Virus record (IMG/VR): IMGVR_UViG_3300050343_000182
Direction: 5' to 3' (one strand)
Source of the DNA: a virus
Length of the DNA: 64,000 nt
The notes under the pieces are model-generated. The model saw nothing but the letters and a program-made list of their open reading frames with translations, was not told where the DNA came from and searched no databases. Shown here one piece after another: positions 1 to 64,000 of this stretch; within the stretch, counting starts at the first letter, position 1, and each line of letters starts with the position of its first letter. The translations under genes and the position numbers were made by a program.

Positions 1-372
<372 letters not shown>

Positions 373-376
<4 letters not shown>

Positions 377-579
377 TGAATAGTTTTGAAGTCTTTCTTT
401 ACTTCACATGCTTCGCTCTCATTGCTGGCGGTGCCTTTGCTCTTATGTATTACAACCTTAAATCTATTTACTGGGGTGCTAGATCTCGGAAACATCCCGA
501 GGCACCTCAGATAGGTGAAGAGGTATTGTATGTAGATCTATCCAGAGAAAAACTGGAGAATCTATACAACGATAAATAA
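373..579 (+). CDS. Small membrane protein (DUF2973-like)
   Basis: One TM helix followed by HPEAP...EVLYV; ATGA overlap. Confidence 0.65.
571..578 (+). promoter_or_regulatory. T4-type late promoter
   Basis: GATAAATA; a second variant ACTAAATA at 628-635. Confidence 0.55.
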
Positions 580-580
580 A

Positions 581-626
581 GTATCGTCGCCGCTGATGTG
601 GATGGCAAAATCCATCAAACACATCA
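581..626 (+). ncRNA. Candidate small structured RNA or attenuator
   Basis: GTATCGTCGCCGC, then stem TGATGTG/CACATCA enclosing GATGG-CAAAAT-CCATC; lies between a late promoter and a terminator. Confidence 0.4.
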
Positions 627-634
627 CACTAAAT

Positions 635-662
635 AGAGGAGCAGCACCCGCTCCTCTTTTTT
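635..662 (+). terminator. Intrinsic terminator
   Basis: AGAGGAGC-agcaccc-GCTCCTCT followed by a T run. Confidence 0.75.
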
Positions 663-663
663 A

Positions 664-3600
664 ATGTCCGAGCATATTCGTAATCTAGTTGCTCGCTGTT
701 ACAATGTCACGGGTCCGATTGGTCTGACCCCCAACGCATTGGATGGTGAGAATCCTGCTAGTGAATTTAGACCCGCAGGTGGAACCTCCGAGGGTATACC
801 ACCAACACTAACACCTTCTGAAGTGATTCAGAATCTGGTGGGTAGATGTTATGGTCCTACTGCACCACCAAACAGTCCCAACCCACTGGACTCGCTCAAT
901 ATCCCTGAGCGTCCTGATGCTCCTGAATTTACTCCCCCGCCAACACCTAATGAGGTGATTCAAGATCTGGTTGGGAGATGTTACCCTGCCCTTCCGCCAC
1001 TACTACCACCCCGTCCACCTGACGATTTACCTGATCTCCCTACGATTGTTAACATCGATCCTATTATTTGTTTCGTTGTAGATGAATTAGGTATAGAAAT
1101 TCCTGGTCTGAAATGCGGCAATCCCATCACCATCCACTGGCCAACTGGTCCCGAGCCTGATGGTCCATGGATAGGCACTGGTGGTAGCACTGGCGGTGGT
1201 CCCCCTGATGACTGTAAGCGTGTCAGTGAGTTAAGAATTCGTGGCAAAGTAAAAGATATAGGTAATGGATACTGGAAAGTAATTGGAAGTGACCCTGAAG
1301 AGATATTGTATTGTCCTTTCTCTAAACCAGAGGATGACGATTGGGCACGATGTGTTAGAAAAACTTTAGAATGTACATTCAAACCATACCTAGGTGGTGG
1401 TTGGACACCTGCCAAGGCAGACTGTGAAGGATTCCACCCTCGTGGATGGTCTGCTAACAAGACGGAAGTTTGTATCAAGAACTGCTTCCCTGAGAGAGTC
1501 CCTGTCTATGAATCCGAGAATGGTAATGAGTACAACTATCACAATGAGATTGCTGGTCCTTCTGGATACTCTCTGACTGATGGTGATGCTGCATGGTGGT
1601 GCCTAAAGGATAAGGTGCCTGGATCAGCAGGTGGTAGTGGACAAAACGTAGAGCTAATCACTGGTAGCAATTCAGGATTCACAACATCAGAAAAGAATCC
1701 ACCGATCAAAACTACTAACAATGAAGGTGTAGGTAATGGCACCTGGGTTTATAATGAGGGTGGTGCTGACTTCTGGCCTAAGAAAAACCTAGGTTTAAGT
1801 AGTGGCAATGGAAGAAGAGGAGATATCGCACAGCACACTATCAGATATGGTGGTGCTGTGATTAACTTTGAAGTCAGACCTGTATATAATGTAGGCAGTG
1901 ATGGTAAGGCAGATGATATTGATAGTGAGTGGAGAGTAACCTCTTGGACTGGTAAACTTCCTGAGTCTGGTGTGGAGATTCCATTTACATTCATGCCTCA
2001 GCAGAATGGTAATGACGGTCAGAGGGTGATGAATATCACTGCATCTATCCTTGGATCTGAGACAAGAGATAGAAGTGTGCCTCTGTTTAAGTACAAAGGT
2101 AGCAATCCTCATGATTATTTCCTGACCACTAACCCTGGTGCTCCTGATACTCAGGGTGCTGGTGAGAGAGACACCATGAATGGTGCTGGCATGGTCTTCC
2201 ATAGTATCCTGGGGTATGTCTTCCAGAAGAAACCCGATGGCATTGAATTCATTGCTGATAAGGAAAAACTGTGGGGACTTCATCGCTTCTACAATCCCTC
2301 CACAGGTGACCATAGGTATACAATTGACCCACAGAACAACACCATCCCTCAGAGGGTCTCACGGAGCAGGTTTGCATACCGTATCCCTCAGAAGGTTACT
2401 ACTGATCTTACCGTCCGTCTGGATGTGGAGAAGGGTAAGGCAGGATACGACAATGCATTTGGTTACTACCTAGCAAATAGCAGTGGTCCTCAGTGGGGCA
2501 AGATCGTTGTGCCTAGTGCTAAGAATGCTGAAGAGGGTGGTGGTAACGAGACCAACGTCGTCACAATCAGTGTGTCTGAGTTGCAGGCATATAAAGGTGG
2601 CACCATGGGATTCTTCCTGCTGTCTGATGGTGCTGGTCAAAACAGTCTGAGCACCAACCAGACATTTAATATCAACTCACACTCCAACGGTCATGGTTCT
2701 GGATTCCGTGGTAGTGGTATTGATACCAAGGAGAATGATTACATCCTCTTCTCAGATAAGGAGTGGAATCCTGAGGACAAGAAGGACTACACCAAGTGGA
2801 AGGGTCCCAACAAACAGATGTGGGAAGACCTTATTGATGGTGACGATGACTATGATGACCTGATCCTTTGGCATACTGTAGAGTTTACTGCTTATCCTGG
2901 TTACATTTACGAGGGTATTCAGTGCTATGTGTTTGCAGACAACAGACCTGAGCCTGTGATGCTGAAGATTGATCTGTCTAACCCATGTGATCCTCAGTCA
3001 TTTAAGAAAAACTTTAAGGATGTTATCCTCCAACGTCAGGGGTGTGGTAACGATTCACCTATCACATTTGGTGAGTGGGATGAAAACCATGAGTGTGGTA
3101 AGTGTGACGGGGACTACTCAATCTCACAAGGTCGTAACCAAACTATTACTACGATCACAGGTGGTAACTTTAAGTTGAAGTCCTTCGGTGGTATCACTGG
3201 TGGTAGCACAGGTGACTGCATCAGATTCAAAATGAGGATGAAAAAGAATGGATCGGAGATCTTTTCGCAGAGGTATGACGCTGGGGACTGGCCGACTATT
3301 GGGCAAGACCTCTATGATGGCACCATTTCCCTCTCGCCTGGAGACAAACTTAACTTCAAACTGCAGTCAATTATCACTGGTCCACCTACAGGAACGATCA
3401 CACCATACTGTGCTCTATGGAATGTAGACACAGGTAAGTTTGAGATGCAGTGGGGTCTCCAGTTGACAACAGTGTCTGGTGATAACCCACTCAGTCCTAT
3501 GATGATGGCAAACACACAGTTACTTAGTATTCAATCTGCTGGTGCTGTGGTTGGAATAAACTTCCAATTCTATCCATCATATGGATCTCAGATCAATGCC

Positions 3601-5271
3601 AAGGCAGATGGCAAGACGAGAGCAGGTAGTATGATTGGTGACACTTGGCATGATCGTGCCAAACCTAACAAGAAATCTGCTGGTCCTAAGCAGGCATCTA
3701 CCAAGGTATATGAAAACTCCACCATCACATCGATGCATGGTCTGCTACAGAACAACCCTGCAATTCTAGGTGGCATGGCTAGAGATACTTTCAACCCTCT
3801 GATTCCTAATGTCACGGGAGGGTATTGCGACACAGGATATCCTGAGGACTCAGCATCTGAATATGAAAGAGGAAACTGGCAAGGGTATCGTGTGCAGGTG
3901 TTGGGTGGTGACTATGGTGATTTTGTAAGAAGACATCTAGTCACACGATTCGATCAGGGTGATGGAACAATCCCTCAACGTAACACATTCCTCAACAAGT
4001 CTCCTGTCTGCTTTGCTAGACAAGAGAAACCCTGGTATGTAGTTGCTGACTGTCAGTCAACAGCAGCATCAGTATTCGATGGTGGCACAAACTTCTTTAG
4101 TGCAAATACTTTCACTCAGGACTACTACCTAGATGGTAATGAGTTTGAGAATGATGCTATTGAGAATGTGAGCGTAGCAGCTTCATTGTATGCAAAGGTT
4201 AGGATTGGATTCACCTTCTACTCCACTAAGGGAATCCCTAACGAGCAGGGCAAACCAGAGGGCGGTGTTGCCAACCCTGAGAGGTGGATGTGTGCCATCA
4301 CCCTTATGGAGGTGCTACAGACGGGTATAGGATACTCTCAGGGGCAGGAGTATGATCTTACGTGGCCACCTAGGAGATACGACCAGGGAGCGACGGGCAC
4401 CCTGTCTGCATACTTCTTGCCTAATGGCACAGGTATTCAGGTTGAGGGTGCTGGTAGTGGCACCATTACACTTGACTTTGATTGGGATGATCAACCCAGC
4501 ACATCTGGTCAAGCAGTTGGTAAACTGGTTATTGAAGGTCAGACATTTGATCAGGGTAACAGCGAGACTGGCAACCAGACTCGATCCTTCTCTGTTACTG
4601 GTGGCAACAAATATCTTTGGACTATCAATGGTCAGGCTGGTCAATATGCAAATGCTAGAGAGGCATTTAACGCTGGTGACATTACATCACTTTCAAACTT
4701 TGCAAAGGATGTAATTGTACAAGGTTGGGATGATCATCCAGAATACCTTACTGATCCAGAGCTTCACCAACAAGCGGTCGGATATTTCCCTGATCCAGAT
4801 AGCGAACATGGTCTACCTGATCGTGGTTTCACTTCACTCTTCCAAGTTGATGCAGACGATGATGAGCAAGGATTTACTTGGTTAGGTGGTGAGCAAAGTG
4901 GAGATGCTGGTTTCCGAATCAGAGACAGTGGTCAGACGATTCAATGGGATGACAATGCAGCGAATGGATTTGACGTTAATGCTACAATGGTAATTGCAGA
5001 CCTAACTACTAGCGGTGGTGGACAATCTGCTGATGCTGCCTATAATGCAATGGAAGATCCAAACACATCACCTTACTACCCAGACATGAAGGGCAACTTT
5101 ACGTTACCACGTAACCTTGCTGCATTCTATGAAAGAGATAGTATGAGGAGGAGTGCGAAGGAAGCATTCTATCAAGAATCACACAACAAAAACTCACCTG
5201 TGTGGTATACTAGCTCTGACAGAGACAAACACCGTGTTAAATTCAAACTAATCATCACACAAACATCGTAA
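664..5271 (+). CDS. Large virion structural protein, 1535 aa
   Basis: Three I(R/Q)(N/D)LV(A/G)RCY repeats with Pro-rich linkers; DUF5648-like LHRFYNPSTGDHRYT; DUF4114-like WEDLIDGDDDYDDL. Confidence 0.75.
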   Translation: MSEHIRNLVARCYNVTGPIGLTPNALDGENPASEFRPAGGTSEGIPPTLTPSEVIQNLVGRCYGPTAPPNSPNPLDSLNIPERPDAPEFTPPPTPNEVIQDLVGRCYPALPPLLPPRPPDDLPDLPTIVNIDPIICFVVDELGIEIPGLKCGNPITIHWPTGPEPDGPWIGTGGSTGGGPPDDCKRVSELRIRGKVKDIGNGYWKVIGSDPEEILYCPFSKPEDDDWARCVRKTLECTFKPYLGGGWTPAKADCEGFHPRGWSANKTEVCIKNCFPERVPVYESENGNEYNYHNEIAGPSGYSLTDGDAAWWCLKDKVPGSAGGSGQNVELITGSNSGFTTSEKNPPIKTTNNEGVGNGTWVYNEGGADFWPKKNLGLSSGNGRRGDIAQHTIRYGGAVINFEVRPVYNVGSDGKADDIDSEWRVTSWTGKLPESGVEIPFTFMPQQNGNDGQRVMNITASILGSETRDRSVPLFKYKGSNPHDYFLTTNPGAPDTQGAGERDTMNGAGMVFHSILGYVFQKKPDGIEFIADKEKLWGLHRFYNPSTGDHRYTIDPQNNTIPQRVSRSRFAYRIPQKVTTDLTVRLDVEKGKAGYDNAFGYYLANSSGPQWGKIVVPSAKNAEEGGGNETNVVTISVSELQAYKGGTMGFFLLSDGAGQNSLSTNQTFNINSHSNGHGSGFRGSGIDTKENDYILFSDKEWNPEDKKDYTKWKGPNKQMWEDLIDGDDDYDDLILWHTVEFTAYPGYIYEGIQCYVFADNRPEPVMLKIDLSNPCDPQSFKKNFKDVILQRQGCGNDSPITFGEWDENHECGKCDGDYSISQGRNQTITTITGGNFKLKSFGGITGGSTGDCIRFKMRMKKNGSEIFSQRYDAGDWPTIGQDLYDGTISLSPGDKLNFKLQSIITGPPTGTITPYCALWNVDTGKFEMQWGLQLTTVSGDNPLSPMMMANTQLLSIQSAGAVVGINFQFYPSYGSQINAKADGKTRAGSMIGDTWHDRAKPNKKSAGPKQASTKVYENSTITSMHGLLQNNPAILGGMARDTFNPLIPNVTGGYCDTGYPEDSASEYERGNWQGYRVQVLGGDYGDFVRRHLVTRFDQGDGTIPQRNTFLNKSPVCFARQEKPWYVVADCQSTAASVFDGGTNFFSANTFTQDYYLDGNEFENDAIENVSVAASLYAKVRIGFTFYSTKGIPNEQGKPEGGVANPERWMCAITLMEVLQTGIGYSQGQEYDLTWPPRRYDQGATGTLSAYFLPNGTGIQVEGAGSGTITLDFDWDDQPSTSGQAVGKLVIEGQTFDQGNSETGNQTRSFSVTGGNKYLWTINGQAGQYANAREAFNAGDITSLSNFAKDVIVQGWDDHPEYLTDPELHQQAVGYFPDPDSEHGLPDRGFTSLFQVDADDDEQGFTWLGGEQSGDAGFRIRDSGQTIQWDDNAANGFDVNATMVIADLTTSGGGQSADAAYNAMEDPNTSPYYPDMKGNFTLPRNLAAFYERDSMRRSAKEAFYQESHNKNSPVWYTSSDRDKHRVKFKLIITQTS

Positions 5272-5273
5272 TT

Positions 5274-5678
5274 ATGGCAGGATTTGGTAATACTGGACAC
5301 GCAGAGAGGTCCATGGAGAAAACCTCCCGTGAGTTGAAAGCACTCAGGAGGATCATTGAGAAATACAAAGACGATCCCAAGGGTCGTAAGAAGATGATGA
5401 AGAAAATGCAGAAGTATTGGAGGTCTAACCTTGCAGAGGTGCAGGGTATGGATCACAAACCTGGCAAGACTCAAGCATTTGGTGGTGGGTTCGTGCCTGT
5501 TGGTATGATAGAAGACCTGGAGGCAGTCCAGAAGTCACTCTCCCCTGCAGAGGACACCCAAGAAGATGTTACTCAACCTGAAGAGAATCTAACGACTGGA
5601 CAAATGTCAGAGATTCGTGATATAATTAGTAAGTCCAAGGAACTTTCAGACCATGATCAATCTGCACCAGAAGTATAA
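5274..5678 (+). CDS. Hypothetical protein
   Basis: Operonic; basic N-terminus, acidic C-terminus. Confidence 0.75.
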   Translation: MAGFGNTGHAERSMEKTSRELKALRRIIEKYKDDPKGRKKMMKKMQKYWRSNLAEVQGMDHKPGKTQAFGGGFVPVGMIEDLEAVQKSLSPAEDTQEDVTQPEENLTTGQMSEIRDIISKSKELSDHDQSAPEV

Positions 5679-5871
5679 TCACTATCTCAATACGGATAAA
5701 CTTCTGGACTCAGATGACGTGCATGAGCGCATAATCACCTATGGATGGACAGATGATGGAGTGGATCTCACTGGATACTATGTCTTGACAGAATGCCATG
5801 AGCTGCACTATGATCTGTCCGAGCAGTTGATCAAGAAGGTTAACCGTTGTCCAACTGGCACAAGGGATTGA
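5653..5871 (+). CDS. Hypothetical protein
   Basis: Operonic 72-aa ORF. Confidence 0.65.
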   Translation: MINLHQKYNHYLNTDKLLDSDDVHERIITYGWTDDGVDLTGYYVLTECHELHYDLSEQLIKKVNRCPTGTRD

Positions 5872-5898
5872 CATTTGGAGATTAAACTGCTATAAATA
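5868..5898 (+). promoter_or_regulatory. Overlapping sigma70 and late promoter
   Basis: TTGACA-17-TATAAA; the -10 element is also TATAAATA (5891-5898). Confidence 0.8.
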
Positions 5899-5900
5899 AC

Positions 5901-5987
5901 CAACCGTGACCAACTAAGGTTACGGATTGTTACAGACTACACACGGGGAGAGTCGAATCCCCTATCATCTGTGGGTAAACACTCCAC
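5901..5987 (+). promoter_or_regulatory. Structured 5' leader (three hairpins)
   Basis: CAACCGTGAC/GTTACGGATTG, GGGGA/TCCCC, GTGGG/TCCAC. Confidence 0.45.
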
Positions 5988-6014
5988 AAGAAAACACTAA
6001 GAGGTATTAATTCA

Positions 6015-6392
6015 ATGATCAAAACTGCAATCGCAACTCTCGCCGCCACTGCCGCAATTGTGGCTCCGTCTGCTGCCCTCGCAGGTCCCTACGTTAACGT
6101 AGAAACCAATGCTGGTTGGACTGGCGCAGATTATTCTGGTGCCGCGACGGATTTTCACGTAGGGTATGAAGGTGCTCTGGGCGAATCCGCTTCATACTAT
6201 GTCCAGGGCGGCGCTACTTTGGTTTCTCCTGATGGCGCTGAGAATGACACGGTTCCTTCTGGTAAGGCAGGTGTCGGTGTTTCCCTGAGCGATGCTCTGG
6301 GTGCGTATGGTGAAGTCTCATTCGTGGGCAGTGGCGATGACAACATCGACCGTGGCTACGGTGGGAAACTGGGCGTCAAGTATTCTTTCTGA
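6015..6392 (+). CDS. Small outer-membrane beta-barrel protein
   Basis: Sec signal ending ALA; alternating beta strands; C-terminal LGVKYSF beta-signal; RBS GAGGT. Confidence 0.8.
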   Translation: MIKTAIATLAATAAIVAPSAALAGPYVNVETNAGWTGADYSGAATDFHVGYEGALGESASYYVQGGATLVSPDGAENDTVPSGKAGVGVSLSDALGAYGEVSFVGSGDDNIDRGYGGKLGVKYSF

Positions 6393-6425
6393 TATATAAT
6401 TTAGACGGAATCTGATGCTCTGTTG

Positions 6426-6448
6426 AGGGTCCTTCGGGACCCTTTTTT
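6426..6448 (+). terminator. Intrinsic terminator
   Basis: AGGGTCC-TTCG-GGACCCT-TTTTT (cUUCGg loop). Confidence 0.9.
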
Positions 6449-6468
6449 ATTCTCTCTCATATATTACG

Positions 6469-6717
6469 ATGGCAAAACCTGGCAACACAGCAATTTACAC
6501 ACGACCTGGGTGTCCTTTCTGCACTAAAATTAAAGAAGTGTATCGAATGAAAGGTTATCCCTTTGCAGAATTCACATTAAATGTTAACTTTACAAGAGAC
6601 CAATTCTATAAAGAGTTTGGTAATGGTGCTACCTTCCCTCAAGTTCTAATCAATGGACGACAGATGGGTGGATGCACTGAAACTGTTAAGTATCTGAGAG
6701 AAAACAACTTACTGTGA
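6469..6717 (+). CDS. grx: Glutaredoxin
   Basis: CPFC active site; TFPQV and GGC motifs. Confidence 0.92.
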   Translation: MAKPGNTAIYTRPGCPFCTKIKEVYRMKGYPFAEFTLNVNFTRDQFYKEFGNGATFPQVLINGRQMGGCTETVKYLRENNLL

Positions 6718-7067
6718 AGACAAAAGACACAACTGAAGTCTATCAACTGGTAGAGCGAGCACTCGATGAGGCAATGCTCAATCAGAAATTTTTATTCAAG
6801 ATGTACAACTATCTCAAGCAAGCGAAGTGGACACGACGTGAAACAAATGATTTCATTGAGTCATCCACTGCAGCACAACTGAGTAACACCGTGGAGGAGT
6901 TAAATGGTTACATCAAAGGGGGGGACCCAGTGCTACGCGAAGCGTATGGTCACATCCCCAAACCTAAGGCAAGAAAGATCAGAGACTACCTCTACAGCAT
7001 CCTGGAGGGCGCTTGGCAGTATCATGCCGAGAGGAAACCTGGAAGGCGTAAGAAGGTTGCTAAATAA
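6714..7067 (+). CDS. Hypothetical protein
   Basis: GTGA overlap; 117 aa. Confidence 0.75.
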   Translation: MKTKDTTEVYQLVERALDEAMLNQKFLFKMYNYLKQAKWTRRETNDFIESSTAAQLSNTVEELNGYIKGGDPVLREAYGHIPKPKARKIRDYLYSILEGAWQYHAERKPGRRKKVAK

Positions 7068-7092
7068 TTTTAACAAGACTTAAGGAGGCATC

Positions 7093-7329
7093 ATGGCTGA
7101 TCTTACATTTCTGTACATTGCCTTCTTTCTTACCCTAGGATCCTTTCTTCTAGGGTTTATCGCATCATGGAACCTGAAGCATGTGTTTGATCTGTGGTTA
7201 GATAGAGCAGAGTATGCTGCTGTTGTTATGCACCCTGAAATGCAGGGTGAAGATGGCATGGCAGACCCAGCTGAGCTCCTCTACTTGCGGATCGCAGATG
7301 AAGATGATATGATTGATGACGAAGAGTGA
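7093..7329 (+). CDS. Small membrane protein (DUF2973-like)
   Basis: RBS AAGGAGG; TM helix then HPEM...ELLYLRI; late-like GCTAAATA at 7059. Confidence 0.75.
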   Translation: MADLTFLYIAFFLTLGSFLLGFIASWNLKHVFDLWLDRAEYAAVVMHPEMQGEDGMADPAELLYLRIADEDDMIDDEE

Positions 7330-7351
7330 ATGTAAACCTACTATCTAAACC

Positions 7352-7792
7352 ATGAAACTGATGATTTCTGAAGTGCTTCAGAAAGCACATAATGCTAAGA
7401 CGAAAGCAGCAAAGATTAAAATCTTGCAAGACAACAACACCCAGACACTAAGGTCTATCTTCATCATCAACTTTGATGAGAGCATAGAACCTCGTGTCCC
7501 TATGGGTGAAGATGTCCCTTATCGTCCTAACGAAGCACCTGTTGGCACTGAGCACACACTGTTGGAGAAGGAGGGTAAGAAACTCTATCGATTCTTCAAG
7601 GGTGGTGACGATACATTGCCTGGGATGAAGATCGAGAGCATGTTTATTCAGATGCTTGAAGGACTGCATGAGAGTGAAGCAGAAGTCCTTATCAAAGCAG
7701 TGAATAAGACACTCCATAAGAAATACCGCATCACACAGTCAGTAGTTAAGGATGCATTTCCTTCTATTGAGTGGGGGGGACGAGCTCGATGA
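7352..7792 (+). CDS. T4-like phage hypothetical protein
   Basis: ISEVLQK...KIKILQ and F(I)QMLEGLH...EAEVL pattern typical of T4-like core hypotheticals. Confidence 0.75.
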   Translation: MKLMISEVLQKAHNAKTKAAKIKILQDNNTQTLRSIFIINFDESIEPRVPMGEDVPYRPNEAPVGTEHTLLEKEGKKLYRFFKGGDDTLPGMKIESMFIQMLEGLHESEAEVLIKAVNKTLHKKYRITQSVVKDAFPSIEWGGRAR

Positions 7793-8067
7793 GTAGAGGG
7801 ATTAAAACCTTACAATCAGATTGTGACCTTCAAGCAGCAGAGGATAGATCGCTACCAACGTCAGCGTTTATCGTTTGCTATCTGATTGAAGGTCAAGAGC
7901 ACTATGACATCGTTACCAGCGGAAAGAATGTTGATATCTTTGACCATTATTGGGACAAGTATAAACATGATCTGAAATGGTACAAACAAGCAGAAGGAAG
8001 AATCAATCCCAAACTATGGCAAGATCCAAACAAACCCCCAGCAAAGGTAACCAAGGGCAAAGGATGA
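7789..8067 (+). CDS. Hypothetical protein
   Basis: ATGA overlap suggests start at 7789. Confidence 0.7.
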   Translation: MSRGIKTLQSDCDLQAAEDRSLPTSAFIVCYLIEGQEHYDIVTSGKNVDIFDHYWDKYKHDLKWYKQAEGRINPKLWQDPNKPPAKVTKGKG

Positions 8068-8366
8068 CTAAAGGAGATCAAGTTTACTTCGACCCTAGAC
8101 AGTCTGCTGAGCAGCAGATTGAAGACATGAAGGCAGCAGTGGATGCTGCCCTGAAGAAAGAAGAAGAGGAGCAGGAGAAACTGAGCAACATTGAGATGGG
8201 TAAATCTATTGTTGCAGGACTCGGCACCCTCTTCATCTCACCACTGGTGCTGATGTTTATCTGGAATATGTTTATGCCAGGTTTATTCGCACTACCTGTG
8301 CTAACCTACTGGACAAGCATGGGACTAATCGTAATCTCTCGCCTGCTTATCCCTAAGAATGACTAA
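8064..8366 (+). CDS. Hypothetical membrane protein
   Basis: ATGA overlap start; two C-terminal TM segments. Confidence 0.7.
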   Translation: MTKGDQVYFDPRQSAEQQIEDMKAAVDAALKKEEEEQEKLSNIEMGKSIVAGLGTLFISPLVLMFIWNMFMPGLFALPVLTYWTSMGLIVISRLLIPKND

Positions 8367-9096
8367 AATTTCTCCTGTAGAGCACTCCTCTAAGGTGTGT
8401 ATGGTATCTGTGACCCCTGATGCTGAGAAGCACATGGGATATGTTGCTCGTGTGAGTAACCCAAACAACCAGGACAACCCTGAGGTTGCTGGTCTACTGA
8501 AGTATTGCATCAAGCATGGGCACTGGAGTGTCTTTGAGCAAGCATTCATGACGCTTGAGATCAACACTACCAGGGGACTGGCAGCTCAGATCCTGAGGCA
8601 TAGATCTTTCACCTATCAAGAGTTCTCACAACGCTATGCAGATACTAATCTGCTGAGTGAAATGATTGAGGTGCCTGATCTACGACTGCAAGACACTAAG
8701 AATCGTCAGAATAGTATTGACGCTGTAGATGTAGAGCAGAAAGCATTCTTACAGGGACGCATCCATCAATACTTTATTGAGGGAATGGATCTCTACAATG
8801 AATTACTGCGTGAAGGTATTGCAAAGGAGTGTGCTCGTTTTGTGCTCCCCCTTGCCGCACCCACCAGAATTTTCATGACTGGCTCTGTGCGTTCATGGAT
8901 CCATTACATCCAACTGAGGTCTTCTAATGGCACTCAGCAGGAGCACATGGACATCGCTCAACTGTGTCAGAAGCATTTCATCTGTCAGTTTCCTACTATC
9001 TCTAAGGCACTGGACTGGTGTCCTGAGCAGGACTGTGGATGTAATGATGATGATCAATACTGGCAAGACATACAACCCTGTTTGAGGATTGACTAA
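8359..9096 (+). CDS. thyX: Flavin-dependent thymidylate synthase
   Basis: RHRSFTYQEFSQRY ThyX motif; GHWSVFE; ECARFVLP. Confidence 0.96.
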   Translation: MTKISPVEHSSKVCMVSVTPDAEKHMGYVARVSNPNNQDNPEVAGLLKYCIKHGHWSVFEQAFMTLEINTTRGLAAQILRHRSFTYQEFSQRYADTNLLSEMIEVPDLRLQDTKNRQNSIDAVDVEQKAFLQGRIHQYFIEGMDLYNELLREGIAKECARFVLPLAAPTRIFMTGSVRSWIHYIQLRSSNGTQQEHMDIAQLCQKHFICQFPTISKALDWCPEQDCGCNDDDQYWQDIQPCLRID

Positions 9097-9275
9097 TGAG
9101 TTTCAAACTAATCAGATACATGATTACCTATTCGCTACCCGCTACAGGTAATCGTCGTCACCATAAGATCGTTGAAGCACGGTCGCAGTCTGAATCAAAG
9201 CAACTCTTTGAGTCAGATATACCTACCGCTAAGTATATTAGCAGTCAAGTTATGCCCCAAAGCAGGAGTCTGTAA
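9096..9275 (+). CDS. Small hypothetical protein (59 aa, below track cutoff)
   Basis: MSFKLIRYMITYSLPATGNRRHHKIVEARSQ...; TAATG overlaps at both ends. Confidence 0.7.
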   Translation: MSFKLIRYMITYSLPATGNRRHHKIVEARSQSESKQLFESDIPTAKYISSQVMPQSRSL

Positions 9276-9505
9276 TGCCTACATACAATGTAAAGAATCT
9301 TAAGACAGGCGAGAAACAAGAATTCTCTATGTCAATGGTCAACTATGATCAGTGGCGTAAAGATAATCCCGACTGGGATAAGGACTGGCAAGCAGGTATC
9401 GGTGGGGTAACCTACGGAGAACCTAAGCAGTCCGATGGTTTCAAAGAGGTTATGCAGAAGATGCAAGCCGACCACCCCGTAGCAAACTTGTCCCGTTACA
9501 CCTAA
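9275..9505 (+). CDS. Hypothetical protein
   Basis: MPTYNVKNLKTGE; translationally coupled. Confidence 0.75.
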   Translation: MPTYNVKNLKTGEKQEFSMSMVNYDQWRKDNPDWDKDWQAGIGGVTYGEPKQSDGFKEVMQKMQADHPVANLSRYT

Positions 9506-9517
9506 CCAACACCCTCT

Positions 9518-10282
9518 ATGCCAACATCTGTTAAGTCCAAGACACGCCGTCGCTCCATGAAACTGGAGACACTCACAGCAAAGCAAATGAGAAGAAAGAA
9601 ACCTATTAATCTTGAGCATCTCAAGCAGATTAATCCACTCACAGACAATCAAGAAACTATCTTCAACTCTTTTGCTGAAGGTAAAAACCTAGTCCTGCAT
9701 GGTGCCGCTGGCACAGGCAAGACTTTTATTAGTCTTTACTTAGCATTGCGTGAGGTCCTGGACCCAGAGACTCCATACGAGAAGGTCTACATGGTCCGAT
9801 CACTGGTGCCTACGAGAGAGATTGGTTTCTTGCCAGGTGATCACGAGGACAAAGCAAACCTATACCAGATACCATACAAGAATATGGTGAAGTATATGTT
9901 TGAGATGCCAGATGACAATGCGTTTGAAGCACTGTATGCTAACCTCAGAGCACAAGAGTCTGTCTCGTTCTGGTCTACCTCATTCATTCGTGGCGTGACA
10001 CTTGACAGGTGCATTATAATAGTGGATGAGTTTAGTAATCTCAACTTCCATGAGCTTGATTCCATTATCACTCGTGTTGGTGAGGATGCTAAGATCATCT
10101 TCTCTGGTGACTACTCCCAGTCTGATCTACTGAAATCTAATGAGCGCAATGGCGTGCTTGACTTCATGAAGATCCTACAATCTATGCCATCCTTCGACTG
10201 TGTTGAGTTTGGTATCGAGGACATCGTAAGGTCTGGGTTAGTGAAAGAGTATCTTGTATCTAAAATTAACATGGGAATGTGA
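9518..10282 (+). CDS. phoH: PhoH-family ATPase
   Basis: GAAGTGKT; REIGFLPGD; RGVTL; IIVDEFSN; GDYSQSDL. Confidence 0.96.
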   Translation: MPTSVKSKTRRRSMKLETLTAKQMRRKKPINLEHLKQINPLTDNQETIFNSFAEGKNLVLHGAAGTGKTFISLYLALREVLDPETPYEKVYMVRSLVPTREIGFLPGDHEDKANLYQIPYKNMVKYMFEMPDDNAFEALYANLRAQESVSFWSTSFIRGVTLDRCIIIVDEFSNLNFHELDSIITRVGEDAKIIFSGDYSQSDLLKSNERNGVLDFMKILQSMPSFDCVEFGIEDIVRSGLVKEYLVSKINMGM

Positions 10283-10957
10283 ATGTCTTTTAATTATGTT
10301 GGTCCTGCTTCTCCTCTCACTGAGTTAGAGAGCAGGACTCTTCCTCACGGAAGGTTCTATAAGACCGATAGTGGTTGGATGCCTAGCGTCACAACTGTTG
10401 TCGGTCATAATACTAAGGCGGGTATCCTTGCCTGGGAGAAGAGAGTAGGATACACTGAGGCAGAGCGTGTCCGCCGTGCTGCATCGTGGCGTGGCACCCA
10501 ATACCATACCATCGTGGAGCACTATCTAAACAATGACTTGGAGAAAATTAAAGAAAGCAAAGGTCTTCCCAAGTACCTTTTCGGGTTTGCTCGTAAGGAT
10601 CTTGATCGTATTTCTAACATTCATTGTATTGAAGCCCCTCTTCATTCTCTTAAGTTGGGTCTTGCTGGTAGGGTTGATTGTATTGCTGAGTTTGATAACT
10701 CTCTAGCAATCATTGACTTCAAGACCACAACTAGGATCAAGAAGGAGGAGTATCTTAAGTCATACTTTGTACAGGAAGCAGCATATGCTTACATGTATTA
10801 CGAGATGACTGGTGTTGAGGTAGACAAACTTGTTACATTATCTGTGGCAGAGGATGGGCAGATGCAAATTGTAGAGAAGTATGATAAGATACCTTATATG
10901 GATACCCTAATCAAATGGATCGAAGAGTATCGTTACTATGTCGAGGGACTTAAATGA
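10283..10957 (+). CDS. PD-(D/E)XK exonuclease (RecB/Cas4-like)
   Basis: PSVTTV; RGTQYH; GRVDC; IIDFKTT; QEAAYA. Confidence 0.88.
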   Translation: MSFNYVGPASPLTELESRTLPHGRFYKTDSGWMPSVTTVVGHNTKAGILAWEKRVGYTEAERVRRAASWRGTQYHTIVEHYLNNDLEKIKESKGLPKYLFGFARKDLDRISNIHCIEAPLHSLKLGLAGRVDCIAEFDNSLAIIDFKTTTRIKKEEYLKSYFVQEAAYAYMYYEMTGVEVDKLVTLSVAEDGQMQIVEKYDKIPYMDTLIKWIEEYRYYVEGLK

Positions 10958-11199
10958 AAGAGATTGAAGAAAAATTCATGACTCAGGGTAAGTTTACCTC
11001 ACTCGTAGAAATGCGAGTCAAAGACTCCCAAGGACTCATCAACTACATAGAAGCAGTTGCGTCTGTTTGTGAGGAGTTTGAGATTGAAGTTGAAACTGTC
11101 AGTAAACTGATCTCTAAACCACTCAAGGACAAAATCAAATGGGACGCCCAGCAATTAAATTACATTAAACGAACGAGCAAAGCGATCTTGCCCCTATGA
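10954..11199 (+). CDS. gp33: Late-promoter co-activator gp33
   Basis: YIEAV...EIEVETVSKLISKPLKDKIKWDA; position upstream of gp32. Confidence 0.85.
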   Translation: MKEIEEKFMTQGKFTSLVEMRVKDSQGLINYIEAVASVCEEFEIEVETVSKLISKPLKDKIKWDAQQLNYIKRTSKAILPL

Positions 11200-11564
11200 C
11201 TGACAACGAATTTTTCAAGAGCGACGTAGTAAAAGATGAGGTAGAGCAGATTCAGGAGTGCTATACAGAACTCTTGAAGATGTCTGCTGGTCTTAAAGAG
11301 TTTGATCCAGAGCAGCGTCTGGAGCATGTAGAGAAAACCCTAGAGTTGATCGCCAAGCAAAAAGTATTTTACTCACGCTTGGCACTAGCATCTCATGGGA
11401 TGGATCCTACTGATGAGAATGACAATGAAGCGAAGTATGTCAAGGATCGTATTGATCTCTTGTCACAGGAGTATTCTGGTGGATTGAATCTCATGATGAT
11501 CCTACAGACAATGGAAGACAAACTACAGGCGTGGCGTAAGGAGTTACGTGATGCCAAATCCTAA
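11196..11564 (+). CDS. Hypothetical protein (DUF1825-like)
   Basis: FFKSDVV; helical; located between gp33 and gp32. Confidence 0.7.
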   Translation: MTDNEFFKSDVVKDEVEQIQECYTELLKMSAGLKEFDPEQRLEHVEKTLELIAKQKVFYSRLALASHGMDPTDENDNEAKYVKDRIDLLSQEYSGGLNLMMILQTMEDKLQAWRKELRDAKS

Positions 11565-11703
11565 CCAACTGTACGAGGACATGCAGAAACTCGATGACCT
11601 ATACGAGGAGCTGCTGTGGGGTCCTGATGACGAGTTACAATTCACCCATGACGGTGAGAAGGTCCTGATCATAAACCGCACACAGGCGCTTGACAAACGC
11701 TAA
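11551..11703 (+). CDS. Small hypothetical protein (50 aa, not in track)
   Basis: RBS AAGGAG; MPNPNQLYEDMQKLDDLYEELLWGPDDEL... Confidence 0.65.
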   Translation: MPNPNQLYEDMQKLDDLYEELLWGPDDELQFTHDGEKVLIINRTQALDKR

Positions 11704-11763
11704 ATACTATGCCACTATAATACGGTGGCAAATACAAAACACACAACCACAACGGAGAAACAC

Positions 11764-12702
11764 ATGTCTTTTGCAAGTCTCAAGAAAAAGTCAGGCACGT
11801 TTGATAAGCTGACTCAACAGATTGAGAAGATGTCCAAACCCCAAGGCGCTGGTCCTGATGAGCGACTTTGGAAACCTGGGGTGGACAAGAGCGGTAACGG
11901 TTATGCCGTGATCCGTTTCCTCCCTGAGCCTGATGGTGAAGACCTTCCTTGGGCACAGGTGTGGAGCCACGCTTTCCAAGGTCCTGGCGGATGGTATATT
12001 GAAAACTCCCTCACCACATTGGGTCAGAAAGATCCTGTTGGTGAATTGAATCGCACACTATGGAATAGTGGTCTCGATGCTGACAAAGAGGTTGCTCGTA
12101 AGCAGAAGCGTAAGCTTTCCTACTACAGTAACATCTATGTCGTGAAGGATCAACTGAATCCTCAGAATGAGGGTAAAGTATTCCTGTATAAGTATGGTAA
12201 GAAGATCCACGACAAGGTGGTGTCCTCTATGCAACCACAGTTCGAGGATGAGACTCCTGTCAATCCTTTTGACATGTGGCAAGGCGCTGATTTCCGTATC
12301 AAGATCCAAACCATTGGTGGATACTGGAATTATGATAAGTCTGACTTCGCTGCACCTGCTACGCTGGGTGGATTTAGTGATGAGCAACTTGAAGATATCT
12401 GGAAGTCTCAGCATTCCCTCAAGGAATTCACTGATCCTACAGCATTCAAGCCTTATGAGAAGTTGGAAGAGCGTTTGAATATGGTCCTCAACAGGGGTCG
12501 TACTCAGGTCCGCACTCGTGACGAGTCCTTTGAGGATGAGTCTGAGGGTCGTGGCAACTTCAACTCTCCTGACATCATGTCAGTTGCACCACTGTCACAA
12601 CCTGACACCACACCCAGTGGATTCGGTGCTAAGATTGAAGAGTTAAACAAAGCAGACGATGGTCCTGACCTGGACTACTTCGCTGCACTCGCCAACGACT
12701 GA
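11764..12702 (+). CDS. gp32: ssDNA-binding protein gp32
   Basis: MSFASLKK start after GGAG; DERLWKP, GYAVIRFLP, YIENSLTTLG; acidic tail. Confidence 0.96.
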   Translation: MSFASLKKKSGTFDKLTQQIEKMSKPQGAGPDERLWKPGVDKSGNGYAVIRFLPEPDGEDLPWAQVWSHAFQGPGGWYIENSLTTLGQKDPVGELNRTLWNSGLDADKEVARKQKRKLSYYSNIYVVKDQLNPQNEGKVFLYKYGKKIHDKVVSSMQPQFEDETPVNPFDMWQGADFRIKIQTIGGYWNYDKSDFAAPATLGGFSDEQLEDIWKSQHSLKEFTDPTAFKPYEKLEERLNMVLNRGRTQVRTRDESFEDESEGRGNFNSPDIMSVAPLSQPDTTPSGFGAKIEELNKADDGPDLDYFAALAND

Positions 12703-12977
12703 TGAAACTACTTGCCCTTCCCCTTCTGCTGCTACTGTCTGCGGCACCCGCCAACGCAATAACCTGGAAGGAATTCTGGGAGCCGTTTGATGGGGATCGG
12801 CATTACCATTACCATGATTCACACATCCACAGGGACTATTACAGACCCCGTAGACGCATGTGTGAGGTGCAAGTAACCCGACGTGTTTGGATCCCTGGCT
12901 ATTGGTTAGGGCATCACCAATACATCGAGGGTTACTACGAGAAGCAGACACGTCTGAAGTACAGACCGTGCCGTTGA
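12702..12977 (+). CDS. Secreted His/Tyr-rich hypothetical protein
   Basis: Signal peptide ending ANA; HYHYHDSHIHRDYY. Confidence 0.65.
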   Translation: MKLLALPLLLLLSAAPANAITWKEFWEPFDGDRHYHYHDSHIHRDYYRPRRRMCEVQVTRRVWIPGYWLGHHQYIEGYYEKQTRLKYRPCR

Positions 12978-13086
12978 CCTCATATATTATTTGACTTTTG
13001 AGTTACAGGATCGGCGGAAAAAAATTCGGGGTAATTTTTAGTCTCCAGGGTTTTTCCTAAATATCAAGTGATAAAGGATGTAATTA

Positions 13087-13401
13087 ATGTTATCAACTGC
13101 TTATCGCCTACGAATGGAATTCATTTGTAAGCGCATTGCTAACGGCGAAGAAGTCAAACTAGACGACATGATCTGGGCAAACAAACTTGCAAAGGCAAAT
13201 ACCTCTGCTAATGAAATGTTGAAAATCGCACGTCGCCAGATTACATACAATATTGAAGAAGGCAGCACAGACGATTTTCTGAATAGGATGGGATTAGGTG
13301 ATCCCGACCCATCCAACCACAAAAAGGGATTTACTGACGCCGACGACATTAAGAGTTGGTTTCATCAAGAAAAACCTGATGATTGGAGACAACGTGACTG
13401 A
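13087..13401 (+). CDS. Hypothetical protein
   Basis: 104 aa; CTAAATA upstream. Confidence 0.75.
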   Translation: MLSTAYRLRMEFICKRIANGEEVKLDDMIWANKLAKANTSANEMLKIARRQITYNIEEGSTDDFLNRMGLGDPDPSNHKKGFTDADDIKSWFHQEKPDDWRQRD

Positions 13402-13525
13402 TTATGTCTGTGTCCAAACATGGGATCCTATTTTTGAGTGTATGCGCTATCATTGGGTACACAAGTCAGAAGAGGATCCAGTGCAATTCGTGAAAAACCT
13501 CAATCCAGAGCAAAACGTGCTATGA
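13394..13525 (+). CDS. Small hypothetical protein
   Basis: GTG start after GGAG; TDYVCVQTWDP. Confidence 0.6.
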   Translation: MTDYVCVQTWDPIFECMRYHWVHKSEEDPVQFVKNLNPEQNVL

Positions 13526-13821
13526 GTAGCAAGATGATGTTCTTGGTTGACACTGGCAATGGCAGGTGTGTCAGTCATGATGGATATATTCAACTTGGTA
13601 GTTTCTCTCATAGTGTAGAGAAGCACCTTGAACTGTGTCCTGAGCAAGAGTGGCAAGTGACCTATTGGATGCCTGATCCATTTCGTATCAGATATCCAAG
13701 ACCAAACTATCAACATACCATGAAGGCGAATGAAGGATCCCCTAGGACCGATAACGCTACTGATAGCAGACCAAGAGACTTCCCTGATCAACCAACTGAA
13801 AGACTGGAAAGGACATTATGA
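13522..13821 (+). CDS. Hypothetical protein
   Basis: ATGA overlap start MSSKMMFLVD. Confidence 0.7.
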   Translation: MSSKMMFLVDTGNGRCVSHDGYIQLGSFSHSVEKHLELCPEQEWQVTYWMPDPFRIRYPRPNYQHTMKANEGSPRTDNATDSRPRDFPDQPTERLERTL

Positions 13822-14132
13822 ATGATGCGAATATCACACCAGAAACTTATCAAAAGATGGAAGATGAGTTTCGCGAAGAGGGACTTGCTTTTACCATTAC
13901 TATTCCTACACAGGAAGCAATTGATGAGTGGTATAACGCTCCTGCACTGCCTTACAACACACCAGAACCTGTCGATATGGTTGCTGAGATGTGGAAGAAG
14001 CATAGAGAGCAACCTGAATCTGGTCCTGAAGCAGATAAAATTGCAGGACTTGCTCTTATCAGAAGAGCAGGTGGTTTATTGAATGCTCAAGTTGAATACC
14101 TAGACAACAAAATTGTGATTACTTATGGATGA
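13818..14132 (+). CDS. Hypothetical protein
   Basis: ATGA overlap; RBS AGGA. Confidence 0.7.
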   Translation: MNDANITPETYQKMEDEFREEGLAFTITIPTQEAIDEWYNAPALPYNTPEPVDMVAEMWKKHREQPESGPEADKIAGLALIRRAGGLLNAQVEYLDNKIVITYG

Positions 14133-14316
14133 CTTTAACCAACCACAGGAAAGACCAGGGATTGATGACAATTTTAAGAAGTTTGCAGTTCAGATACAAC
14201 TAGATAATATATGCAGAATATTGGGTGGCGAAGCAACTCATTATATTTGCACCGATAAAAAGACTCAACATCAAAAATTTGTAATTACCTACGATCGTAA
14301 GGAGAAACAATCATGA
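14125..14316 (+). CDS. Hypothetical protein
   Basis: Operonic 63 aa. Confidence 0.65.
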   Translation: MDDFNQPQERPGIDDNFKKFAVQIQLDNICRILGGEATHYICTDKKTQHQKFVITYDRKEKQS

Positions 14317-14555
14317 TCCCTCAGACCGCTGTAATCTATTCAAATGGAAGTCAAGAATGTGAAAGGGCAGCACAACTGCTACTATCACTAGATGGCGAAT
14401 ATCTCGAATATCGCCTAAATCAGCATTTTACGCAAAAATCGTTTGAAAACGAATTTGGTCAAAAAGCAGAATACCCACAAATCGCACTTGGAGCGCAACA
14501 TGTGGGTAATTTGAAAGATTTGCTACATGTAGCAAAAGAGAAAGGACTTATCTAA
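14313..14555 (+). CDS. Glutaredoxin-like protein lacking CxxC
   Basis: YPQI...VGNL thioredoxin-fold pattern; single Cys. Confidence 0.65.
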   Translation: MIPQTAVIYSNGSQECERAAQLLLSLDGEYLEYRLNQHFTQKSFENEFGQKAEYPQIALGAQHVGNLKDLLHVAKEKGLI

Positions 14556-15505
14556 TATCCACCACCGCTGTAGGACGATCCTGAGGACTGTTGACCACTA
14601 GATGATCCAGCAGACCCATACTGATTAGTTTCAGTTGTATCCATTTGTCCTGCCTGCTCAATAGTTGCACTGCTAGTTCCTGTAGAGACGCTAACTGAAA
14701 CAACGGTGCTACCATCAGCAAGTACATCACCTTCAGAGATAGTAGGATCGGAAGATCCGAAACTTCTGGAGGTGTATTCTGCTGAAGAGGCAAATTGAAT
14801 TGAAGGTATTTGTCCCACAAGAGTCTCATACGTGGGTTTGACATTGGTAAATGCCTCTGCAACAGCTGCTGCAGTCTTCTTAATACCTGTAGCAGGATCA
14901 ACTTCATTAGAAGGAAGGTATTCAACCAATTTCTCAAATTCTTCAACAAATGCATCGATATATTGAGGTTTGAGTAGGTGTATACCTCTCTTATAGTCAT
15001 TTAATGCCAATTCATAGTCATAGTTGGACACAGGTCTAACTAACTCTTCTTTGGGGATAAGTGTGCCATCAGGACGTGAGTATTCAAAGTCTTGAGCAAC
15101 CTCAAATCCATCTCTAAGGATTACATCACCCCTTGTGCTTTTAATCTCTTGTGTTACCCAGTGGTGAATGCTTTCTACGTGTTTCGCACCGTATTTACGA
15201 ACCATATATGCATACATCTCCTGCTCAGTCATAGGCCATTCATCATATACGTTGATGATGTTATTAGTGAGTAGCACGACCCAATCATATTCAACGTTAC
15301 CATATACCCTATCAGCAATCTGATCGGGTCTTTCGTTGTGTTGAATGATGTATTTTTCAAATCCAAGAATGATATCACTTATATCATCTCGTATCTTAAT
15401 ACGACGGAATAGATTTTTTGCCTGGACGTAAGGATCATTATTACCTGTGCGATAACTAGATGTCCTTACGAATACGTCAGGTAAGTATGAGAAGTAATTT
15501 GACAT
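14552..15505 (-). CDS. gp53: Baseplate wedge protein gp53
   Basis: YFSYLPD; ERPDQIADRVYG...DWVVLLTNNI; Ser/Gly-rich tail. Confidence 0.9.
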   Translation of the reverse strand: MSNYFSYLPDVFVRTSSYRTGNNDPYVQAKNLFRRIKIRDDISDIILGFEKYIIQHNERPDQIADRVYGNVEYDWVVLLTNNIINVYDEWPMTEQEMYAYMVRKYGAKHVESIHHWVTQEIKSTRGDVILRDGFEVAQDFEYSRPDGTLIPKEELVRPVSNYDYELALNDYKRGIHLLKPQYIDAFVEEFEKLVEYLPSNEVDPATGIKKTAAAVAEAFTNVKPTYETLVGQIPSIQFASSAEYTSRSFGSSDPTISEGDVLADGSTVVSVSVSTGTSSATIEQAGQMDTTETNQYGSAGSSSGQQSSGSSYSGGGY

Positions 15506-16434
15506 TATTCGTCCTTGAAGTCCTCGCGAGTACGGTATTTGGTCTCTTGGAAAGTGAGAGACATGTTATAGACGGCAAAACCGAAGTCTTTATTTTCCAG
15601 TCCAGGCGTATGGGTGCGAATTGCAGTTGAATCGCCAAAGTCAACGCTCATGTCCTGTAACACCATTTTGTGAGGAAAGCGTAGTAGGGCATTCATATAC
15701 CCACCTGACCTTTTTCCTTTACCTAGTTTTTCATCGTCACCACTTGATTCATACCTAACAATCTCTGCCTTGAACTTGTCAGGGATGAGCAACCAGTCGT
15801 TTCCTTCTTTCGCTGGGTGCATAGATTGTCTAAGACAACTAATGATCTCATAGATCGTCTGCACATCTGCAGCACTCTTAGGCACGAAACTAAACTTAAA
15901 ACTATGAGAGATAAATCCGACACCTTTGAAGAGCATCTCTTCATAAGGGTTGAATACTTTACCTTGCGTTAGTTGGGAAAGATCGTTAGAATCAATGTTG
16001 AATCCATAAGGTGACACTTCACCCACCACCGTGTTGATTGCGGTAGCACCAATCTTAAATCCTAGAGCAGGTTTTGCTGCTTTTGCCGCCGCTGAAACAT
16101 TGTCACCGATATTATCAAGAGATCCACCACTACCAACCACGTCAGCAGCAGCACCGATTACGGCATTACCAACTGCACCAAGGTTCTTACCTTCATACTT
16201 AGCAGAATACCTCTCATTCAAACCAGGAGGGAGGTATAAGTAAAGTTGCTTATATCCTTCACCACTACCTTTATCAGATCCTTGAGATCTCTTTTTGTGT
16301 TTATAAATATTTAACTTAAGGTAGTCTACAACTTCTGTAGGATACGAGGCTTTGTCTCTTACAGACGCCCTGCTACTACTTGATGTGCCCATAGGTTTGA
16401 CCCTAGGGAATACTAACAAATTTGACTTCGGCAT
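15505..16434 (-). CDS. gp48: Baseplate tail-tube cap gp48
   Basis: LYLYLPPGL; VFNPYEEMLFKGV...HSFKFSFVPKS; LTFQETKY. Confidence 0.85.
   Translation of the reverse strand: MPKSNLLVFPRVKPMGTSSSSRASVRDKASYPTEVVDYLKLNIYKHKKRSQGSDKGSGEGYKQLYLYLPPGLNERYSAKYEGKNLGAVGNAVIGAAADVVGSGGSLDNIGDNVSAAAKAAKPALGFKIGATAINTVVGEVSPYGFNIDSNDLSQLTQGKVFNPYEEMLFKGVGFISHSFKFSFVPKSAADVQTIYEIISCLRQSMHPAKEGNDWLLIPDKFKAEIVRYESSGDDEKLGKGKRSGGYMNALLRFPHKMVLQDMSVDFGDSTAIRTHTPGLENKDFGFAVYNMSLTFQETKYRTREDFKDE
16302..16309 (+). promoter_or_regulatory. Late promoter for gp4/gp2/gp54, inside gp48
   Basis: Perfect TATAAATA. Confidence 0.65.
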
Positions 16435-16867
16435 GAGTTATTCTGGCAAATACAGACCATCAAATAGACATAAGTATAAGGGTGATCCCACTAATATTAT
16501 TTATAGGAGTTTGTGGGAAAGAAAGTTTATGGTCTGGTGCGACAAAAATGTAAATGTAATGGAGTGGGGAAGTGAAGAGATCGTTATTCCATACATCAGT
16601 CCTGTTGATGGTCGGATTCACCGCTATTTTCCCGACTTCTACGTCAGAGCACGAACTAGAAACGGAGGGACTCAGAAATTCATTATCGAAGTTAAACCGA
16701 AAGTCCAGTGTGCGCCCCCGAAGAGACCGAAGAGGCAGACTAAAAGATATATAACTGAAGTGAAAACTTACGGTGTCAACCAAGCAAAATGGAAGGCAGC
16801 AAGAGAATACTGTAAGGATCGTCGTATGGAATTCCTAATTCTCACAGAAAAAGAGTTAAACGTATGA
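16433..16867 (+). CDS. gp4: Head completion nuclease gp4
   Basis: MSYSGKYRP..YKGDPTNIIYRSLWE; RYFPDFY; IEVKP; true start 16433. Confidence 0.92.
   Translation: MSYSGKYRPSNRHKYKGDPTNIIYRSLWERKFMVWCDKNVNVMEWGSEEIVIPYISPVDGRIHRYFPDFYVRARTRNGGTQKFIIEVKPKVQCAPPKRPKRQTKRYITEVKTYGVNQAKWKAAREYCKDRRMEFLILTEKELNV
16498..16505 (-). promoter_or_regulatory. Late promoter for gp48/gp53, inside gp4
   Basis: TATTTATA on + strand = TATAAATA on - strand. Confidence 0.65.
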
Positions 16868-17334
16868 GCATCTTCACTGATGTTAAGGATCTTGCAGAAG
16901 GCAAGTCACAATCTAAAGAGTGGTATCGCTCTCAACTGCAATATGGTATGGAACCCTATGAGGGCACCTTTGCAGTTGGTGACATCATCTTTTTTGCATA
17001 TTCTGCATCAACTGAGAAATTGTCATTTTATGACAGATTCCCCATGGTGCAAATATCCGATCTGGATAAACGTAACATGCAATTCTCAGGTGGTAACTTA
17101 CATTATCTACAACCATCAGCAAGAAGGACAATCGCTGCACAGTGGTCTATGGGCAGTCCCGCATTTCCTGCCCGTTGCTATCATAAATACTTTATGTCAA
17201 ATGCTACCAACATTTACACTGTTAAACCGATTGATCTGCAGGATATGACTCCATTGCCTATCGAGCAATTCTTATTTAATGCAGCAGGTCGCTGGATCGA
17301 AGTCCCTAGCAGTCACATCTGGAGTCGAGTTTAA
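16864..17334 (+). CDS. gp2: DNA end protector gp2
   Basis: FFAYSA...YDRFPMV; GGNLHYL. Confidence 0.85.
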   Translation: MSIFTDVKDLAEGKSQSKEWYRSQLQYGMEPYEGTFAVGDIIFFAYSASTEKLSFYDRFPMVQISDLDKRNMQFSGGNLHYLQPSARRTIAAQWSMGSPAFPARCYHKYFMSNATNIYTVKPIDLQDMTPLPIEQFLFNAAGRWIEVPSSHIWSRV

Positions 17335-18086
17335 TGAGTTACAGAAATCCCAATAGTTTTCTCCGATTTGCTGATCTAGTCGCAAGTGGCGAGAAAGATA
17401 TTGCAAAGTCGAATCTATTCTCGGTGGAGATTACTCTCCCCGTAATGATGTATGCTACTGGAACACAACCCGATTTCAAAGAGCATTACGAATCTATCAA
17501 CTATTTTGCTGACAGTGTAACTATCCCTGCTAGAAGGATTAAGACACAATCAATCAAGACTGTTGGTATGCCATATGACTATGCATACGGTCAGCAGAAG
17601 CAAGAAGTCCGAATGTCCTTTATTATGACAAAGGACATGTATCATCGCCAATTCTTTGAGAATTGGATGAATATGACTGCTAATGATGCTGAAAATAGAG
17701 TATCATTCTATGATGAGTATACATCAAGCATTCAGATCCTGAAATGGGAGAATGGTGCTAACGTTGTATATAAAGGTAGAGCTAATAATGGTGCTGGAAA
17801 ACCAGTTAAATTTGAGCAGAGGATGAATAGATCCACTGCAGTCTGGCAGATGTATGGTGCATATCCATTTGACATCTCAGCAATGACTCTTAATAATGGA
17901 CCAGCAGATCTGCTGAAGATTGATGTTGACTTCAAATACGAGAGATTTAGATTTGACACAACTGCAGAGGATGTGCTGTCATTCAAAGCTAGTGCCAATG
18001 ATAAAGTCATTCGCGATTTTGATAAAGTATTCAGTCGCTTAGGATTCTCCAACGATCAGATAGATTCGTCGTTCTTTGGCACCTAA
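17334..18086 (+). CDS. Tail-tube-like baseplate protein (gp54/gp19 family)
   Basis: AKSNLFSVEI; SVTIPAR; FFENWMN; GAYPFDI; VDFKYERF. Confidence 0.75.
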   Translation: MSYRNPNSFLRFADLVASGEKDIAKSNLFSVEITLPVMMYATGTQPDFKEHYESINYFADSVTIPARRIKTQSIKTVGMPYDYAYGQQKQEVRMSFIMTKDMYHRQFFENWMNMTANDAENRVSFYDEYTSSIQILKWENGANVVYKGRANNGAGKPVKFEQRMNRSTAVWQMYGAYPFDISAMTLNNGPADLLKIDVDFKYERFRFDTTAEDVLSFKASANDKVIRDFDKVFSRLGFSNDQIDSSFFGT

Positions 18087-18111
18087 ATAAATTTAATAGT
18101 TATGGAGCATT

Positions 18112-18816
18112 ATGCCTTTACCTAAGCTCGCTATCCCCGAGTATGATTTGACACTGCCTATTACTGGCACTAAAATCACATATAGACCTTTCCTCGTTAA
18201 GGAGGAAAAACTGCTGTATCTCGCTATGGAGTCGCAAGACGACAAGCAGATGATCAAGGCAGTTAAGACCATCATCAAAAACTGCACCAACCTGAAAGGT
18301 AAGGTTGAAGATCTCGCAACATTCGAGATCGAATACATCTTCCTTCGCATTCGTGCTACTGCTGTTGGTGAAGCAAGTGAATTCAAAATCACCTGCCCTG
18401 ATGATAATGAGACCCAAGTAGAAGTGATGGTCCCTCTAAATCAAGTTGAGGTTGTTGTTCCTGCAGATCATGAGAAGAAAATGCTTCTCGATGATAATGT
18501 AGGTATTGTTATGAAGTATCCGTCGATTGATGTATTCATCAGTCAAAATATGTCGGAGGATCCTAATATCGAGGATATCTTCGAGTTGGCAGCAGGGTGT
18601 ATTGAAAGTGTTTACGATAAGGAAGAGGTCTATGACAGCTTCACTAAGAAAGAAGCACTTGAATTCTTGGAAGACTTGAATTCCGAGCAGTTTGCTAAAG
18701 TCCAGAAATTCTTTGAGACTATGCCCAAACTGTCATACACACTTGAAGTTGTTAACCCCAACACTAAAGTCGTATCCGATGTTGTGCTTGAAGGACTAGC
18801 GAGTTTTTTCGCATAG
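18112..18816 (+). CDS. gp26: Baseplate hub assembly protein gp26
   Basis: MPLPKL..PEYDLTLP; YRPFLVKEEK; IRATAVGE; LEGLASFF. Confidence 0.92.
   Translation: MPLPKLAIPEYDLTLPITGTKITYRPFLVKEEKLLYLAMESQDDKQMIKAVKTIIKNCTNLKGKVEDLATFEIEYIFLRIRATAVGEASEFKITCPDDNETQVEVMVPLNQVEVVVPADHEKKMLLDDNVGIVMKYPSIDVFISQNMSEDPNIEDIFELAAGCIESVYDKEEVYDSFTKKEALEFLEDLNSEQFAKVQKFFETMPKLSYTLEVVNPNTKVVSDVVLEGLASFFA
18804..18810 (+). promoter_or_regulatory. Candidate -1 ribosomal frameshift heptamer T TTT TTC
   Basis: Last two Phe codons of gp26; the -1 frame is open to 19007. Confidence 0.7.
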
Positions 18817-19007
18817 CCCTACTGCACGATAGTCTTGAAAACTACTATAAGACAAACTTTGCCTTGATGCAGCACCACAAGTATTCGCTAACAGAATTAG
18901 AGAATATGATACCGTGGGAACGTGATGTATATGTGAATCTTCTCCTCGCACACATTGCTGAGGAAGAAAGAAGACAAAACCAAGATCAGTCACGCATGTC
19001 CCTCTAA
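18810..19007 (+). CDS. gp51: gp51-like hub assembly segment, probably the -1 extension of gp26
   Basis: RIALLHDSLENYYKTNFALMQHHKYSLTELENMIPWERDVYVNLL...; first ATG only at 18867 with no SD; absent from track. Confidence 0.85.
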   Translation, partial: RIALLHDSLENYYKTNFALMQHHKYSLTELENMIPWERDVYVNLLLAHIAEEERRQNQDQSRMSL

Positions 19008-21019
19008 TGGCAGCAATCCGCAGTTTCATAAAAATTCAACCGATAACTGGTAAGTCAGGTATCGCTCAAAACATGGATCAGGTGCGTAAGGGCATCAATC
19101 GCATGGGGAGCGTGACGGATGGCATTGCCAAGAGTTTTTATGATACTACTGAGCTTCTAAAGTTTGAGAAAGAGTATCTTACAGACACTTCCAAGACAGA
19201 AGTCACGACGATTAAGAGGAAAGATAAGAAGGATAAGACCAAGTGGACTACATCCATGCGGGATTTCCGAAGAACTTTCCGAAAAAAGAAACGTGGTAAA
19301 TTAGAAGACGAAGCAGAGAAGGGCGTAGAAGAAGGCAAAGAGGAAGGTAGGAAGGCAGTTGAGAAGCAGAAACCCAAGTTAAATATGCTTGGTGGACTTT
19401 TCAATGGTCTATTCAAAGTCTTCAAATATATGATTATATTTGGAGCATTAAACTGGTTAAGTAACCCCAAGAATGCTGAGAGTGCCGTAAAGGTATTCAA
19501 GATACTATTCACGATAGGTAAGTTTGCATTCAAAGTTACTAAATTTGGGGTTGGTCTGCTCCTTGATGGACTGACTAATGTAATTGGTAATTTTAAGGAA
19601 GAAGGTCCGATCAGACGTGCATTCCGAGGCATACTCGGAGTCGTGCAACTGATGGGTGGTCTTGCTGCGCTTAGGACAGCACAGTATCTGATCATGCCTT
19701 GGAAGTTGATGAAGGACGTTAATCGTCTGAGAATGATCTTCAACATGTCCAACCAGCAGTCTGCAGAGCAGGATGCTAACCAGAAGGTAAGAAAGAGCGG
19801 GTTTAGAGATAAGAAGACTGGAGTTATCTACTCCAAAGAAGAATACGAAGCGATGAAGAAGTCTGCCGCAAAGGCAGAACGCAAGAATCCTGGTGCTGGC
19901 AAAGCATTTGAGGATAGATTTGGCAAAGAAAGTCGTTTCTCTAAATTCAAAGGTAAAGCATCTGCAGCACGCAAGAGATTTGGTGCTGGTGCTAACAAAG
20001 CATTTGGTAAGCTCGGCGGTAAGTTAAACGTCGGCATGAGCGTCGTAGGAGGCGCTGGAAGGATCGCAGCAGGTCTTGCAAGCGGTGAGAAAGCATCCTC
20101 TGCTGTTGGTGCTGGTGTCGGTCAGGGTGTTGGTGGTTTAGTTGGCGGTATCGCTGGCACAGCACTCCTAGGACCCTTCCTAGGACCCTTTGCACCTATC
20201 GTTGGTAATGCGATCGGTAGTTTCTTAGGTGAGTGGGTAGGTAAAGAGTTAGGTCCGATCATGGAACCTATCTTTGGACCTATTGGTAAAGCATTTAAGA
20301 TGATGTTTGAGGTGGTCAAGATGACCATCGGACCTCTCTTCCAACAACTCGCTGAGCCCTTAGGGTTAATATTTGGTTTCATAGGTCAACTTGGCAAAGT
20401 CCTAATGGATGCTGCTAAGATTCTCGGAGACTTCGCTGGGTTTATCTTCGGTGGAATGATGGATGCCATTGGTGGCACCGTCCAATTTGTCGTCAATAAT
20501 GCCAAGCGTCTGATGAATCCTGCCTCTGTGGCAGGTGGTATTGCTGATGCGTTGACATTCAACCTGTTTGACTTCGACAAAGAGAATAAGAAGGCAGCAG
20601 GCGGTCCTGTACAGATGGCAGCGGGTGGTGCTCTACAGTTTGGTAGTCACCCTGACATGCTGGGCATGGTGGGTGGTCTCTACCTCAAGACCATAGTAGG
20701 ATCATTTGGTGCATTTGGATTTGTTGGTAATAAAGTAAAATCTGTCCTAGCACCTGACATTCAAAAGATTGCTGGTGGACTAGGTGTGCAGGTCAGTACT
20801 GGTGGTGGTGGCACTGCTGGTGGTGGCGTAAGTAATAGTGTACAATTCCAAGCAACTCAGACTGAAAAGAAAAAGGCTGAGGCAGTCAAGACTTTCGCCT
20901 ATAAAGAGAATATTTACAATGCGATTGATAAGGGGTTAAACAAACTACTCATCAGTGGTATCAAGATCTTCGATCCTGCATTGGCAAAGCAGATTGAAGA
21001 GAAGAAAAGCGGTGGGTAG
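19007..21019 (+). CDS. Baseplate hub/tape-measure-like protein A, first frame
   Basis: Basic coiled-coil N-terminus, Gly/Ala-rich hydrophobic repeats, KAAGG motifs; stops at GGG TAG. Confidence 0.7.
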   Translation: MAAIRSFIKIQPITGKSGIAQNMDQVRKGINRMGSVTDGIAKSFYDTTELLKFEKEYLTDTSKTEVTTIKRKDKKDKTKWTTSMRDFRRTFRKKKRGKLEDEAEKGVEEGKEEGRKAVEKQKPKLNMLGGLFNGLFKVFKYMIIFGALNWLSNPKNAESAVKVFKILFTIGKFAFKVTKFGVGLLLDGLTNVIGNFKEEGPIRRAFRGILGVVQLMGGLAALRTAQYLIMPWKLMKDVNRLRMIFNMSNQQSAEQDANQKVRKSGFRDKKTGVIYSKEEYEAMKKSAAKAERKNPGAGKAFEDRFGKESRFSKFKGKASAARKRFGAGANKAFGKLGGKLNVGMSVVGGAGRIAAGLASGEKASSAVGAGVGQGVGGLVGGIAGTALLGPFLGPFAPIVGNAIGSFLGEWVGKELGPIMEPIFGPIGKAFKMMFEVVKMTIGPLFQQLAEPLGLIFGFIGQLGKVLMDAAKILGDFAGFIFGGMMDAIGGTVQFVVNNAKRLMNPASVAGGIADALTFNLFDFDKENKKAAGGPVQMAAGGALQFGSHPDMLGMVGGLYLKTIVGSFGAFGFVGNKVKSVLAPDIQKIAGGLGVQVSTGGGGTAGGGVSNSVQFQATQTEKKKAEAVKTFAYKENIYNAIDKGLNKLLISGIKIFDPALAKQIEEKKSGG

Positions 21020-21641
21020 TGTCTTCAAAGCACACCCATACGATCAAAGATCTGGTGTTGCCCACACATATCTAAGAAATAGTCAGGGTATTGGCATGAG
21101 TATTGCTGCCATGGGCGGCGATCCAGACTATTGGACTGTCCCTGTTAAGGATGTCCAGATTGAGGCTTTAGCGAAAGAGATTGCAAATGCTGCTAAAGCG
21201 TGGGGTTGGAGTGCTCATGATATTACTGTTAAGAATGTGATGACTCACGCTGAAGCAGCGTCTGGTAAAGATGGTCAACTACCTCGTAATGATAACTATG
21301 GTCCTACTATGTGGGGTGGTGATGGCACTCGATGGGACCTCTTACGTTTGACTAAGGGTGGTGAAGACGGATCAGGTGGTAACATCTTGCGTGCTAAGGC
21401 ACGCGGGTATATGGGTGGCGACTCCACTGTTAGGGAAACAGATGGTAGTACGTCCTCCTCCTCTAGTAATTCAGGTGGTGGTGGTGGTAGTGACAACCAA
21501 ACGCAGTCACCACAATCAAAACAAGATGCTAAAGATATAAAACCCGCAAAACCCAAGACTCTTGAAGAGATGCTGGAGGCATTCAAGACAGGTTTAACAT
21601 CTGCCTTGACAAAGATCAGCACCAACGTGCCCAAGAGCTAA
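21015..21641 (+). pseudogene. Second frame of hub protein A with partial amidase-like domain
   Basis: +1 frame: AHTYLRNSQGIGMSIAAMGG...QIEALAK...THAEAA...RWDL; no credible own start. Confidence 0.65.
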
Positions 21642-21915
21642 TCCTACTAAATCTGCAGAAGAACTCCCTGGAAACCCTGTTGCTACTAATCCAACAGTCT
21701 CCGCCCCTTCTGAGATTAAGCAGCTAGGATCTGTCCGAGATAAAGCTGTCAAGGATCTTAAATCAATTGGAGACAAAGCACAACGTGACGAGGATGCAAA
21801 CTTTCTCCCCGTTATTACAGAGCGTTTAGTAATACAAAAGGTCAGACAGACGATAAATACAAAAGGGAGCACTAGCGCAGTGTATACCAAACCTTCGCCA
21901 CTTCTCACTAAGTAA
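21631..21915 (+). pseudogene. Third frame of hub protein A (C-terminus)
   Basis: PRANPTKSAEELPGNP...PVITERLVIQKVRQTIN...PLLTK*; its TAA overlaps the next ATG. Confidence 0.7.
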
Positions 21916-24900
21916 TGGCATCACCAAAAGCACCATCAACTAAGGTCTCAAAACCAAAACTTTATAAGATGATATCTTATAAGGGCACTGGTGGTGGCAA
22001 GAAGTTTACGCCTCTTACTGCTGCTGATGAGTTAGGTAAGATTGTCAAGGATCAGAATAAAGCATTTAAGACTATCACCTCAGGTATGAATTCCTTGGGT
22101 GCATCTATGAACGGTATTGCTCTCCAAGTGGAGGCAATGACTCAAGCGATGAAGGATAGAGTCTCTGCTAAGATCAGAGGCGACAATATTACTAAGAAGC
22201 AAGAGGTTGCTGCAGATAAACTAGAGCAAACAAGAGAAAAGAAGAAGACTGCTGAAGAGAAGCGTAGAGAATTAAAGAAGAAGAGAGAAGAGTTAGAAAA
22301 TAAGAGCGAGAAGAAGGAAAAGAAGGCAGGATCTCAGGTAGTCCAGAATTTTAAGGAGGCAGCAAAAGGTGCCTTCGGTGGATTCCTTGGTGCTATTGCT
22401 AGATTCTTAGGTGGTATCTTTAAGATCTTCATTGCATTTGCTGCATTGGATTGGATCTCTAAGAATCCAGATAAGGTCCAGAAACTTGTAGAAGGACTTG
22501 CTGCTATTGGTAAGTTTGTCTGGAAGATAACGTCATTCCTAGTGGGGTCGGCGTTTGATGGACTGGTGAAGTTTATGGAGAATCCTATATCTCTGAAAGG
22601 GATTATAGGATTAGGACAGTTCCTGCTGTCTGCTGCTCCTATATTCCTGGGGATAGCATTCCTCAAGAATCCATTAGCGACTGCTAAGACTGTCGGATGG
22701 GTTGTCAGTAGTCTGATCAAAGGTATCCTAAACATTGGTAAGGCAGCGAAAGCTGGTGCCAAGATTAGGAAGTTTGCAGGCAGTAAACTCGGTAAGGGTT
22801 TGATTGCTGGTGGTCTAGGTGTTAGTGCATTCATAGGCGAGAAAGCTGCTGGTGCTAGCACTTCAGAGGCGGTTGGTGCTGGTGTAGGCACCGCTGGTGG
22901 TGCCATGGTTGGTGAAGCTATTGGTAGTAAACTCGGTGGTCCCCTTGGTGGGATGATCGGTGGTGCTGCTGGTGCATTCGTTGGCGGTAAAGCAGGTAAA
23001 GCAATCGGTGGGTTTATGGAACCCATCTTCAAACCAATCGGCAGATTCTTCAGCATGATTGGTGATGTCTTTAAGCAGGTGATGGCACCTATTAAAGATA
23101 ATCTGAGTGGTTTCTTTGAAGTCCTTGGGTCAGTAATGACTCAGGTGCTTAACTTCATCGAGCCTCACCTCCCAATGATCAGTAAGATCCTGGGTGTTGG
23201 CATCCAGGTCATGTTTGCTCCTCTATTCTTAGGACTCAAAGCACTGACTGCAGTGCTGAAATTCTTTGCACCTAAGACAGATGAGGTAGATAAGGAGAAG
23301 AGTAAGGCAGGTAAGGCAGCAGGAGGGTCCTTCCAGACCGCTAAGATGGTCCAACCTAAGATGGCATCTGGTGGGTCATTTAACCTGCAAGATGAGATGG
23401 CAAAGCAACTTCGCAAGACTGCGAAGGTTGCTAAAGCTTTCGGTCAGTTGATGCAACTCCCATTCAAAGCACTGGGTGTTGGCATTATGACTGCCATCGG
23501 TGGTATTGGTAAAGTATTCGGAGCATTCCTCCCTGCACCTATTAGGAACATGCTAGGTGCAATGATCGCACCTCTTGCTAAGATCTTTGGTGTATCAACT
23601 TCTGTTATTGGTGGTAGTGCTGCCAATAAAGAAGATATGAAGGGTGAGGATAAAGGAAAGGCAGCGAAAGATCCAGGAATGACCTGGGATGAGAAACTCC
23701 TAGAGGTTATCGCTGGTGATAATGGCACTATCGGACTATTAGGTAAACTATTCACAGCAATTGTAGAGCATCCCATCTTCAAGGGTGTGAAGGCAGTAGC
23801 AGGAGGTATCCTGGGTGCTGTTGGTAACTTCTTTGGATTCGCTCAAGGTGGTCAGGTGCCACAGTCGTTACCACAGAAGTCGATGGGTGGATGGATCTCT
23901 GGTCCTCAGTCTGGTTACCCTGTGTCACTAGATGGTGGTGCTAGCACGTCATTCATTGGTCATGGCACTGAGTGGGTTGGTATGAAAGGATTTGCAGGTG
24001 GTGGCGCATTTGTTGTGCCATTTGACACTCCTGCAACCAGAACTAATCCTGGTCTTACTCATCAGAGAATAGGTGAGGCATCTCGTGGTGGATACTCCAT
24101 GCCTTTCTCTAGGGGTGGATTCCTACCTCAGTTTGCTGATGGTGGTAAGTTTGACCCTGTAAAGTATAAGAAAGATAGTTTCCAAGCAAGTAGAGTTGTC
24201 CTAAATGACAAGTCATACTATGTAACTTATGGATATAATGAGGGTAATGTAACTATCAAGTCAATGTCCAAGAGGACAAAGGCAGGTAACTTATTTGGAA
24301 TGGGTGAAGAGAGAGCTGGTGTTAAACCAGACAGTGATGAATTTAAGGCAGTAATGAATTCAGGTGGTCTGAAGTCTGACATTGCCAATAGACATAAGAC
24401 CCAAGGCACGAAGGGGACATCTACAGCAGCAAATATCAAAGAGATTAAGATTCATCCAAAGGCAGATACAGCATACTGGTTTAATAAATCATTCCAAGAT
24501 CATAAAGCAGCAGGTGCTAGTAATCAAAATGCAGCGAGGGCAGCAACAGAGGGTTATCAGATTGACCCTGTAACTAAGATGTCAGTCAAACCTGGCGCTG
24601 ACAATGAGTTTGCAGCACCTGAGACTATGAAGGATGCTGTCGTAACCGATAAAGAACGTAAGGTAGAAGAGAAAGCAGCAAAGGATGCTGCTAAAGATAA
24701 GACAGACAAGAAAGGAGAATCTGCTGATGATATCATCGATAGACTCTTTGGTAAAGAAGTAGATGGTAAAAGAGATGGTGGGTTCCTTAAGAAAGGTCTT
24801 AAAGAATTAGATAAGGCTCTGCCTAAAAATACTTCTGGCACTAAAATGGAAGAGAGTCAGCAGAAGAAGGCTACAACTAAGATAGATACATTGAAGGCAA

Positions 24901-25085
24901 TGACCGCCCAACGTGATGCTGCAATGCAACCTTTTGTAACCAATAAAGAAGAAGCACCTATCATGGGTGGTGAAGATAATGAAATCATTGTCCCTGGTCT
25001 CGATAAGAATGACGCTGATGACTTCTTGATGCCTAAATTTGGTGTCCTCACTGAGTTTAATTCCACCCTTAGTAACTTAATGTAA
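21915..25085 (+). CDS. Baseplate hub/tape-measure-like protein B, 1056 aa
   Basis: Paralogous AVGAGVG..GG repeats; GGWISGPQSGYPV motif; late promoter GATAAATA at 21852. Confidence 0.75.
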   Translation: MASPKAPSTKVSKPKLYKMISYKGTGGGKKFTPLTAADELGKIVKDQNKAFKTITSGMNSLGASMNGIALQVEAMTQAMKDRVSAKIRGDNITKKQEVAADKLEQTREKKKTAEEKRRELKKKREELENKSEKKEKKAGSQVVQNFKEAAKGAFGGFLGAIARFLGGIFKIFIAFAALDWISKNPDKVQKLVEGLAAIGKFVWKITSFLVGSAFDGLVKFMENPISLKGIIGLGQFLLSAAPIFLGIAFLKNPLATAKTVGWVVSSLIKGILNIGKAAKAGAKIRKFAGSKLGKGLIAGGLGVSAFIGEKAAGASTSEAVGAGVGTAGGAMVGEAIGSKLGGPLGGMIGGAAGAFVGGKAGKAIGGFMEPIFKPIGRFFSMIGDVFKQVMAPIKDNLSGFFEVLGSVMTQVLNFIEPHLPMISKILGVGIQVMFAPLFLGLKALTAVLKFFAPKTDEVDKEKSKAGKAAGGSFQTAKMVQPKMASGGSFNLQDEMAKQLRKTAKVAKAFGQLMQLPFKALGVGIMTAIGGIGKVFGAFLPAPIRNMLGAMIAPLAKIFGVSTSVIGGSAANKEDMKGEDKGKAAKDPGMTWDEKLLEVIAGDNGTIGLLGKLFTAIVEHPIFKGVKAVAGGILGAVGNFFGFAQGGQVPQSLPQKSMGGWISGPQSGYPVSLDGGASTSFIGHGTEWVGMKGFAGGGAFVVPFDTPATRTNPGLTHQRIGEASRGGYSMPFSRGGFLPQFADGGKFDPVKYKKDSFQASRVVLNDKSYYVTYGYNEGNVTIKSMSKRTKAGNLFGMGEERAGVKPDSDEFKAVMNSGGLKSDIANRHKTQGTKGTSTAANIKEIKIHPKADTAYWFNKSFQDHKAAGASNQNAARAATEGYQIDPVTKMSVKPGADNEFAAPETMKDAVVTDKERKVEEKAAKDAAKDKTDKKGESADDIIDRLFGKEVDGKRDGGFLKKGLKELDKALPKNTSGTKMEESQQKKATTKIDTLKAMTAQRDAAMQPFVTNKEEAPIMGGEDNEIIVPGLDKNDADDFLMPKFGVLTEFNSTLSNLM

Positions 25086-26455
25086 TGGCAGACAATCAGT
25101 CAAGAGAATTCAAGTGTAATAAGATTACTCTAACTACACTCAGAGATGAGAAAGAGTATAACATTAAGGAGATGGTGGGAAACTTTCTCTACTATGAGTC
25201 TATTGAGGCACCATTTGTACGCATTGAGCTTACGATGATTGACTCTATTGATTTTAACTTGAATCTCCAGGGTGGTGAGAAAGTTGAAGTCAACCTAAAG
25301 ACCTTAGCAGCGGATGGTAAAGGCATCTTAAAGTTGGACTTCAAAGTCTATAAGATTGGTGACATCATCAAATCTGAGAGAGGACAGATGTATAAACTCT
25401 TCTGTTGCTCACCAGAGATGTATAACAATGAGTTGAATAAAGTTTTCAAAGCATTTGGTCCTATTGACGAGGGTTCATCTAAGGATGCTGAGAATATTCC
25501 CAAGTTTGTTACAAAGAAATACTTAAAAGCACCTAACAAGAGAGTTAAGGAAGAGAATTTTGAAGCACACTCTAGAGTTATGGTTGTATCTCCTAACTGG
25601 AGACCTGTGGACCTTATCTCATATGTCTCTGACAAGGTTACTAGGGTAACAGAAGGTAAGGGGAGCGAAAAGCAATCTGGATTCCTGTTCTTTGAAACTA
25701 ATAACGGATATAACTTTAAGTCTATTGACCTGTTGTGTAAGCAGGGGGTTACTTTTACATATACATACAAACAGCAGGGTCAACTAGAAGACGGTGACGC
25801 GGGGTATTACAATATTGAATCTATTCAATATCCCGATAAGGCAAACCATCTCAGACATATGAGACTGGGAACATATAAAACAGTTACCACTGGTATCTGT
25901 GTAACTATTCCTACCAATAGTAATGCCACACAGTCAGGTGCTAGTAACAATAAAAAGTCTGCACCCTCAGGCACGGTATATGGTGCTAGAGAGACTGCCT
26001 TTGATACTATCTTCGGAAGAGCTACGACCCTTCATAATGCACCCCCATTTGATATGCCTGAGGAGGTCAAGGGGGAAGGTGCATCTCCCACTAGACAGAA
26101 GATGAGAGTGATCCCTATGCTTGCCCATCAACAGGGCGACACAGGTAAACCGCAAGGAGATCCTGACAATGGGACTCAATCCTTCGACACATTGGCAGTT
26201 GCAGAATACGCAGCAGCTAGATATAATCTAATGAAAGCAATTCAGTTAACCATCACGGTACCTGGAAACACTGCACTCTGTGCAGGTGACATTATCAAGT
26301 TAGTCATACCTGGATCTCGCGAGAAGGGTAAGAGTGTTACCAAAGATAGGAAATTTAGCGGGAAGTATCTCATTGCTGCCCATACATTTACCTACACTAA
26401 GAAAGGTTGCACTTCTGAATTGCTTTTAGTTAGAGACTCAATTCCCAGCAAGTAA
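25085..26455 (+). CDS. gp27-like baseplate hub protein
   Basis: YYESI; GGEKV; FLFFETNNGYNFKSID; ITVPGNT; FSGKYLI; upstream of gp5. Confidence 0.75.
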   Translation: MADNQSREFKCNKITLTTLRDEKEYNIKEMVGNFLYYESIEAPFVRIELTMIDSIDFNLNLQGGEKVEVNLKTLAADGKGILKLDFKVYKIGDIIKSERGQMYKLFCCSPEMYNNELNKVFKAFGPIDEGSSKDAENIPKFVTKKYLKAPNKRVKEENFEAHSRVMVVSPNWRPVDLISYVSDKVTRVTEGKGSEKQSGFLFFETNNGYNFKSIDLLCKQGVTFTYTYKQQGQLEDGDAGYYNIESIQYPDKANHLRHMRLGTYKTVTTGICVTIPTNSNATQSGASNNKKSAPSGTVYGARETAFDTIFGRATTLHNAPPFDMPEEVKGEGASPTRQKMRVIPMLAHQQGDTGKPQGDPDNGTQSFDTLAVAEYAAARYNLMKAIQLTITVPGNTALCAGDIIKLVIPGSREKGKSVTKDRKFSGKYLIAAHTFTYTKKGCTSELLLVRDSIPSK

Positions 26456-26460
26456 CTGAA

Positions 26461-26688
26461 ATGGAAAGCATCGAAAAGCACATCCAAAAAGATAAAGAGA
26501 TCCTAGACAATCCTATGATCTCACCTAATCAACGTCGCCACATTGAAGGCGAGTTGCATGAATTGGAGGATTATGCTGAGCATCACAAGAAAGAGATTGA
26601 AGAAGGAGATCATCATGATCCCACATACCTAGAGCTCTTCTGTGATCAGAATCCTTCTGAACCTGAGTGTTTGGTTTACGAGGATTGA
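26461..26688 (+). CDS. cp12: CP12 Calvin-cycle inhibitor
   Basis: C-terminal LELFCDQNPSEPECLVYED. Confidence 0.88.
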   Translation: MESIEKHIQKDKEILDNPMISPNQRRHIEGELHELEDYAEHHKKEIEEGDHHDPTYLELFCDQNPSEPECLVYED

Positions 26689-26713
26689 CAAAGATCTAAT
26701 AATTTATTATAAT
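26685..26713 (+). promoter_or_regulatory. Consensus sigma70 promoter
   Basis: TTGACA-17-TATAAT. Confidence 0.88.
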
Positions 26714-26734
26714 AACCATGTAAGGGTTGAAGAG

Positions 26735-27196
26735 ATGAATAACTTTGAAGAGCTCTTATATGGGCACTATCGTAATAAACTGCAGGCACAGAGTAATCCC
26801 TCTCAATGGCCACAGATAGATATCAGGATTTGGCAAACATCATCTGGAATTTTTGAATCCAAATCCTGGTACAAGTATAAAGGTGAGAAAGAACCATATA
26901 ATTGGTTAAGGTATAGGATCACCGAGTTTACTGAGGATACTGTTAAAACAGATATCTATAACTACTTGAGCACAGAGGACAGTTGTCCTTTTATCTGGAC
27001 TTGGGATGGTAAATGGTGGACAGGTATTCCTGATGGTTGGTGTCAAGTAGGTAAGTTTTTAATCAAGTCTAGGATTCGATTCAACGGATTAGACTATAGG
27101 TCCTTGGATCAAGGATGGGATACTGAAACAGATAAACAAGCATGGGGTAAACCTGAAGCGGAAGGAGAATTCCAATTCGTATTACTCGATAAATAA
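26735..27196 (+). CDS. cpeT: CpeT/CpcT-type phycobilin lyase
   Basis: FEELLYGHYRNKLQAQSNPSQW; SLDQGWD...AWG...FQF. Confidence 0.82.
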   Translation: MNNFEELLYGHYRNKLQAQSNPSQWPQIDIRIWQTSSGIFESKSWYKYKGEKEPYNWLRYRITEFTEDTVKTDIYNYLSTEDSCPFIWTWDGKWWTGIPDGWCQVGKFLIKSRIRFNGLDYRSLDQGWDTETDKQAWGKPEAEGEFQFVLLDK

Positions 27197-27217
27197 TCAC
27201 ATAGAATTATTATTCAA

Positions 27218-29974
27218 ATGAGAGAACGCACTGATTACCTAGGACGGGACGGTTACACTTGGTGGATCGGGGAAGTTGAGAATATCAAGGACCCCTCTGA
27301 GATAGGTCGTGTCCAGGTGCGTATTCTCGGTTGGTATACTGGTCACAAGACAAAGCAGGCATATACCAAAGAGCTACCTACAAAGGTGCTGCCCTGGGCA
27401 CAGGTGTTGTTACCTACGGACAAAGCACAGACTAAATCTGTTGGATCCACCACTGGATTGCAACCTGGCGCATGGGTCATGGGATTCTTCCTTGATGGTG
27501 ATGAGGCACAGTTGCCTATTGTCATGGGTGCATTCCGTGGATTCCAAACAAAGGAAGATCCTAAGAAGAAAACGACTACTGCTGATGGCACAGTTGCAGA
27601 AGAGTTGAAGACCGAGAGTCCAACGAAGAAAGACTTAGCAGGTAATGAAAGAAATGATGGTAACCCATATCCTAAGAAGCAGACATCCACACCTGCACAA
27701 CCTGGAGCGCCAGGTGGAGAAGAGGCTCGCGGCGTTATCTCTGCTGCTGAAGAAACTCTGCCTGGTAATGCTGTTACTAATCCTACTAAACCTCCTGTAG
27801 AGAAGCAGTCTATTGCTGACGGTGTTGCTGGTCCTAGTGGTGAAGGTTTCTCGACTGACCTAGAACGTATGCTCACAGAGTTGGGCAACATGGCAGCGAC
27901 TCTTGCTAGTGGTCCTGGTGGATTCATCTCCCTTGCAACGGGTAAGAAGATTGCAGGCGATAAGGTGATGGAGCACATGGGTAAGATCATGAATTTCCTT
28001 GCTGGTGGTATCGCTGGTATTCTTGCACCATTGAAAGAATTACTTGCCAAACTCATTGCTGAGGTTGTTGGTAAGATTGTGCAAATCATCTCTAGTTTTG
28101 TCCCTCTGGTTGTGATCAACACAATCATGATGTTCCTTGAGATGATCTTTGATATCTTCTGCATGAAGAAACCGATGTGGTTGGGGCTAGTGCAAGCCGC
28201 AATATCGGATGTCTCTGCGTTCGCTAATAATATAGCGTCGCAGATTGTGGATAAGATTGCTGATAAACTTAAAGGTGTTGACTCTGCTGTTAAGGGCGTT
28301 ACTAATCGTATCCTTAGTGGTATCACCAAGACAATGAATCGTGTTAAGGATATTGCTGGAGATGTGATCGCTGCTGTTGATATGGCAAAGGGTATTGCTG
28401 GTCAAGCAAGAGCACTTGGTTCCACAGTACAATCAATCTTTGAGTTTGACTTTACTCAACTCAACTGGGCAGGTCTAATTAAACTCCTGTTTGCCCTCCT
28501 GCAGGCATTCTTCAAGAAAGATTGCGGGAGGAAGATTAAACGACCGAAATCAAAGTCGTGGTATCCGTTAATCGGGACCACGGAATGTAACAATGTCAAT
28601 GAAGCAATCGTTGGCACACCATACGCCAGTTATGATGATGCTGTCACTGGAAGCGGTAACAGCGGTAGTTACATCGATCAGATGTTTAGTAAGATCAATG
28701 TAAACCTCATGGAGGTTGTTACCCAACTAAATGGTGCTAAGGAGATCAACGATGCGACCCCTGGTATTGAGAAACAAATCAAACAGGGTCCTGGTGGTGT
28801 TACTTCTTTCCAAGATGGACATGGTAACGAGCACAAGAATATCCCTAATAACGAAACTAAGATCGTTGCTAAGGATAAGTGTGAGACCATTAAAGGTAAC
28901 TATGTGTTGACAGTTGAGGGTGACTTCTATCTGAAGGTCATGGGTAACTATCATGAGGAAGTAACAGGAGCTAAGAATGATAATGCTTCTCAGGGTCCTC
29001 AAGCAAAGTCTAAGGGATCATCTAAGAAGGCAGATAAGACTGAGGCAAAGAGTGACCTTGATGCTCAGGCAATCAAGTCAACTCAACGTTTCGACAGTCA
29101 GACTGGCACTGGCAGAAAGTCAACTAAGATTTCTGCTGCAGGAACTGATGTTACTTCCAGTTTAGATACTGGTGGTGCTGATAAGTCTTCTACTAGGAAG
29201 AAGAATAAGAAGCAGGACATGATTAACATGGTCCATATTCAGCAGACTGAGCGTGATCAATACTTCAAGGCATTGCCTGGTGGTCACTTCTATCCTGTTG
29301 ATGAGATTCCTTTCCATCCTGAGGCAGATGAACAGGGTAGAGTGCCATGGGGTAGTCAACTATCTGGTAACTTGGAAGACAAGAAAGAGCAGAAGTCTGC
29401 ATCTCGTAAAGAGGGTGATCATGACATTGCATACACTGGTGACGTTAGTATTCAGGGTGCAAAGGTTAAGATCACTGCAATTAACTCACTAGCATTTAAC
29501 TCTCAGACTATTAAGTCTGAAGCAAACACGATTGAAAACGTGGCATCTGGTGAGATTACTAACGAAGCAAACTGGATCTCTTCCTTCCTCAACAGTGGTA
29601 GATTCGAGATCGTTGCAGTATTCAACCCACTCAAAGCATTATCGGGTCAATTCACCTTTGTGAATGGTGCTATCATTGATATCACTACTGACCTTCCTAT
29701 CCCTGGTCTTGCACCACCAACACAGACTAGGATCTGTCTGGGCACATCAATGCCTGCATCCATGAATGATATCATCATGGGATCTACTGCAGGTGTCCAC
29801 TCAACCTTCATCGCATCTCCTACAGGTGTGATCGCTGAGTTCGTGCCCACGGGTGCCCTGCTGAATCAGGTCGCTACTGGACTGATCCACACGGGTGTTG
29901 GCACGGGTTACATGGCAACAGGTTGCGGACTCGGACCCCATCAGGTCTATGGCTTGCCATTACTGCTGAATTGA
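27218..29974 (+). CDS. gp5: Baseplate central spike gp5
   Basis: WWIGEVENIKDP..GRVQVRILG OB-fold; WVMGFFLDG; VxG beta-helix repeats; late promoter at 27188. Confidence 0.9.
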   Translation: MRERTDYLGRDGYTWWIGEVENIKDPSEIGRVQVRILGWYTGHKTKQAYTKELPTKVLPWAQVLLPTDKAQTKSVGSTTGLQPGAWVMGFFLDGDEAQLPIVMGAFRGFQTKEDPKKKTTTADGTVAEELKTESPTKKDLAGNERNDGNPYPKKQTSTPAQPGAPGGEEARGVISAAEETLPGNAVTNPTKPPVEKQSIADGVAGPSGEGFSTDLERMLTELGNMAATLASGPGGFISLATGKKIAGDKVMEHMGKIMNFLAGGIAGILAPLKELLAKLIAEVVGKIVQIISSFVPLVVINTIMMFLEMIFDIFCMKKPMWLGLVQAAISDVSAFANNIASQIVDKIADKLKGVDSAVKGVTNRILSGITKTMNRVKDIAGDVIAAVDMAKGIAGQARALGSTVQSIFEFDFTQLNWAGLIKLLFALLQAFFKKDCGRKIKRPKSKSWYPLIGTTECNNVNEAIVGTPYASYDDAVTGSGNSGSYIDQMFSKINVNLMEVVTQLNGAKEINDATPGIEKQIKQGPGGVTSFQDGHGNEHKNIPNNETKIVAKDKCETIKGNYVLTVEGDFYLKVMGNYHEEVTGAKNDNASQGPQAKSKGSSKKADKTEAKSDLDAQAIKSTQRFDSQTGTGRKSTKISAAGTDVTSSLDTGGADKSSTRKKNKKQDMINMVHIQQTERDQYFKALPGGHFYPVDEIPFHPEADEQGRVPWGSQLSGNLEDKKEQKSASRKEGDHDIAYTGDVSIQGAKVKITAINSLAFNSQTIKSEANTIENVASGEITNEANWISSFLNSGRFEIVAVFNPLKALSGQFTFVNGAIIDITTDLPIPGLAPPTQTRICLGTSMPASMNDIIMGSTAGVHSTFIASPTGVIAEFVPTGALLNQVATGLIHTGVGTGYMATGCGLGPHQVYGLPLLLN

Positions 29975-30005
29975 TGTATGATATGGGAGTCTTCATCATG
30001 CTCCC

Positions 30006-30200
30006 ATGTCCACTGACGAAACCTACCTTGAGCACATCTGGGTCAACATCTCTCAACGCACCATCAGAATGATGGACAACGAGGGTGTGGATGAGTTGAT
30101 CAAATGGAAGTTTGATGAAGAAGGTGCCGAGGGATTTCAGGAGACTATTGTTTCCTTCAATGAAAACCTTCCAAAAGATCTAATCACTTATCTCGCATGA
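30006..30200 (+). CDS. Hypothetical protein
   Basis: 64 aa; LEHIWVNISQRTI. Confidence 0.65.
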   Translation: MSTDETYLEHIWVNISQRTIRMMDNEGVDELIKWKFDEEGAEGFQETIVSFNENLPKDLITYLA

Positions 30201-30445
30201 ATAGCATTATTACGTTATCCTGTGCAGAAGTCCAAGAAAACTTTGACTTCGTATTCTCTCTTGTTGAGAGAGGTCACACCATCAAAATCATCCATGACGG
30301 AGGAGTTTGTATGATGACCCCGCTTATCACAAAGGATAAAGGATCTGAGATAAATATCCCAGACCCTGAAGAATTTGTGCCTGATCCTGCTGCGGTCAGT
30401 GCATACGTTACAGAGTCACTAGGAGAAATGACGCAGAACTTCTAA
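30197..30445 (+). CDS. Phd/YefM-like small protein
   Basis: ITLSCAEVQENFDFVFSLVERGHTIKIIHDGGVCMMTP. Confidence 0.5.
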   Translation: MNSIITLSCAEVQENFDFVFSLVERGHTIKIIHDGGVCMMTPLITKDKGSEINIPDPEEFVPDPAAVSAYVTESLGEMTQNF

Positions 30446-30446
30446 A

Positions 30447-30719
30447 ATGAATAAGATTCGGATCACAAGCTCGTTTCATCATTTGCAAGACATAGGTATA
30501 GTCCAGATGTATTTCATCCAGGGTATGCCGTTTACATTTGAAGAGCTTCCGAAGTTTATGAGTGAATTAGATGAAGTCAAACTCGATGCAGATACTGCAC
30601 GAGAGTATACGTTAGACGATCTCTATACAGCATCAGATTATCTGGTGCTGGAAGGGTGTCATCCTATCTTGTTTGATCTTAGTGATTGGATTGAAAATTA
30701 TGAGGAAGTCCCTGACTGA
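30447..30719 (+). CDS. Hypothetical protein
   Basis: Acidic 90 aa. Confidence 0.7.
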   Translation: MNKIRITSSFHHLQDIGIVQMYFIQGMPFTFEELPKFMSELDEVKLDADTAREYTLDDLYTASDYLVLEGCHPILFDLSDWIENYEEVPD

Positions 30720-30903
30720 ATATGATTTCGGTGGGAGACCTGTCACAGCGGTGGGTCTTCTGCTCCTAATTAGTGAGATGGAAGGTACATCCCAACATCT
30801 CAAATATATGGGATTCCAGGAAGACATGGACACCATTAATGAAATGAAGAAGAGGTATTATAAACTCTACTTCAAAACAAAAAAGGAGGAGAAAAATGCC
30901 TAA
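30700..30903 (+). CDS. Hypothetical protein
   Basis: MRKSLTEYDFGG start. Confidence 0.65.
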   Translation: MRKSLTEYDFGGRPVTAVGLLLLISEMEGTSQHLKYMGFQEDMDTINEMKKRYYKLYFKTKKEEKNA

Positions 30904-31018
30904 GAAACAGTTTATCTCAAAAGGTGGAGACACCTGGGAATGGGAAGAAACTCCCGCTGTAGTTAAAGCAGTTAAAAAACTCTATGACTCAAGCACAGCT
31001 GTCAAAAAGAAAAGTTGA
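30896..31018 (+). CDS. Small hypothetical protein (40 aa, not in track)
   Basis: RBS AAGGAGGAG; MPKKQFISKGGDTWEWEETP. Confidence 0.6.
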   Translation: MPKKQFISKGGDTWEWEETPAVVKAVKKLYDSSTAVKKKS

Positions 31019-31469
31019 TGTAAGTAACATCACTTGGGAAGATGTATTTGATAAGTTAGAATATGACAGGGCACAAAAAAACTTCACGGTCATAGCACCA
31101 AAAGTGAAACCTGAAGAAATTCTTAACGAATCTGAAGATGTCATCCTACACAGAGGTGCCATGAATACCATGGTATGTGAGGGAAACTATACTCCATGGA
31201 GTATGCGTCCTCTTGCAGAGCATATGAAACTCAACTATGGTATGAGAGATTTCCACCAATACGTTTCACTTAGTGGTGGGTCTAGTACATTTGGTAGGCA
31301 TAATGATGAAGTAAATGTCATGATTGTGCCAGTTATCGGAGATATAGGTTATACTGTAGATGGTCTTGGTGAAGTTTTTATGGAACCAGGCGATATACTG
31401 TATATACCTAAATATGTGTATCATGAGCCTATGGTATTAGGACCAAGGGCAACATTGAGTTTTTCTTGA
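30984..31469 (+). CDS. JmjC/cupin oxygenase
   Basis: HND...EPGDILYIP...YHEP. Confidence 0.82.
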   Translation: MTQAQLSKRKVDVSNITWEDVFDKLEYDRAQKNFTVIAPKVKPEEILNESEDVILHRGAMNTMVCEGNYTPWSMRPLAEHMKLNYGMRDFHQYVSLSGGSSTFGRHNDEVNVMIVPVIGDIGYTVDGLGEVFMEPGDILYIPKYVYHEPMVLGPRATLSFS

Positions 31470-31479
31470 GGATTTTACA

Positions 31480-31806
31480 ATGTATGATACCATCCTATGT
31501 CATTATGATCTTGGTGCAGGTTTTTTCAAAAGATCTCTGCAAACAAAAGATCTTGACGGATGGGCATATACATTTTTCTTAGATCCTGTGGGACGGTTAT
31601 GGGAAGTTGATTACACAGAAACTCAGGACTTTTCAAGAGAAGATCCTAAAGGTTATGTGCCCAACGGTTTGCATGGTAAGGTAAAACCTTATTTTGTTAC
31701 GAAAAGTATTGAAATCTATCCTTCAGTCTGGGATGCACATTATGCACCCTTTCCTAGGATGATGCTTCACTTTATCAATGGTCAATTAAACCGAGTATTA
31801 GTATGA
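31480..31806 (+). CDS. Hypothetical protein
   Basis: 108 aa; LQTKDL. Confidence 0.7.
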   Translation: MYDTILCHYDLGAGFFKRSLQTKDLDGWAYTFFLDPVGRLWEVDYTETQDFSREDPKGYVPNGLHGKVKPYFVTKSIEIYPSVWDAHYAPFPRMMLHFINGQLNRVLV

Positions 31807-32480
31807 AATTTCGCAATGTATTACTGGCAGGAGCACTGCTAGGATTGGCAACTTTGCCAGTTAATGCCAAACCACTCAAAGATAGTGAGTACTTCACTAA
31901 TCATTCTATGGGTTGTATGCTCCTGCAGGAATGTACTGAGGGGGTATCAGAAGTCTTTTCACTTCTAGATGTCTCGTCTCAGTATGATAGTCCCGATAGG
32001 TTTACCTTCGCTTCTAATGAATTCAACCAAATGCTTGTAGCATTGAATCAGGTTGGAGTCCGAGTATATCTTGCAGATTCAAAATACTTCCCTGTTGGAC
32101 ATCGTGGTGTATACCACACTGTGAGCAACAACTTCTACCTCAACCGAGCATTCATGCATCGTCCTGAGACTTTGATGAGTGTGATGCGTCATGAAGGATG
32201 GCACGCTGCACAAGATTGTATGGCAGGCACTATCAACAACTCCATGATTGCTATCATTATGGATGAGGACAAAGTTCCTAAGATCTGGCAAGAGATTGCT
32301 GCTGATACTTACAGATTTCAACCAGGAGCAATTCCCTGGGAGAAAGAAGCATTCTGGGCAGGTAAGACTGAAGGAATGACAATGAGTGCCCTCCAAGCAT
32401 GTGCGCGGGGTAATATGTGGGAAGTTTATCCTCCTACACCCATGACGAATGAATGGTTGGAGAAAAACGGTTATAAATAA
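31803..32480 (+). CDS. Secreted zincin-like protein
   Basis: Signal peptide; HEGWH (HExxH). Confidence 0.7.
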   Translation: MKFRNVLLAGALLGLATLPVNAKPLKDSEYFTNHSMGCMLLQECTEGVSEVFSLLDVSSQYDSPDRFTFASNEFNQMLVALNQVGVRVYLADSKYFPVGHRGVYHTVSNNFYLNRAFMHRPETLMSVMRHEGWHAAQDCMAGTINNSMIAIIMDEDKVPKIWQEIAADTYRFQPGAIPWEKEAFWAGKTEGMTMSALQACARGNMWEVYPPTPMTNEWLEKNGYK

Positions 32481-32506
32481 AACTGTAGCAATTGTGCTGA
32501 GATTTC

Positions 32507-33844
32507 GTGGCAACTAAACGTATATCCCAATTAGATACGATTGCAGACGCCCTCGTTACTGGCGAGGCAATTCTGCCTATCGTTATCTCTGACCCTCTGA
32601 TTCCAAACCGTAAGGCAAAGGTCAATCAACTATTCCGTGGTGTGAGCGCAGGTAGCGCAACAGCACCAGGATTAGCTTTTGACTTGGACCGAGACAGTGG
32701 GATATATCAGTCAGCGATTAATGAGATTGGTCTAGCATTTGGATCAGCATCTCTCTATAATACTAGAAGAGAAAACACTGATGGATCCTCTACCCTGATC
32801 ATTCGTGCTGTTGACAGTGCATCTGCAACGTCAAGCATGGAAATGACTCCACAGGGTAGTGGATTTTTTACTGTTAATGGTCCTATCATTCAGACTGATG
32901 CACAGTTCTTCTTGCAAGGTGATCAAAACCCTGCAAAGAGAGTGCAATTCAACGTTGATACAATCTCAACTCAGTCTGGCACCCGTCGTTTCGATCTACC
33001 TAACGTAGGTACAAACACAAGCACCACTATTCTGGCGAATGATACTTTCCAGACTGTTACAAACAAGACGATCATTATTAAAGACGGTGAGTTGCAGATC
33101 ACAGGATCTACTTCAACTGATAAGATCGCAAAATTTGAGTGTGACGCTTGGGAAAGTCCTGGTCAGCACACTTACAAGTTGCCTGACTTTGGTGCTGCTA
33201 ATACTCAGTCTACTTTGTTGGACGACATCTCTGACCAAAATGTTTTCAACAAAAACATGGTCAACCCCACATTCTCTAACACTCCCTCAACAGATGAAGA
33301 GAATGACCCCACAAGGTATGTGATCTTTGACTCTTCACTGTTAAGTAATAACCGTGTGGTGACTTTCCCTGATATGAATATTAGGGTAGTTGGTGAAGCA
33401 TCGTCACAGACACTTAGTAACAAGATTTACAAAGGTGCAATCTTTGCTGACGTTGGTGATGATACTAGAAAGATCCAATTGGATCTCAGTAACATTGAGG
33501 ACAACCAAACCTATGCGTTTAGTTTCCCTGATGATGATCCAGCAGCACCTTTGAATAACGGCACAGCATCTAACATGTTGGTTGCTGAAAGGAAGACACA
33601 AACTCTTTATAATAAAACGTTAGAACTGGCGAAGATAAATAACCCAGAAGACGTTAACGGCATCATGACTATTGATGCCAGCAACTTGACTGGAGCACGC
33701 TCCATTCAGTTCCCTGACGCTGATGCAACACTTCTATCCACTAATAACATTAGTGATGTTGCAATTAGTTTCGGTGGAGCACTTGCCGCACCTGTGTTAG
33801 GTGGGCAACTAAGACTACAATCATTTTTCCAAGCAGGTTGGTAA
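32507..33844 (+). CDS. Virion/tail-fibre-associated protein
   Basis: Late promoter TATAAATA at 32472; repeated Q(T)L(S/Y)NK and FPD motifs. Confidence 0.75.
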   Translation: MATKRISQLDTIADALVTGEAILPIVISDPLIPNRKAKVNQLFRGVSAGSATAPGLAFDLDRDSGIYQSAINEIGLAFGSASLYNTRRENTDGSSTLIIRAVDSASATSSMEMTPQGSGFFTVNGPIIQTDAQFFLQGDQNPAKRVQFNVDTISTQSGTRRFDLPNVGTNTSTTILANDTFQTVTNKTIIIKDGELQITGSTSTDKIAKFECDAWESPGQHTYKLPDFGAANTQSTLLDDISDQNVFNKNMVNPTFSNTPSTDEENDPTRYVIFDSSLLSNNRVVTFPDMNIRVVGEASSQTLSNKIYKGAIFADVGDDTRKIQLDLSNIEDNQTYAFSFPDDDPAAPLNNGTASNMLVAERKTQTLYNKTLELAKINNPEDVNGIMTIDASNLTGARSIQFPDADATLLSTNNISDVAISFGGALAAPVLGGQLRLQSFFQAGW

Positions 33845-33851
33845 TTAACAA

Positions 33852-36080
33852 ATGACAGCAGGAAGACTCGCAGCTAAAAAACCAGGAGCGACCGCTAATA
33901 CGGTCCTCTATCGTTGTCCTACTACCGTAACTGGCAGCACAGTTGTTAATGTGTGCAACCAGTCTGGTAGTGGTGCCACTTATCGGATGGCATTAAGGGA
34001 CTACGATCAGGTGCTGCACCTAGATGGACCCGAATCTGAGAATGGTGGATCGGCATCTACTTATAAATTTGCCAAGGGAAATCCCATCTCGGCATATAAA
34101 GTTACTCTAAACCCTGGTTTTAGCTTTGGTGATGCTATTCCTGGCACTGAGTTTACTACCACCAACAACTCAACTGGTAAGATCCTTGATATTTTCAAGG
34201 CATCGGGTGAGGTTGTCTACTATACACAGGTAAAGGAGATCTCCAACACTCAATTTACTCCTGACAGTATTGCAGGTGAATTTGTTGGTGGTGAGACTGT
34301 AACTGGAGGTGGATCTGGTTATACTGCTGTATATCGTGGTGGTGACTCAGTTGGAGCATATTTTGAATATACTCCTTATGCTACTGGTGTTACAACCATG
34401 GCATTCTCCCGCACAACGGGTCTTGCTGATGGCATGTATGTGACTCTAGGTGAGTTGGGTGATACAGATGCTGAAGTTGTTGTGATCGCTGCATCTGGTA
34501 TCAATGATCTTGTTGACCAAGTAACTGTTACCCGTGCTCAGTTAAATACCAGTGCTCGTGTAATTCCTGCTGGTCTTGCATCTAATGCATGGTCTGCATC
34601 TGCTGTTGTTACAACTATTAACGAGGGTGCAACTTTTGTCACTGGTGACTCAACTCTAACTGTTACTGACTCTACTGGATTTGTATCTGGTGGTGTTGTC
34701 CTAATTGACAACGAACTCTGCGCTATTGATCAGGTTAACGGTAACGACCTTACTCTGACTCGCTCTAGATATGGCACTGCTGATGTTGATCATAACGATG
34801 GTGTTAACGTTACTCTGCTGACAGATAACGGCACCTATCTGGTCAACTACTTCCAAGAAGGAGAATCAATTACTGGATCCACATCCAATGCTTCTGCTGG
34901 TCTTAGTTTCTTAACTAACCAGAGTGCAGTTGTTGAAAATAGGTATGTAAGTAGTTTAACTGGAGCTTCTGCTACTGATCATGTTTATGTCGGTCAGTTA
35001 TCGCTTAACATTGACCTTACTTATAAGTTTGATCTAAGTAATGCTTCTAATGCAAACTATCCTCTGAAATTCTCTGGTGATGCTGTAGAGGGTCCTAATG
35101 ACGCTACTCCTGGCACAGAATATACACAGGGTGTTAGTAAGGTAGGTACTGCAGGTCAAGCAGGTGCATACACATCGATTTCTATCGATGAGAATACCTC
35201 AATTTCACTGTTTGTATACGCAGATGGCACTGTTGGTAGTCCTCCTGCTGCAACAACTGGTATCGGTTTTAATATTGGCGTCCAAACTGATCCTTCTTAC
35301 GAGCAAGTCTATATCTATGATGTTGGTGGTGAGCCCCTGATTGCAGGTGATAGTTTCACTGTTAACAACGTAACCCAAACTGTCCAACAGAGTGGCATTG
35401 TTGCTGGACCTTATGGTTATGTGATGGATTGGGATCCTGCAAAAGCACACTTGAAGGTTGCTTTAGGTGAAGGATCTACTACATTTGCAGATAACACTGA
35501 GTTTCTTGACTCACCTACATTAAATAATGGCACTCGTATCATGACTAAAGCAGTCACTGGTAAGATTCTGTCTGTTGACACTGTTGGTGCTGCTGATGCT
35601 GCTCGTGTTGCTAACACATATAGTAATTTGACCGCAAATGCCACTGCTGCAGCAGGTGATATTGCCAAGGCAAAATTCACTGTAGTTGTTGACGGGTCTG
35701 GTGCTGCAACTGTCACTATTGTTGATGGTGGCGAAGACTTCGTTGCTGCTGAAACTATTCAAATCAATGATTCACAACTAGGCAACGGTGGTGGTGCTGC
35801 ATTAACATTTAATGCTGCTACTGTCTCTACTGCTGAGCAAACAGGATCCACTGGACTTTACGGTGCAGAAGATTACCTCTACTACGATAATGCTATTGCA
35901 GCAAATGATACAGAAAAGAATTCTGGTATCGTAGTGGGTCCAGGACAGAACCTGCTCGTCTATTCTTCTGCTGCTGATCTAAGTTACGTTGTTAATGGTT
36001 TCGAGTCTCCTTCGGATGATCTCACTGTTATCAACATGACTAAGATTTCAACTGAAGATGACGGTGGCGCTGCTCCATAG
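33852..36080 (+). CDS. Virion structural protein
   Basis: Thr/Gly beta-rich; YKFDLSNASNANYPLKFS module. Confidence 0.75.
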   Translation: MTAGRLAAKKPGATANTVLYRCPTTVTGSTVVNVCNQSGSGATYRMALRDYDQVLHLDGPESENGGSASTYKFAKGNPISAYKVTLNPGFSFGDAIPGTEFTTTNNSTGKILDIFKASGEVVYYTQVKEISNTQFTPDSIAGEFVGGETVTGGGSGYTAVYRGGDSVGAYFEYTPYATGVTTMAFSRTTGLADGMYVTLGELGDTDAEVVVIAASGINDLVDQVTVTRAQLNTSARVIPAGLASNAWSASAVVTTINEGATFVTGDSTLTVTDSTGFVSGGVVLIDNELCAIDQVNGNDLTLTRSRYGTADVDHNDGVNVTLLTDNGTYLVNYFQEGESITGSTSNASAGLSFLTNQSAVVENRYVSSLTGASATDHVYVGQLSLNIDLTYKFDLSNASNANYPLKFSGDAVEGPNDATPGTEYTQGVSKVGTAGQAGAYTSISIDENTSISLFVYADGTVGSPPAATTGIGFNIGVQTDPSYEQVYIYDVGGEPLIAGDSFTVNNVTQTVQQSGIVAGPYGYVMDWDPAKAHLKVALGEGSTTFADNTEFLDSPTLNNGTRIMTKAVTGKILSVDTVGAADAARVANTYSNLTANATAAAGDIAKAKFTVVVDGSGAATVTIVDGGEDFVAAETIQINDSQLGNGGGAALTFNAATVSTAEQTGSTGLYGAEDYLYYDNAIAANDTEKNSGIVVGPGQNLLVYSSAADLSYVVNGFESPSDDLTVINMTKISTEDDGGAAP

Positions 36081-36125
36081 TCTTGACCCTTAATAAATAA
36101 CCATATAGCAGGACTCTTATAGAAG

Positions 36126-39100
36126 ATGGCATTAACACGTCTTAAAAATATAATCACGTCAAGGACTGGGCGTATTATTTACGTCAACCCTGATGACTTT
36201 GATGCATCGGACGCATTTGATAACCGAGGTAACTCGGCATTGCGTCCATTTAAGTCGCTGCAACGTGCCTTCCTTGAAGTGGCACGTTTCTCGTATCGTG
36301 TTGGTCTAAGTAATGACGAATTTGACGCATTCAGTATCTACCTGTATCCATCAGAGTATGTTATTGATAACCGTCCTGGTCTTGCGGACTACAACCAGAT
36401 CCAACCGTTTAATGAAAACACCAACTTTGATCTGACATCTGCTAGTAATGAGCTTTATAAATTTAATTCAACTCGTGGTGGTGTTATTTGCCCTCGTGGT
36501 GTCTCTGTTGTTGGTTCGGACCTTCGTAGAACCAAAATCATTCCGAAATACGTCCCTTATCCCACGGTACAGGGTAGTCTCGGTATTACTGCTGCTAATG
36601 AACCTGGCCCTTCTGCTATCTTTAGGTTAACTGGTGGTTGTTATTTCTGGCAGATGTCCTTCTTTGATGGGGACAATACTGGTGTCTATTATAGAGATGA
36701 CCTGAGTCAGATTGCACCTAACTTCTCACACCATAAGATTACTTGTTTTGAGTATGCCAACGGTGCTGATCTAGAGCTCTACTATCAGAAGATCTCTAAA
36801 GGTTATGCAGTTATTCCTGATACTTCAGGTTTGCCATCACAAGACCAGTTGCAACCAAGGGTCGAGGAAAACAGAATCGTTGGTCCTATTTCCGACGAAT
36901 TTGCAGTCTCACAGATCATCCGAAATGGACAAACCGCCACAGCATTCACCGTTGATGAACTTGGTAACCCGAAGAATCATGGATTCTCCGTGGGTGTCGC
37001 TGTTAATATTTCTGGGGTTACAGGTCCTACTGACCAAGATGCTCTCCTCTATAATGGATCATTCCTGGTAACATCTGCACAGGGTAACCAGTTTACCTAT
37101 CAGATGTCAGCAGAGCCCTCAGGTAATGCTTTGGGTAGTAATGTCCTAGTTAAGGTTGAGATCGACACGGTTGACTCTGCCTCACCATATGTCTTTAACC
37201 TATCACTAAGAAGTGTTTGGGGTATCAACGGTATGCACGCCGATGGTAGTCAAGCAACTGGATTTAAGTCGATGGTTGTGGCACAATTCACTGGTATTTC
37301 CCTTCAAAAGGATGACCGTGCATTCGTGCTGTATAACCCCAATACAGGAAACTATGAAGCACAAGCTTCTGGATCTGGCGCACACATTAACGGACTATGT
37401 AAGTATCGTAAAGGGTGGCGTCACGTCCATATCCACGCATCCAATGATTCATTCATTCAGGTTGTGTCTGTGTTTGCTGTGGGATTTGGTGACCATTTCT
37501 TTAGTGAGTCTGGTGGTGACTTATCCATTACTAACTCAAACTCTAACTTCGGAAATACATCGCTGCGAAGCAAAGGTTTCAAAGCAGCATCATTTACTAA
37601 GGATAAAGCTGGGCAAATTACCCACGTTATTCCTCCCAAGTCGCTGTCAGATGTTGATGAAATTTCAATCAACTGGGTCACAATTGATATTACCAAGACC
37701 CGATCTGTAGCAGACCCAACTAAACTATTCATATATGGATACACAGTAGAAACTGGAAGACCACCAAGTAAGGTCCAAGGTTATACTGTTGGTGCGAGAA
37801 GAGACGACGTTAACACCCCTGACCGTCTATATGTCCTCTTGCTTGCATCTGGCGCGTCTGAACCCACTGCACACTATGCAGACGTTAATCCTTCTGGTAA
37901 GGAAGTAACTGGCACCCGTGCTGGTGATGATGAATCACCACTCAAGTGGGATAGTAGCAACAATCAATGGTATATTCAGGTTGACGGTAACGCAGCACAG
38001 AATACCATTTATACTACGCTACAAGCAAACTCACTCTATCAAAACCTCGGATTCACACCTACGACATACATTCGTCGTGTGCCTGATGCTCGTAACTTGG
38101 TTGACAGAGTATATCGTTATCGCTATGTGCTGGACAAAGATGCATTCCCAGTGCCTAGAGAACCCATCACTGGTTTCGTATTACAACCTAGATCCAGTGA
38201 GACAAACTCTCCTGCATACAGTAAGACATACTATGTCTATGCTACTGAGACATATCAAACATTTGAAAGAGGTGTTACCGATGGTATCTACTATCTGACA
38301 CTGTTGAATGCTTCAGTATCACCATCTACCTCTAACTTCAACGACTTCTTCTTCTCACAGCAGACAGTTGACCTCTATCCTGCATTCGATAGAGATAACC
38401 CTGTTGCTGATCCTGCAGCATCTGTGTCTATTGCAGACAACGAAACTCTAGGTTTAGTTACTACAACTGATGGTGCATCTCCTGTCCCCAATAAGGATAC
38501 AGAGAGATCTATTACAAAGGAATCATCACAATTCTTCCTGCTTGAGAGTGAGAATAACTTAGGTTATAACACTACATCTAACGTGCTGAATGGTATTTCT
38601 GTCACGGCACGCCTAGGTGAAGCAGAAGATCGTAAGATCCCATTGAAACTTAACGCTGACAATAGTGTCCAACCTATTCTCTGTGAATTGAGAAGATACT
38701 CTATTCTTAGAGCATCTGGTCACACGTTTGAGTATCTTGGTTTCGGTCCTGGTAACTACTCAACTGCATTCCCATCTACACAGGTGGAAGTGCTCAGTCC
38801 TGCCCAAGTTCGCCTGTCTCAGTCACTGAAAGAAGCAGCAGGTGTTGCATACTACTCTGGTGTTAACTCTGATGGTGAGTTGTTTGTTGGTAACCAAGTT
38901 ATTAACCCAGTTACAGGTCAGATCACTAACGAAGATATTGCACAACTTAACGTGTTGGGTGAAGAAGGTACAACCATTGAGACATTCTCTGAGTTGGTGC
39001 TGACTGATAAACTAACTGTTATTGGTGGTGCATCTAACCAGTTGGAATCTGTATTCTCTGGTCCTGTAACCTTCCAGAAGAAGATTACGTCACAGGATAC

Positions 39101-39704
39101 TATCCAGACAGTTAACTTCACCCTGTCGAATGATGACGGCACGGTGCTAAGAAACATCCTCATGGCAGAAGAGGATTCATTAGGTAACCCCGAAGTTGAT
39201 GCTACTGAAGCATACAACAGCGGTGATCTCTGCTATAACATTGATTGGGCACCAGGCACTGCTTTGGGTTGGATTTACGACTCAGGTGTATGGTATAAGT
39301 TTGGTCTAAGTGATACTACACCTATCACATCTAATAGATTCAGTGGTGAAACACATTATGGTATTGGCATCGCACCCGATGCATCCAATCGCATGAAAAT
39401 TGCTGGCAACGTAATGGTTAGCGGTGACATTGATGTTACTGGTAAATATGGTTGCGCTGATAAATACTCTCTGGCGACTGGAATTAATAATGGAAACAAC
39501 GGCGTGATGTATACAGGCAATGGATCAACGTCATCCTTTGCTATCTCGCCTGGTCATAATGCATATTCGTTATTAGTATTCTTGAATGGTGTTTGTCAAC
39601 GTCCTGGGACTGACTACACAGTCACTGCTAACGCTGTAGATTTCTCAGTTGGCACTATTCCACAGACTGGAGACGCTATTCAAATCCGTGAATTGGTTAT
39701 CTAA
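36126..39704 (+). CDS. Virion structural/tail-fibre protein, 1192 aa
   Basis: IIYVNPDD..PFKSLQRAF; GSDLRRT beta-helix-like start; late promoter at 36092. Confidence 0.78.
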   Translation: MALTRLKNIITSRTGRIIYVNPDDFDASDAFDNRGNSALRPFKSLQRAFLEVARFSYRVGLSNDEFDAFSIYLYPSEYVIDNRPGLADYNQIQPFNENTNFDLTSASNELYKFNSTRGGVICPRGVSVVGSDLRRTKIIPKYVPYPTVQGSLGITAANEPGPSAIFRLTGGCYFWQMSFFDGDNTGVYYRDDLSQIAPNFSHHKITCFEYANGADLELYYQKISKGYAVIPDTSGLPSQDQLQPRVEENRIVGPISDEFAVSQIIRNGQTATAFTVDELGNPKNHGFSVGVAVNISGVTGPTDQDALLYNGSFLVTSAQGNQFTYQMSAEPSGNALGSNVLVKVEIDTVDSASPYVFNLSLRSVWGINGMHADGSQATGFKSMVVAQFTGISLQKDDRAFVLYNPNTGNYEAQASGSGAHINGLCKYRKGWRHVHIHASNDSFIQVVSVFAVGFGDHFFSESGGDLSITNSNSNFGNTSLRSKGFKAASFTKDKAGQITHVIPPKSLSDVDEISINWVTIDITKTRSVADPTKLFIYGYTVETGRPPSKVQGYTVGARRDDVNTPDRLYVLLLASGASEPTAHYADVNPSGKEVTGTRAGDDESPLKWDSSNNQWYIQVDGNAAQNTIYTTLQANSLYQNLGFTPTTYIRRVPDARNLVDRVYRYRYVLDKDAFPVPREPITGFVLQPRSSETNSPAYSKTYYVYATETYQTFERGVTDGIYYLTLLNASVSPSTSNFNDFFFSQQTVDLYPAFDRDNPVADPAASVSIADNETLGLVTTTDGASPVPNKDTERSITKESSQFFLLESENNLGYNTTSNVLNGISVTARLGEAEDRKIPLKLNADNSVQPILCELRRYSILRASGHTFEYLGFGPGNYSTAFPSTQVEVLSPAQVRLSQSLKEAAGVAYYSGVNSDGELFVGNQVINPVTGQITNEDIAQLNVLGEEGTTIETFSELVLTDKLTVIGGASNQLESVFSGPVTFQKKITSQDTIQTVNFTLSNDDGTVLRNILMAEEDSLGNPEVDATEAYNSGDLCYNIDWAPGTALGWIYDSGVWYKFGLSDTTPITSNRFSGETHYGIGIAPDASNRMKIAGNVMVSGDIDVTGKYGCADKYSLATGINNGNNGVMYTGNGSTSSFAISPGHNAYSLLVFLNGVCQRPGTDYTVTANAVDFSVGTIPQTGDAIQIRELVI

Positions 39705-39737
39705 AAAAATAAATAGTTACACTAATCGGGGTCTCGA

Positions 39738-40595
39738 ATGTCCACTAAGATTATAGGAAACCAGATTGATCAGGTTACCCGTGCCATTGTTGAGGCATTG
39801 CAGGTAACCGAGCAGATCAATCTTCCTTCACTCAATCAATCTGCTGTTAATGCCTTAGGTACTCCTGCCTTTGGCACTTTGGTGTATAACAGCACCGAAG
39901 ATATGGCGCAGATCTATAAAGCAGATGCTGCTCAAGGTGTTGCTGGTTGGGATGATGTTGGTGGTGGTGGTCCTTCACTGGGTGAAGATTCGATCATCAG
40001 GACAAACGGGAAAAATATTAAAGAGAATATAACTGTTGGTGCTACTGCTAATGGTGGTCTAGAGTTTGCTAACGGTGCCACGATTGGTCCTGTGCAGATT
40101 GATAATGGATTCACAGTTACCATTGAGAATGGTGCTGCATGGAACATTATCGGTGAGGAAGACTCCAGCACTGCAGAATTTACAGAGATTACATCTGGGA
40201 ATATTACTAGCACAGGGACGTTACACTTCTCTGAAACAAAAGAAAGTCTGACTTTCTACAACACCAGTGGTAATATCACCCACGATTTTAACAACAATAA
40301 TGCTATCTTTGTTGAAAAATCTGGCGGTGGTAATTTCACCCTAAGTATTAATAATATGCCCACAGATAACGCGGCATATACAATCACTGTTGTTATTAAC
40401 GACGCTGGTGGTACTGGTGTCCCAGATACAGTTAATGTAGATGGTCAACAACAAACGATTAAGTGGGCAGGTGGATCTGCCCCTGGGCATAGTGGTGGTG
40501 CGGTTTGTGTGGTATCTTTATCATTCATTGCATTCAACACTGGTAGCACAGGTCAGTTTACAGTATTAGGTAGTGGAGGAAACTTCGAGTCATGA
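39738..40595 (+). CDS. Tail-fibre-like protein
   Basis: GTLVYNST; IKWAGGSAP; late promoter at 39708. Confidence 0.7.
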   Translation: MSTKIIGNQIDQVTRAIVEALQVTEQINLPSLNQSAVNALGTPAFGTLVYNSTEDMAQIYKADAAQGVAGWDDVGGGGPSLGEDSIIRTNGKNIKENITVGATANGGLEFANGATIGPVQIDNGFTVTIENGAAWNIIGEEDSSTAEFTEITSGNITSTGTLHFSETKESLTFYNTSGNITHDFNNNNAIFVEKSGGGNFTLSINNMPTDNAAYTITVVINDAGGTGVPDTVNVDGQQQTIKWAGGSAPGHSGGAVCVVSLSFIAFNTGSTGQFTVLGSGGNFES

Positions 40596-41554
40596 GCATT
40601 GGATTTAGTGGTAAGTTTTCGGCACTTGGTGCAACTATTGCAACCAAAGGTGGTGGTGGCGCTGGAGGTGCAGGCGGCGGTGGCGGTGGTGGTCCTGCTG
40701 CAGCATTCACTGGTCAATATAATGCGGATGCTTCAGGTGGCACTACCGTTACAATCAATGCCGAATCAAATGGTGGCACAGGATATGATGATATTACGCT
40801 AACCATTAATTCGCCCATTTCTGCCACAATGTATATGTGGGGAGCAGGTGGTGGCGGCACTAAAAGAACTGGTGGTCAGACAGGTGGAGGTGGTGGATAT
40901 TCCAAGGGCGATTATACTTTCCAACCTGGCACATATAAAGTTATGGTAGGTGGAGCAGGTGAGGGTGGATCTCAGTCTCCTTCGCCCAATGATGCATATA
41001 GAGGAAATAATACTGGCGGTGGTGACTCTGGTGCTAACACTGGAGGCAATGGCGACGGTGGCGGAGGCGGTGGTTTGACTGGTGTCTTCTCATCCTCATA
41101 TTCATATAGCAATGCAATCATCATCGCTGCAGGCGGTGGTGGTGGATCAGGTGACACTGCTAACGGTGGCGGTGGCGGTGGGTCATCAGGCAATAATGCT
41201 GGTAACTGCTGCTCTCGTGGTGGCGGCGGAGCATCACAGAATGGTGGTGGATCTGCTGGTAACGCTGGCGCTAACGGCAGCACAGGTACTCAACTTAACG
41301 GTGGCAACGGTGGTAGCACTGGCGCTGGCGGTGGTGGAGGTTACTGGGGTGGTGGCGGAGGTGGTTCGTCAGGTCCAGGTGCTGGTGGCGGTGGATCAGG
41401 ATACACTGGTGGTGTAACTGGTGGCACTATGTCTAATGGATCCACTGGAGGAAACTCTGCCACAGGTAGTAATAGACCTAGTAGTTCTGTTGGACGTGGC
41501 GGCAACTCTGGTGGTCGTGGAGGCGGTGGCGCAATCGTCTTCGTGTTCTCATAA
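40592..41554 (+). CDS. Glycine-rich virion protein
   Basis: MWGAGGGG; GGGGYSKG; IIAAGGGG; GGGGGYWGGGG. Confidence 0.78.
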   Translation: MSIGFSGKFSALGATIATKGGGGAGGAGGGGGGGPAAAFTGQYNADASGGTTVTINAESNGGTGYDDITLTINSPISATMYMWGAGGGGTKRTGGQTGGGGGYSKGDYTFQPGTYKVMVGGAGEGGSQSPSPNDAYRGNNTGGGDSGANTGGNGDGGGGGGLTGVFSSSYSYSNAIIIAAGGGGGSGDTANGGGGGGSSGNNAGNCCSRGGGGASQNGGGSAGNAGANGSTGTQLNGGNGGSTGAGGGGGYWGGGGGGSSGPGAGGGGSGYTGGVTGGTMSNGSTGGNSATGSNRPSSSVGRGGNSGGRGGGGAIVFVFS

Positions 41555-41578
41555 ATAAAACGTAGGAATTAAAGTAGC

Positions 41579-42388
41579 ATGGCACAGCTAAATGTAAACG
41601 CTATTAAAGACTTAGGGGGTATCGGTGGATTCACCCTGTCTAGTGGTGGATTGACTGCTAACGGCACGTTAACCGTTACTAATCTCTCAGTTGATGGGAC
41701 TATTGCAGGCACTTCAAGTTATATTATCCCAAACCCATCGTCGTATCAGGGTAAATTCCTGACAAATAATGGTGCGGTCCTTCAATGGGGTGACCTGAGC
41801 AGTGCTGCTGGTGTTAGATCCATGCAAGTATGGACTTCTAATGGTACTTGGAGCAGACCATCTGGTGTTAAAACTATCATGGTTACTGTGACAGGTGCAG
41901 GTGGTGGAGGTAGCGGATACTGTGAATCTGGTGGTGCTGGTGGCACTTCACAGAGACAAGTTGATGTGACCAATGTATCATCAGTTTCAGTCACTATTGG
42001 TAACCCAGGTGGAGGCACTAATTATTCTGGTTGTGGTGGAAGTGGCAACTCTTCTTCCTTTGGATCCTATTGTAGTGCAGGTGGTGGACTCGGCGCAAAC
42101 TGTAGTCAACAGCACGCAGGCGGATATGGTGGTAACGGAAGTGGCGGGACCCTCAACATCTACGGTGGTGGAGGTAACGGACACGGATCACACTACTCAT
42201 ATGGTAACCACACCGCTGGAGTGAGTTACTTCGGTGGGACACAACCAGCATCCCACGGTCAAGGAAACTATTCTCACAGACACCAGTCTCATGCTGCATG
42301 GGGCGCTGGTGGTAATGGTGCTCAGCACGGTAACAGAGGTGCTAGAGGACGTGAGGGTGTGGTCGTAGTCCACGAATTCTACGGATAA
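41579..42388 (+). CDS. Gly-rich fibre-associated paralog 1 (269 aa)
   Basis: SMQVWTSNGTWSRPSG; late promoter at 41550. Confidence 0.8.
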   Translation: MAQLNVNAIKDLGGIGGFTLSSGGLTANGTLTVTNLSVDGTIAGTSSYIIPNPSSYQGKFLTNNGAVLQWGDLSSAAGVRSMQVWTSNGTWSRPSGVKTIMVTVTGAGGGGSGYCESGGAGGTSQRQVDVTNVSSVSVTIGNPGGGTNYSGCGGSGNSSSFGSYCSAGGGLGANCSQQHAGGYGGNGSGGTLNIYGGGGNGHGSHYSYGNHTAGVSYFGGTQPASHGQGNYSHRHQSHAAWGAGGNGAQHGNRGARGREGVVVVHEFYG

Positions 42389-42408
42389 ATACTAAAAAAG
42401 AGACTATT

Positions 42409-43218
42409 ATGTCACAGATTAGAGTATCATCTATCAAAGATCTTTCTGATAGCACTGGATTTCTCCTTTCCACAGGTAAAATTCATGCTATCGGGACGTT
42501 GACTGTCTCTAACATTGTCATTAACGGCAAGATTAGTGGTAACAGTGACTATATTATCCCCAATATGTCTGGTAACGCAGGTAAATACCTGAGAGCAGGT
42601 GCATCTGGTCTTGAGTGGGCAGGTGCTGGTGGTGGATCTGGTATCAGATCTATGCAAGTGTGGACATCTAATGGCACTTGGACTAGACCCAGTAACTGTA
42701 AATCTATCATCGTAACTGTTACTGGAGCAGGCGGTGGTGGATCTGGTCACTGTGAATCAGCAGGTGCAGGTGGCACGTCTGAAAGAGTTCTTGATGTGAC
42801 TAATGTCTCATCAGTTTCTGTTACTATCGGCAATCCTGGTGGTGGCACAAACTATGCAGGATGTGGTGGTAACGGTAACTCCTCGTCTTTCGGTAGTTAT
42901 TGCTCTGCATCTGGTGGATATGGTGCTAACTGTCGTCAACAGCACGCAGGTGGTATTGGTGGTAATGGATCAGGTGGCACCCTAAATGTATACGGTGGCG
43001 GTGGTAATGGTCATGGATCACACTACAGTTATGGTAACCATTCCTCTGGTAGATCATATTATGGTGGTGGACAACCATCATCTCATGGTCAAGGAAACTA
43101 TTCCCATAGACATCAATCACACGCCGCATGGGGTGCTGGTGGTAACGGATCTCAGCATGGTAACCGAGGTGCTAGAGGACGTGAGGGTGTAGTTGTAGTC
43201 CAAGAATTCTTCGGATAA
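42409..43218 (+). CDS. Gly-rich fibre-associated paralog 2 (269 aa)
   Basis: Same motifs; late promoter at 42384. Confidence 0.8.
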   Translation: MSQIRVSSIKDLSDSTGFLLSTGKIHAIGTLTVSNIVINGKISGNSDYIIPNMSGNAGKYLRAGASGLEWAGAGGGSGIRSMQVWTSNGTWTRPSNCKSIIVTVTGAGGGGSGHCESAGAGGTSERVLDVTNVSSVSVTIGNPGGGTNYAGCGGNGNSSSFGSYCSASGGYGANCRQQHAGGIGGNGSGGTLNVYGGGGNGHGSHYSYGNHSSGRSYYGGGQPSSHGQGNYSHRHQSHAAWGAGGNGSQHGNRGARGREGVVVVQEFFG

Positions 43219-43241
43219 ATACTAAGTCAAGGCATTACGAA

Positions 43242-44051
43242 ATGAGCGTCTTAAAAGTCACTACAGTAAAAGATCCCTCTGGTGTTGGAGGTTTTACCCT
43301 CAACAGTGGATCTATCACTGCGAACGGTGAATTAAAGGTCACCAACCTTAACATCAACGGCAGTATTTCTGGATCATCTACTTACGTTGTGCCCGCTTTT
43401 AGTGGTTCAGGTGGTAGATATCTATCCACGGATGGTAGCAATCTGCAGTGGGCAGCAGTTTCTGCTACAGGTGGATTCAGATCCATGCAAGTATGGACTT
43501 CTAATGGCACTTGGTCTAGACCAAGTGGTGTTGCATCAATTAAAGTCGTCGTAGTCGGCGCTGGTGGCGGGGGATCAGGTTATTGTGAATCAGCAGGTGC
43601 TGGTGGTTGCTCACAAAGAGTTATTGATGTAACTAATACATCAAGTGTTTCTGTTACTATTGGTAATCCAGGTGGTGGTACTAACTACGCTGGATGTGGT
43701 GGTAATGGTAACTCATCAAGTTTCGGATCATTCTGCTCAGCATCGGGCGGATATGGTGCCAACTGTCGTCAACAACATGCTGGTGGAATTGGCGGCAATG
43801 GATCAGGTGGTACGCTAAATGTTTATGGTGGAGGTGGCAACGGTCACGGATCTAACCACTCTTATGGTAACCATGCGGCAGGATCTTCCTACATGGGTGG
43901 ATCTCAACCATCATCACATAACCAGTCAAACTATTCACATAGACACCAATCTCACGCAGCGTGGGGATCTGGTGGTAACGGATCAAGAAACGGCAACCGA
44001 GGCGCAAGAGGTCGCGAAGGTGTTGTTGTAGTTTACGAATACTACAGCTGA
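43242..44051 (+). CDS. Gly-rich fibre-associated paralog 3 (269 aa)
   Basis: Same motifs; late promoter at 43214. Confidence 0.8.
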   Translation: MSVLKVTTVKDPSGVGGFTLNSGSITANGELKVTNLNINGSISGSSTYVVPAFSGSGGRYLSTDGSNLQWAAVSATGGFRSMQVWTSNGTWSRPSGVASIKVVVVGAGGGGSGYCESAGAGGCSQRVIDVTNTSSVSVTIGNPGGGTNYAGCGGNGNSSSFGSFCSASGGYGANCRQQHAGGIGGNGSGGTLNVYGGGGNGHGSNHSYGNHAAGSSYMGGSQPSSHNQSNYSHRHQSHAAWGSGGNGSRNGNRGARGREGVVVVYEYYS

Positions 44052-44082
44052 TAAATAACAACGAAGGAGATTTTAATCTATC

Positions 44083-44511
44083 ATGGCTAAATGGGCAATC
44101 TGCGACGCAGCGACAGGTCAACTTAACGACATCTGCGATGAAGAAGATAAGTTTGAGATCTATGAAGGTCCAGACTCTAGTATGAAGTGGGTGCCAGTCC
44201 CTGATGATGTCACCTATGAGCACACTATGATCAATGGAGTTGTAGTTCATAGGGATGATCTTGAGGACATCAAAGCGCGTGCAGAAGTTACTCGCGTGCT
44301 AGCATATGGCACTGTTGGTCAGCAACTAGACATGCAATTTGCAGATGCTGCTAACGGCACTACAACTTGGAAAGATCATATTGATAATGTGAAAGCAACC
44401 ACAACGGCACCTCGTACTATTCCTGAATTTGTGCCTAATCCTAGGCATCAGCAACTAGAAGGACGTAAGTCATGGGAAGATTGGGTTGACAATTGGACCC
44501 CACCTGTGTAA
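44083..44511 (+). CDS. Tail-fibre assembly-like protein
   Basis: Follows fibre genes; AYGTVGQQLDMQF...WKDHI; late promoter at 44050. Confidence 0.6.
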   Translation: MAKWAICDAATGQLNDICDEEDKFEIYEGPDSSMKWVPVPDDVTYEHTMINGVVVHRDDLEDIKARAEVTRVLAYGTVGQQLDMQFADAANGTTTWKDHIDNVKATTTAPRTIPEFVPNPRHQQLEGRKSWEDWVDNWTPPV

Positions 44512-44514
44512 GAT
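44486..44514 (+). promoter_or_regulatory. Sigma70 promoter for the halogenase cluster
   Basis: TTGACA-17-TAAGAT. Confidence 0.7.
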
Positions 44515-44546
44515 AGTGATCTAAAGTCTAGGACTTTCTTTATTAT

Positions 44547-45992
44547 ATGAAAATTTGTATTGTTGGTGGCGGATCGTCTGGTTGGATGACCGCCTCTACT
44601 CTTGTAAGAGCATTTCCAAATTGGGATATAACCCTGATTGAATCGCCCAAAGTTGCCAGTGTTGGTGTGGGTGAATCTACGACGCAATTGTTTAGACAGT
44701 GGACGCATTTCCTAGGTCTTAAAGATGAAGAGTGGATGCCTGCATGTGATGCAACTTATAAGATTAGTGTAAGGTTTCATAATTTTAATAAAGTTGGTGA
44801 TAGACCTTGGCAGTATCCTTTTGGTTTGCCAAGAACTGATGTTGATGTCCCACCAGATGTGTGGTGGTATGCTCAGGCAAAACGTGGGTGGACTAATGAT
44901 AAGTTTGCCAAAGACTTTTATGTAACAGCATATTGTGCTGAAAAGAATTTGCTGCCTGTTGATCATGAATACTTTAAGATTGGTGGACAAACAGGGTTTC
45001 ACTTTGATGCAGTTAAGTTTGCAAACTGGTTGAAGGAAAACTATGCAATACCTCGTGGTGTAAGGTATGAGCAAGAGCATGTAACTAGGGATATATTGAA
45101 TGAAGACTATGATCTATTCTTTGATTGTACTGGATTCAAATCACTGCTGAATGATAGTGAGTGGATTGATTACAGTGACTATCTACCTAACAATAGAGCA
45201 TGGGTAACACGTCTTCCTTATATTAATAAAGAAGAGGAGTTGAAACCTGTCACTGATTGCACTGCATTGTCATCAGGATGGGTGTGGAATGTGCCAACAT
45301 GGGAGAGAATCGGCACAGGATATAATTTCTGTGATAAGTATATCTCTGTAGATGATGCATTGCATGAGTTTGCAACTCACCTCAAGGTTGATAGTGATGA
45401 GCATGGATTTAGACTGATAGAATATAAGACAGGACGTAAGAAAGAGATATGGAATGGTAAGGTCATTTCTATTGGTTTGAGTGCAGGATTCATCGAACCT
45501 CTAGAGTCAAATGGTCTGCTATCTACACACACATTCTTAACACAATTCTGCCGAGTAATGGCAGGTAAGGATCATGTCACTCAGTTTATGAGAGACACCT
45601 TCAATAACAACTCCAACTATAATTTTGATGGGTTTGCATCTTTCGTTGCACTGCATTATGCAATGACTCAACGCAATGACTCACCATATTGGAGAGCAGT
45701 TTCTAATATCAGATATCCATATAATAATCTGTTTAAGTCTGCTCAGATCAATTACATGGAGCAATCAATTCACTTCCCTATTAAGATTACATGGGAGAGT
45801 GATTCATTGTTGTGTGTGATGGCAGGACATGGATGGAATCCATTTAATGATGTTATACTAGATGAAATGGAATTCTTTGGTGGTGTGCCTACTAATGCTC
45901 GTGCAAATACATTTGAGATCCCTCCTTATCAGGGTATAGATACTATGACGACACCGCTTAATTATTATTTGAGGACATTATATGCGAGTTGA
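44547..45992 (+). CDS. Flavin-dependent (tryptophan-type) halogenase 1
   Basis: GGGSSG; GVGEST; ATYK; WVWNVP; FIEPLESNG. Confidence 0.93.
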   Translation: MKICIVGGGSSGWMTASTLVRAFPNWDITLIESPKVASVGVGESTTQLFRQWTHFLGLKDEEWMPACDATYKISVRFHNFNKVGDRPWQYPFGLPRTDVDVPPDVWWYAQAKRGWTNDKFAKDFYVTAYCAEKNLLPVDHEYFKIGGQTGFHFDAVKFANWLKENYAIPRGVRYEQEHVTRDILNEDYDLFFDCTGFKSLLNDSEWIDYSDYLPNNRAWVTRLPYINKEEELKPVTDCTALSSGWVWNVPTWERIGTGYNFCDKYISVDDALHEFATHLKVDSDEHGFRLIEYKTGRKKEIWNGKVISIGLSAGFIEPLESNGLLSTHTFLTQFCRVMAGKDHVTQFMRDTFNNNSNYNFDGFASFVALHYAMTQRNDSPYWRAVSNIRYPYNNLFKSAQINYMEQSIHFPIKITWESDSLLCVMAGHGWNPFNDVILDEMEFFGGVPTNARANTFEIPPYQGIDTMTTPLNYYLRTLYAS

Positions 45993-47595
45993 ATCTATTG
46001 TTATTGTTGGTGGTGGTAGCAGTGGTTGGATGACAGCAGCAATGCTATCCAAAACATTCCCTAAGATGCAGATTGGTCTGATTGAAGGTGCTGAGGGACC
46101 AATTGGTGTGGGTGAGTCTACATTAGGACACTTCAATCGATTCCTAAGAAGATTGGGATTGAAAGATAAAGACTGGATGCCTGCATGTAATGCAACTTAC
46201 AAGACATCAATTGCATTTAAGAATTTCAGAGATGGTAAGGGAGAGAGATTCCAATATCCATTCGGAGAGTTTGATCTATTTGATTATAAAGACTCACTGA
46301 TGAGATACTTTGAGTTGCAATGTGAATATGGTATGGAGAAGTATCCACCAGAGCAATTTGCTAACTTTGCAAACAATCAGACATACTTAGCAGATCGATG
46401 TAAGATCTCTGCCGATGCTATCCCTGACTGCATTTATAGTATGGACAAGGACACTGCATATCATTTTGATGCAGGATTGTTTGGTAACTTTTTAAGAGAT
46501 ACCATCTGTATTCCTAATGGTGTGTTACATCTCAAGGGCACGATTGAGAAGGTGATGAAGAACCCTGATGGTAGTATTGACTCACTTGTTACTGATCAGG
46601 ATGGACTAATCAAAGCAGACTTATATGTTGACTGCACAGGTTTCAAGTCACTGTTACTTGAGCAGCACATGGGTAGTGAGTTTATATCATTTAAGGATAA
46701 ACTATTCAATGATACAGCACTAGCAACACAGATTCCATACTCTGATCGTGAGAATCAGATGGAAACATATACTGACTGTGTTGCAATGGATGCAGGATGG
46801 GTATGGAATATCCCACTATGGAATCGTGTTGGCACAGGATATGTTTATGCATCAGATTATATCAATGAGTGTGAGGCAGAGGTAGAGTTTAGAGAGTATC
46901 TCAGTGAGAGATATACGCCTGAAATTGCTAAAGATGCCAAACTACGCAAGATCGATATCAAACATGGTAAACGTGATAAGGCATGGGTTAAGAATGTTGT
47001 GGGCATTGGATTGTCCTATGCATTCTTAGAACCTCTAGAATCTACTGGACTGATGACAACACATGAGAATGTCTTGCTGTTGTGTGATACTCTAGAGAAA
47101 AGACAGGGATTCTATGCTAGAATGGAGCAGGACGCATTTAACTACAGTTGTGATAACATGATTGAGGCAATGAAGTGTTTCGTTGCACTTCACTATGCAC
47201 TCAGTCAACGTGATGACAACCAATACTGGAGAGATTGCACTAACATTAACTTTGATATTGACCCTGCATGGAGACATTCAACCAGGGTTGCTCATGGTAA
47301 TACAGTTGTTATGCTTGAAGGTATGGAGAATGCATTTAATAACCTAGAGCAACATAGTGGATCTATCTACATTGCTGCTGGTCAGGGTTATCGTCCATTC
47401 TCAGAAGGAATGTATTACGAGAAGAAGTCTACTACTCCTCAATTAGATGAGTGGGAGGATGACATCCATGATATTCATACTAAATACCAACAAGACCGAC
47501 AAACTATGATCGACTGGGTTGATCAACTACCATCACACTATGAGTACCTGAGGGACAACATTTATGATCTTCAAGAAGAAGAAACCGTGGGTTAG
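45982..47595 (+). CDS. Flavin-dependent (tryptophan-type) halogenase 2
   Basis: GGGSSG; GVGEST; ATYK; WVWNIP; FLEPLESTG. Confidence 0.93.
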   Translation: MRVESIVIVGGGSSGWMTAAMLSKTFPKMQIGLIEGAEGPIGVGESTLGHFNRFLRRLGLKDKDWMPACNATYKTSIAFKNFRDGKGERFQYPFGEFDLFDYKDSLMRYFELQCEYGMEKYPPEQFANFANNQTYLADRCKISADAIPDCIYSMDKDTAYHFDAGLFGNFLRDTICIPNGVLHLKGTIEKVMKNPDGSIDSLVTDQDGLIKADLYVDCTGFKSLLLEQHMGSEFISFKDKLFNDTALATQIPYSDRENQMETYTDCVAMDAGWVWNIPLWNRVGTGYVYASDYINECEAEVEFREYLSERYTPEIAKDAKLRKIDIKHGKRDKAWVKNVVGIGLSYAFLEPLESTGLMTTHENVLLLCDTLEKRQGFYARMEQDAFNYSCDNMIEAMKCFVALHYALSQRDDNQYWRDCTNINFDIDPAWRHSTRVAHGNTVVMLEGMENAFNNLEQHSGSIYIAAGQGYRPFSEGMYYEKKSTTPQLDEWEDDIHDIHTKYQQDRQTMIDWVDQLPSHYEYLRDNIYDLQEEETVG

Positions 47596-48439
47596 ATTCT
47601 ATTCCGTTGATCCTGGAGTTGCTGAATTGCAACCATGGATACCTGCAGCAAAACTGCATCGTAAATGGCGGACAGCAGCACTAAAAGAAGGTGCTAGTAA
47701 AGAGAAACGCTGCCCATATCTCAGAGTAACTAAACTCTGGGAGAGAATGACTGCCGAATTAAATGGTGAGGATAGCATCCCTGAGTTATACGAACATGCC
47801 GTAACATGCCCTGCATTGCGTGATGTTATGGACTCAGGTTATGTGTTAAAATGTCCTGCTGATATTCTGATCAAGACTGATGGCACTGGTGTAAATTTCC
47901 AGTGGTTGTCACAAATGAGATTCTGTACTCAGATGGGTCCAGGAAAATATGTGTCAGCACATATTCCTCAACAAACTGAGGGTATGCGTCACCTAATTGA
48001 TCAGAATAAAGATGTACTTGACTGGACAATTAAACTAGAGTTGCCATGGAGAGTGCAAGCACATCCTGATCTGGTGTTTATTCAAATGCCTATTCCCTAC
48101 TGGGATGAGGATAGATTCACACCACCCACAGGTGTAGTTGATCCATCGTATTCATACGAGATTAACTTACAACTATTCTGGCATAAGATTGAGGAAGGTG
48201 AGTATCTGATTAAAGCAGGCACTCCACTCTGTCAATGGGTGCCAGTGCATAGAAGTTTCCTAAGTAATAGGAACATTGATTTTCACTGTGAGACTGCCAA
48301 TGAGGCAGATTTTGAAAACAATGCTATCATGGAGTATCAACGCCATAAATCCTTTATGGAGATGGAGACTCTCAAGGAGCGTATTGCTTCTCACAAGGTA
48401 ATCCTTGCACTAAATAAAAACATCAAGAGGTTTATGTAA
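47564..48439 (+). CDS. Hypothetical protein of the oxygenase island
   Basis: CPALRD..GY; PW; GVVD; IKAGTPLCQWVP. Confidence 0.7.
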   Translation: MIFKKKKPWVRFYSVDPGVAELQPWIPAAKLHRKWRTAALKEGASKEKRCPYLRVTKLWERMTAELNGEDSIPELYEHAVTCPALRDVMDSGYVLKCPADILIKTDGTGVNFQWLSQMRFCTQMGPGKYVSAHIPQQTEGMRHLIDQNKDVLDWTIKLELPWRVQAHPDLVFIQMPIPYWDEDRFTPPTGVVDPSYSYEINLQLFWHKIEEGEYLIKAGTPLCQWVPVHRSFLSNRNIDFHCETANEADFENNAIMEYQRHKSFMEMETLKERIASHKVILALNKNIKRFM

Positions 48440-48441
48440 CT

Positions 48442-48822
48442 ATGGCACAAGAACAAGACGTGCTCGAAGTCTCACTCGCTGAAGAAGCGGGAGTTAAGAC
48501 TGAAGAAGAGAAACGTGAAATGGTAGGTGAGATTGAAGGTCTCATCAGTTTTGATCAACTCACTCAGAATTTTATCCAACAGTATAATGATCTCAAAGTT
48601 GAGTATATTAAACTGCAGGAAGCACTTGACAACATGCATTACACTTCTACGATCACAAAGATCTCTCTAGAAGAATTGCAAATCAAGAGAGATTTAATGA
48701 ATAAACTCTCTGGTGCTGTTGAAGCAATGTCTCTGTATAAGAAGCATGTTAACCCAGAAGTCACTGATCGTGAGTTTACCTTTGAAGATGAAACTGCTCT
48801 AGTATCTGATGGAGATTCTTGA
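48442..48822 (+). CDS. Coiled-coil hypothetical protein
   Basis: Heptad-like, acidic. Confidence 0.7.
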   Translation: MAQEQDVLEVSLAEEAGVKTEEEKREMVGEIEGLISFDQLTQNFIQQYNDLKVEYIKLQEALDNMHYTSTITKISLEELQIKRDLMNKLSGAVEAMSLYKKHVNPEVTDREFTFEDETALVSDGDS

Positions 48823-49318
48823 TAAGTTCCTACCCTTTAGGATGTGGGATGAGGTCTATGGGACCTTTCTAGGTAATAATTTCCCATGGTATTATTACCC
48901 ATTTGTTACTAATTCAGATGAAGAAACACAAGCAGATAGATTTCAGTTTGTGCATATTATTTCTGACATTAACAAGGGATATATCAGCAGCACTGCAGAA
49001 GATGTCGTTAAGATCTTTAATGATAGACTCAATGCATATGCTATTCTTAGGATTAAAGCAAACCTAACAACATATCAAGATCCTCCTTATGTGCCACCAT
49101 TTCATGTAGATTTGGATAACAAACTTGCAGACATAAGTAAGACTGCCATTTTCTATGTGAATGATACAAATGGTGGCACTGAGTTAGAAGATGGTACATT
49201 AATTGAAGGTAAAGGTAACCGACTGGTTATCCTTCCAGGCAATGTAAAACATCGTGGTATTGGTCAGACTGATGTGTCAAGCAGATGTGTGCTTAACTTT
49301 AACTATGTGGAGAAATGA
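48809..49318 (+). CDS. 2OG-Fe(II) oxygenase
   Basis: HVD...HRG...R. Confidence 0.85.
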   Translation: MEILDKFLPFRMWDEVYGTFLGNNFPWYYYPFVTNSDEETQADRFQFVHIISDINKGYISSTAEDVVKIFNDRLNAYAILRIKANLTTYQDPPYVPPFHVDLDNKLADISKTAIFYVNDTNGGTELEDGTLIEGKGNRLVILPGNVKHRGIGQTDVSSRCVLNFNYVEK

Positions 49319-49950
49319 AAACTGAATTGATATTTCCAACACCAGTTTGGAAGTTTGATAATGTAGGTGTAGACAGAGAACTTCTCACTGATTTTGTATA
49401 TCATGTGAAGGATGAAGATCCTGAGGGTCGTAAACAATCTAATGCTGGTGGATGGCAATCACATGACTTTATTGATAGTGTCATGGATAACAATCCATTG
49501 AAAGATATTAGAGATGCTATCATGGAGCGAGCATATGCTGCTGCTGATGAGTTTGGATTCAGTGATTACTCATTGAAAATGATCAACATGTGGATCAATA
49601 TCAATAACAAAGGTGCATCTAATCATCTCCACACACATCCTGGTGGTGTGTTGTCTGGTGTATATTATTTGAAACTGCCTGACTGTTGTTATGGTAACCT
49701 CTCATTCATTCGTGATCTTAATTACTCACAGATGAAAGAATACTGGGGTGATGGTAACAACGTGCATCGATGGGATCACATGAATGAGACAGAGCATGAT
49801 GTATTCCCAGAAGAGGATCAACTCGTAATCTTTCCAGCATGGTTACAACATGCTGTAGGCACATCATCTGGTGAAGGTGATAGAATCTCTATCTCATTTA
49901 ATATAACTGCATTCTCTAATCATTATCATGAAATATATCCAGGTAGATGA
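49315..49950 (+). CDS. 2OG-Fe(II) oxygenase (TIGR02466-like)
   Basis: WIN..HTHP..LSGVYY; FPAWLQHAV; RISISFN. Confidence 0.88.
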   Translation: MKTELIFPTPVWKFDNVGVDRELLTDFVYHVKDEDPEGRKQSNAGGWQSHDFIDSVMDNNPLKDIRDAIMERAYAAADEFGFSDYSLKMINMWININNKGASNHLHTHPGGVLSGVYYLKLPDCCYGNLSFIRDLNYSQMKEYWGDGNNVHRWDHMNETEHDVFPEEDQLVIFPAWLQHAVGTSSGEGDRISISFNITAFSNHYHEIYPGR

Positions 49951-50581
49951 TCTACTAACACCAAGTTATCTCAAGAGGTTATATACTCTGACCTCAGGGA
50001 TGAATGGATTCCCATGGTTTTTTCTATCTGAGGATATTAGTTACACACCTACAACTGCACAGTTTGGTGAAGTGCCACTAGGTGATATTCCAGAGCAGCA
50101 AAAGACTCTGGGATTTACTCATGTACTGTTAGATCAGGAGGGCGTAGAGAGTCCATTTCTGCCTATGTTTCAACCACTACTAGATAGTGTGAGTGATGCA
50201 TTACCTTATCCTGTTGAATTCTTTCGTGCTAGGTTGGCATTACAACTAGCAAACGGCAAAGACTCACACAACGGACCACATACTGATCATGAGAGTGATC
50301 ACTATGCAGCATTATTTTATCTACATGACAGCAGTGGTGACACTGTATTCTTTCATGAGTATGATAATCCAATGTATGGTGATGTTAACCAACGCTGGAC
50401 AAAAGCAAGAACACAGTCATATAATGAGTGCTTCAGATCAACACCGAAAGCAAATAAACTATTTGCATTTGATGGTCATCAATTCCACTCATCATCTAAC
50501 CCAACGACTAATGCATTCAGGGTTATATTGAATCTTAATTTTTATTGTGAGCATGATCTATTCGATTTTACAAAGTCTTGA
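49928..50581 (+). CDS. 2OG-Fe(II) oxygenase
   Basis: PHTD; GDTVFF; FDGHQFHSS; RVILN. Confidence 0.85.
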   Translation: MKYIQVDDLLTPSYLKRLYTLTSGMNGFPWFFLSEDISYTPTTAQFGEVPLGDIPEQQKTLGFTHVLLDQEGVESPFLPMFQPLLDSVSDALPYPVEFFRARLALQLANGKDSHNGPHTDHESDHYAALFYLHDSSGDTVFFHEYDNPMYGDVNQRWTKARTQSYNECFRSTPKANKLFAFDGHQFHSSSNPTTNAFRVILNLNFYCEHDLFDFTKS

Positions 50582-51248
50582 CAAAGACTGGAGCACTGAT
50601 GACAGTCCACACTATTGGCAGGGTATAGTCAAAGACCCTGAGAATTATGCTACCTACAAAGATGTGGAGTATTGTCTCAACAACCCACAATTCTTTGATG
50701 TACAGTTTATTGATAGGATTAGCAATACTTTCATACCATTGCCAACACATGAAAGATGTTGGTCACGTCCACACATGGAGCAGCGTGATATCATTGAGTG
50801 CTGGCATCATGGTCACAATGTTATCATCAACAATTTTGATCAGATTGATAGACAACGCCAGCAGATCATGCATGGTATTGAGGAATCATTCCCGCAAATT
50901 AGAGCATCGATGCACATATATGCTGGACTGAAAGATTGCAAATCATTTAAGATTCATGAGGACTATGCTAATAACTTCATCGTACAAGTGGATGGAGAGA
51001 CACATTGGCGTGTATATAATAACCGAGCATCTAATATAGTTGGACAGATACATGAGTGGAGTCTGACACACGATGACCTAGATTGTGCAATCGATGTTAC
51101 AATGAAACCTGGGGATGTATTATACATTCCTGCTAGATGTTATCATCATGCACAACCCTCAGGTAAACGATTAAGTGTTAGCATCCCTATGCAACATGGT
51201 TACCCTCACCTTAAACCACGCGACAGACACTGGTATGAAATCTTATAA
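50553..51248 (+). CDS. JmjC/cupin oxygenase
   Basis: HED; QVDGETHW; KPGDVLYIPARCYH. Confidence 0.85.
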   Translation: MIYSILQSLDKDWSTDDSPHYWQGIVKDPENYATYKDVEYCLNNPQFFDVQFIDRISNTFIPLPTHERCWSRPHMEQRDIIECWHHGHNVIINNFDQIDRQRQQIMHGIEESFPQIRASMHIYAGLKDCKSFKIHEDYANNFIVQVDGETHWRVYNNRASNIVGQIHEWSLTHDDLDCAIDVTMKPGDVLYIPARCYHHAQPSGKRLSVSIPMQHGYPHLKPRDRHWYEIL

Positions 51249-51852
51249 TCCATTCCCCATCATTCATCGATGTAAGTATGATTTTGGGTTTGAAGATTCA
51301 AAACTACAAGCAAGGACCATGGGTCACATGGTAGCAGCACAACAAGTGATCGACGACAACAACTATGCCACCCATGAGAAAGGTGGAGGGACTACAAGTG
51401 TGGTCATTAATAGAATCACACCACCTCATATATGGGAGGAGTTTGAAGATTTTATGCCATGGTTTTATGAGCGTATTAATAGGATTTGGGACCTATGGCA
51501 TCTCACTCCAATGAATAAAATGCTGTCAGAATCATGGATCAATGTGCATCCCAATGGTGCATGGACATCAGAGCATCATCATCAAAATGTCACAGTAGCA
51601 TGTGCTGCTTATCTATCAGTGCCTGAGGGTAGTGGTAGATTTATGGTGAAGAATCCATACTACCAATATAAACTATCAGAACCTCTTGATTATAATTATT
51701 ATGACATGGGTATGGACTGGGAGTATATCGAGGTGCAAACTAATGATGTGTTATTCTTCCCAGGATGGTTGACACATAAGACTGAAGTTAATAAAACAAA
51801 CAATGATAGATATGTTATGTCACTAAATGTAATGGGTAATTATGTCAATTAA
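51235..51852 (+). CDS. 2OG-Fe(II) oxygenase (TIGR02466-like)
   Basis: ESWINV..EHHH; FFPGWLTHKT; RYVMSLN. Confidence 0.85.
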   Translation: MKSYNPFPIIHRCKYDFGFEDSKLQARTMGHMVAAQQVIDDNNYATHEKGGGTTSVVINRITPPHIWEEFEDFMPWFYERINRIWDLWHLTPMNKMLSESWINVHPNGAWTSEHHHQNVTVACAAYLSVPEGSGRFMVKNPYYQYKLSEPLDYNYYDMGMDWEYIEVQTNDVLFFPGWLTHKTEVNKTNNDRYVMSLNVMGNYVN

Positions 51853-52546
51853 AGTACATGATACAAACCTAGTGAGTGATGAGTTATTCTCTCAGGTTGT
51901 GCATCTCCCATATTATTATACTAGAGTTGATGTGCCACCCACACAATCACAACCTGAATTAGATCTAGCAGGGATGTATTGGACACACCAGTTTTATAAC
52001 TATTGTCCAGTTGATGAACCTGATGAGTTGCAATCTCCAGGATTACATGGTAGTGAGAATCCATTGTGGACTGATGTGTTGACATATCTTGAAGCAACGT
52101 TGCCTGATATGCCAGCACGAGAAGAATGTTATGCAGCATATATCAACGTGCTTAAGTATAATGATAACCCAGGGATTCATTGTGATGCGCCATACTTTGT
52201 AGATGATAATAAGACTGTGTTGGTATATCTCAATGCAGAGTGGCATCCAAACTGGGGTGGTGAAACTATATTCTATGATGGTGACTTAGAACCACGACAT
52301 ATCGTGGCACCTAAACCAGGGCGTGTTGTTATGTTTGATGGGCGTATTCCTCACACTGGTAGACCACCAACGCCCAAGTTTATGTTTAACAGATACATCA
52401 TGGCATTCAAATATATGGATACTGAGACTAGACATAAACTGTTTGTTGATCACATAATAAATAATATGCCACCCGTTGAAGATCAAGGAATCGCTGGATT
52501 AAATGTTGAAACTGTGAAAAACATTTGGAAATCTATGGACAACTGA
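51842..52546 (+). CDS. 2OG-Fe(II) oxygenase, prolyl-hydroxylase-like
   Basis: HCD; WGGETIF; PKPGRVVMFDGRIPH. Confidence 0.87.
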   Translation: MSIKVHDTNLVSDELFSQVVHLPYYYTRVDVPPTQSQPELDLAGMYWTHQFYNYCPVDEPDELQSPGLHGSENPLWTDVLTYLEATLPDMPAREECYAAYINVLKYNDNPGIHCDAPYFVDDNKTVLVYLNAEWHPNWGGETIFYDGDLEPRHIVAPKPGRVVMFDGRIPHTGRPPTPKFMFNRYIMAFKYMDTETRHKLFVDHIINNMPPVEDQGIAGLNVETVKNIWKSMDN

Positions 52547-52584
52547 TCTTAATACGTTAACATACTCATGTCGGAGTATCACTC

Positions 52585-52740
52585 ATGTTTAATAAGTCTG
52601 CCATCCTCTCACAGCAGGAAAAGTCCATCTTGAAGCACGCTCTCTTCTTATATCAGAAGAATGCACATGAAAAACACGGTCACATGACAACCGTGCAGAA
52701 TGAATCACTTAAAAGTATAGTTGACACACTACATTTGTAA
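52585..52740 (+). CDS. Small hypothetical protein (51 aa, not in track)
   Basis: MFNKSAILSQQEKSILKHALFLY...; TAATG overlap. Confidence 0.6.
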   Translation: MFNKSAILSQQEKSILKHALFLYQKNAHEKHGHMTTVQNESLKSIVDTLHL

Positions 52741-53360
52741 TGGAAATCTTACCTCTCTTCTCACAACCAGTTTATATTGACGTTGTTAATCTAGACTCCG
52801 ATGTATTGAGGAGAGCAGAAAGAACACCCATGCAAGATATGTCCCTAGATGGTGCATACAAGAAGAATGGATCCATGTCACAGGACACACAGTGGTTATC
52901 TAATCACTTAGATGTCAAAGATATTGTTGATCAACACATGGACATATATGTGCATGAAGCATTAACAATCAGTCGTAAACACAGATTACAACATCAATCA
53001 TCATGGATTAATCACCATGGTATTGGTGACAGCGCCGCTGAGCATACTCATGTCAATAGTATGTTTAGCGGTTGTTTGTATATTAAGGTGCCTGAGAATT
53101 GTGGTGAGTTTCGCCTGAGGATGCCCACCATGTTTCCGACTTACTTGACAAGCACCGTGCAACCTGATATCATGGAGAGCAACTACCTTAATCAACGGGA
53201 GTTTCCAATCGAACCATGTGAGGGGACTATTATTATCTTCCCATCTCACTTGCCTCACTATGTGTCACCCAGTGACACTGAAGAAGATCGCTACTCATGT
53301 GCCTTTAATTATTTCCTTAAAGGTCCATTTGGTTATGAAGACACTGCATTAACCTTATGA
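52740..53360 (+). CDS. 2OG-Fe(II) oxygenase (TIGR02466-like)
   Basis: SSWIN..HTH; FPSHLPHYV; RYSCAFN. Confidence 0.87.
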   Translation: MEILPLFSQPVYIDVVNLDSDVLRRAERTPMQDMSLDGAYKKNGSMSQDTQWLSNHLDVKDIVDQHMDIYVHEALTISRKHRLQHQSSWINHHGIGDSAAEHTHVNSMFSGCLYIKVPENCGEFRLRMPTMFPTYLTSTVQPDIMESNYLNQREFPIEPCEGTIIIFPSHLPHYVSPSDTEEDRYSCAFNYFLKGPFGYEDTALTL

Positions 53361-53686
53361 CTATCCCACTCTTTATCTCTGAATCTGTGCCTAAAGAAGT
53401 AAGCAACATCCTACGATCTCTCGAAAAGGGTATGCCTGCAAGGTATAAAGACTTCGAGGGCACGATTGAATTCGTGAGTGATGAATATATCACTCTATGC
53501 ATCTCCCAGAAACCTAATCCACCAGGATATAGACAACCATACAACAAATGCTGCATGTGCATCTATCCCCAATATTGGGACGATCTAGAGATCGAGGATG
53601 AGCACTTCTATGATCACAAAGCATTTAGGGGCACGACTGATGATCACCCAGGTAACGATATGCTACCAGACCTTGACAAGAGATGA
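53357..53686 (+). CDS. Hypothetical protein
   Basis: GTIEFVSDEYITLCI. Confidence 0.7.
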   Translation: MTIPLFISESVPKEVSNILRSLEKGMPARYKDFEGTIEFVSDEYITLCISQKPNPPGYRQPYNKCCMCIYPQYWDDLEIEDEHFYDHKAFRGTTDDHPGNDMLPDLDKR

Positions 53687-53701
53687 GTTTTGCCTTATAT
53701 T
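53673..53701 (+). promoter_or_regulatory. Sigma70 promoter
   Basis: TTGACA-17-TATATT. Confidence 0.8.
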
Positions 53702-53749
53702 AGCGGAGTTGGCAACTATACTGCCAATTTCCAATATAAGGACAACACC

Positions 53750-54667
53750 ATGAATATCAAAGATGCATTTGAGCACTGTAACATCAACGTGCCTACACAT
53801 TATACTGGGGAGTTAATGCCCTATCGTTTAATGTACGTTGATGATTTTAAGATTGCCAAAGAATATCAGCGTCACATTTCACCTTCTGCCATTAAGAAAG
53901 GTGGAGCACTTGATCTCAACAAACTGACTCCAATCGTTGCATGTAAGCGCCCTGATGGCGATCATTATGTGGTTGATGGTCAACATCGCACCCTCAGAGT
54001 AATCAATAGTGATTACATTGGGAAGGTGCCTGTTGTTGTGTACGAGCATCCTGCAGATAGTACTATACTTGAATGCATGACACTTGAAGCACAACTATTC
54101 TTTGAATTGAATAGTCTATCCAAGAAACCTACCAAACTTGATGAAGTCAGAGCAGGTATCTTTACTAAAGATCCTAAATCTATGAGAGTATATGATTCTC
54201 TTATGGCATTGAATGCATGTGCAGACAATGTAGGATCACTAGAAGATAATGCACTTGAGGTGACAGTATTCTCGCATTTCTATATCTGTATCAATACAGA
54301 CTATAAGAATGAATTACATAAAGTAATTGCGGGATGGCATCTCTATAAGGCATTGTTTCCCAAAGAAACAACACATAATATCAACAGTTATATGCTTCGA
54401 GCATGTTGTTTGATTGAAGAGTTTGCCAACAACCTATCAAATGGTCGTGGCATTCGATTCAATAAGTATCTCCTAGAAGTGTGGGCACAAAAATCCATCC
54501 CTTCTATTGTGCGTGGTCGTGCTACCACTCAGTCACCCCAATACATCCTTGATGATGTTATCAGGGGATTCAATGACTGGAAAGGTAGTGAGAACTATGC
54601 CATCGGTGCTAAGCGCCGTCAGGATATGGCACTGGCGAATCCTCGCTTCCTTGTGCCAGTTGACTAA
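53750..54667 (+). CDS. ParB/Srx-fold DGQHR protein (DUF6551-like)
   Basis: YQR, PIV, YVVDGQHR, AQLFFELN; start after AAGGA. Confidence 0.75.
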   Translation: MNIKDAFEHCNINVPTHYTGELMPYRLMYVDDFKIAKEYQRHISPSAIKKGGALDLNKLTPIVACKRPDGDHYVVDGQHRTLRVINSDYIGKVPVVVYEHPADSTILECMTLEAQLFFELNSLSKKPTKLDEVRAGIFTKDPKSMRVYDSLMALNACADNVGSLEDNALEVTVFSHFYICINTDYKNELHKVIAGWHLYKALFPKETTHNINSYMLRACCLIEEFANNLSNGRGIRFNKYLLEVWAQKSIPSIVRGRATTQSPQYILDDVIRGFNDWKGSENYAIGAKRRQDMALANPRFLVPVD

Positions 54668-54710
54668 ACTGTCCACTAAAGTTGACGTGCATCATTTTTT
54701 GGTCTATATT
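54652..54710 (+). promoter_or_regulatory. Early promoter with bipartite upstream element
   Basis: TGTGCCA-N8-AACTGTCCAC, then TTGACG-17-TATATT. Confidence 0.75.
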
Positions 54711-54817
54711 AGATGAGTTGAGGGGCACAGGACACCCATTCACCGCTCCTAAGTGAGTCAGTTGGCAACTCTACTGCTGGTGATAAACTCAACACTCTAA
54801 TATCGAGAAACACAACA

Positions 54818-55420
54818 ATGACAAGCAACGCACAACTCGCTGATGCCCTCTTCCGCATCATCCCTAAAGCACTCTCACTGAGCACACAGCGCCTTCAGAA
54901 GGGTCTCTCAGTCATCTCAGGCGGTCGTTTCAACGACCTTGATGAGTATTTCGGAGACAACACCGTTGACAAGACAAAACTGCTTGCCAACATCTTCAAC
55001 CCTGCCCTTGAGGACGCTGCCAAGAATCTCGGCGTTGATTATATCACCGAAGAGACTGTAGGTTATGATGCTATTCTCCTCGCTGAAGAGATTGAGAACA
55101 AGTTGACATTGGGCAGCACAACATCATCCTTTGCTACTGGTAACAACCACAGCAAGACTAAGGTTGATAAGATCTTCGTCTGCAAACTGCAGCAGAATGG
55201 TAATGACTTCCCTGAGGTATTCGCTGCCATTGTTGATCTGTCACTCGCTACTAATCCTGCCACTGGTTGGTCTGATAGCGTGACAGCAACAGGTAAGAAT
55301 AACAACGGATTCAGCACCCTGAAGATTCACAAAGAGGACGCATTGTGCGTTACTCCAATCTATGGTAAGATTAGAAAGACTACTAAGTACATCCACACCG
55401 AGTATGAAACTGTCGCTTAA
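54818..55420 (+). CDS. Putative PD-(D/E)XK restriction endonuclease
   Basis: GYD-x8-ENK pattern; overlaps the MTase gene by 17 nt. Confidence 0.55.
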   Translation: MTSNAQLADALFRIIPKALSLSTQRLQKGLSVISGGRFNDLDEYFGDNTVDKTKLLANIFNPALEDAAKNLGVDYITEETVGYDAILLAEEIENKLTLGSTTSSFATGNNHSKTKVDKIFVCKLQQNGNDFPEVFAAIVDLSLATNPATGWSDSVTATGKNNNGFSTLKIHKEDALCVTPIYGKIRKTTKYIHTEYETVA

Positions 55421-56243
55421 TGAAACTCACCTCATGAATTGCATCGAAGGTATGCAACTCATGGATGCTGAATGTATAGATCTTGTGGTCACATCACCTC
55501 CGTATGATGACCTCAGGACCTATAACGACAGCAGTAAATGGGATCATGAGGTATTCATGAGCGTCGCAGATAACCTCACCCGTGTGTTAAAGCAGGGTGG
55601 AGTTATCATGTGGAATGTTAACGATGCCACAGTCAAAGGATCAGAGACTGGCAGTAGTTTCCGTCAATGCCTATATTTTATGGATCAATGTGGTCTCAAA
55701 CTACATGACACCATGATATATGAGAAGACAGGCACTGCCTTCGCATCTGGTCCTAAGAGTGTAAGATATACTCAGATCTTTGAGTATTGTTTTATACTCT
55801 CCAAGGGTAAACCCAAGACCATTAATCTTATCCAAGATAAGAAGAATGCATGGGCAGGGTATACGAGTTTCGGCAATGCTAAGACTCGTAAGAAGGATGG
55901 CACCATGAATGATCCAGGCAAGAAGTCTAAAGTTATTCGTGAGTATGGTGTCAGGACTAACATCTGGAAGATCAAAAACTCAGGAGGTTTCGGACAATCA
56001 TCCAAGGCAAGTTACAAACATCCAGCAACTATGCCTGAAGAGTTAGCACGAGGACACGTTCTTACATGGTCTGATGCTAATGACACAATTCTCGATCCTT
56101 TCATGGGAGCAGGCACCACCGCTCAGGTTTGCCTAGAAGAGAATCGTAATTTTATCGGTTTTGAGATCGATGAAACATATCATCAAATGTGTGCAGAGCG
56201 TGTGCTACCATGGACAGACAACGTATTCACTCGTTTACAATGA
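55404..56243 (+). CDS. Beta-class N4-C/N6-A DNA methyltransferase
   Basis: DLVVTSPPY (IV); HPATMP; LDPFMGAGTT (I); FIGFEID. Confidence 0.93.
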   Translation: MKLSLNETHLMNCIEGMQLMDAECIDLVVTSPPYDDLRTYNDSSKWDHEVFMSVADNLTRVLKQGGVIMWNVNDATVKGSETGSSFRQCLYFMDQCGLKLHDTMIYEKTGTAFASGPKSVRYTQIFEYCFILSKGKPKTINLIQDKKNAWAGYTSFGNAKTRKKDGTMNDPGKKSKVIREYGVRTNIWKIKNSGGFGQSSKASYKHPATMPEELARGHVLTWSDANDTILDPFMGAGTTAQVCLEENRNFIGFEIDETYHQMCAERVLPWTDNVFTRLQ

Positions 56244-56524
56244 TGCTTCCCGAGAGTTTCACACACAAACCACCTAAAGGATTTCACTATGAAGTACAAC
56301 CCTTTAAGCGTAATGTGCTTTCTATTTGGTTACACCATCCCGATATGTACACTTATACTAGCGATCGTGTTGCTACGATCTGGGGATTCTACAACACTAA
56401 GAAATGCCAGTATTATGCGCCAAGAAATTGTAAATCAGTGGGTAACCCCGTAGATTTCGATGACACTCGCTCTCGCACTGCTATGCAACTCGATCTAGGT
56501 CCACTTGCAGGTATTCTATGTTAA
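56240..56524 (+). CDS. Hypothetical protein
   Basis: ATGA overlap; FTHKPPKGFHYEV. Confidence 0.72.
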   Translation: MMLPESFTHKPPKGFHYEVQPFKRNVLSIWLHHPDMYTYTSDRVATIWGFYNTKKCQYYAPRNCKSVGNPVDFDDTRSRTAMQLDLGPLAGILC

Positions 56525-56721
56525 GAGGTAAATGTAAAGTCACGCCCAAGAGTGACAAGGCAAAGACCATTTTTGCCAACAATCTAAACTCTAAATCATT
56601 AGTCTATCTTGAGCACAAACGTGCTGATCGCTGGTTCTTCAGTGCTCTTGACAATGTAGAATTCTGGTTCTGGGTAGACTATCCACATGACAATGACTGG
56701 GACTATCATGAAATCAACTAA
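56518..56721 (+). CDS. Hypothetical protein
   Basis: Operonic; VTPKSDKAKTIFAN. Confidence 0.68.
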   Translation: MLRGKCKVTPKSDKAKTIFANNLNSKSLVYLEHKRADRWFFSALDNVEFWFWVDYPHDNDWDYHEIN

Positions 56722-56920
56722 CGAATTGCCACCCTATTTCACACAGACCAGCGATGCCCCTTATGATCGTCACCGATATAAGATATGGTGCAAAGATGAT
56801 AGTGTGAAGATCGTATCCTCATGGGAGGAAGCACAAACAGCATGGTGGAATTATCACCAATTCATTAAAACTATTGAGGTAATCGATGCAAAACAACAAC
56901 AACCCAAAGGATTTCAATGA
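56708..56920 (+). CDS. Hypothetical protein
   Basis: DAPYDRHRYKI. Confidence 0.7.
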   Translation: MKSTNELPPYFTQTSDAPYDRHRYKIWCKDDSVKIVSSWEEAQTAWWNYHQFIKTIEVIDAKQQQPKGFQ

Positions 56921-57098
56921 CGTTGATGGTCTCTCCATCACAACAAATGATGATGGCACATTTGAAGTGCAATGGGATGAGAATGACCCTAGATATAGTA
57001 TGTTTAAGGGTCTGACTGAAGAGCAGATTCAACTCATGATCACAGAAGGATTGCGTGAGATTATTAACAGGGAGGAAGACGATGACGAAGGATGGTAG
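56886..57098 (+). CDS. Acidic hypothetical protein
   Basis: DGTFEVQWDENDP. Confidence 0.65.
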   Translation: MQNNNNPKDFNDVDGLSITTNDDGTFEVQWDENDPRYSMFKGLTEEQIQLMITEGLREIINREEDDDEGW

Positions 57099-57288
57099 AG
57101 CAGAAGGTGAGAAAGTTGCTAAGGCATTAGATCAACTTAAGGACCTGATGGCACGTTATTCTGATACAACATTCAGCGGTGAAGAGTTGGATGTTAGTAT
57201 TAGTGAGCGTGTCAATAAGTGTAAGGAATTAAACGAACTATTAGACTCAGCACATGATGCATCCCAAGGACGAGATAACGATAGTTGA
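57082..57288 (+). CDS. Hypothetical protein
   Basis: RBS GGAGG. Confidence 0.65.
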   Translation: MTKDGRAEGEKVAKALDQLKDLMARYSDTTFSGEELDVSISERVNKCKELNELLDSAHDASQGRDNDS

Positions 57289-57805
57289 TGACTATTTCCC
57301 ACCATGGATGGTGGAGAAAGTATCACGAGATCTAGAGTTTATGCCTGTTAGGTATAATAACTCACCGTATGCAGATTTTGAGAAGGCACGATTCTTCGGG
57401 TCGATGTTAGTGGAGAATGATCAATTCGTTGACATTCAACCATGGTGGTTTATTGAATATTTCAATCACTGCATGTGGAATGATTTGTGTAAAGAATGGA
57501 CTGTGGGTCACTGTCATCGTGTGCTCCTAAATGCCCAACTTGCTGGTCAATCAGGGTGTGATCATACTGATGCTGATAGTGATAATTATTTGAGTGTTAT
57601 CTACATGGGGCATGGTAACAGTGGCAATACTGTGTTTGAGGATGATACTGTAGAATGGAAACTAGGTCGCTTAGTTATATTCAACTCAAGTGTGATCCAT
57701 CGCGGTGAGGGACCTGAGAGCGGATACCGTGTGAGTCTGGGAGCAGTCTACCCTAGTGTGCCGATCACCAAACTGGTATCAATTGACGGCACAGGGGCAC
57801 CCTGA
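57254..57805 (+). CDS. 2OG-Fe(II) oxygenase
   Basis: IVDDYFP; HTD; FNSSVIHRG; RVSL. Confidence 0.85.
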   Translation: MMHPKDEITIVDDYFPPWMVEKVSRDLEFMPVRYNNSPYADFEKARFFGSMLVENDQFVDIQPWWFIEYFNHCMWNDLCKEWTVGHCHRVLLNAQLAGQSGCDHTDADSDNYLSVIYMGHGNSGNTVFEDDTVEWKLGRLVIFNSSVIHRGEGPESGYRVSLGAVYPSVPITKLVSIDGTGAP

Positions 57806-57816
57806 CCCCTTATAAT
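57756..57816 (+). promoter_or_regulatory. Early promoter with bipartite element
   Basis: GTGTGCCG-N7-AACTGGTATC ... GGCACA-17-TATAAT. Confidence 0.65.
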
Positions 57817-57838
57817 TGATTCATCAGCAAACGACACG

Positions 57839-58033
57839 ATGATCAGGACTATCACCAAAGCACAAGCACTAGAGCAATTCCGTTATAATTGGAAGGTCTC
57901 AACAATGCAGAATCCTCGCCTACGTGGTGATTCTATTGCAAAGCGTGAAGAGTGGTCATACTTTACTGACTCACTTTGCAAGGAAGGTTATATCACCTTG
58001 AGCAAGTACGAGTCATGGTCTAACCCTTTCTGA
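57839..58033 (+). CDS. Early hypothetical protein
   Basis: ITKAQALEQFRYNW. Confidence 0.7.
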   Translation: MIRTITKAQALEQFRYNWKVSTMQNPRLRGDSIAKREEWSYFTDSLCKEGYITLSKYESWSNPF

Positions 58034-58051
58034 TCACCCTAATTAACAACA

Positions 58052-58306
58052 ATGACTGACTTTATTTGTGCCTACTTTGGCAAAGATTGGACCATCACTG
58101 CCCGAGGTTTCGCTAACACTCAAGAGGCAGAAAAGCATGGTCTGTTTATGATGCCAACACCAGGATGTTTTGGTTTCGCTGTTATTGCTGAGAATGACAT
58201 TGTGGAGGGTTGGCAACTACGACTAGAGCGTAGTTTGTTATCACCAAACGAGCGAGTCATCAAAGACAATCTCAACAACTACAAAATTGTTTCTTATGCC
58301 AATTGA
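58052..58306 (+). CDS. Early hypothetical protein
   Basis: 84 aa. Confidence 0.68.
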   Translation: MTDFICAYFGKDWTITARGFANTQEAEKHGLFMMPTPGCFGFAVIAENDIVEGWQLRLERSLLSPNERVIKDNLNNYKIVSYAN

Positions 58307-58511
58307 TAGTAAAGCAAGAGTATTAGGCAGCGTTGGTGTCATCACTGCCTATTTTATCATCCTCCATGTGAATATCTTACTCGGTGTAAGTATTCAACTT
58401 ATTGCTGATTTAATCAGTGTGCCCTATTTTGTAAGAACTAGAGCATGGGACGTGGTGATCATGCTCTCGTTTCTCCTCGTGATCAGTCTCTCAAAACTGA
58501 CCACCTCGTGA
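58296..58511 (+). CDS. Small membrane protein
   Basis: Three hydrophobic segments. Confidence 0.68.
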   Translation: MPIDSKARVLGSVGVITAYFIILHVNILLGVSIQLIADLISVPYFVRTRAWDVVIMLSFLLVISLSKLTTS

Positions 58512-58554
58512 AGTGTCCACTATAGTGGCACAGCACCCCAAAACCGTGTATATT
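58511..58554 (+). promoter_or_regulatory. Early promoter
   Basis: AAGTGTCCAC ... TGGCAC-17-TATATT. Confidence 0.6.
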
Positions 58555-58578
58555 AAGAGAGTCAAAGAAACGCATCAC

Positions 58579-58851
58579 ATGCAACTCACAAACAACGTCA
58601 CCATCGTCGATTTCTTCCCTGAGGCATTTATTGCTGAGTCTGATGAAGTCAAAGGCATGAAAGTTGTCGTCAAGCGTTTTGTTAAGTGTGTCACATTTCG
58701 TGCTAATGGACAACAGTCTTACAGCACTGTGACATCACTCACAGCACGTAATGAGTGGGCAGAGCGTATCGCTGGAGGCGCTACAGTTACTGACTACCAC
58801 ACCGACAAGATCCCCGCTAATGTATATCGTCCGATGGCATGTGTGGGGTGA
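58579..58851 (+). CDS. Early hypothetical protein
   Basis: MQLTNNVTIVDFFPEAF; start downstream of the promoter. Confidence 0.7.
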   Translation: MQLTNNVTIVDFFPEAFIAESDEVKGMKVVVKRFVKCVTFRANGQQSYSTVTSLTARNEWAERIAGGATVTDYHTDKIPANVYRPMACVG

Positions 58852-58917
58852 TAACTAACATCGGGGGCAGCACAGTATTAAGCGTAAGACCTCCCACAAA
58901 CTCCTAATCAGGACACC

Positions 58918-59118
58918 ATGGCAACATTTACCCAACGACAATTAGAGTTAATTGCTGATGCTGTAGAGGACTATGCTGTGTTGATTGATGAGGACTCTGC
59001 TGATGAATGTGCAGAGATTCTTGATATCATTGAAGCACAGTTACAACAACCAGCAGATCCACAGGTTTCACTATATCGTGAAATCGTCAACTTTTACTCA
59101 AACCCCCTAAATTCATGA
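58918..59118 (+). CDS. Acidic early protein
   Basis: RBS AGGA. Confidence 0.68.
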   Translation: MATFTQRQLELIADAVEDYAVLIDEDSADECAEILDIIEAQLQQPADPQVSLYREIVNFYSNPLNS

Positions 59119-59315
59119 ATTACGACATCGACGAAAAGGAAACTTCACTAGATAACATGGGTGACACATTGCTGGAAGCAATGAGACTCTGCATCGAAGA
59201 TTCACGTCCAACTGATGCTAAAAGCATCTTAAATGAGTGGGTTGTTGATGGTCGCGATCCTATGGATGGTGAGTATGAGTTTATCTTCATCCCAAATAAC
59301 ACCTTGATTAGTTGA
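59115..59315 (+). CDS. Acidic early protein
   Basis: ATGA overlap. Confidence 0.68.
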   Translation: MNYDIDEKETSLDNMGDTLLEAMRLCIEDSRPTDAKSILNEWVVDGRDPMDGEYEFIFIPNNTLIS

Positions 59316-59319
59316 TGCA

Positions 59320-59505
59320 ATGTCTTTGAATAATACTGATAAACTGAGAACTGCATTACAGCAGATCAGAAACGTTGAGATCATCGCTGAGGATCTTATG
59401 CACAGCAGGCATATCCTCAAGCATACTAACGTTGTTAAGTATGAACTTCAAAGACAACTTGCACTCTCTAATGCACATCCAGATGACCTCACGAGCGACA
59501 CCTGA
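59320..59505 (+). CDS. Early hypothetical protein
   Basis: Helical 61 aa. Confidence 0.65.
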   Translation: MSLNNTDKLRTALQQIRNVEIIAEDLMHSRHILKHTNVVKYELQRQLALSNAHPDDLTSDT

Positions 59506-59509
59506 GACC

Positions 59510-59579
59510 GTGTGCCAATCGAGGCACTGTACCCAAAATCAGGGAAACCCGTTGCCAACGCCCTCTGTTCTGCTATCAT
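59510..59579 (+). promoter_or_regulatory. Early promoter with bipartite element
   Basis: GTGTGCCA-N7-CACTGTACCC ... TTGCCA-16-TATCAT. Confidence 0.72.
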
Positions 59580-59585
59580 TAGGGC

Positions 59586-59783
59586 ATGACAAACAAAACA
59601 ATGCTTCTCACTGACTCCGCTTTCATCCAGGCACTGCGCGACCTGCCTGCCTTCCTGCTCAGCACTGATGCTGATCTCGATATGGCATACGACTGGGTGT
59701 GCGAGATGTCTCGCCCCTTCGCAGGCGATCCCGCTGCCTTCGATCTCTTTTATGATGTCTACAACGAAACTTTTGACGCTTGA
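59586..59783 (+). CDS. Acidic early protein
   Basis: ADLDMAYDWVCEM..DLFYDVYNE. Confidence 0.68.
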   Translation: MTNKTMLLTDSAFIQALRDLPAFLLSTDADLDMAYDWVCEMSRPFAGDPAAFDLFYDVYNETFDA

Positions 59784-59815
59784 TTGAGTCTAACCTAATC
59801 ACACTATCTAACATC

Positions 59816-60157
59816 ATGACTGAAACCATCGACATTGATTACACCAAAGTGAGTGGCACTTCTATCCTCTACAGTGAGGACGTATTCATTCAATATGACT
59901 GCATTTATAATGATGCAGGCAAGAAAGTTCCTGCATTTCAGATCACTGAAAACATGGCAGAAGGTGCAAAGTATAGAGTAAATGCACGTCGTCAACAATA
60001 TACAGTAGATCACCAGTTGTTGTATATCTTCCCTCACATTATCCTGAGAGATACCATTGAGGAGTGCAAAGAATTCATCTTCAACTACATCAATGACCCT
60101 GTATCTCAAGCGATCTTCGATGATCAGCACCGCAACGCATTGGAGGCATCTAAGTGA
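59816..60157 (+). CDS. Early hypothetical protein
   Basis: ATG at 59816. Confidence 0.68.
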   Translation: MTETIDIDYTKVSGTSILYSEDVFIQYDCIYNDAGKKVPAFQITENMAEGAKYRVNARRQQYTVDHQLLYIFPHIILRDTIEECKEFIFNYINDPVSQAIFDDQHRNALEASK

Positions 60158-60312
60158 GACTTATCCTCGTCGCTATTGTTGTCATCGTTGGTGCTAATAT
60201 AGGCATCAGTGCTGTTAACAAGGTATCACAATTTCAAGACGCTAGAATGACACGACTCTGTGAATCTGTCCCTGATTATAGTTACAGCGACATGTGTGAA
60301 GACTACCGATGA
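60154..60312 (+). CDS. Small membrane/secreted protein (52 aa, not in track)
   Basis: GTGA overlap; MRLILVAIVVIVGANIGISAVNK..C..C. Confidence 0.62.
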   Translation: MRLILVAIVVIVGANIGISAVNKVSQFQDARMTRLCESVPDYSYSDMCEDYR

Positions 60313-60314
60313 GA

Positions 60315-60385
60315 GTGTGACAATCTACGAACCTGCACACTAGCACCCTTTTGGGGGTGCTTTTTCATGGGTTTTCCTGTATACT
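60315..60385 (+). promoter_or_regulatory. Early promoter with bipartite element
   Basis: GTGTGACA-N8-ACCTGCACAC ... TATACT. Confidence 0.6.
60342..60365 (+). terminator. Intrinsic terminator
   Basis: AGCACCC-loop-GGGTGCT-TTTT. Confidence 0.78.
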
Positions 60386-60412
60386 GGTTATAACAACAAA
60401 ACAAACAAGACT

Positions 60413-61651
60413 TTGATCACACTCCGTCCCCACCAGTCCCGCGCTCTTGATGCGCTTTGCTCCACTGGTCACGGTCAGGTGATCGTCCCTACGGGTGGTG
60501 GCAAGACCATCATCATGATCGAGCACGCTCGTCACCTGCTGACGCACGGACCTCGCACGATCGTCGTGGTTGCTCCGCGCATCCTGCTCGCTAATCAACT
60601 GAGCGATGAGTTCATGCAGCACATCAGTGGCACATGGACACACGTCGCACACTGCCACAGCGGTGAAACACATCATTTCTCTACTACTAAGAGCGACAAA
60701 CTTGCTCTCTTCAATAACACTGCGCGAGCAGCAAATGAGTCTTGCATTATATTCACGACTTATCACTCTTTGCGCCGTGTTGTAGATAGTGGCATTGATG
60801 TTGATGCTATTTACTTCGATGAAGCACACAACGCCTGCACACGTAATTTCTTCATTCCTGTTGCTGCGATGACTGAAATTGCAGATATGAAGTATTTCTT
60901 CACTGCAACACCTCGCATCTCTAATAAGCACGATCGTGGCATGAATAACGTCGCTATCTTCGGTCCTGTCCTCTGTAATGTCCCTGCACCTGAGTTGATT
61001 GAAGGCGGTCACATTCTTCCCCCTACGATTGTCCCTTTCGAGACAGATCACAGCGTAGACAAGAAGAATCCTCACCTCGTCCACAGTAACACTGTGCAAG
61101 ATGTGATTGACGGTCTTGATGATGCTGCTGCTAGTAAAGTGTTGATCGCAGTACCATCCAGTCGTGTGCTAGGTAACATCCTAGGCAGCACAGATCTCCT
61201 CCATGAGTTGTCTGAGCGTGGATATGATGTGCTCCACGTTACATCTAAATTCGGTGCATATGTCAATCGCACGAAGGTATCGCGTGAGGTATTCTTTGAG
61301 ACGTTGACACAATGGGGCAAAGAAAAGGATCGCAAGTTTGTACTCTTTCATTATTCTATTTTGTCTGAGGGCATCAACGTTCCTGGATTGACTCACGTCA
61401 TCATGCTCAGGAATCTCAACGTTGTCGAGATGGCACAAACGATCGGCAGGGTGATCCGCTTAGACCGTGACGACGCTGAGCGCCTTCAGAGTGGCGCTCT
61501 GCTGCCTCAGCAGTGGGCACTATACAACAAACCGACAGGATTCGTCACTGTCCCCGTGCATCGTAATTACGGCGCTCAGGTGATCAAGCGCCTTCAGCGT
61601 ATTGTGGATGAAATCTTTGTTAAGGGTATCCCTGCAACCGCTCTTGTGTGA
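60413..61651 (+). CDS. Superfamily 2 helicase (ResIII/DEAD-like)
   Basis: PTGGGKT; DEAH; TATP; SEGINVP; QTIGRVIR; TTG start. Confidence 0.92.
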   Translation: MITLRPHQSRALDALCSTGHGQVIVPTGGGKTIIMIEHARHLLTHGPRTIVVVAPRILLANQLSDEFMQHISGTWTHVAHCHSGETHHFSTTKSDKLALFNNTARAANESCIIFTTYHSLRRVVDSGIDVDAIYFDEAHNACTRNFFIPVAAMTEIADMKYFFTATPRISNKHDRGMNNVAIFGPVLCNVPAPELIEGGHILPPTIVPFETDHSVDKKNPHLVHSNTVQDVIDGLDDAAASKVLIAVPSSRVLGNILGSTDLLHELSERGYDVLHVTSKFGAYVNRTKVSREVFFETLTQWGKEKDRKFVLFHYSILSEGINVPGLTHVIMLRNLNVVEMAQTIGRVIRLDRDDAERLQSGALLPQQWALYNKPTGFVTVPVHRNYGAQVIKRLQRIVDEIFVKGIPATALV

Positions 61652-61715
61652 CAATCTAACAACTGTACCCAATATTGGGTTTAGACGTTGGCAGCGTCCC
61701 CAAAACTGCTATAAT
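61646..61715 (+). promoter_or_regulatory. Early promoter with bipartite element
   Basis: GTGTGACA-N7-AACTGTACCC ... TTGGCA-16-TATAAT. Confidence 0.75.
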
Positions 61716-61771
61716 TAAAACAACGAGGGGCACAGAAGACCGCCTCTCACAACTCTACTAAATCTCTCATC

Positions 61772-62098
61772 ATGCGTAAGATCGAAACTCAAATGAATCA
61801 AGCGGTTGCTAACTCCACAAACTGGACATCAGGCAACACCACAGTTCATTTCAATGAGGAAGAGAATCTCTCAATCGTAAGACTTCACGGCAACAAAATT
61901 GCTGAGATTGGTGATGACTTCCTTCGCATCTTTGATGGCGGTTGGCAGACTGTAACCACTAAATCACGTCTAAACGCTATCATCGACCGCTTCTGCAATG
62001 CTGCCACTGATGGAGTATTTCAAAAGAATTATCAGTGGTTTGTGCGTGACAACAACCAAACCGTTGATTTTGTTAACGGTTACACCTTCGCAGAATAA
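61772..62098 (+). CDS. Early hypothetical protein
   Basis: VRLHGNKIAEI..DGGWQTVTTKSRLNA. Confidence 0.78.
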   Translation: MRKIETQMNQAVANSTNWTSGNTTVHFNEEENLSIVRLHGNKIAEIGDDFLRIFDGGWQTVTTKSRLNAIIDRFCNAATDGVFQKNYQWFVRDNNQTVDFVNGYTFAE

Positions 62099-62226
62099 TG
62101 TCAAACATCAATAACGAATCGATCCTTGAATCTATCTTTGAAGAGGTTCAAGAAGACTTTCCTACATTAGAATTACTCACTCAAGAGTTAATCGCAATCA
62201 AACGTTTTGAGGACCTTGCACAATGA
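62098..62226 (+). CDS. Small acidic protein (42 aa, not in track)
   Basis: MSNINNESILESIFEEV; TAATG and ATGA overlaps. Confidence 0.65.
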   Translation: MSNINNESILESIFEEVQEDFPTLELLTQELIAIKRFEDLAQ

Positions 62227-62441
62227 GTTTAATCATCTCACGCAAACTAAGAACAAAGACCTTCTACATTTCTGACGGGGTTGCATATCGCTCACGCAGA
62301 ATGCATAAGTTTCAACTATCACCCGCAGACAAGTATTACCTATACAAAACTACCAACTACATAGATAAGATTTGGACATTCTTCACACCTTTTGAAAGGT
62401 CAATTCCTGATCAATCGAATCTATCACTGACACTTAAATGA
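62223..62441 (+). CDS. Hypothetical protein
   Basis: ATGA overlaps at both ends. Confidence 0.55.
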   Translation: MSLIISRKLRTKTFYISDGVAYRSRRMHKFQLSPADKYYLYKTTNYIDKIWTFFTPFERSIPDQSNLSLTLK

Positions 62442-63070
62442 CATCCTCACAATTATCTGATCACCTAGATGATGCAGTAACTCAAGAGACTTACGGTCTC
62501 TTCCCTATACCTATCACCCGATACTCTGCACCTAATCATGAGGATCTAAAACAACAAATCCTTAATTGGATGAGTAAAGAAGATTTACTCACTGATCATA
62601 ACAGAAATGCAATCTGCCACAATGTCTTACAAGTAGGACCTAACAATAAACTACTTAATGACATCCCCATCTTGGCAGAAACTCTCATTAACGCTGTCAC
62701 ACTACATAACACCAACTCCCTCAAGTATGCAACCAAATTCGCATTCTCTGATTCATACCTTGAAATTGCTAACAAAGACGCAATCTATGCTCCTCATGAG
62801 CATTCTAATTGCCTCTACTCTCTCACCTACCTTGTTAACTACGATGACAAACAACACGCTTATATGAAGTGGAGAAGATCCGTTGCTTCTAACTATTATC
62901 CCGTTATTCAACTAGACACACAAGAACTATCACCATACAATATGACAGAGGCAACATTCAAACAGTCAGAGGGAGACATATTAATCTATCCCTCTAATAT
63001 CACTCACGGGTATGACTCTAACCCCTCTGATCAACGTATCACCCTAACAGCAAACCTCGTCCCTATCTAA
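62438..63070 (+). CDS. 2OG-Fe(II) oxygenase (TIGR02466-like)
   Basis: LFPIP; HEHSN; YPSNITHG; RITL. Confidence 0.85.
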   Translation: MTSSQLSDHLDDAVTQETYGLFPIPITRYSAPNHEDLKQQILNWMSKEDLLTDHNRNAICHNVLQVGPNNKLLNDIPILAETLINAVTLHNTNSLKYATKFAFSDSYLEIANKDAIYAPHEHSNCLYSLTYLVNYDDKQHAYMKWRRSVASNYYPVIQLDTQELSPYNMTEATFKQSEGDILIYPSNITHGYDSNPSDQRITLTANLVPI

Positions 63071-63073
63071 TAG

Positions 63074-63138
63074 TTTTCCACATGTTTTCCACAGTTTCCG
63101 CATTATCTGTGGATAATTAAAATACTTAAATAAATATA
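63074..63138. repeat. DnaA-box cluster plus AT-rich tract (origin-like)
   Basis: TTTTCCACA at 63074 and 63085; TGTGGATAA at 63108; then ATAATTAAAATACTTAAATAAATATA. Confidence 0.6.
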
Positions 63139-63177
63139 CCTCCGAGAATTATATCTACGGAGTTATTGTTACCTTAG

Positions 63178-63206
63178 AGCGTAGCACAACGAGTTTTTTT
63201 TGTCAA
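63178..63206 (-). promoter_or_regulatory. Leftward sigma70 promoter
   Basis: TTGACA-17-TACGCT on the minus strand. Confidence 0.6.
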
Positions 63207-63243
63207 ACATACCGAGGACACTACACAAACCCACACAGACCAC

Positions 63244-63272
63244 TTGACAATCATGCCAATCAATCCTACAAT
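63244..63272 (+). promoter_or_regulatory. Rightward sigma70 promoter
   Basis: TTGACA-17-TACAAT. Confidence 0.82.
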
Positions 63273-63313
63273 CATTGAGTAGTTAACCAAAGACACTTTT
63301 GATCTGCTGACTA

Positions 63314-63481
63314 ATGGGAAGGACCTACAAACGAAATGATCTACACAACTCACGACGCCCCAAATCTATCAGAGAAAAGAGACAGTATTCAAAGACTAAT
63401 CGCACAGTGAGCGATGAGTTTTCCACAGACGAATCCACAGGCAACAAATCAATCAAACGACCCGAGGACTACAACCAATGA
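63314..63481 (+). CDS. Small basic protein (55 aa, not in track)
   Basis: MGRTYKRNDLHNSRRPKSIREKRQ. Confidence 0.62.
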   Translation: MGRTYKRNDLHNSRRPKSIREKRQYSKTNRTVSDEFSTDESTGNKSIKRPEDYNQ

Positions 63482-63585
63482 ATGAACTAGACACTGATTG
63501 GATTGATGACATTCTCGACGAGGATTCGCCTGAGTATGATGACATCAACGAAGACACCCTAGCAGACACTTACACTGATTCATGA
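63478..63585 (+). CDS. Very acidic peptide (35 aa, not in track)
   Basis: MNELDTDWIDDILDEDSPEYDDINEDTLADTYTDS; RBS GAGG; ATGA overlaps. Confidence 0.6.
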   Translation: MNELDTDWIDDILDEDSPEYDDINEDTLADTYTDS

Positions 63586-63749
63586 ATACAATCACGCTCG
63601 ACACTTCACCCCCTGTAGAGGTTAAACTATGGGAGAAGAGTAAACGTTACTTTTGGCGATACGATTACGAGGGTTGTCCTAAGAATGGTCCTTTTAAGTC
63701 TAAGCAGCAAGCAGTTAACGACGCACGCACATTCTCTGCACAACTATGA
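63582..63749 (+). CDS. Small hypothetical protein (55 aa, not in track)
   Basis: VKLWEKSKRYFWRYDYEGCPKNGPFKS. Confidence 0.65.
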   Translation: MNTITLDTSPPVEVKLWEKSKRYFWRYDYEGCPKNGPFKSKQQAVNDARTFSAQL

Positions 63750-63952
63750 CACAATCATCATCCCTATCTAATAAACTAGAAATGCTTCTAGAGTTATACG
63801 ATGAGGGACATCTACCACCCGATGAGCAAGTAGAACTAGCACAGGAGTTGATAGACTTAGATCTAGATGATGACCTAAGACAGTATCAACAATTCTGTGA
63901 CTATTGCATTGCTGAGGGTATGTGCTATGATGTAGATGTAGGGGACAGTTAA
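63746..63952 (+). CDS. Acidic hypothetical protein
   Basis: EQVELAQELID..YCIAEGMCY. Confidence 0.7.
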   Translation: MTQSSSLSNKLEMLLELYDEGHLPPDEQVELAQELIDLDLDDDLRQYQQFCDYCIAEGMCYDVDVGDS

Positions 63953-64000
63953 CGACACCTAGGACAGTGTTTTGGCGCTTGGTTGATGTTACCGCGAAGC

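Follow-up and report, generated by a model that had tools for sequence, protein, structure and literature searches.

A probable programmed −1 frameshift joins the gp26 and gp51 reading frames into a tail-assembly chaperone pair in an uncultured T4-like cyanophage

The reading frames usually annotated as separate gp26 and gp51 genes are, in the uncultured marine cyanophage described here, very probably two parts of one recoded gene. We put at about 0.9 the probability that a programmed −1 frameshift at the heptamer T TTT TTC, predicted from sequence features and their conservation, allows this gene to yield both a short and a long tail-assembly chaperone. The DNA analysed, hereafter the window, is a stretch of 64,000 nucleotides from a virus (IMG/VR record IMGVR_UViG_3300050343_000182), and at the gp26-gp51 locus the cultured phage nearest to it is Synechococcus phage S-WAM1 (69.5% nucleotide identity). 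RefSeq and GenBank relatives are annotated either with two genes at this position or with gp26 only.

The idea of a frameshift is not new for T4-like phages. According to two works that cite it, the PRFect paper (PMC10885494) and the phage Adele paper (PMC12846349), the study of Vladimirov, Gautam and Davidson (Virology 2022; 566:9-15) named the gp26/gp51 genes T4-like tail assembly chaperones; the same two papers cite it for polyT slip sites in T4-like TAC-N genes, and for the existence of separate short and long genes in some T4-like phages. On these citing accounts the proposal was already published in 2022, and our analysis is an independent rediscovery in a new uncultured cyanophage. What it adds is independent comparative support and two minor leads, an upstream Shine-Dalgarno (SD)-like element and an exception of the type seen in Vibrio phage K362.

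The features of the locus, in window coordinates, are as follows.

17334-18086, + strand: tail-tube-family gene (gp54/gp19-like tube initiator; PF23849, phrog_45), directly 5' of the chaperone gene
18112-18816, + strand: gp26 in the 0 frame, the short product (TAC-N equivalent), 234 aa, PF12322
18790-18795, + strand: SD-like GAAGGA, candidate stimulator, 9-10 nt 5' of the slip site
18804-18810, + strand: putative slippery heptamer T TTT TTC (X XXY YYZ), in register with the gp26 frame
18814-18816, + strand: 0-frame stop codon TAG, one codon 3' of the heptamer
18810-19007, + strand: −1-frame extension, the 'gp51' segment, 65 codons plus TAA, which would form the C-terminal part of a 298-aa long product (TAC-NC equivalent)
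19007-21019, + strand: first tape-measure-like gene, a 670-aa ORF (phrog_90, phrog_1200, phrog_973)

The 3' end of gp26 reads AGT TTT TTC GCA TAG, and the heptamer lies at the coordinates given in an earlier, sequence-only reading of this DNA. That reading also described a −1 frame that opens after a TGA and ends in a TAA overlapping the next start codon, a first ATG that lacks an SD, and a slip product of 298 aa; all of these descriptions proved accurate. The −1 frame is closed upstream by TGA 18789-18791, is open from 18792, and continues for 71 codons to TAA 19005-19007, which overlaps ATG 19007-19009 of the 670-aa ORF (TAATG). Its first ATG is at 18867, with no SD-like motif in the preceding 20 nt, and the conceptual slip product measures 298 aa versus 234 aa for the unslipped protein. 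No promoter or terminator was found on the + strand between gp26 and the extension.

Profile searches placed these ORFs within a tail gene cluster. The gene at 17334-18086 matched tail tube families (PF23849 Phage_TTP_2, E 4.6e-10; phrog_45 tail tube, E 1.4e-39), and the homologous upstream position in relatives is annotated as baseplate-tail tube initiator or tail tube. gp26 is a full-length member of PF12322 (T4_baseplate), with residues 9-234 matching profile positions 2-219 of 219 (E 1.5e-69, 234.5 bits against a cut-off of 24.5), and it also matched phrog_150, 'baseplate hub'. The −1 ORF matched phrog_634, baseplate hub assembly catalyst (E 2e-31), from its fourth residue and thus well 5' of the ATG, which bears out the earlier suggestion that gp51-like residues begin before that codon. 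It additionally matched positions 229-276 of phrog_150, the gp26 family profile, indicating that some family members have the segment in the same polypeptide. A search of NCBIfam gave no model for gp26 or for the −1 ORF. Downstream of the extension are two long tape-measure/lysin-like ORFs. The 670-aa ORF matched phrog_90, phrog_1200 and phrog_973, which comprise tape measure and endolysin-type long virion proteins, and it is probably the tape measure. Two overlapping ORFs thus lie between a tail tube gene and tape-measure-like ORFs, the layout typical of G/GT.

Two other features of the neighbourhood are recorded here. Between the 670-aa and 1056-aa tape-measure-like ORFs (window positions 19007-21915) lies a 228-aa ORF (20955-21641) with a weak match to Amidase_2 (E 0.0027), followed by a stretch without a called ORF. 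Further upstream, a gp4-like head completion ORF (16352-16867, + strand) overlaps the start region of a divergent minus-strand ORF of 309 aa (15505-16434).

In the mechanism that we propose, most ribosomes translating gp26 would stop at TAG 18814-18816, giving the short chaperone of 234 aa. A minority would slip with tRNA-Phe on TTT in the P site and on TTC in the A site of T TTT TTC; both tRNAs would re-pair one base back, on TTT TTT, and decoding would restart at CGC (18810) and proceed through 65 more codons to TAA 19005-19007. The outcome would be a 298-aa long form consisting of gp26 plus the 'gp51' segment. The two forms would correspond to the TAC-N and TAC-NC, or G and GT, proteins of other long-tailed phages. 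By analogy with these, the shared N-terminal part would coat the tape-measure protein encoded just downstream, the rare C-terminal extension would recruit tail-tube subunits, and neither form would be retained in the virion.

We compared 89 loci: the window, 80 IMG/VR loci, S-WAM1, S-RSM4, and six further phages (Melnitz, S-CREM2, Sinorhizobium phiM7, Stenotrophomonas DLP6, the KVP40-like phi-pp2, and Aeromonas PX29). Together they cover Kyanoviridae, KVP40-like and Aeromonas Straboviridae, and Sinorhizobium and Stenotrophomonas phages. The sequence-only reading had proposed following six T plus C or T at gp26 ends across Kyanoviridae, and the motif was found in every locus, within that family and beyond it. 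TTTTTT was invariant (89/89) at the end of gp26 and always in the X XXY YYZ register, with gp26 protein identity falling to about 22-27% across the wider search; this degree of conservation is far beyond chance. The seventh base was C in 87 loci and T in two, and the run never exceeded seven T, a length reached in only two loci. Immediately before the run, the codon was AGT, TCT, GCT, AAT or GAT, such that the residue varied and the third base was always T; the mean conservation of other wobble positions in these loci is 0.54 bits. The last gp26 codon was GNN throughout, its residue again varying, and the −1 frame thereby retains CGN (Arg). The 0-frame stop followed the heptamer by exactly 3 nt in 86 of the 89 loci, and by 0 or 6 nt in the rest. 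In one locus (L080), a TAG in the −1 frame immediately precedes the T run.

Four extra phages were also inspected. Three of them (Citrobacter Ci1, Stenotrophomonas Yut2 and Vibrio D479) carry the heptamer in register; the fourth, Vibrio phage K362, lacks the six-T run and is discussed below. A distant IMG/VR locus (L096; UViG_3300035145_001269) has the variant T TTT TTA at positions 4456-4462, after which comes the familiar −1 frame resembling gp51. The six T are thus constant, and three different bases (C, T or A) occur at the seventh position.

Patterns of selection across the 89 loci change frame at the same place. Upstream of the heptamer, information content was lowest at the wobble position of the 0 frame (0.54 bits versus 1.19 and 1.48 bits at the other codon positions), and downstream it was lowest at the wobble position of the −1 frame (0.60 bits versus 1.06 and 1.28 bits). 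The −1-frame periodicity is present already at offsets 13-62, before the window's first ATG. In this interval, the synonymous share of differing codons was 0.39 in the −1 frame versus 0.08 in the other two frames; upstream, the share in the 0 frame was 0.49. Codon periodicity and synonymous excess therefore follow frame 0 right up to the heptamer and frame −1 from that point on, and −1-frame conservation begins at the slip site.

These patterns bear on the current database annotation, in which gp51 is a separate small protein. On that account translation would begin at ATG 18867, or by termination-reinitiation after the gp26 stop, and the T run would merely encode Phe-Phe. An ATG does occur within 24 nt after the slip site in 71 of the 89 loci, near enough to the gp26 stop for coupling, and K362 offers a TAATG overlap with no T6 run. 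However, 70 of these 71 early ATGs have no SD-like motif; homologues with a genuine SD and ATG upstream of the HDSL segment are what the sequence-only reading had named as evidence against a fusion. The early ATG codon position specifies M in 46 loci and L in 43, as would be expected of an internal hydrophobic residue. In ten loci, including the window, the −1 frame contains no ATG, GTG or TTG before offset 57 and yet the roughly 19 residues that precede the first ATG are conserved, in a region that shows −1 periodicity. The starts assigned by gene callers are scattered over many positions, giving gp51-like ORFs of 46-99 aa. A separate gp51 would also leave unexplained three consecutive invariant wobble bases and a fixed T before a variable residue, and it sits poorly with T4 gp51, which has the same segment in frame behind a full PF12322 domain. 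We regard independent initiation as very unlikely.

The frame break could also stem from faulty assembly or homopolymer sequencing, or mark a pseudogene, with the true gene being one in-frame ORF. Two database proteins, P0255 and P0125, do carry the gp26 C-terminus and a gp51-like segment in one frame, with in-frame junctions ...NFF-LLILSHESL and ...EFF-RISMAHEDL, respectively; they may be genuine long forms encoded in frame, or else products of homopolymer miscalling, and a scan of viral contigs for their genomic context found only the distant relative L096. Against an error in the window, the same T6 and two-frame layout occurs in 88 other distinct sequences, cultured phage genomes included, and the 120 closest database homologues are all 233-234 aa long. 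Moreover, independent contigs from RNA libraries (three studies) and one DNA contig match the window base for base across the site, with T6 and no indel. An artefact is hardly credible given these observations.

The conservation of the run would fit equally well with transcriptional slippage, in which RNA polymerase adds one U at T6 and some mRNAs consequently have gp26 and gp51 in a single frame. The site does hold a homopolymer, and rare RNA variants would be invisible in contigs. Productive bacterial transcriptional slippage usually needs runs of about 8-9, however, and six T is shorter; the run never exceeds seven T in the 89 loci, though polymerase slippage would favour longer ones. The RNA contigs show T6 only, and the annotation of phage P2 E/E+E', whose T TTT TTG occupies the same genomic position, gives the −1 shift as translational. 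We consider slippage by the polymerase quite unlikely and prefer a −1 shift by the ribosome.

Phage T4 provides the closest parallel to the proposed long product. Its gene 26 lies on the minus strand; gene 51, on the plus strand, is followed immediately by genes 27, 28 and 29 (tape measure). T4 gp26 and T4 gp51 each span PF12322 positions 1-219; because both cover the entire model, the two proteins are paralogues. Window gp26 aligns end to end with T4 gp26, which ends at the motif aligned to ...GLASFF in the window. T4 gp51 runs on in frame from this point, and its residues 198-244 align with the window −1 ORF from FF onward. A profile of the extension matched the T4 gp51 C-terminus with an E of 8.8e-6 (hhalign), and a single alignment spanning the junction covered residues 75-278 of the conceptual 298-aa fusion and residues 64-244 of T4 gp51 (E 9e-7). 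The gp51-type C-terminal segment is thus homologous but lies in the −1 frame, and its continuity with gp26 in one polypeptide would depend on the frameshift. Contiguous T4-type gp51 is present in about 1,380 phage records, one of which is labelled 'tape measure protein assembly chaperone'.

T4 and the cyanophage would accordingly share the PF12322 family, a short/long pair, the same C-terminal segment and a position before the tape-measure cluster. They differ in how the pair is encoded: in T4 the short and long proteins come from separate paralogous genes on opposite strands, an arrangement in which no frameshift is possible, whereas here a single gene would be recoded. By these alignments, the two T4 genes probably equal the one recoded cyanophage gene, with T4 gp51 as the natural in-frame equivalent of the fusion. 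The T4 virion lacks gp51, which is an essential protein, and gp26 and gp51 have been listed as hub assembly chaperones (PMC3004832). T4 also has an annotated internal in-frame product, gene 26' (L089:5803-6090), which comprises the C-terminal 95 aa of gp26; as annotated, T4 makes further chaperone-family forms by another route.

No sequence relatives were found in the PDB (the best match, at E 0.59, was unrelated), and we compared folds using an AlphaFold2 model of gp26 built from 43 homologues (pLDDT 87.8, pTM 0.83). In an exhaustive VIA-align search of 48,161 chains, the HK97 tail assembly chaperone 2ob9 ranked first (Z 6.8, rmsd 3.8, 84 residues). It was followed by 3fgx (Z 6.4) and 3klu (YqbN; Z 6.3), with 84-85 residues aligned, both of which we take to be prophage chaperone-type proteins; the following match had a Z of 4.4. 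All three matches cover only residues 1-90 of the 234 in gp26, at 6-8% identity and with Z below 8. A Foldseek search of the PDB with the same model returned nothing at E up to 0.001, with 2ob9 having the highest listed probability (0.44). The model is therefore suggestive of an HK97-type chaperone fold in the gp26 N-terminal domain, at Z values below the level that proves homology. In contrast to the HK97 gp10-type protein (2ob9), gp26 has an extra domain of about 140 residues. Heptamer conservation, the T4 gp51 alignment and synteny support the sequence-only reading in its central proposal, that gp26 and gp51 would form one recoded chaperone pair, and the modest fold match is in keeping with it.

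The locus resembles the chaperone genes of other long-tailed phages more in organization than in sequence. In phage P2, the E and E+E' products arise from a −1 shift at T TTT TTG at the same genomic position; as here, the extension is about 50-65 codons long and overlaps the start of the tape-measure gene, and the tail is contractile. The families are different, however. P2 E belongs to PF10109 (Phage_TAC_7) and E' to PF06528 (Phage_P2_GpE), and the window proteins matched neither at E up to 0.1, whereas P2's own proteins do match; gpE is also only 91 aa long, compared with 234 aa for gp26. The sequence-only reading had seen a resemblance between the extension and a segment of P2 E'. We rejected homology between the two, having obtained no BLASTP alignment and an hhalign probability of 0.45%.

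The G and GT proteins of phage lambda are reportedly a frameshifted tail assembly chaperone pair (Xu, Hendrix and Duda, Mol Cell 2004). The slippery heptamer in lambda is a different one, G GGA AAG. The likeness to lambda lies in the succession of tube gene, overlapping chaperone ORFs and tape measure, in a −1 shift at a heptamer, and in two products with a common N-terminus, one short and abundant and the other long and rare, the shift and the two forms being predicted here. The lambda proteins are much smaller, show no detectable sequence similarity to those of the window, and belong to a non-contractile tail.

We found few candidates for signals that might stimulate the slip. No structure was predicted downstream: the fold of 18811-18900 had a free energy of −8.5 kcal/mol (z +1.18), and RNAalifold predicted no conserved pairs downstream in 24 diverse loci. 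Since no stem-loop or pseudoknot is predicted, slip efficiency is not arguable from structure. Upstream, most relatives have GAGG or GGAGG 9-10 nt 5' of the heptamer, formed by the Glu-Gly codons of a LEGL motif; the window has GAAGGA. The Glu codon at this site was GAG in 63 of 83 loci, versus 33% elsewhere in gp26 and 2 of 21 at other gp26 Glu-Gly pairs, in loci that are phylogenetically non-independent. The LEGL peptide motif itself also constrains the SD-like sequence. The upstream GAGG may stimulate the slip, and, because the enrichment counts come from non-independent loci, we treat it as a hint.

In the E. coli dnaX frameshift, an SD-like stimulator lies about 10 nt upstream of a homopolymeric heptamer. 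The present locus, with GAGG or GGAGG at 9-10 nt, resembles it, and there are two differences. dnaX needs a downstream stem-loop too, of which none is predicted here, and the shift shortens the dnaX protein, whereas it would lengthen the chaperone. Marine picocyanobacterial genes are said to depend little on SD-led initiation.

Vibrio phage K362 (L095, OZ196084.1) may illustrate another arrangement. In the region L095:1730-1960, its gp26 homologue ends TCA CTT TTC AAG TAA, and the ATG of its gp51-like ORF overlaps the stop of that homologue (TAATG). With the six-T run absent from this phage, the slip device is not universal in the family. K362 may use a third route to the C-terminal module, with translational coupling yielding a small separate protein, or it may rely on a single-tRNA slip on T TTC. 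A broader reading unites these leads. It holds that the slip is driven, with no downstream structure, jointly by wobble-selected GAGG or GGAGG that pairs with the anti-SD and by the 0-frame stop nearby, and that K362-like lineages have swapped the slip for a free C-terminal domain made by stop-start coupling. We offer it tentatively and think it rather doubtful. If it is true, a dnaX-like upstream stimulator would be at work in phages of marine picocyanobacteria, and K362-type coupling would join recoding and the gene duplication of T4 as a third means of producing the pair.

A programmed −1 frameshift at T TTT TTC would account for the very small size of cyanophage 'gp51' genes, for their lack of a start and for the inconsistency of their called starts (46-99 aa). 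It would have practical consequences for annotation: in hundreds of entries for Kyanoviridae and other T4-like phages, a pair of genes stands where a single recoded one with a ribosomal-slippage join would be due. It would also tie the hub 'catalyst' gp51 and the 'hub subunit' gp26 of T4, both long puzzling, to the universal tail-chaperone system.
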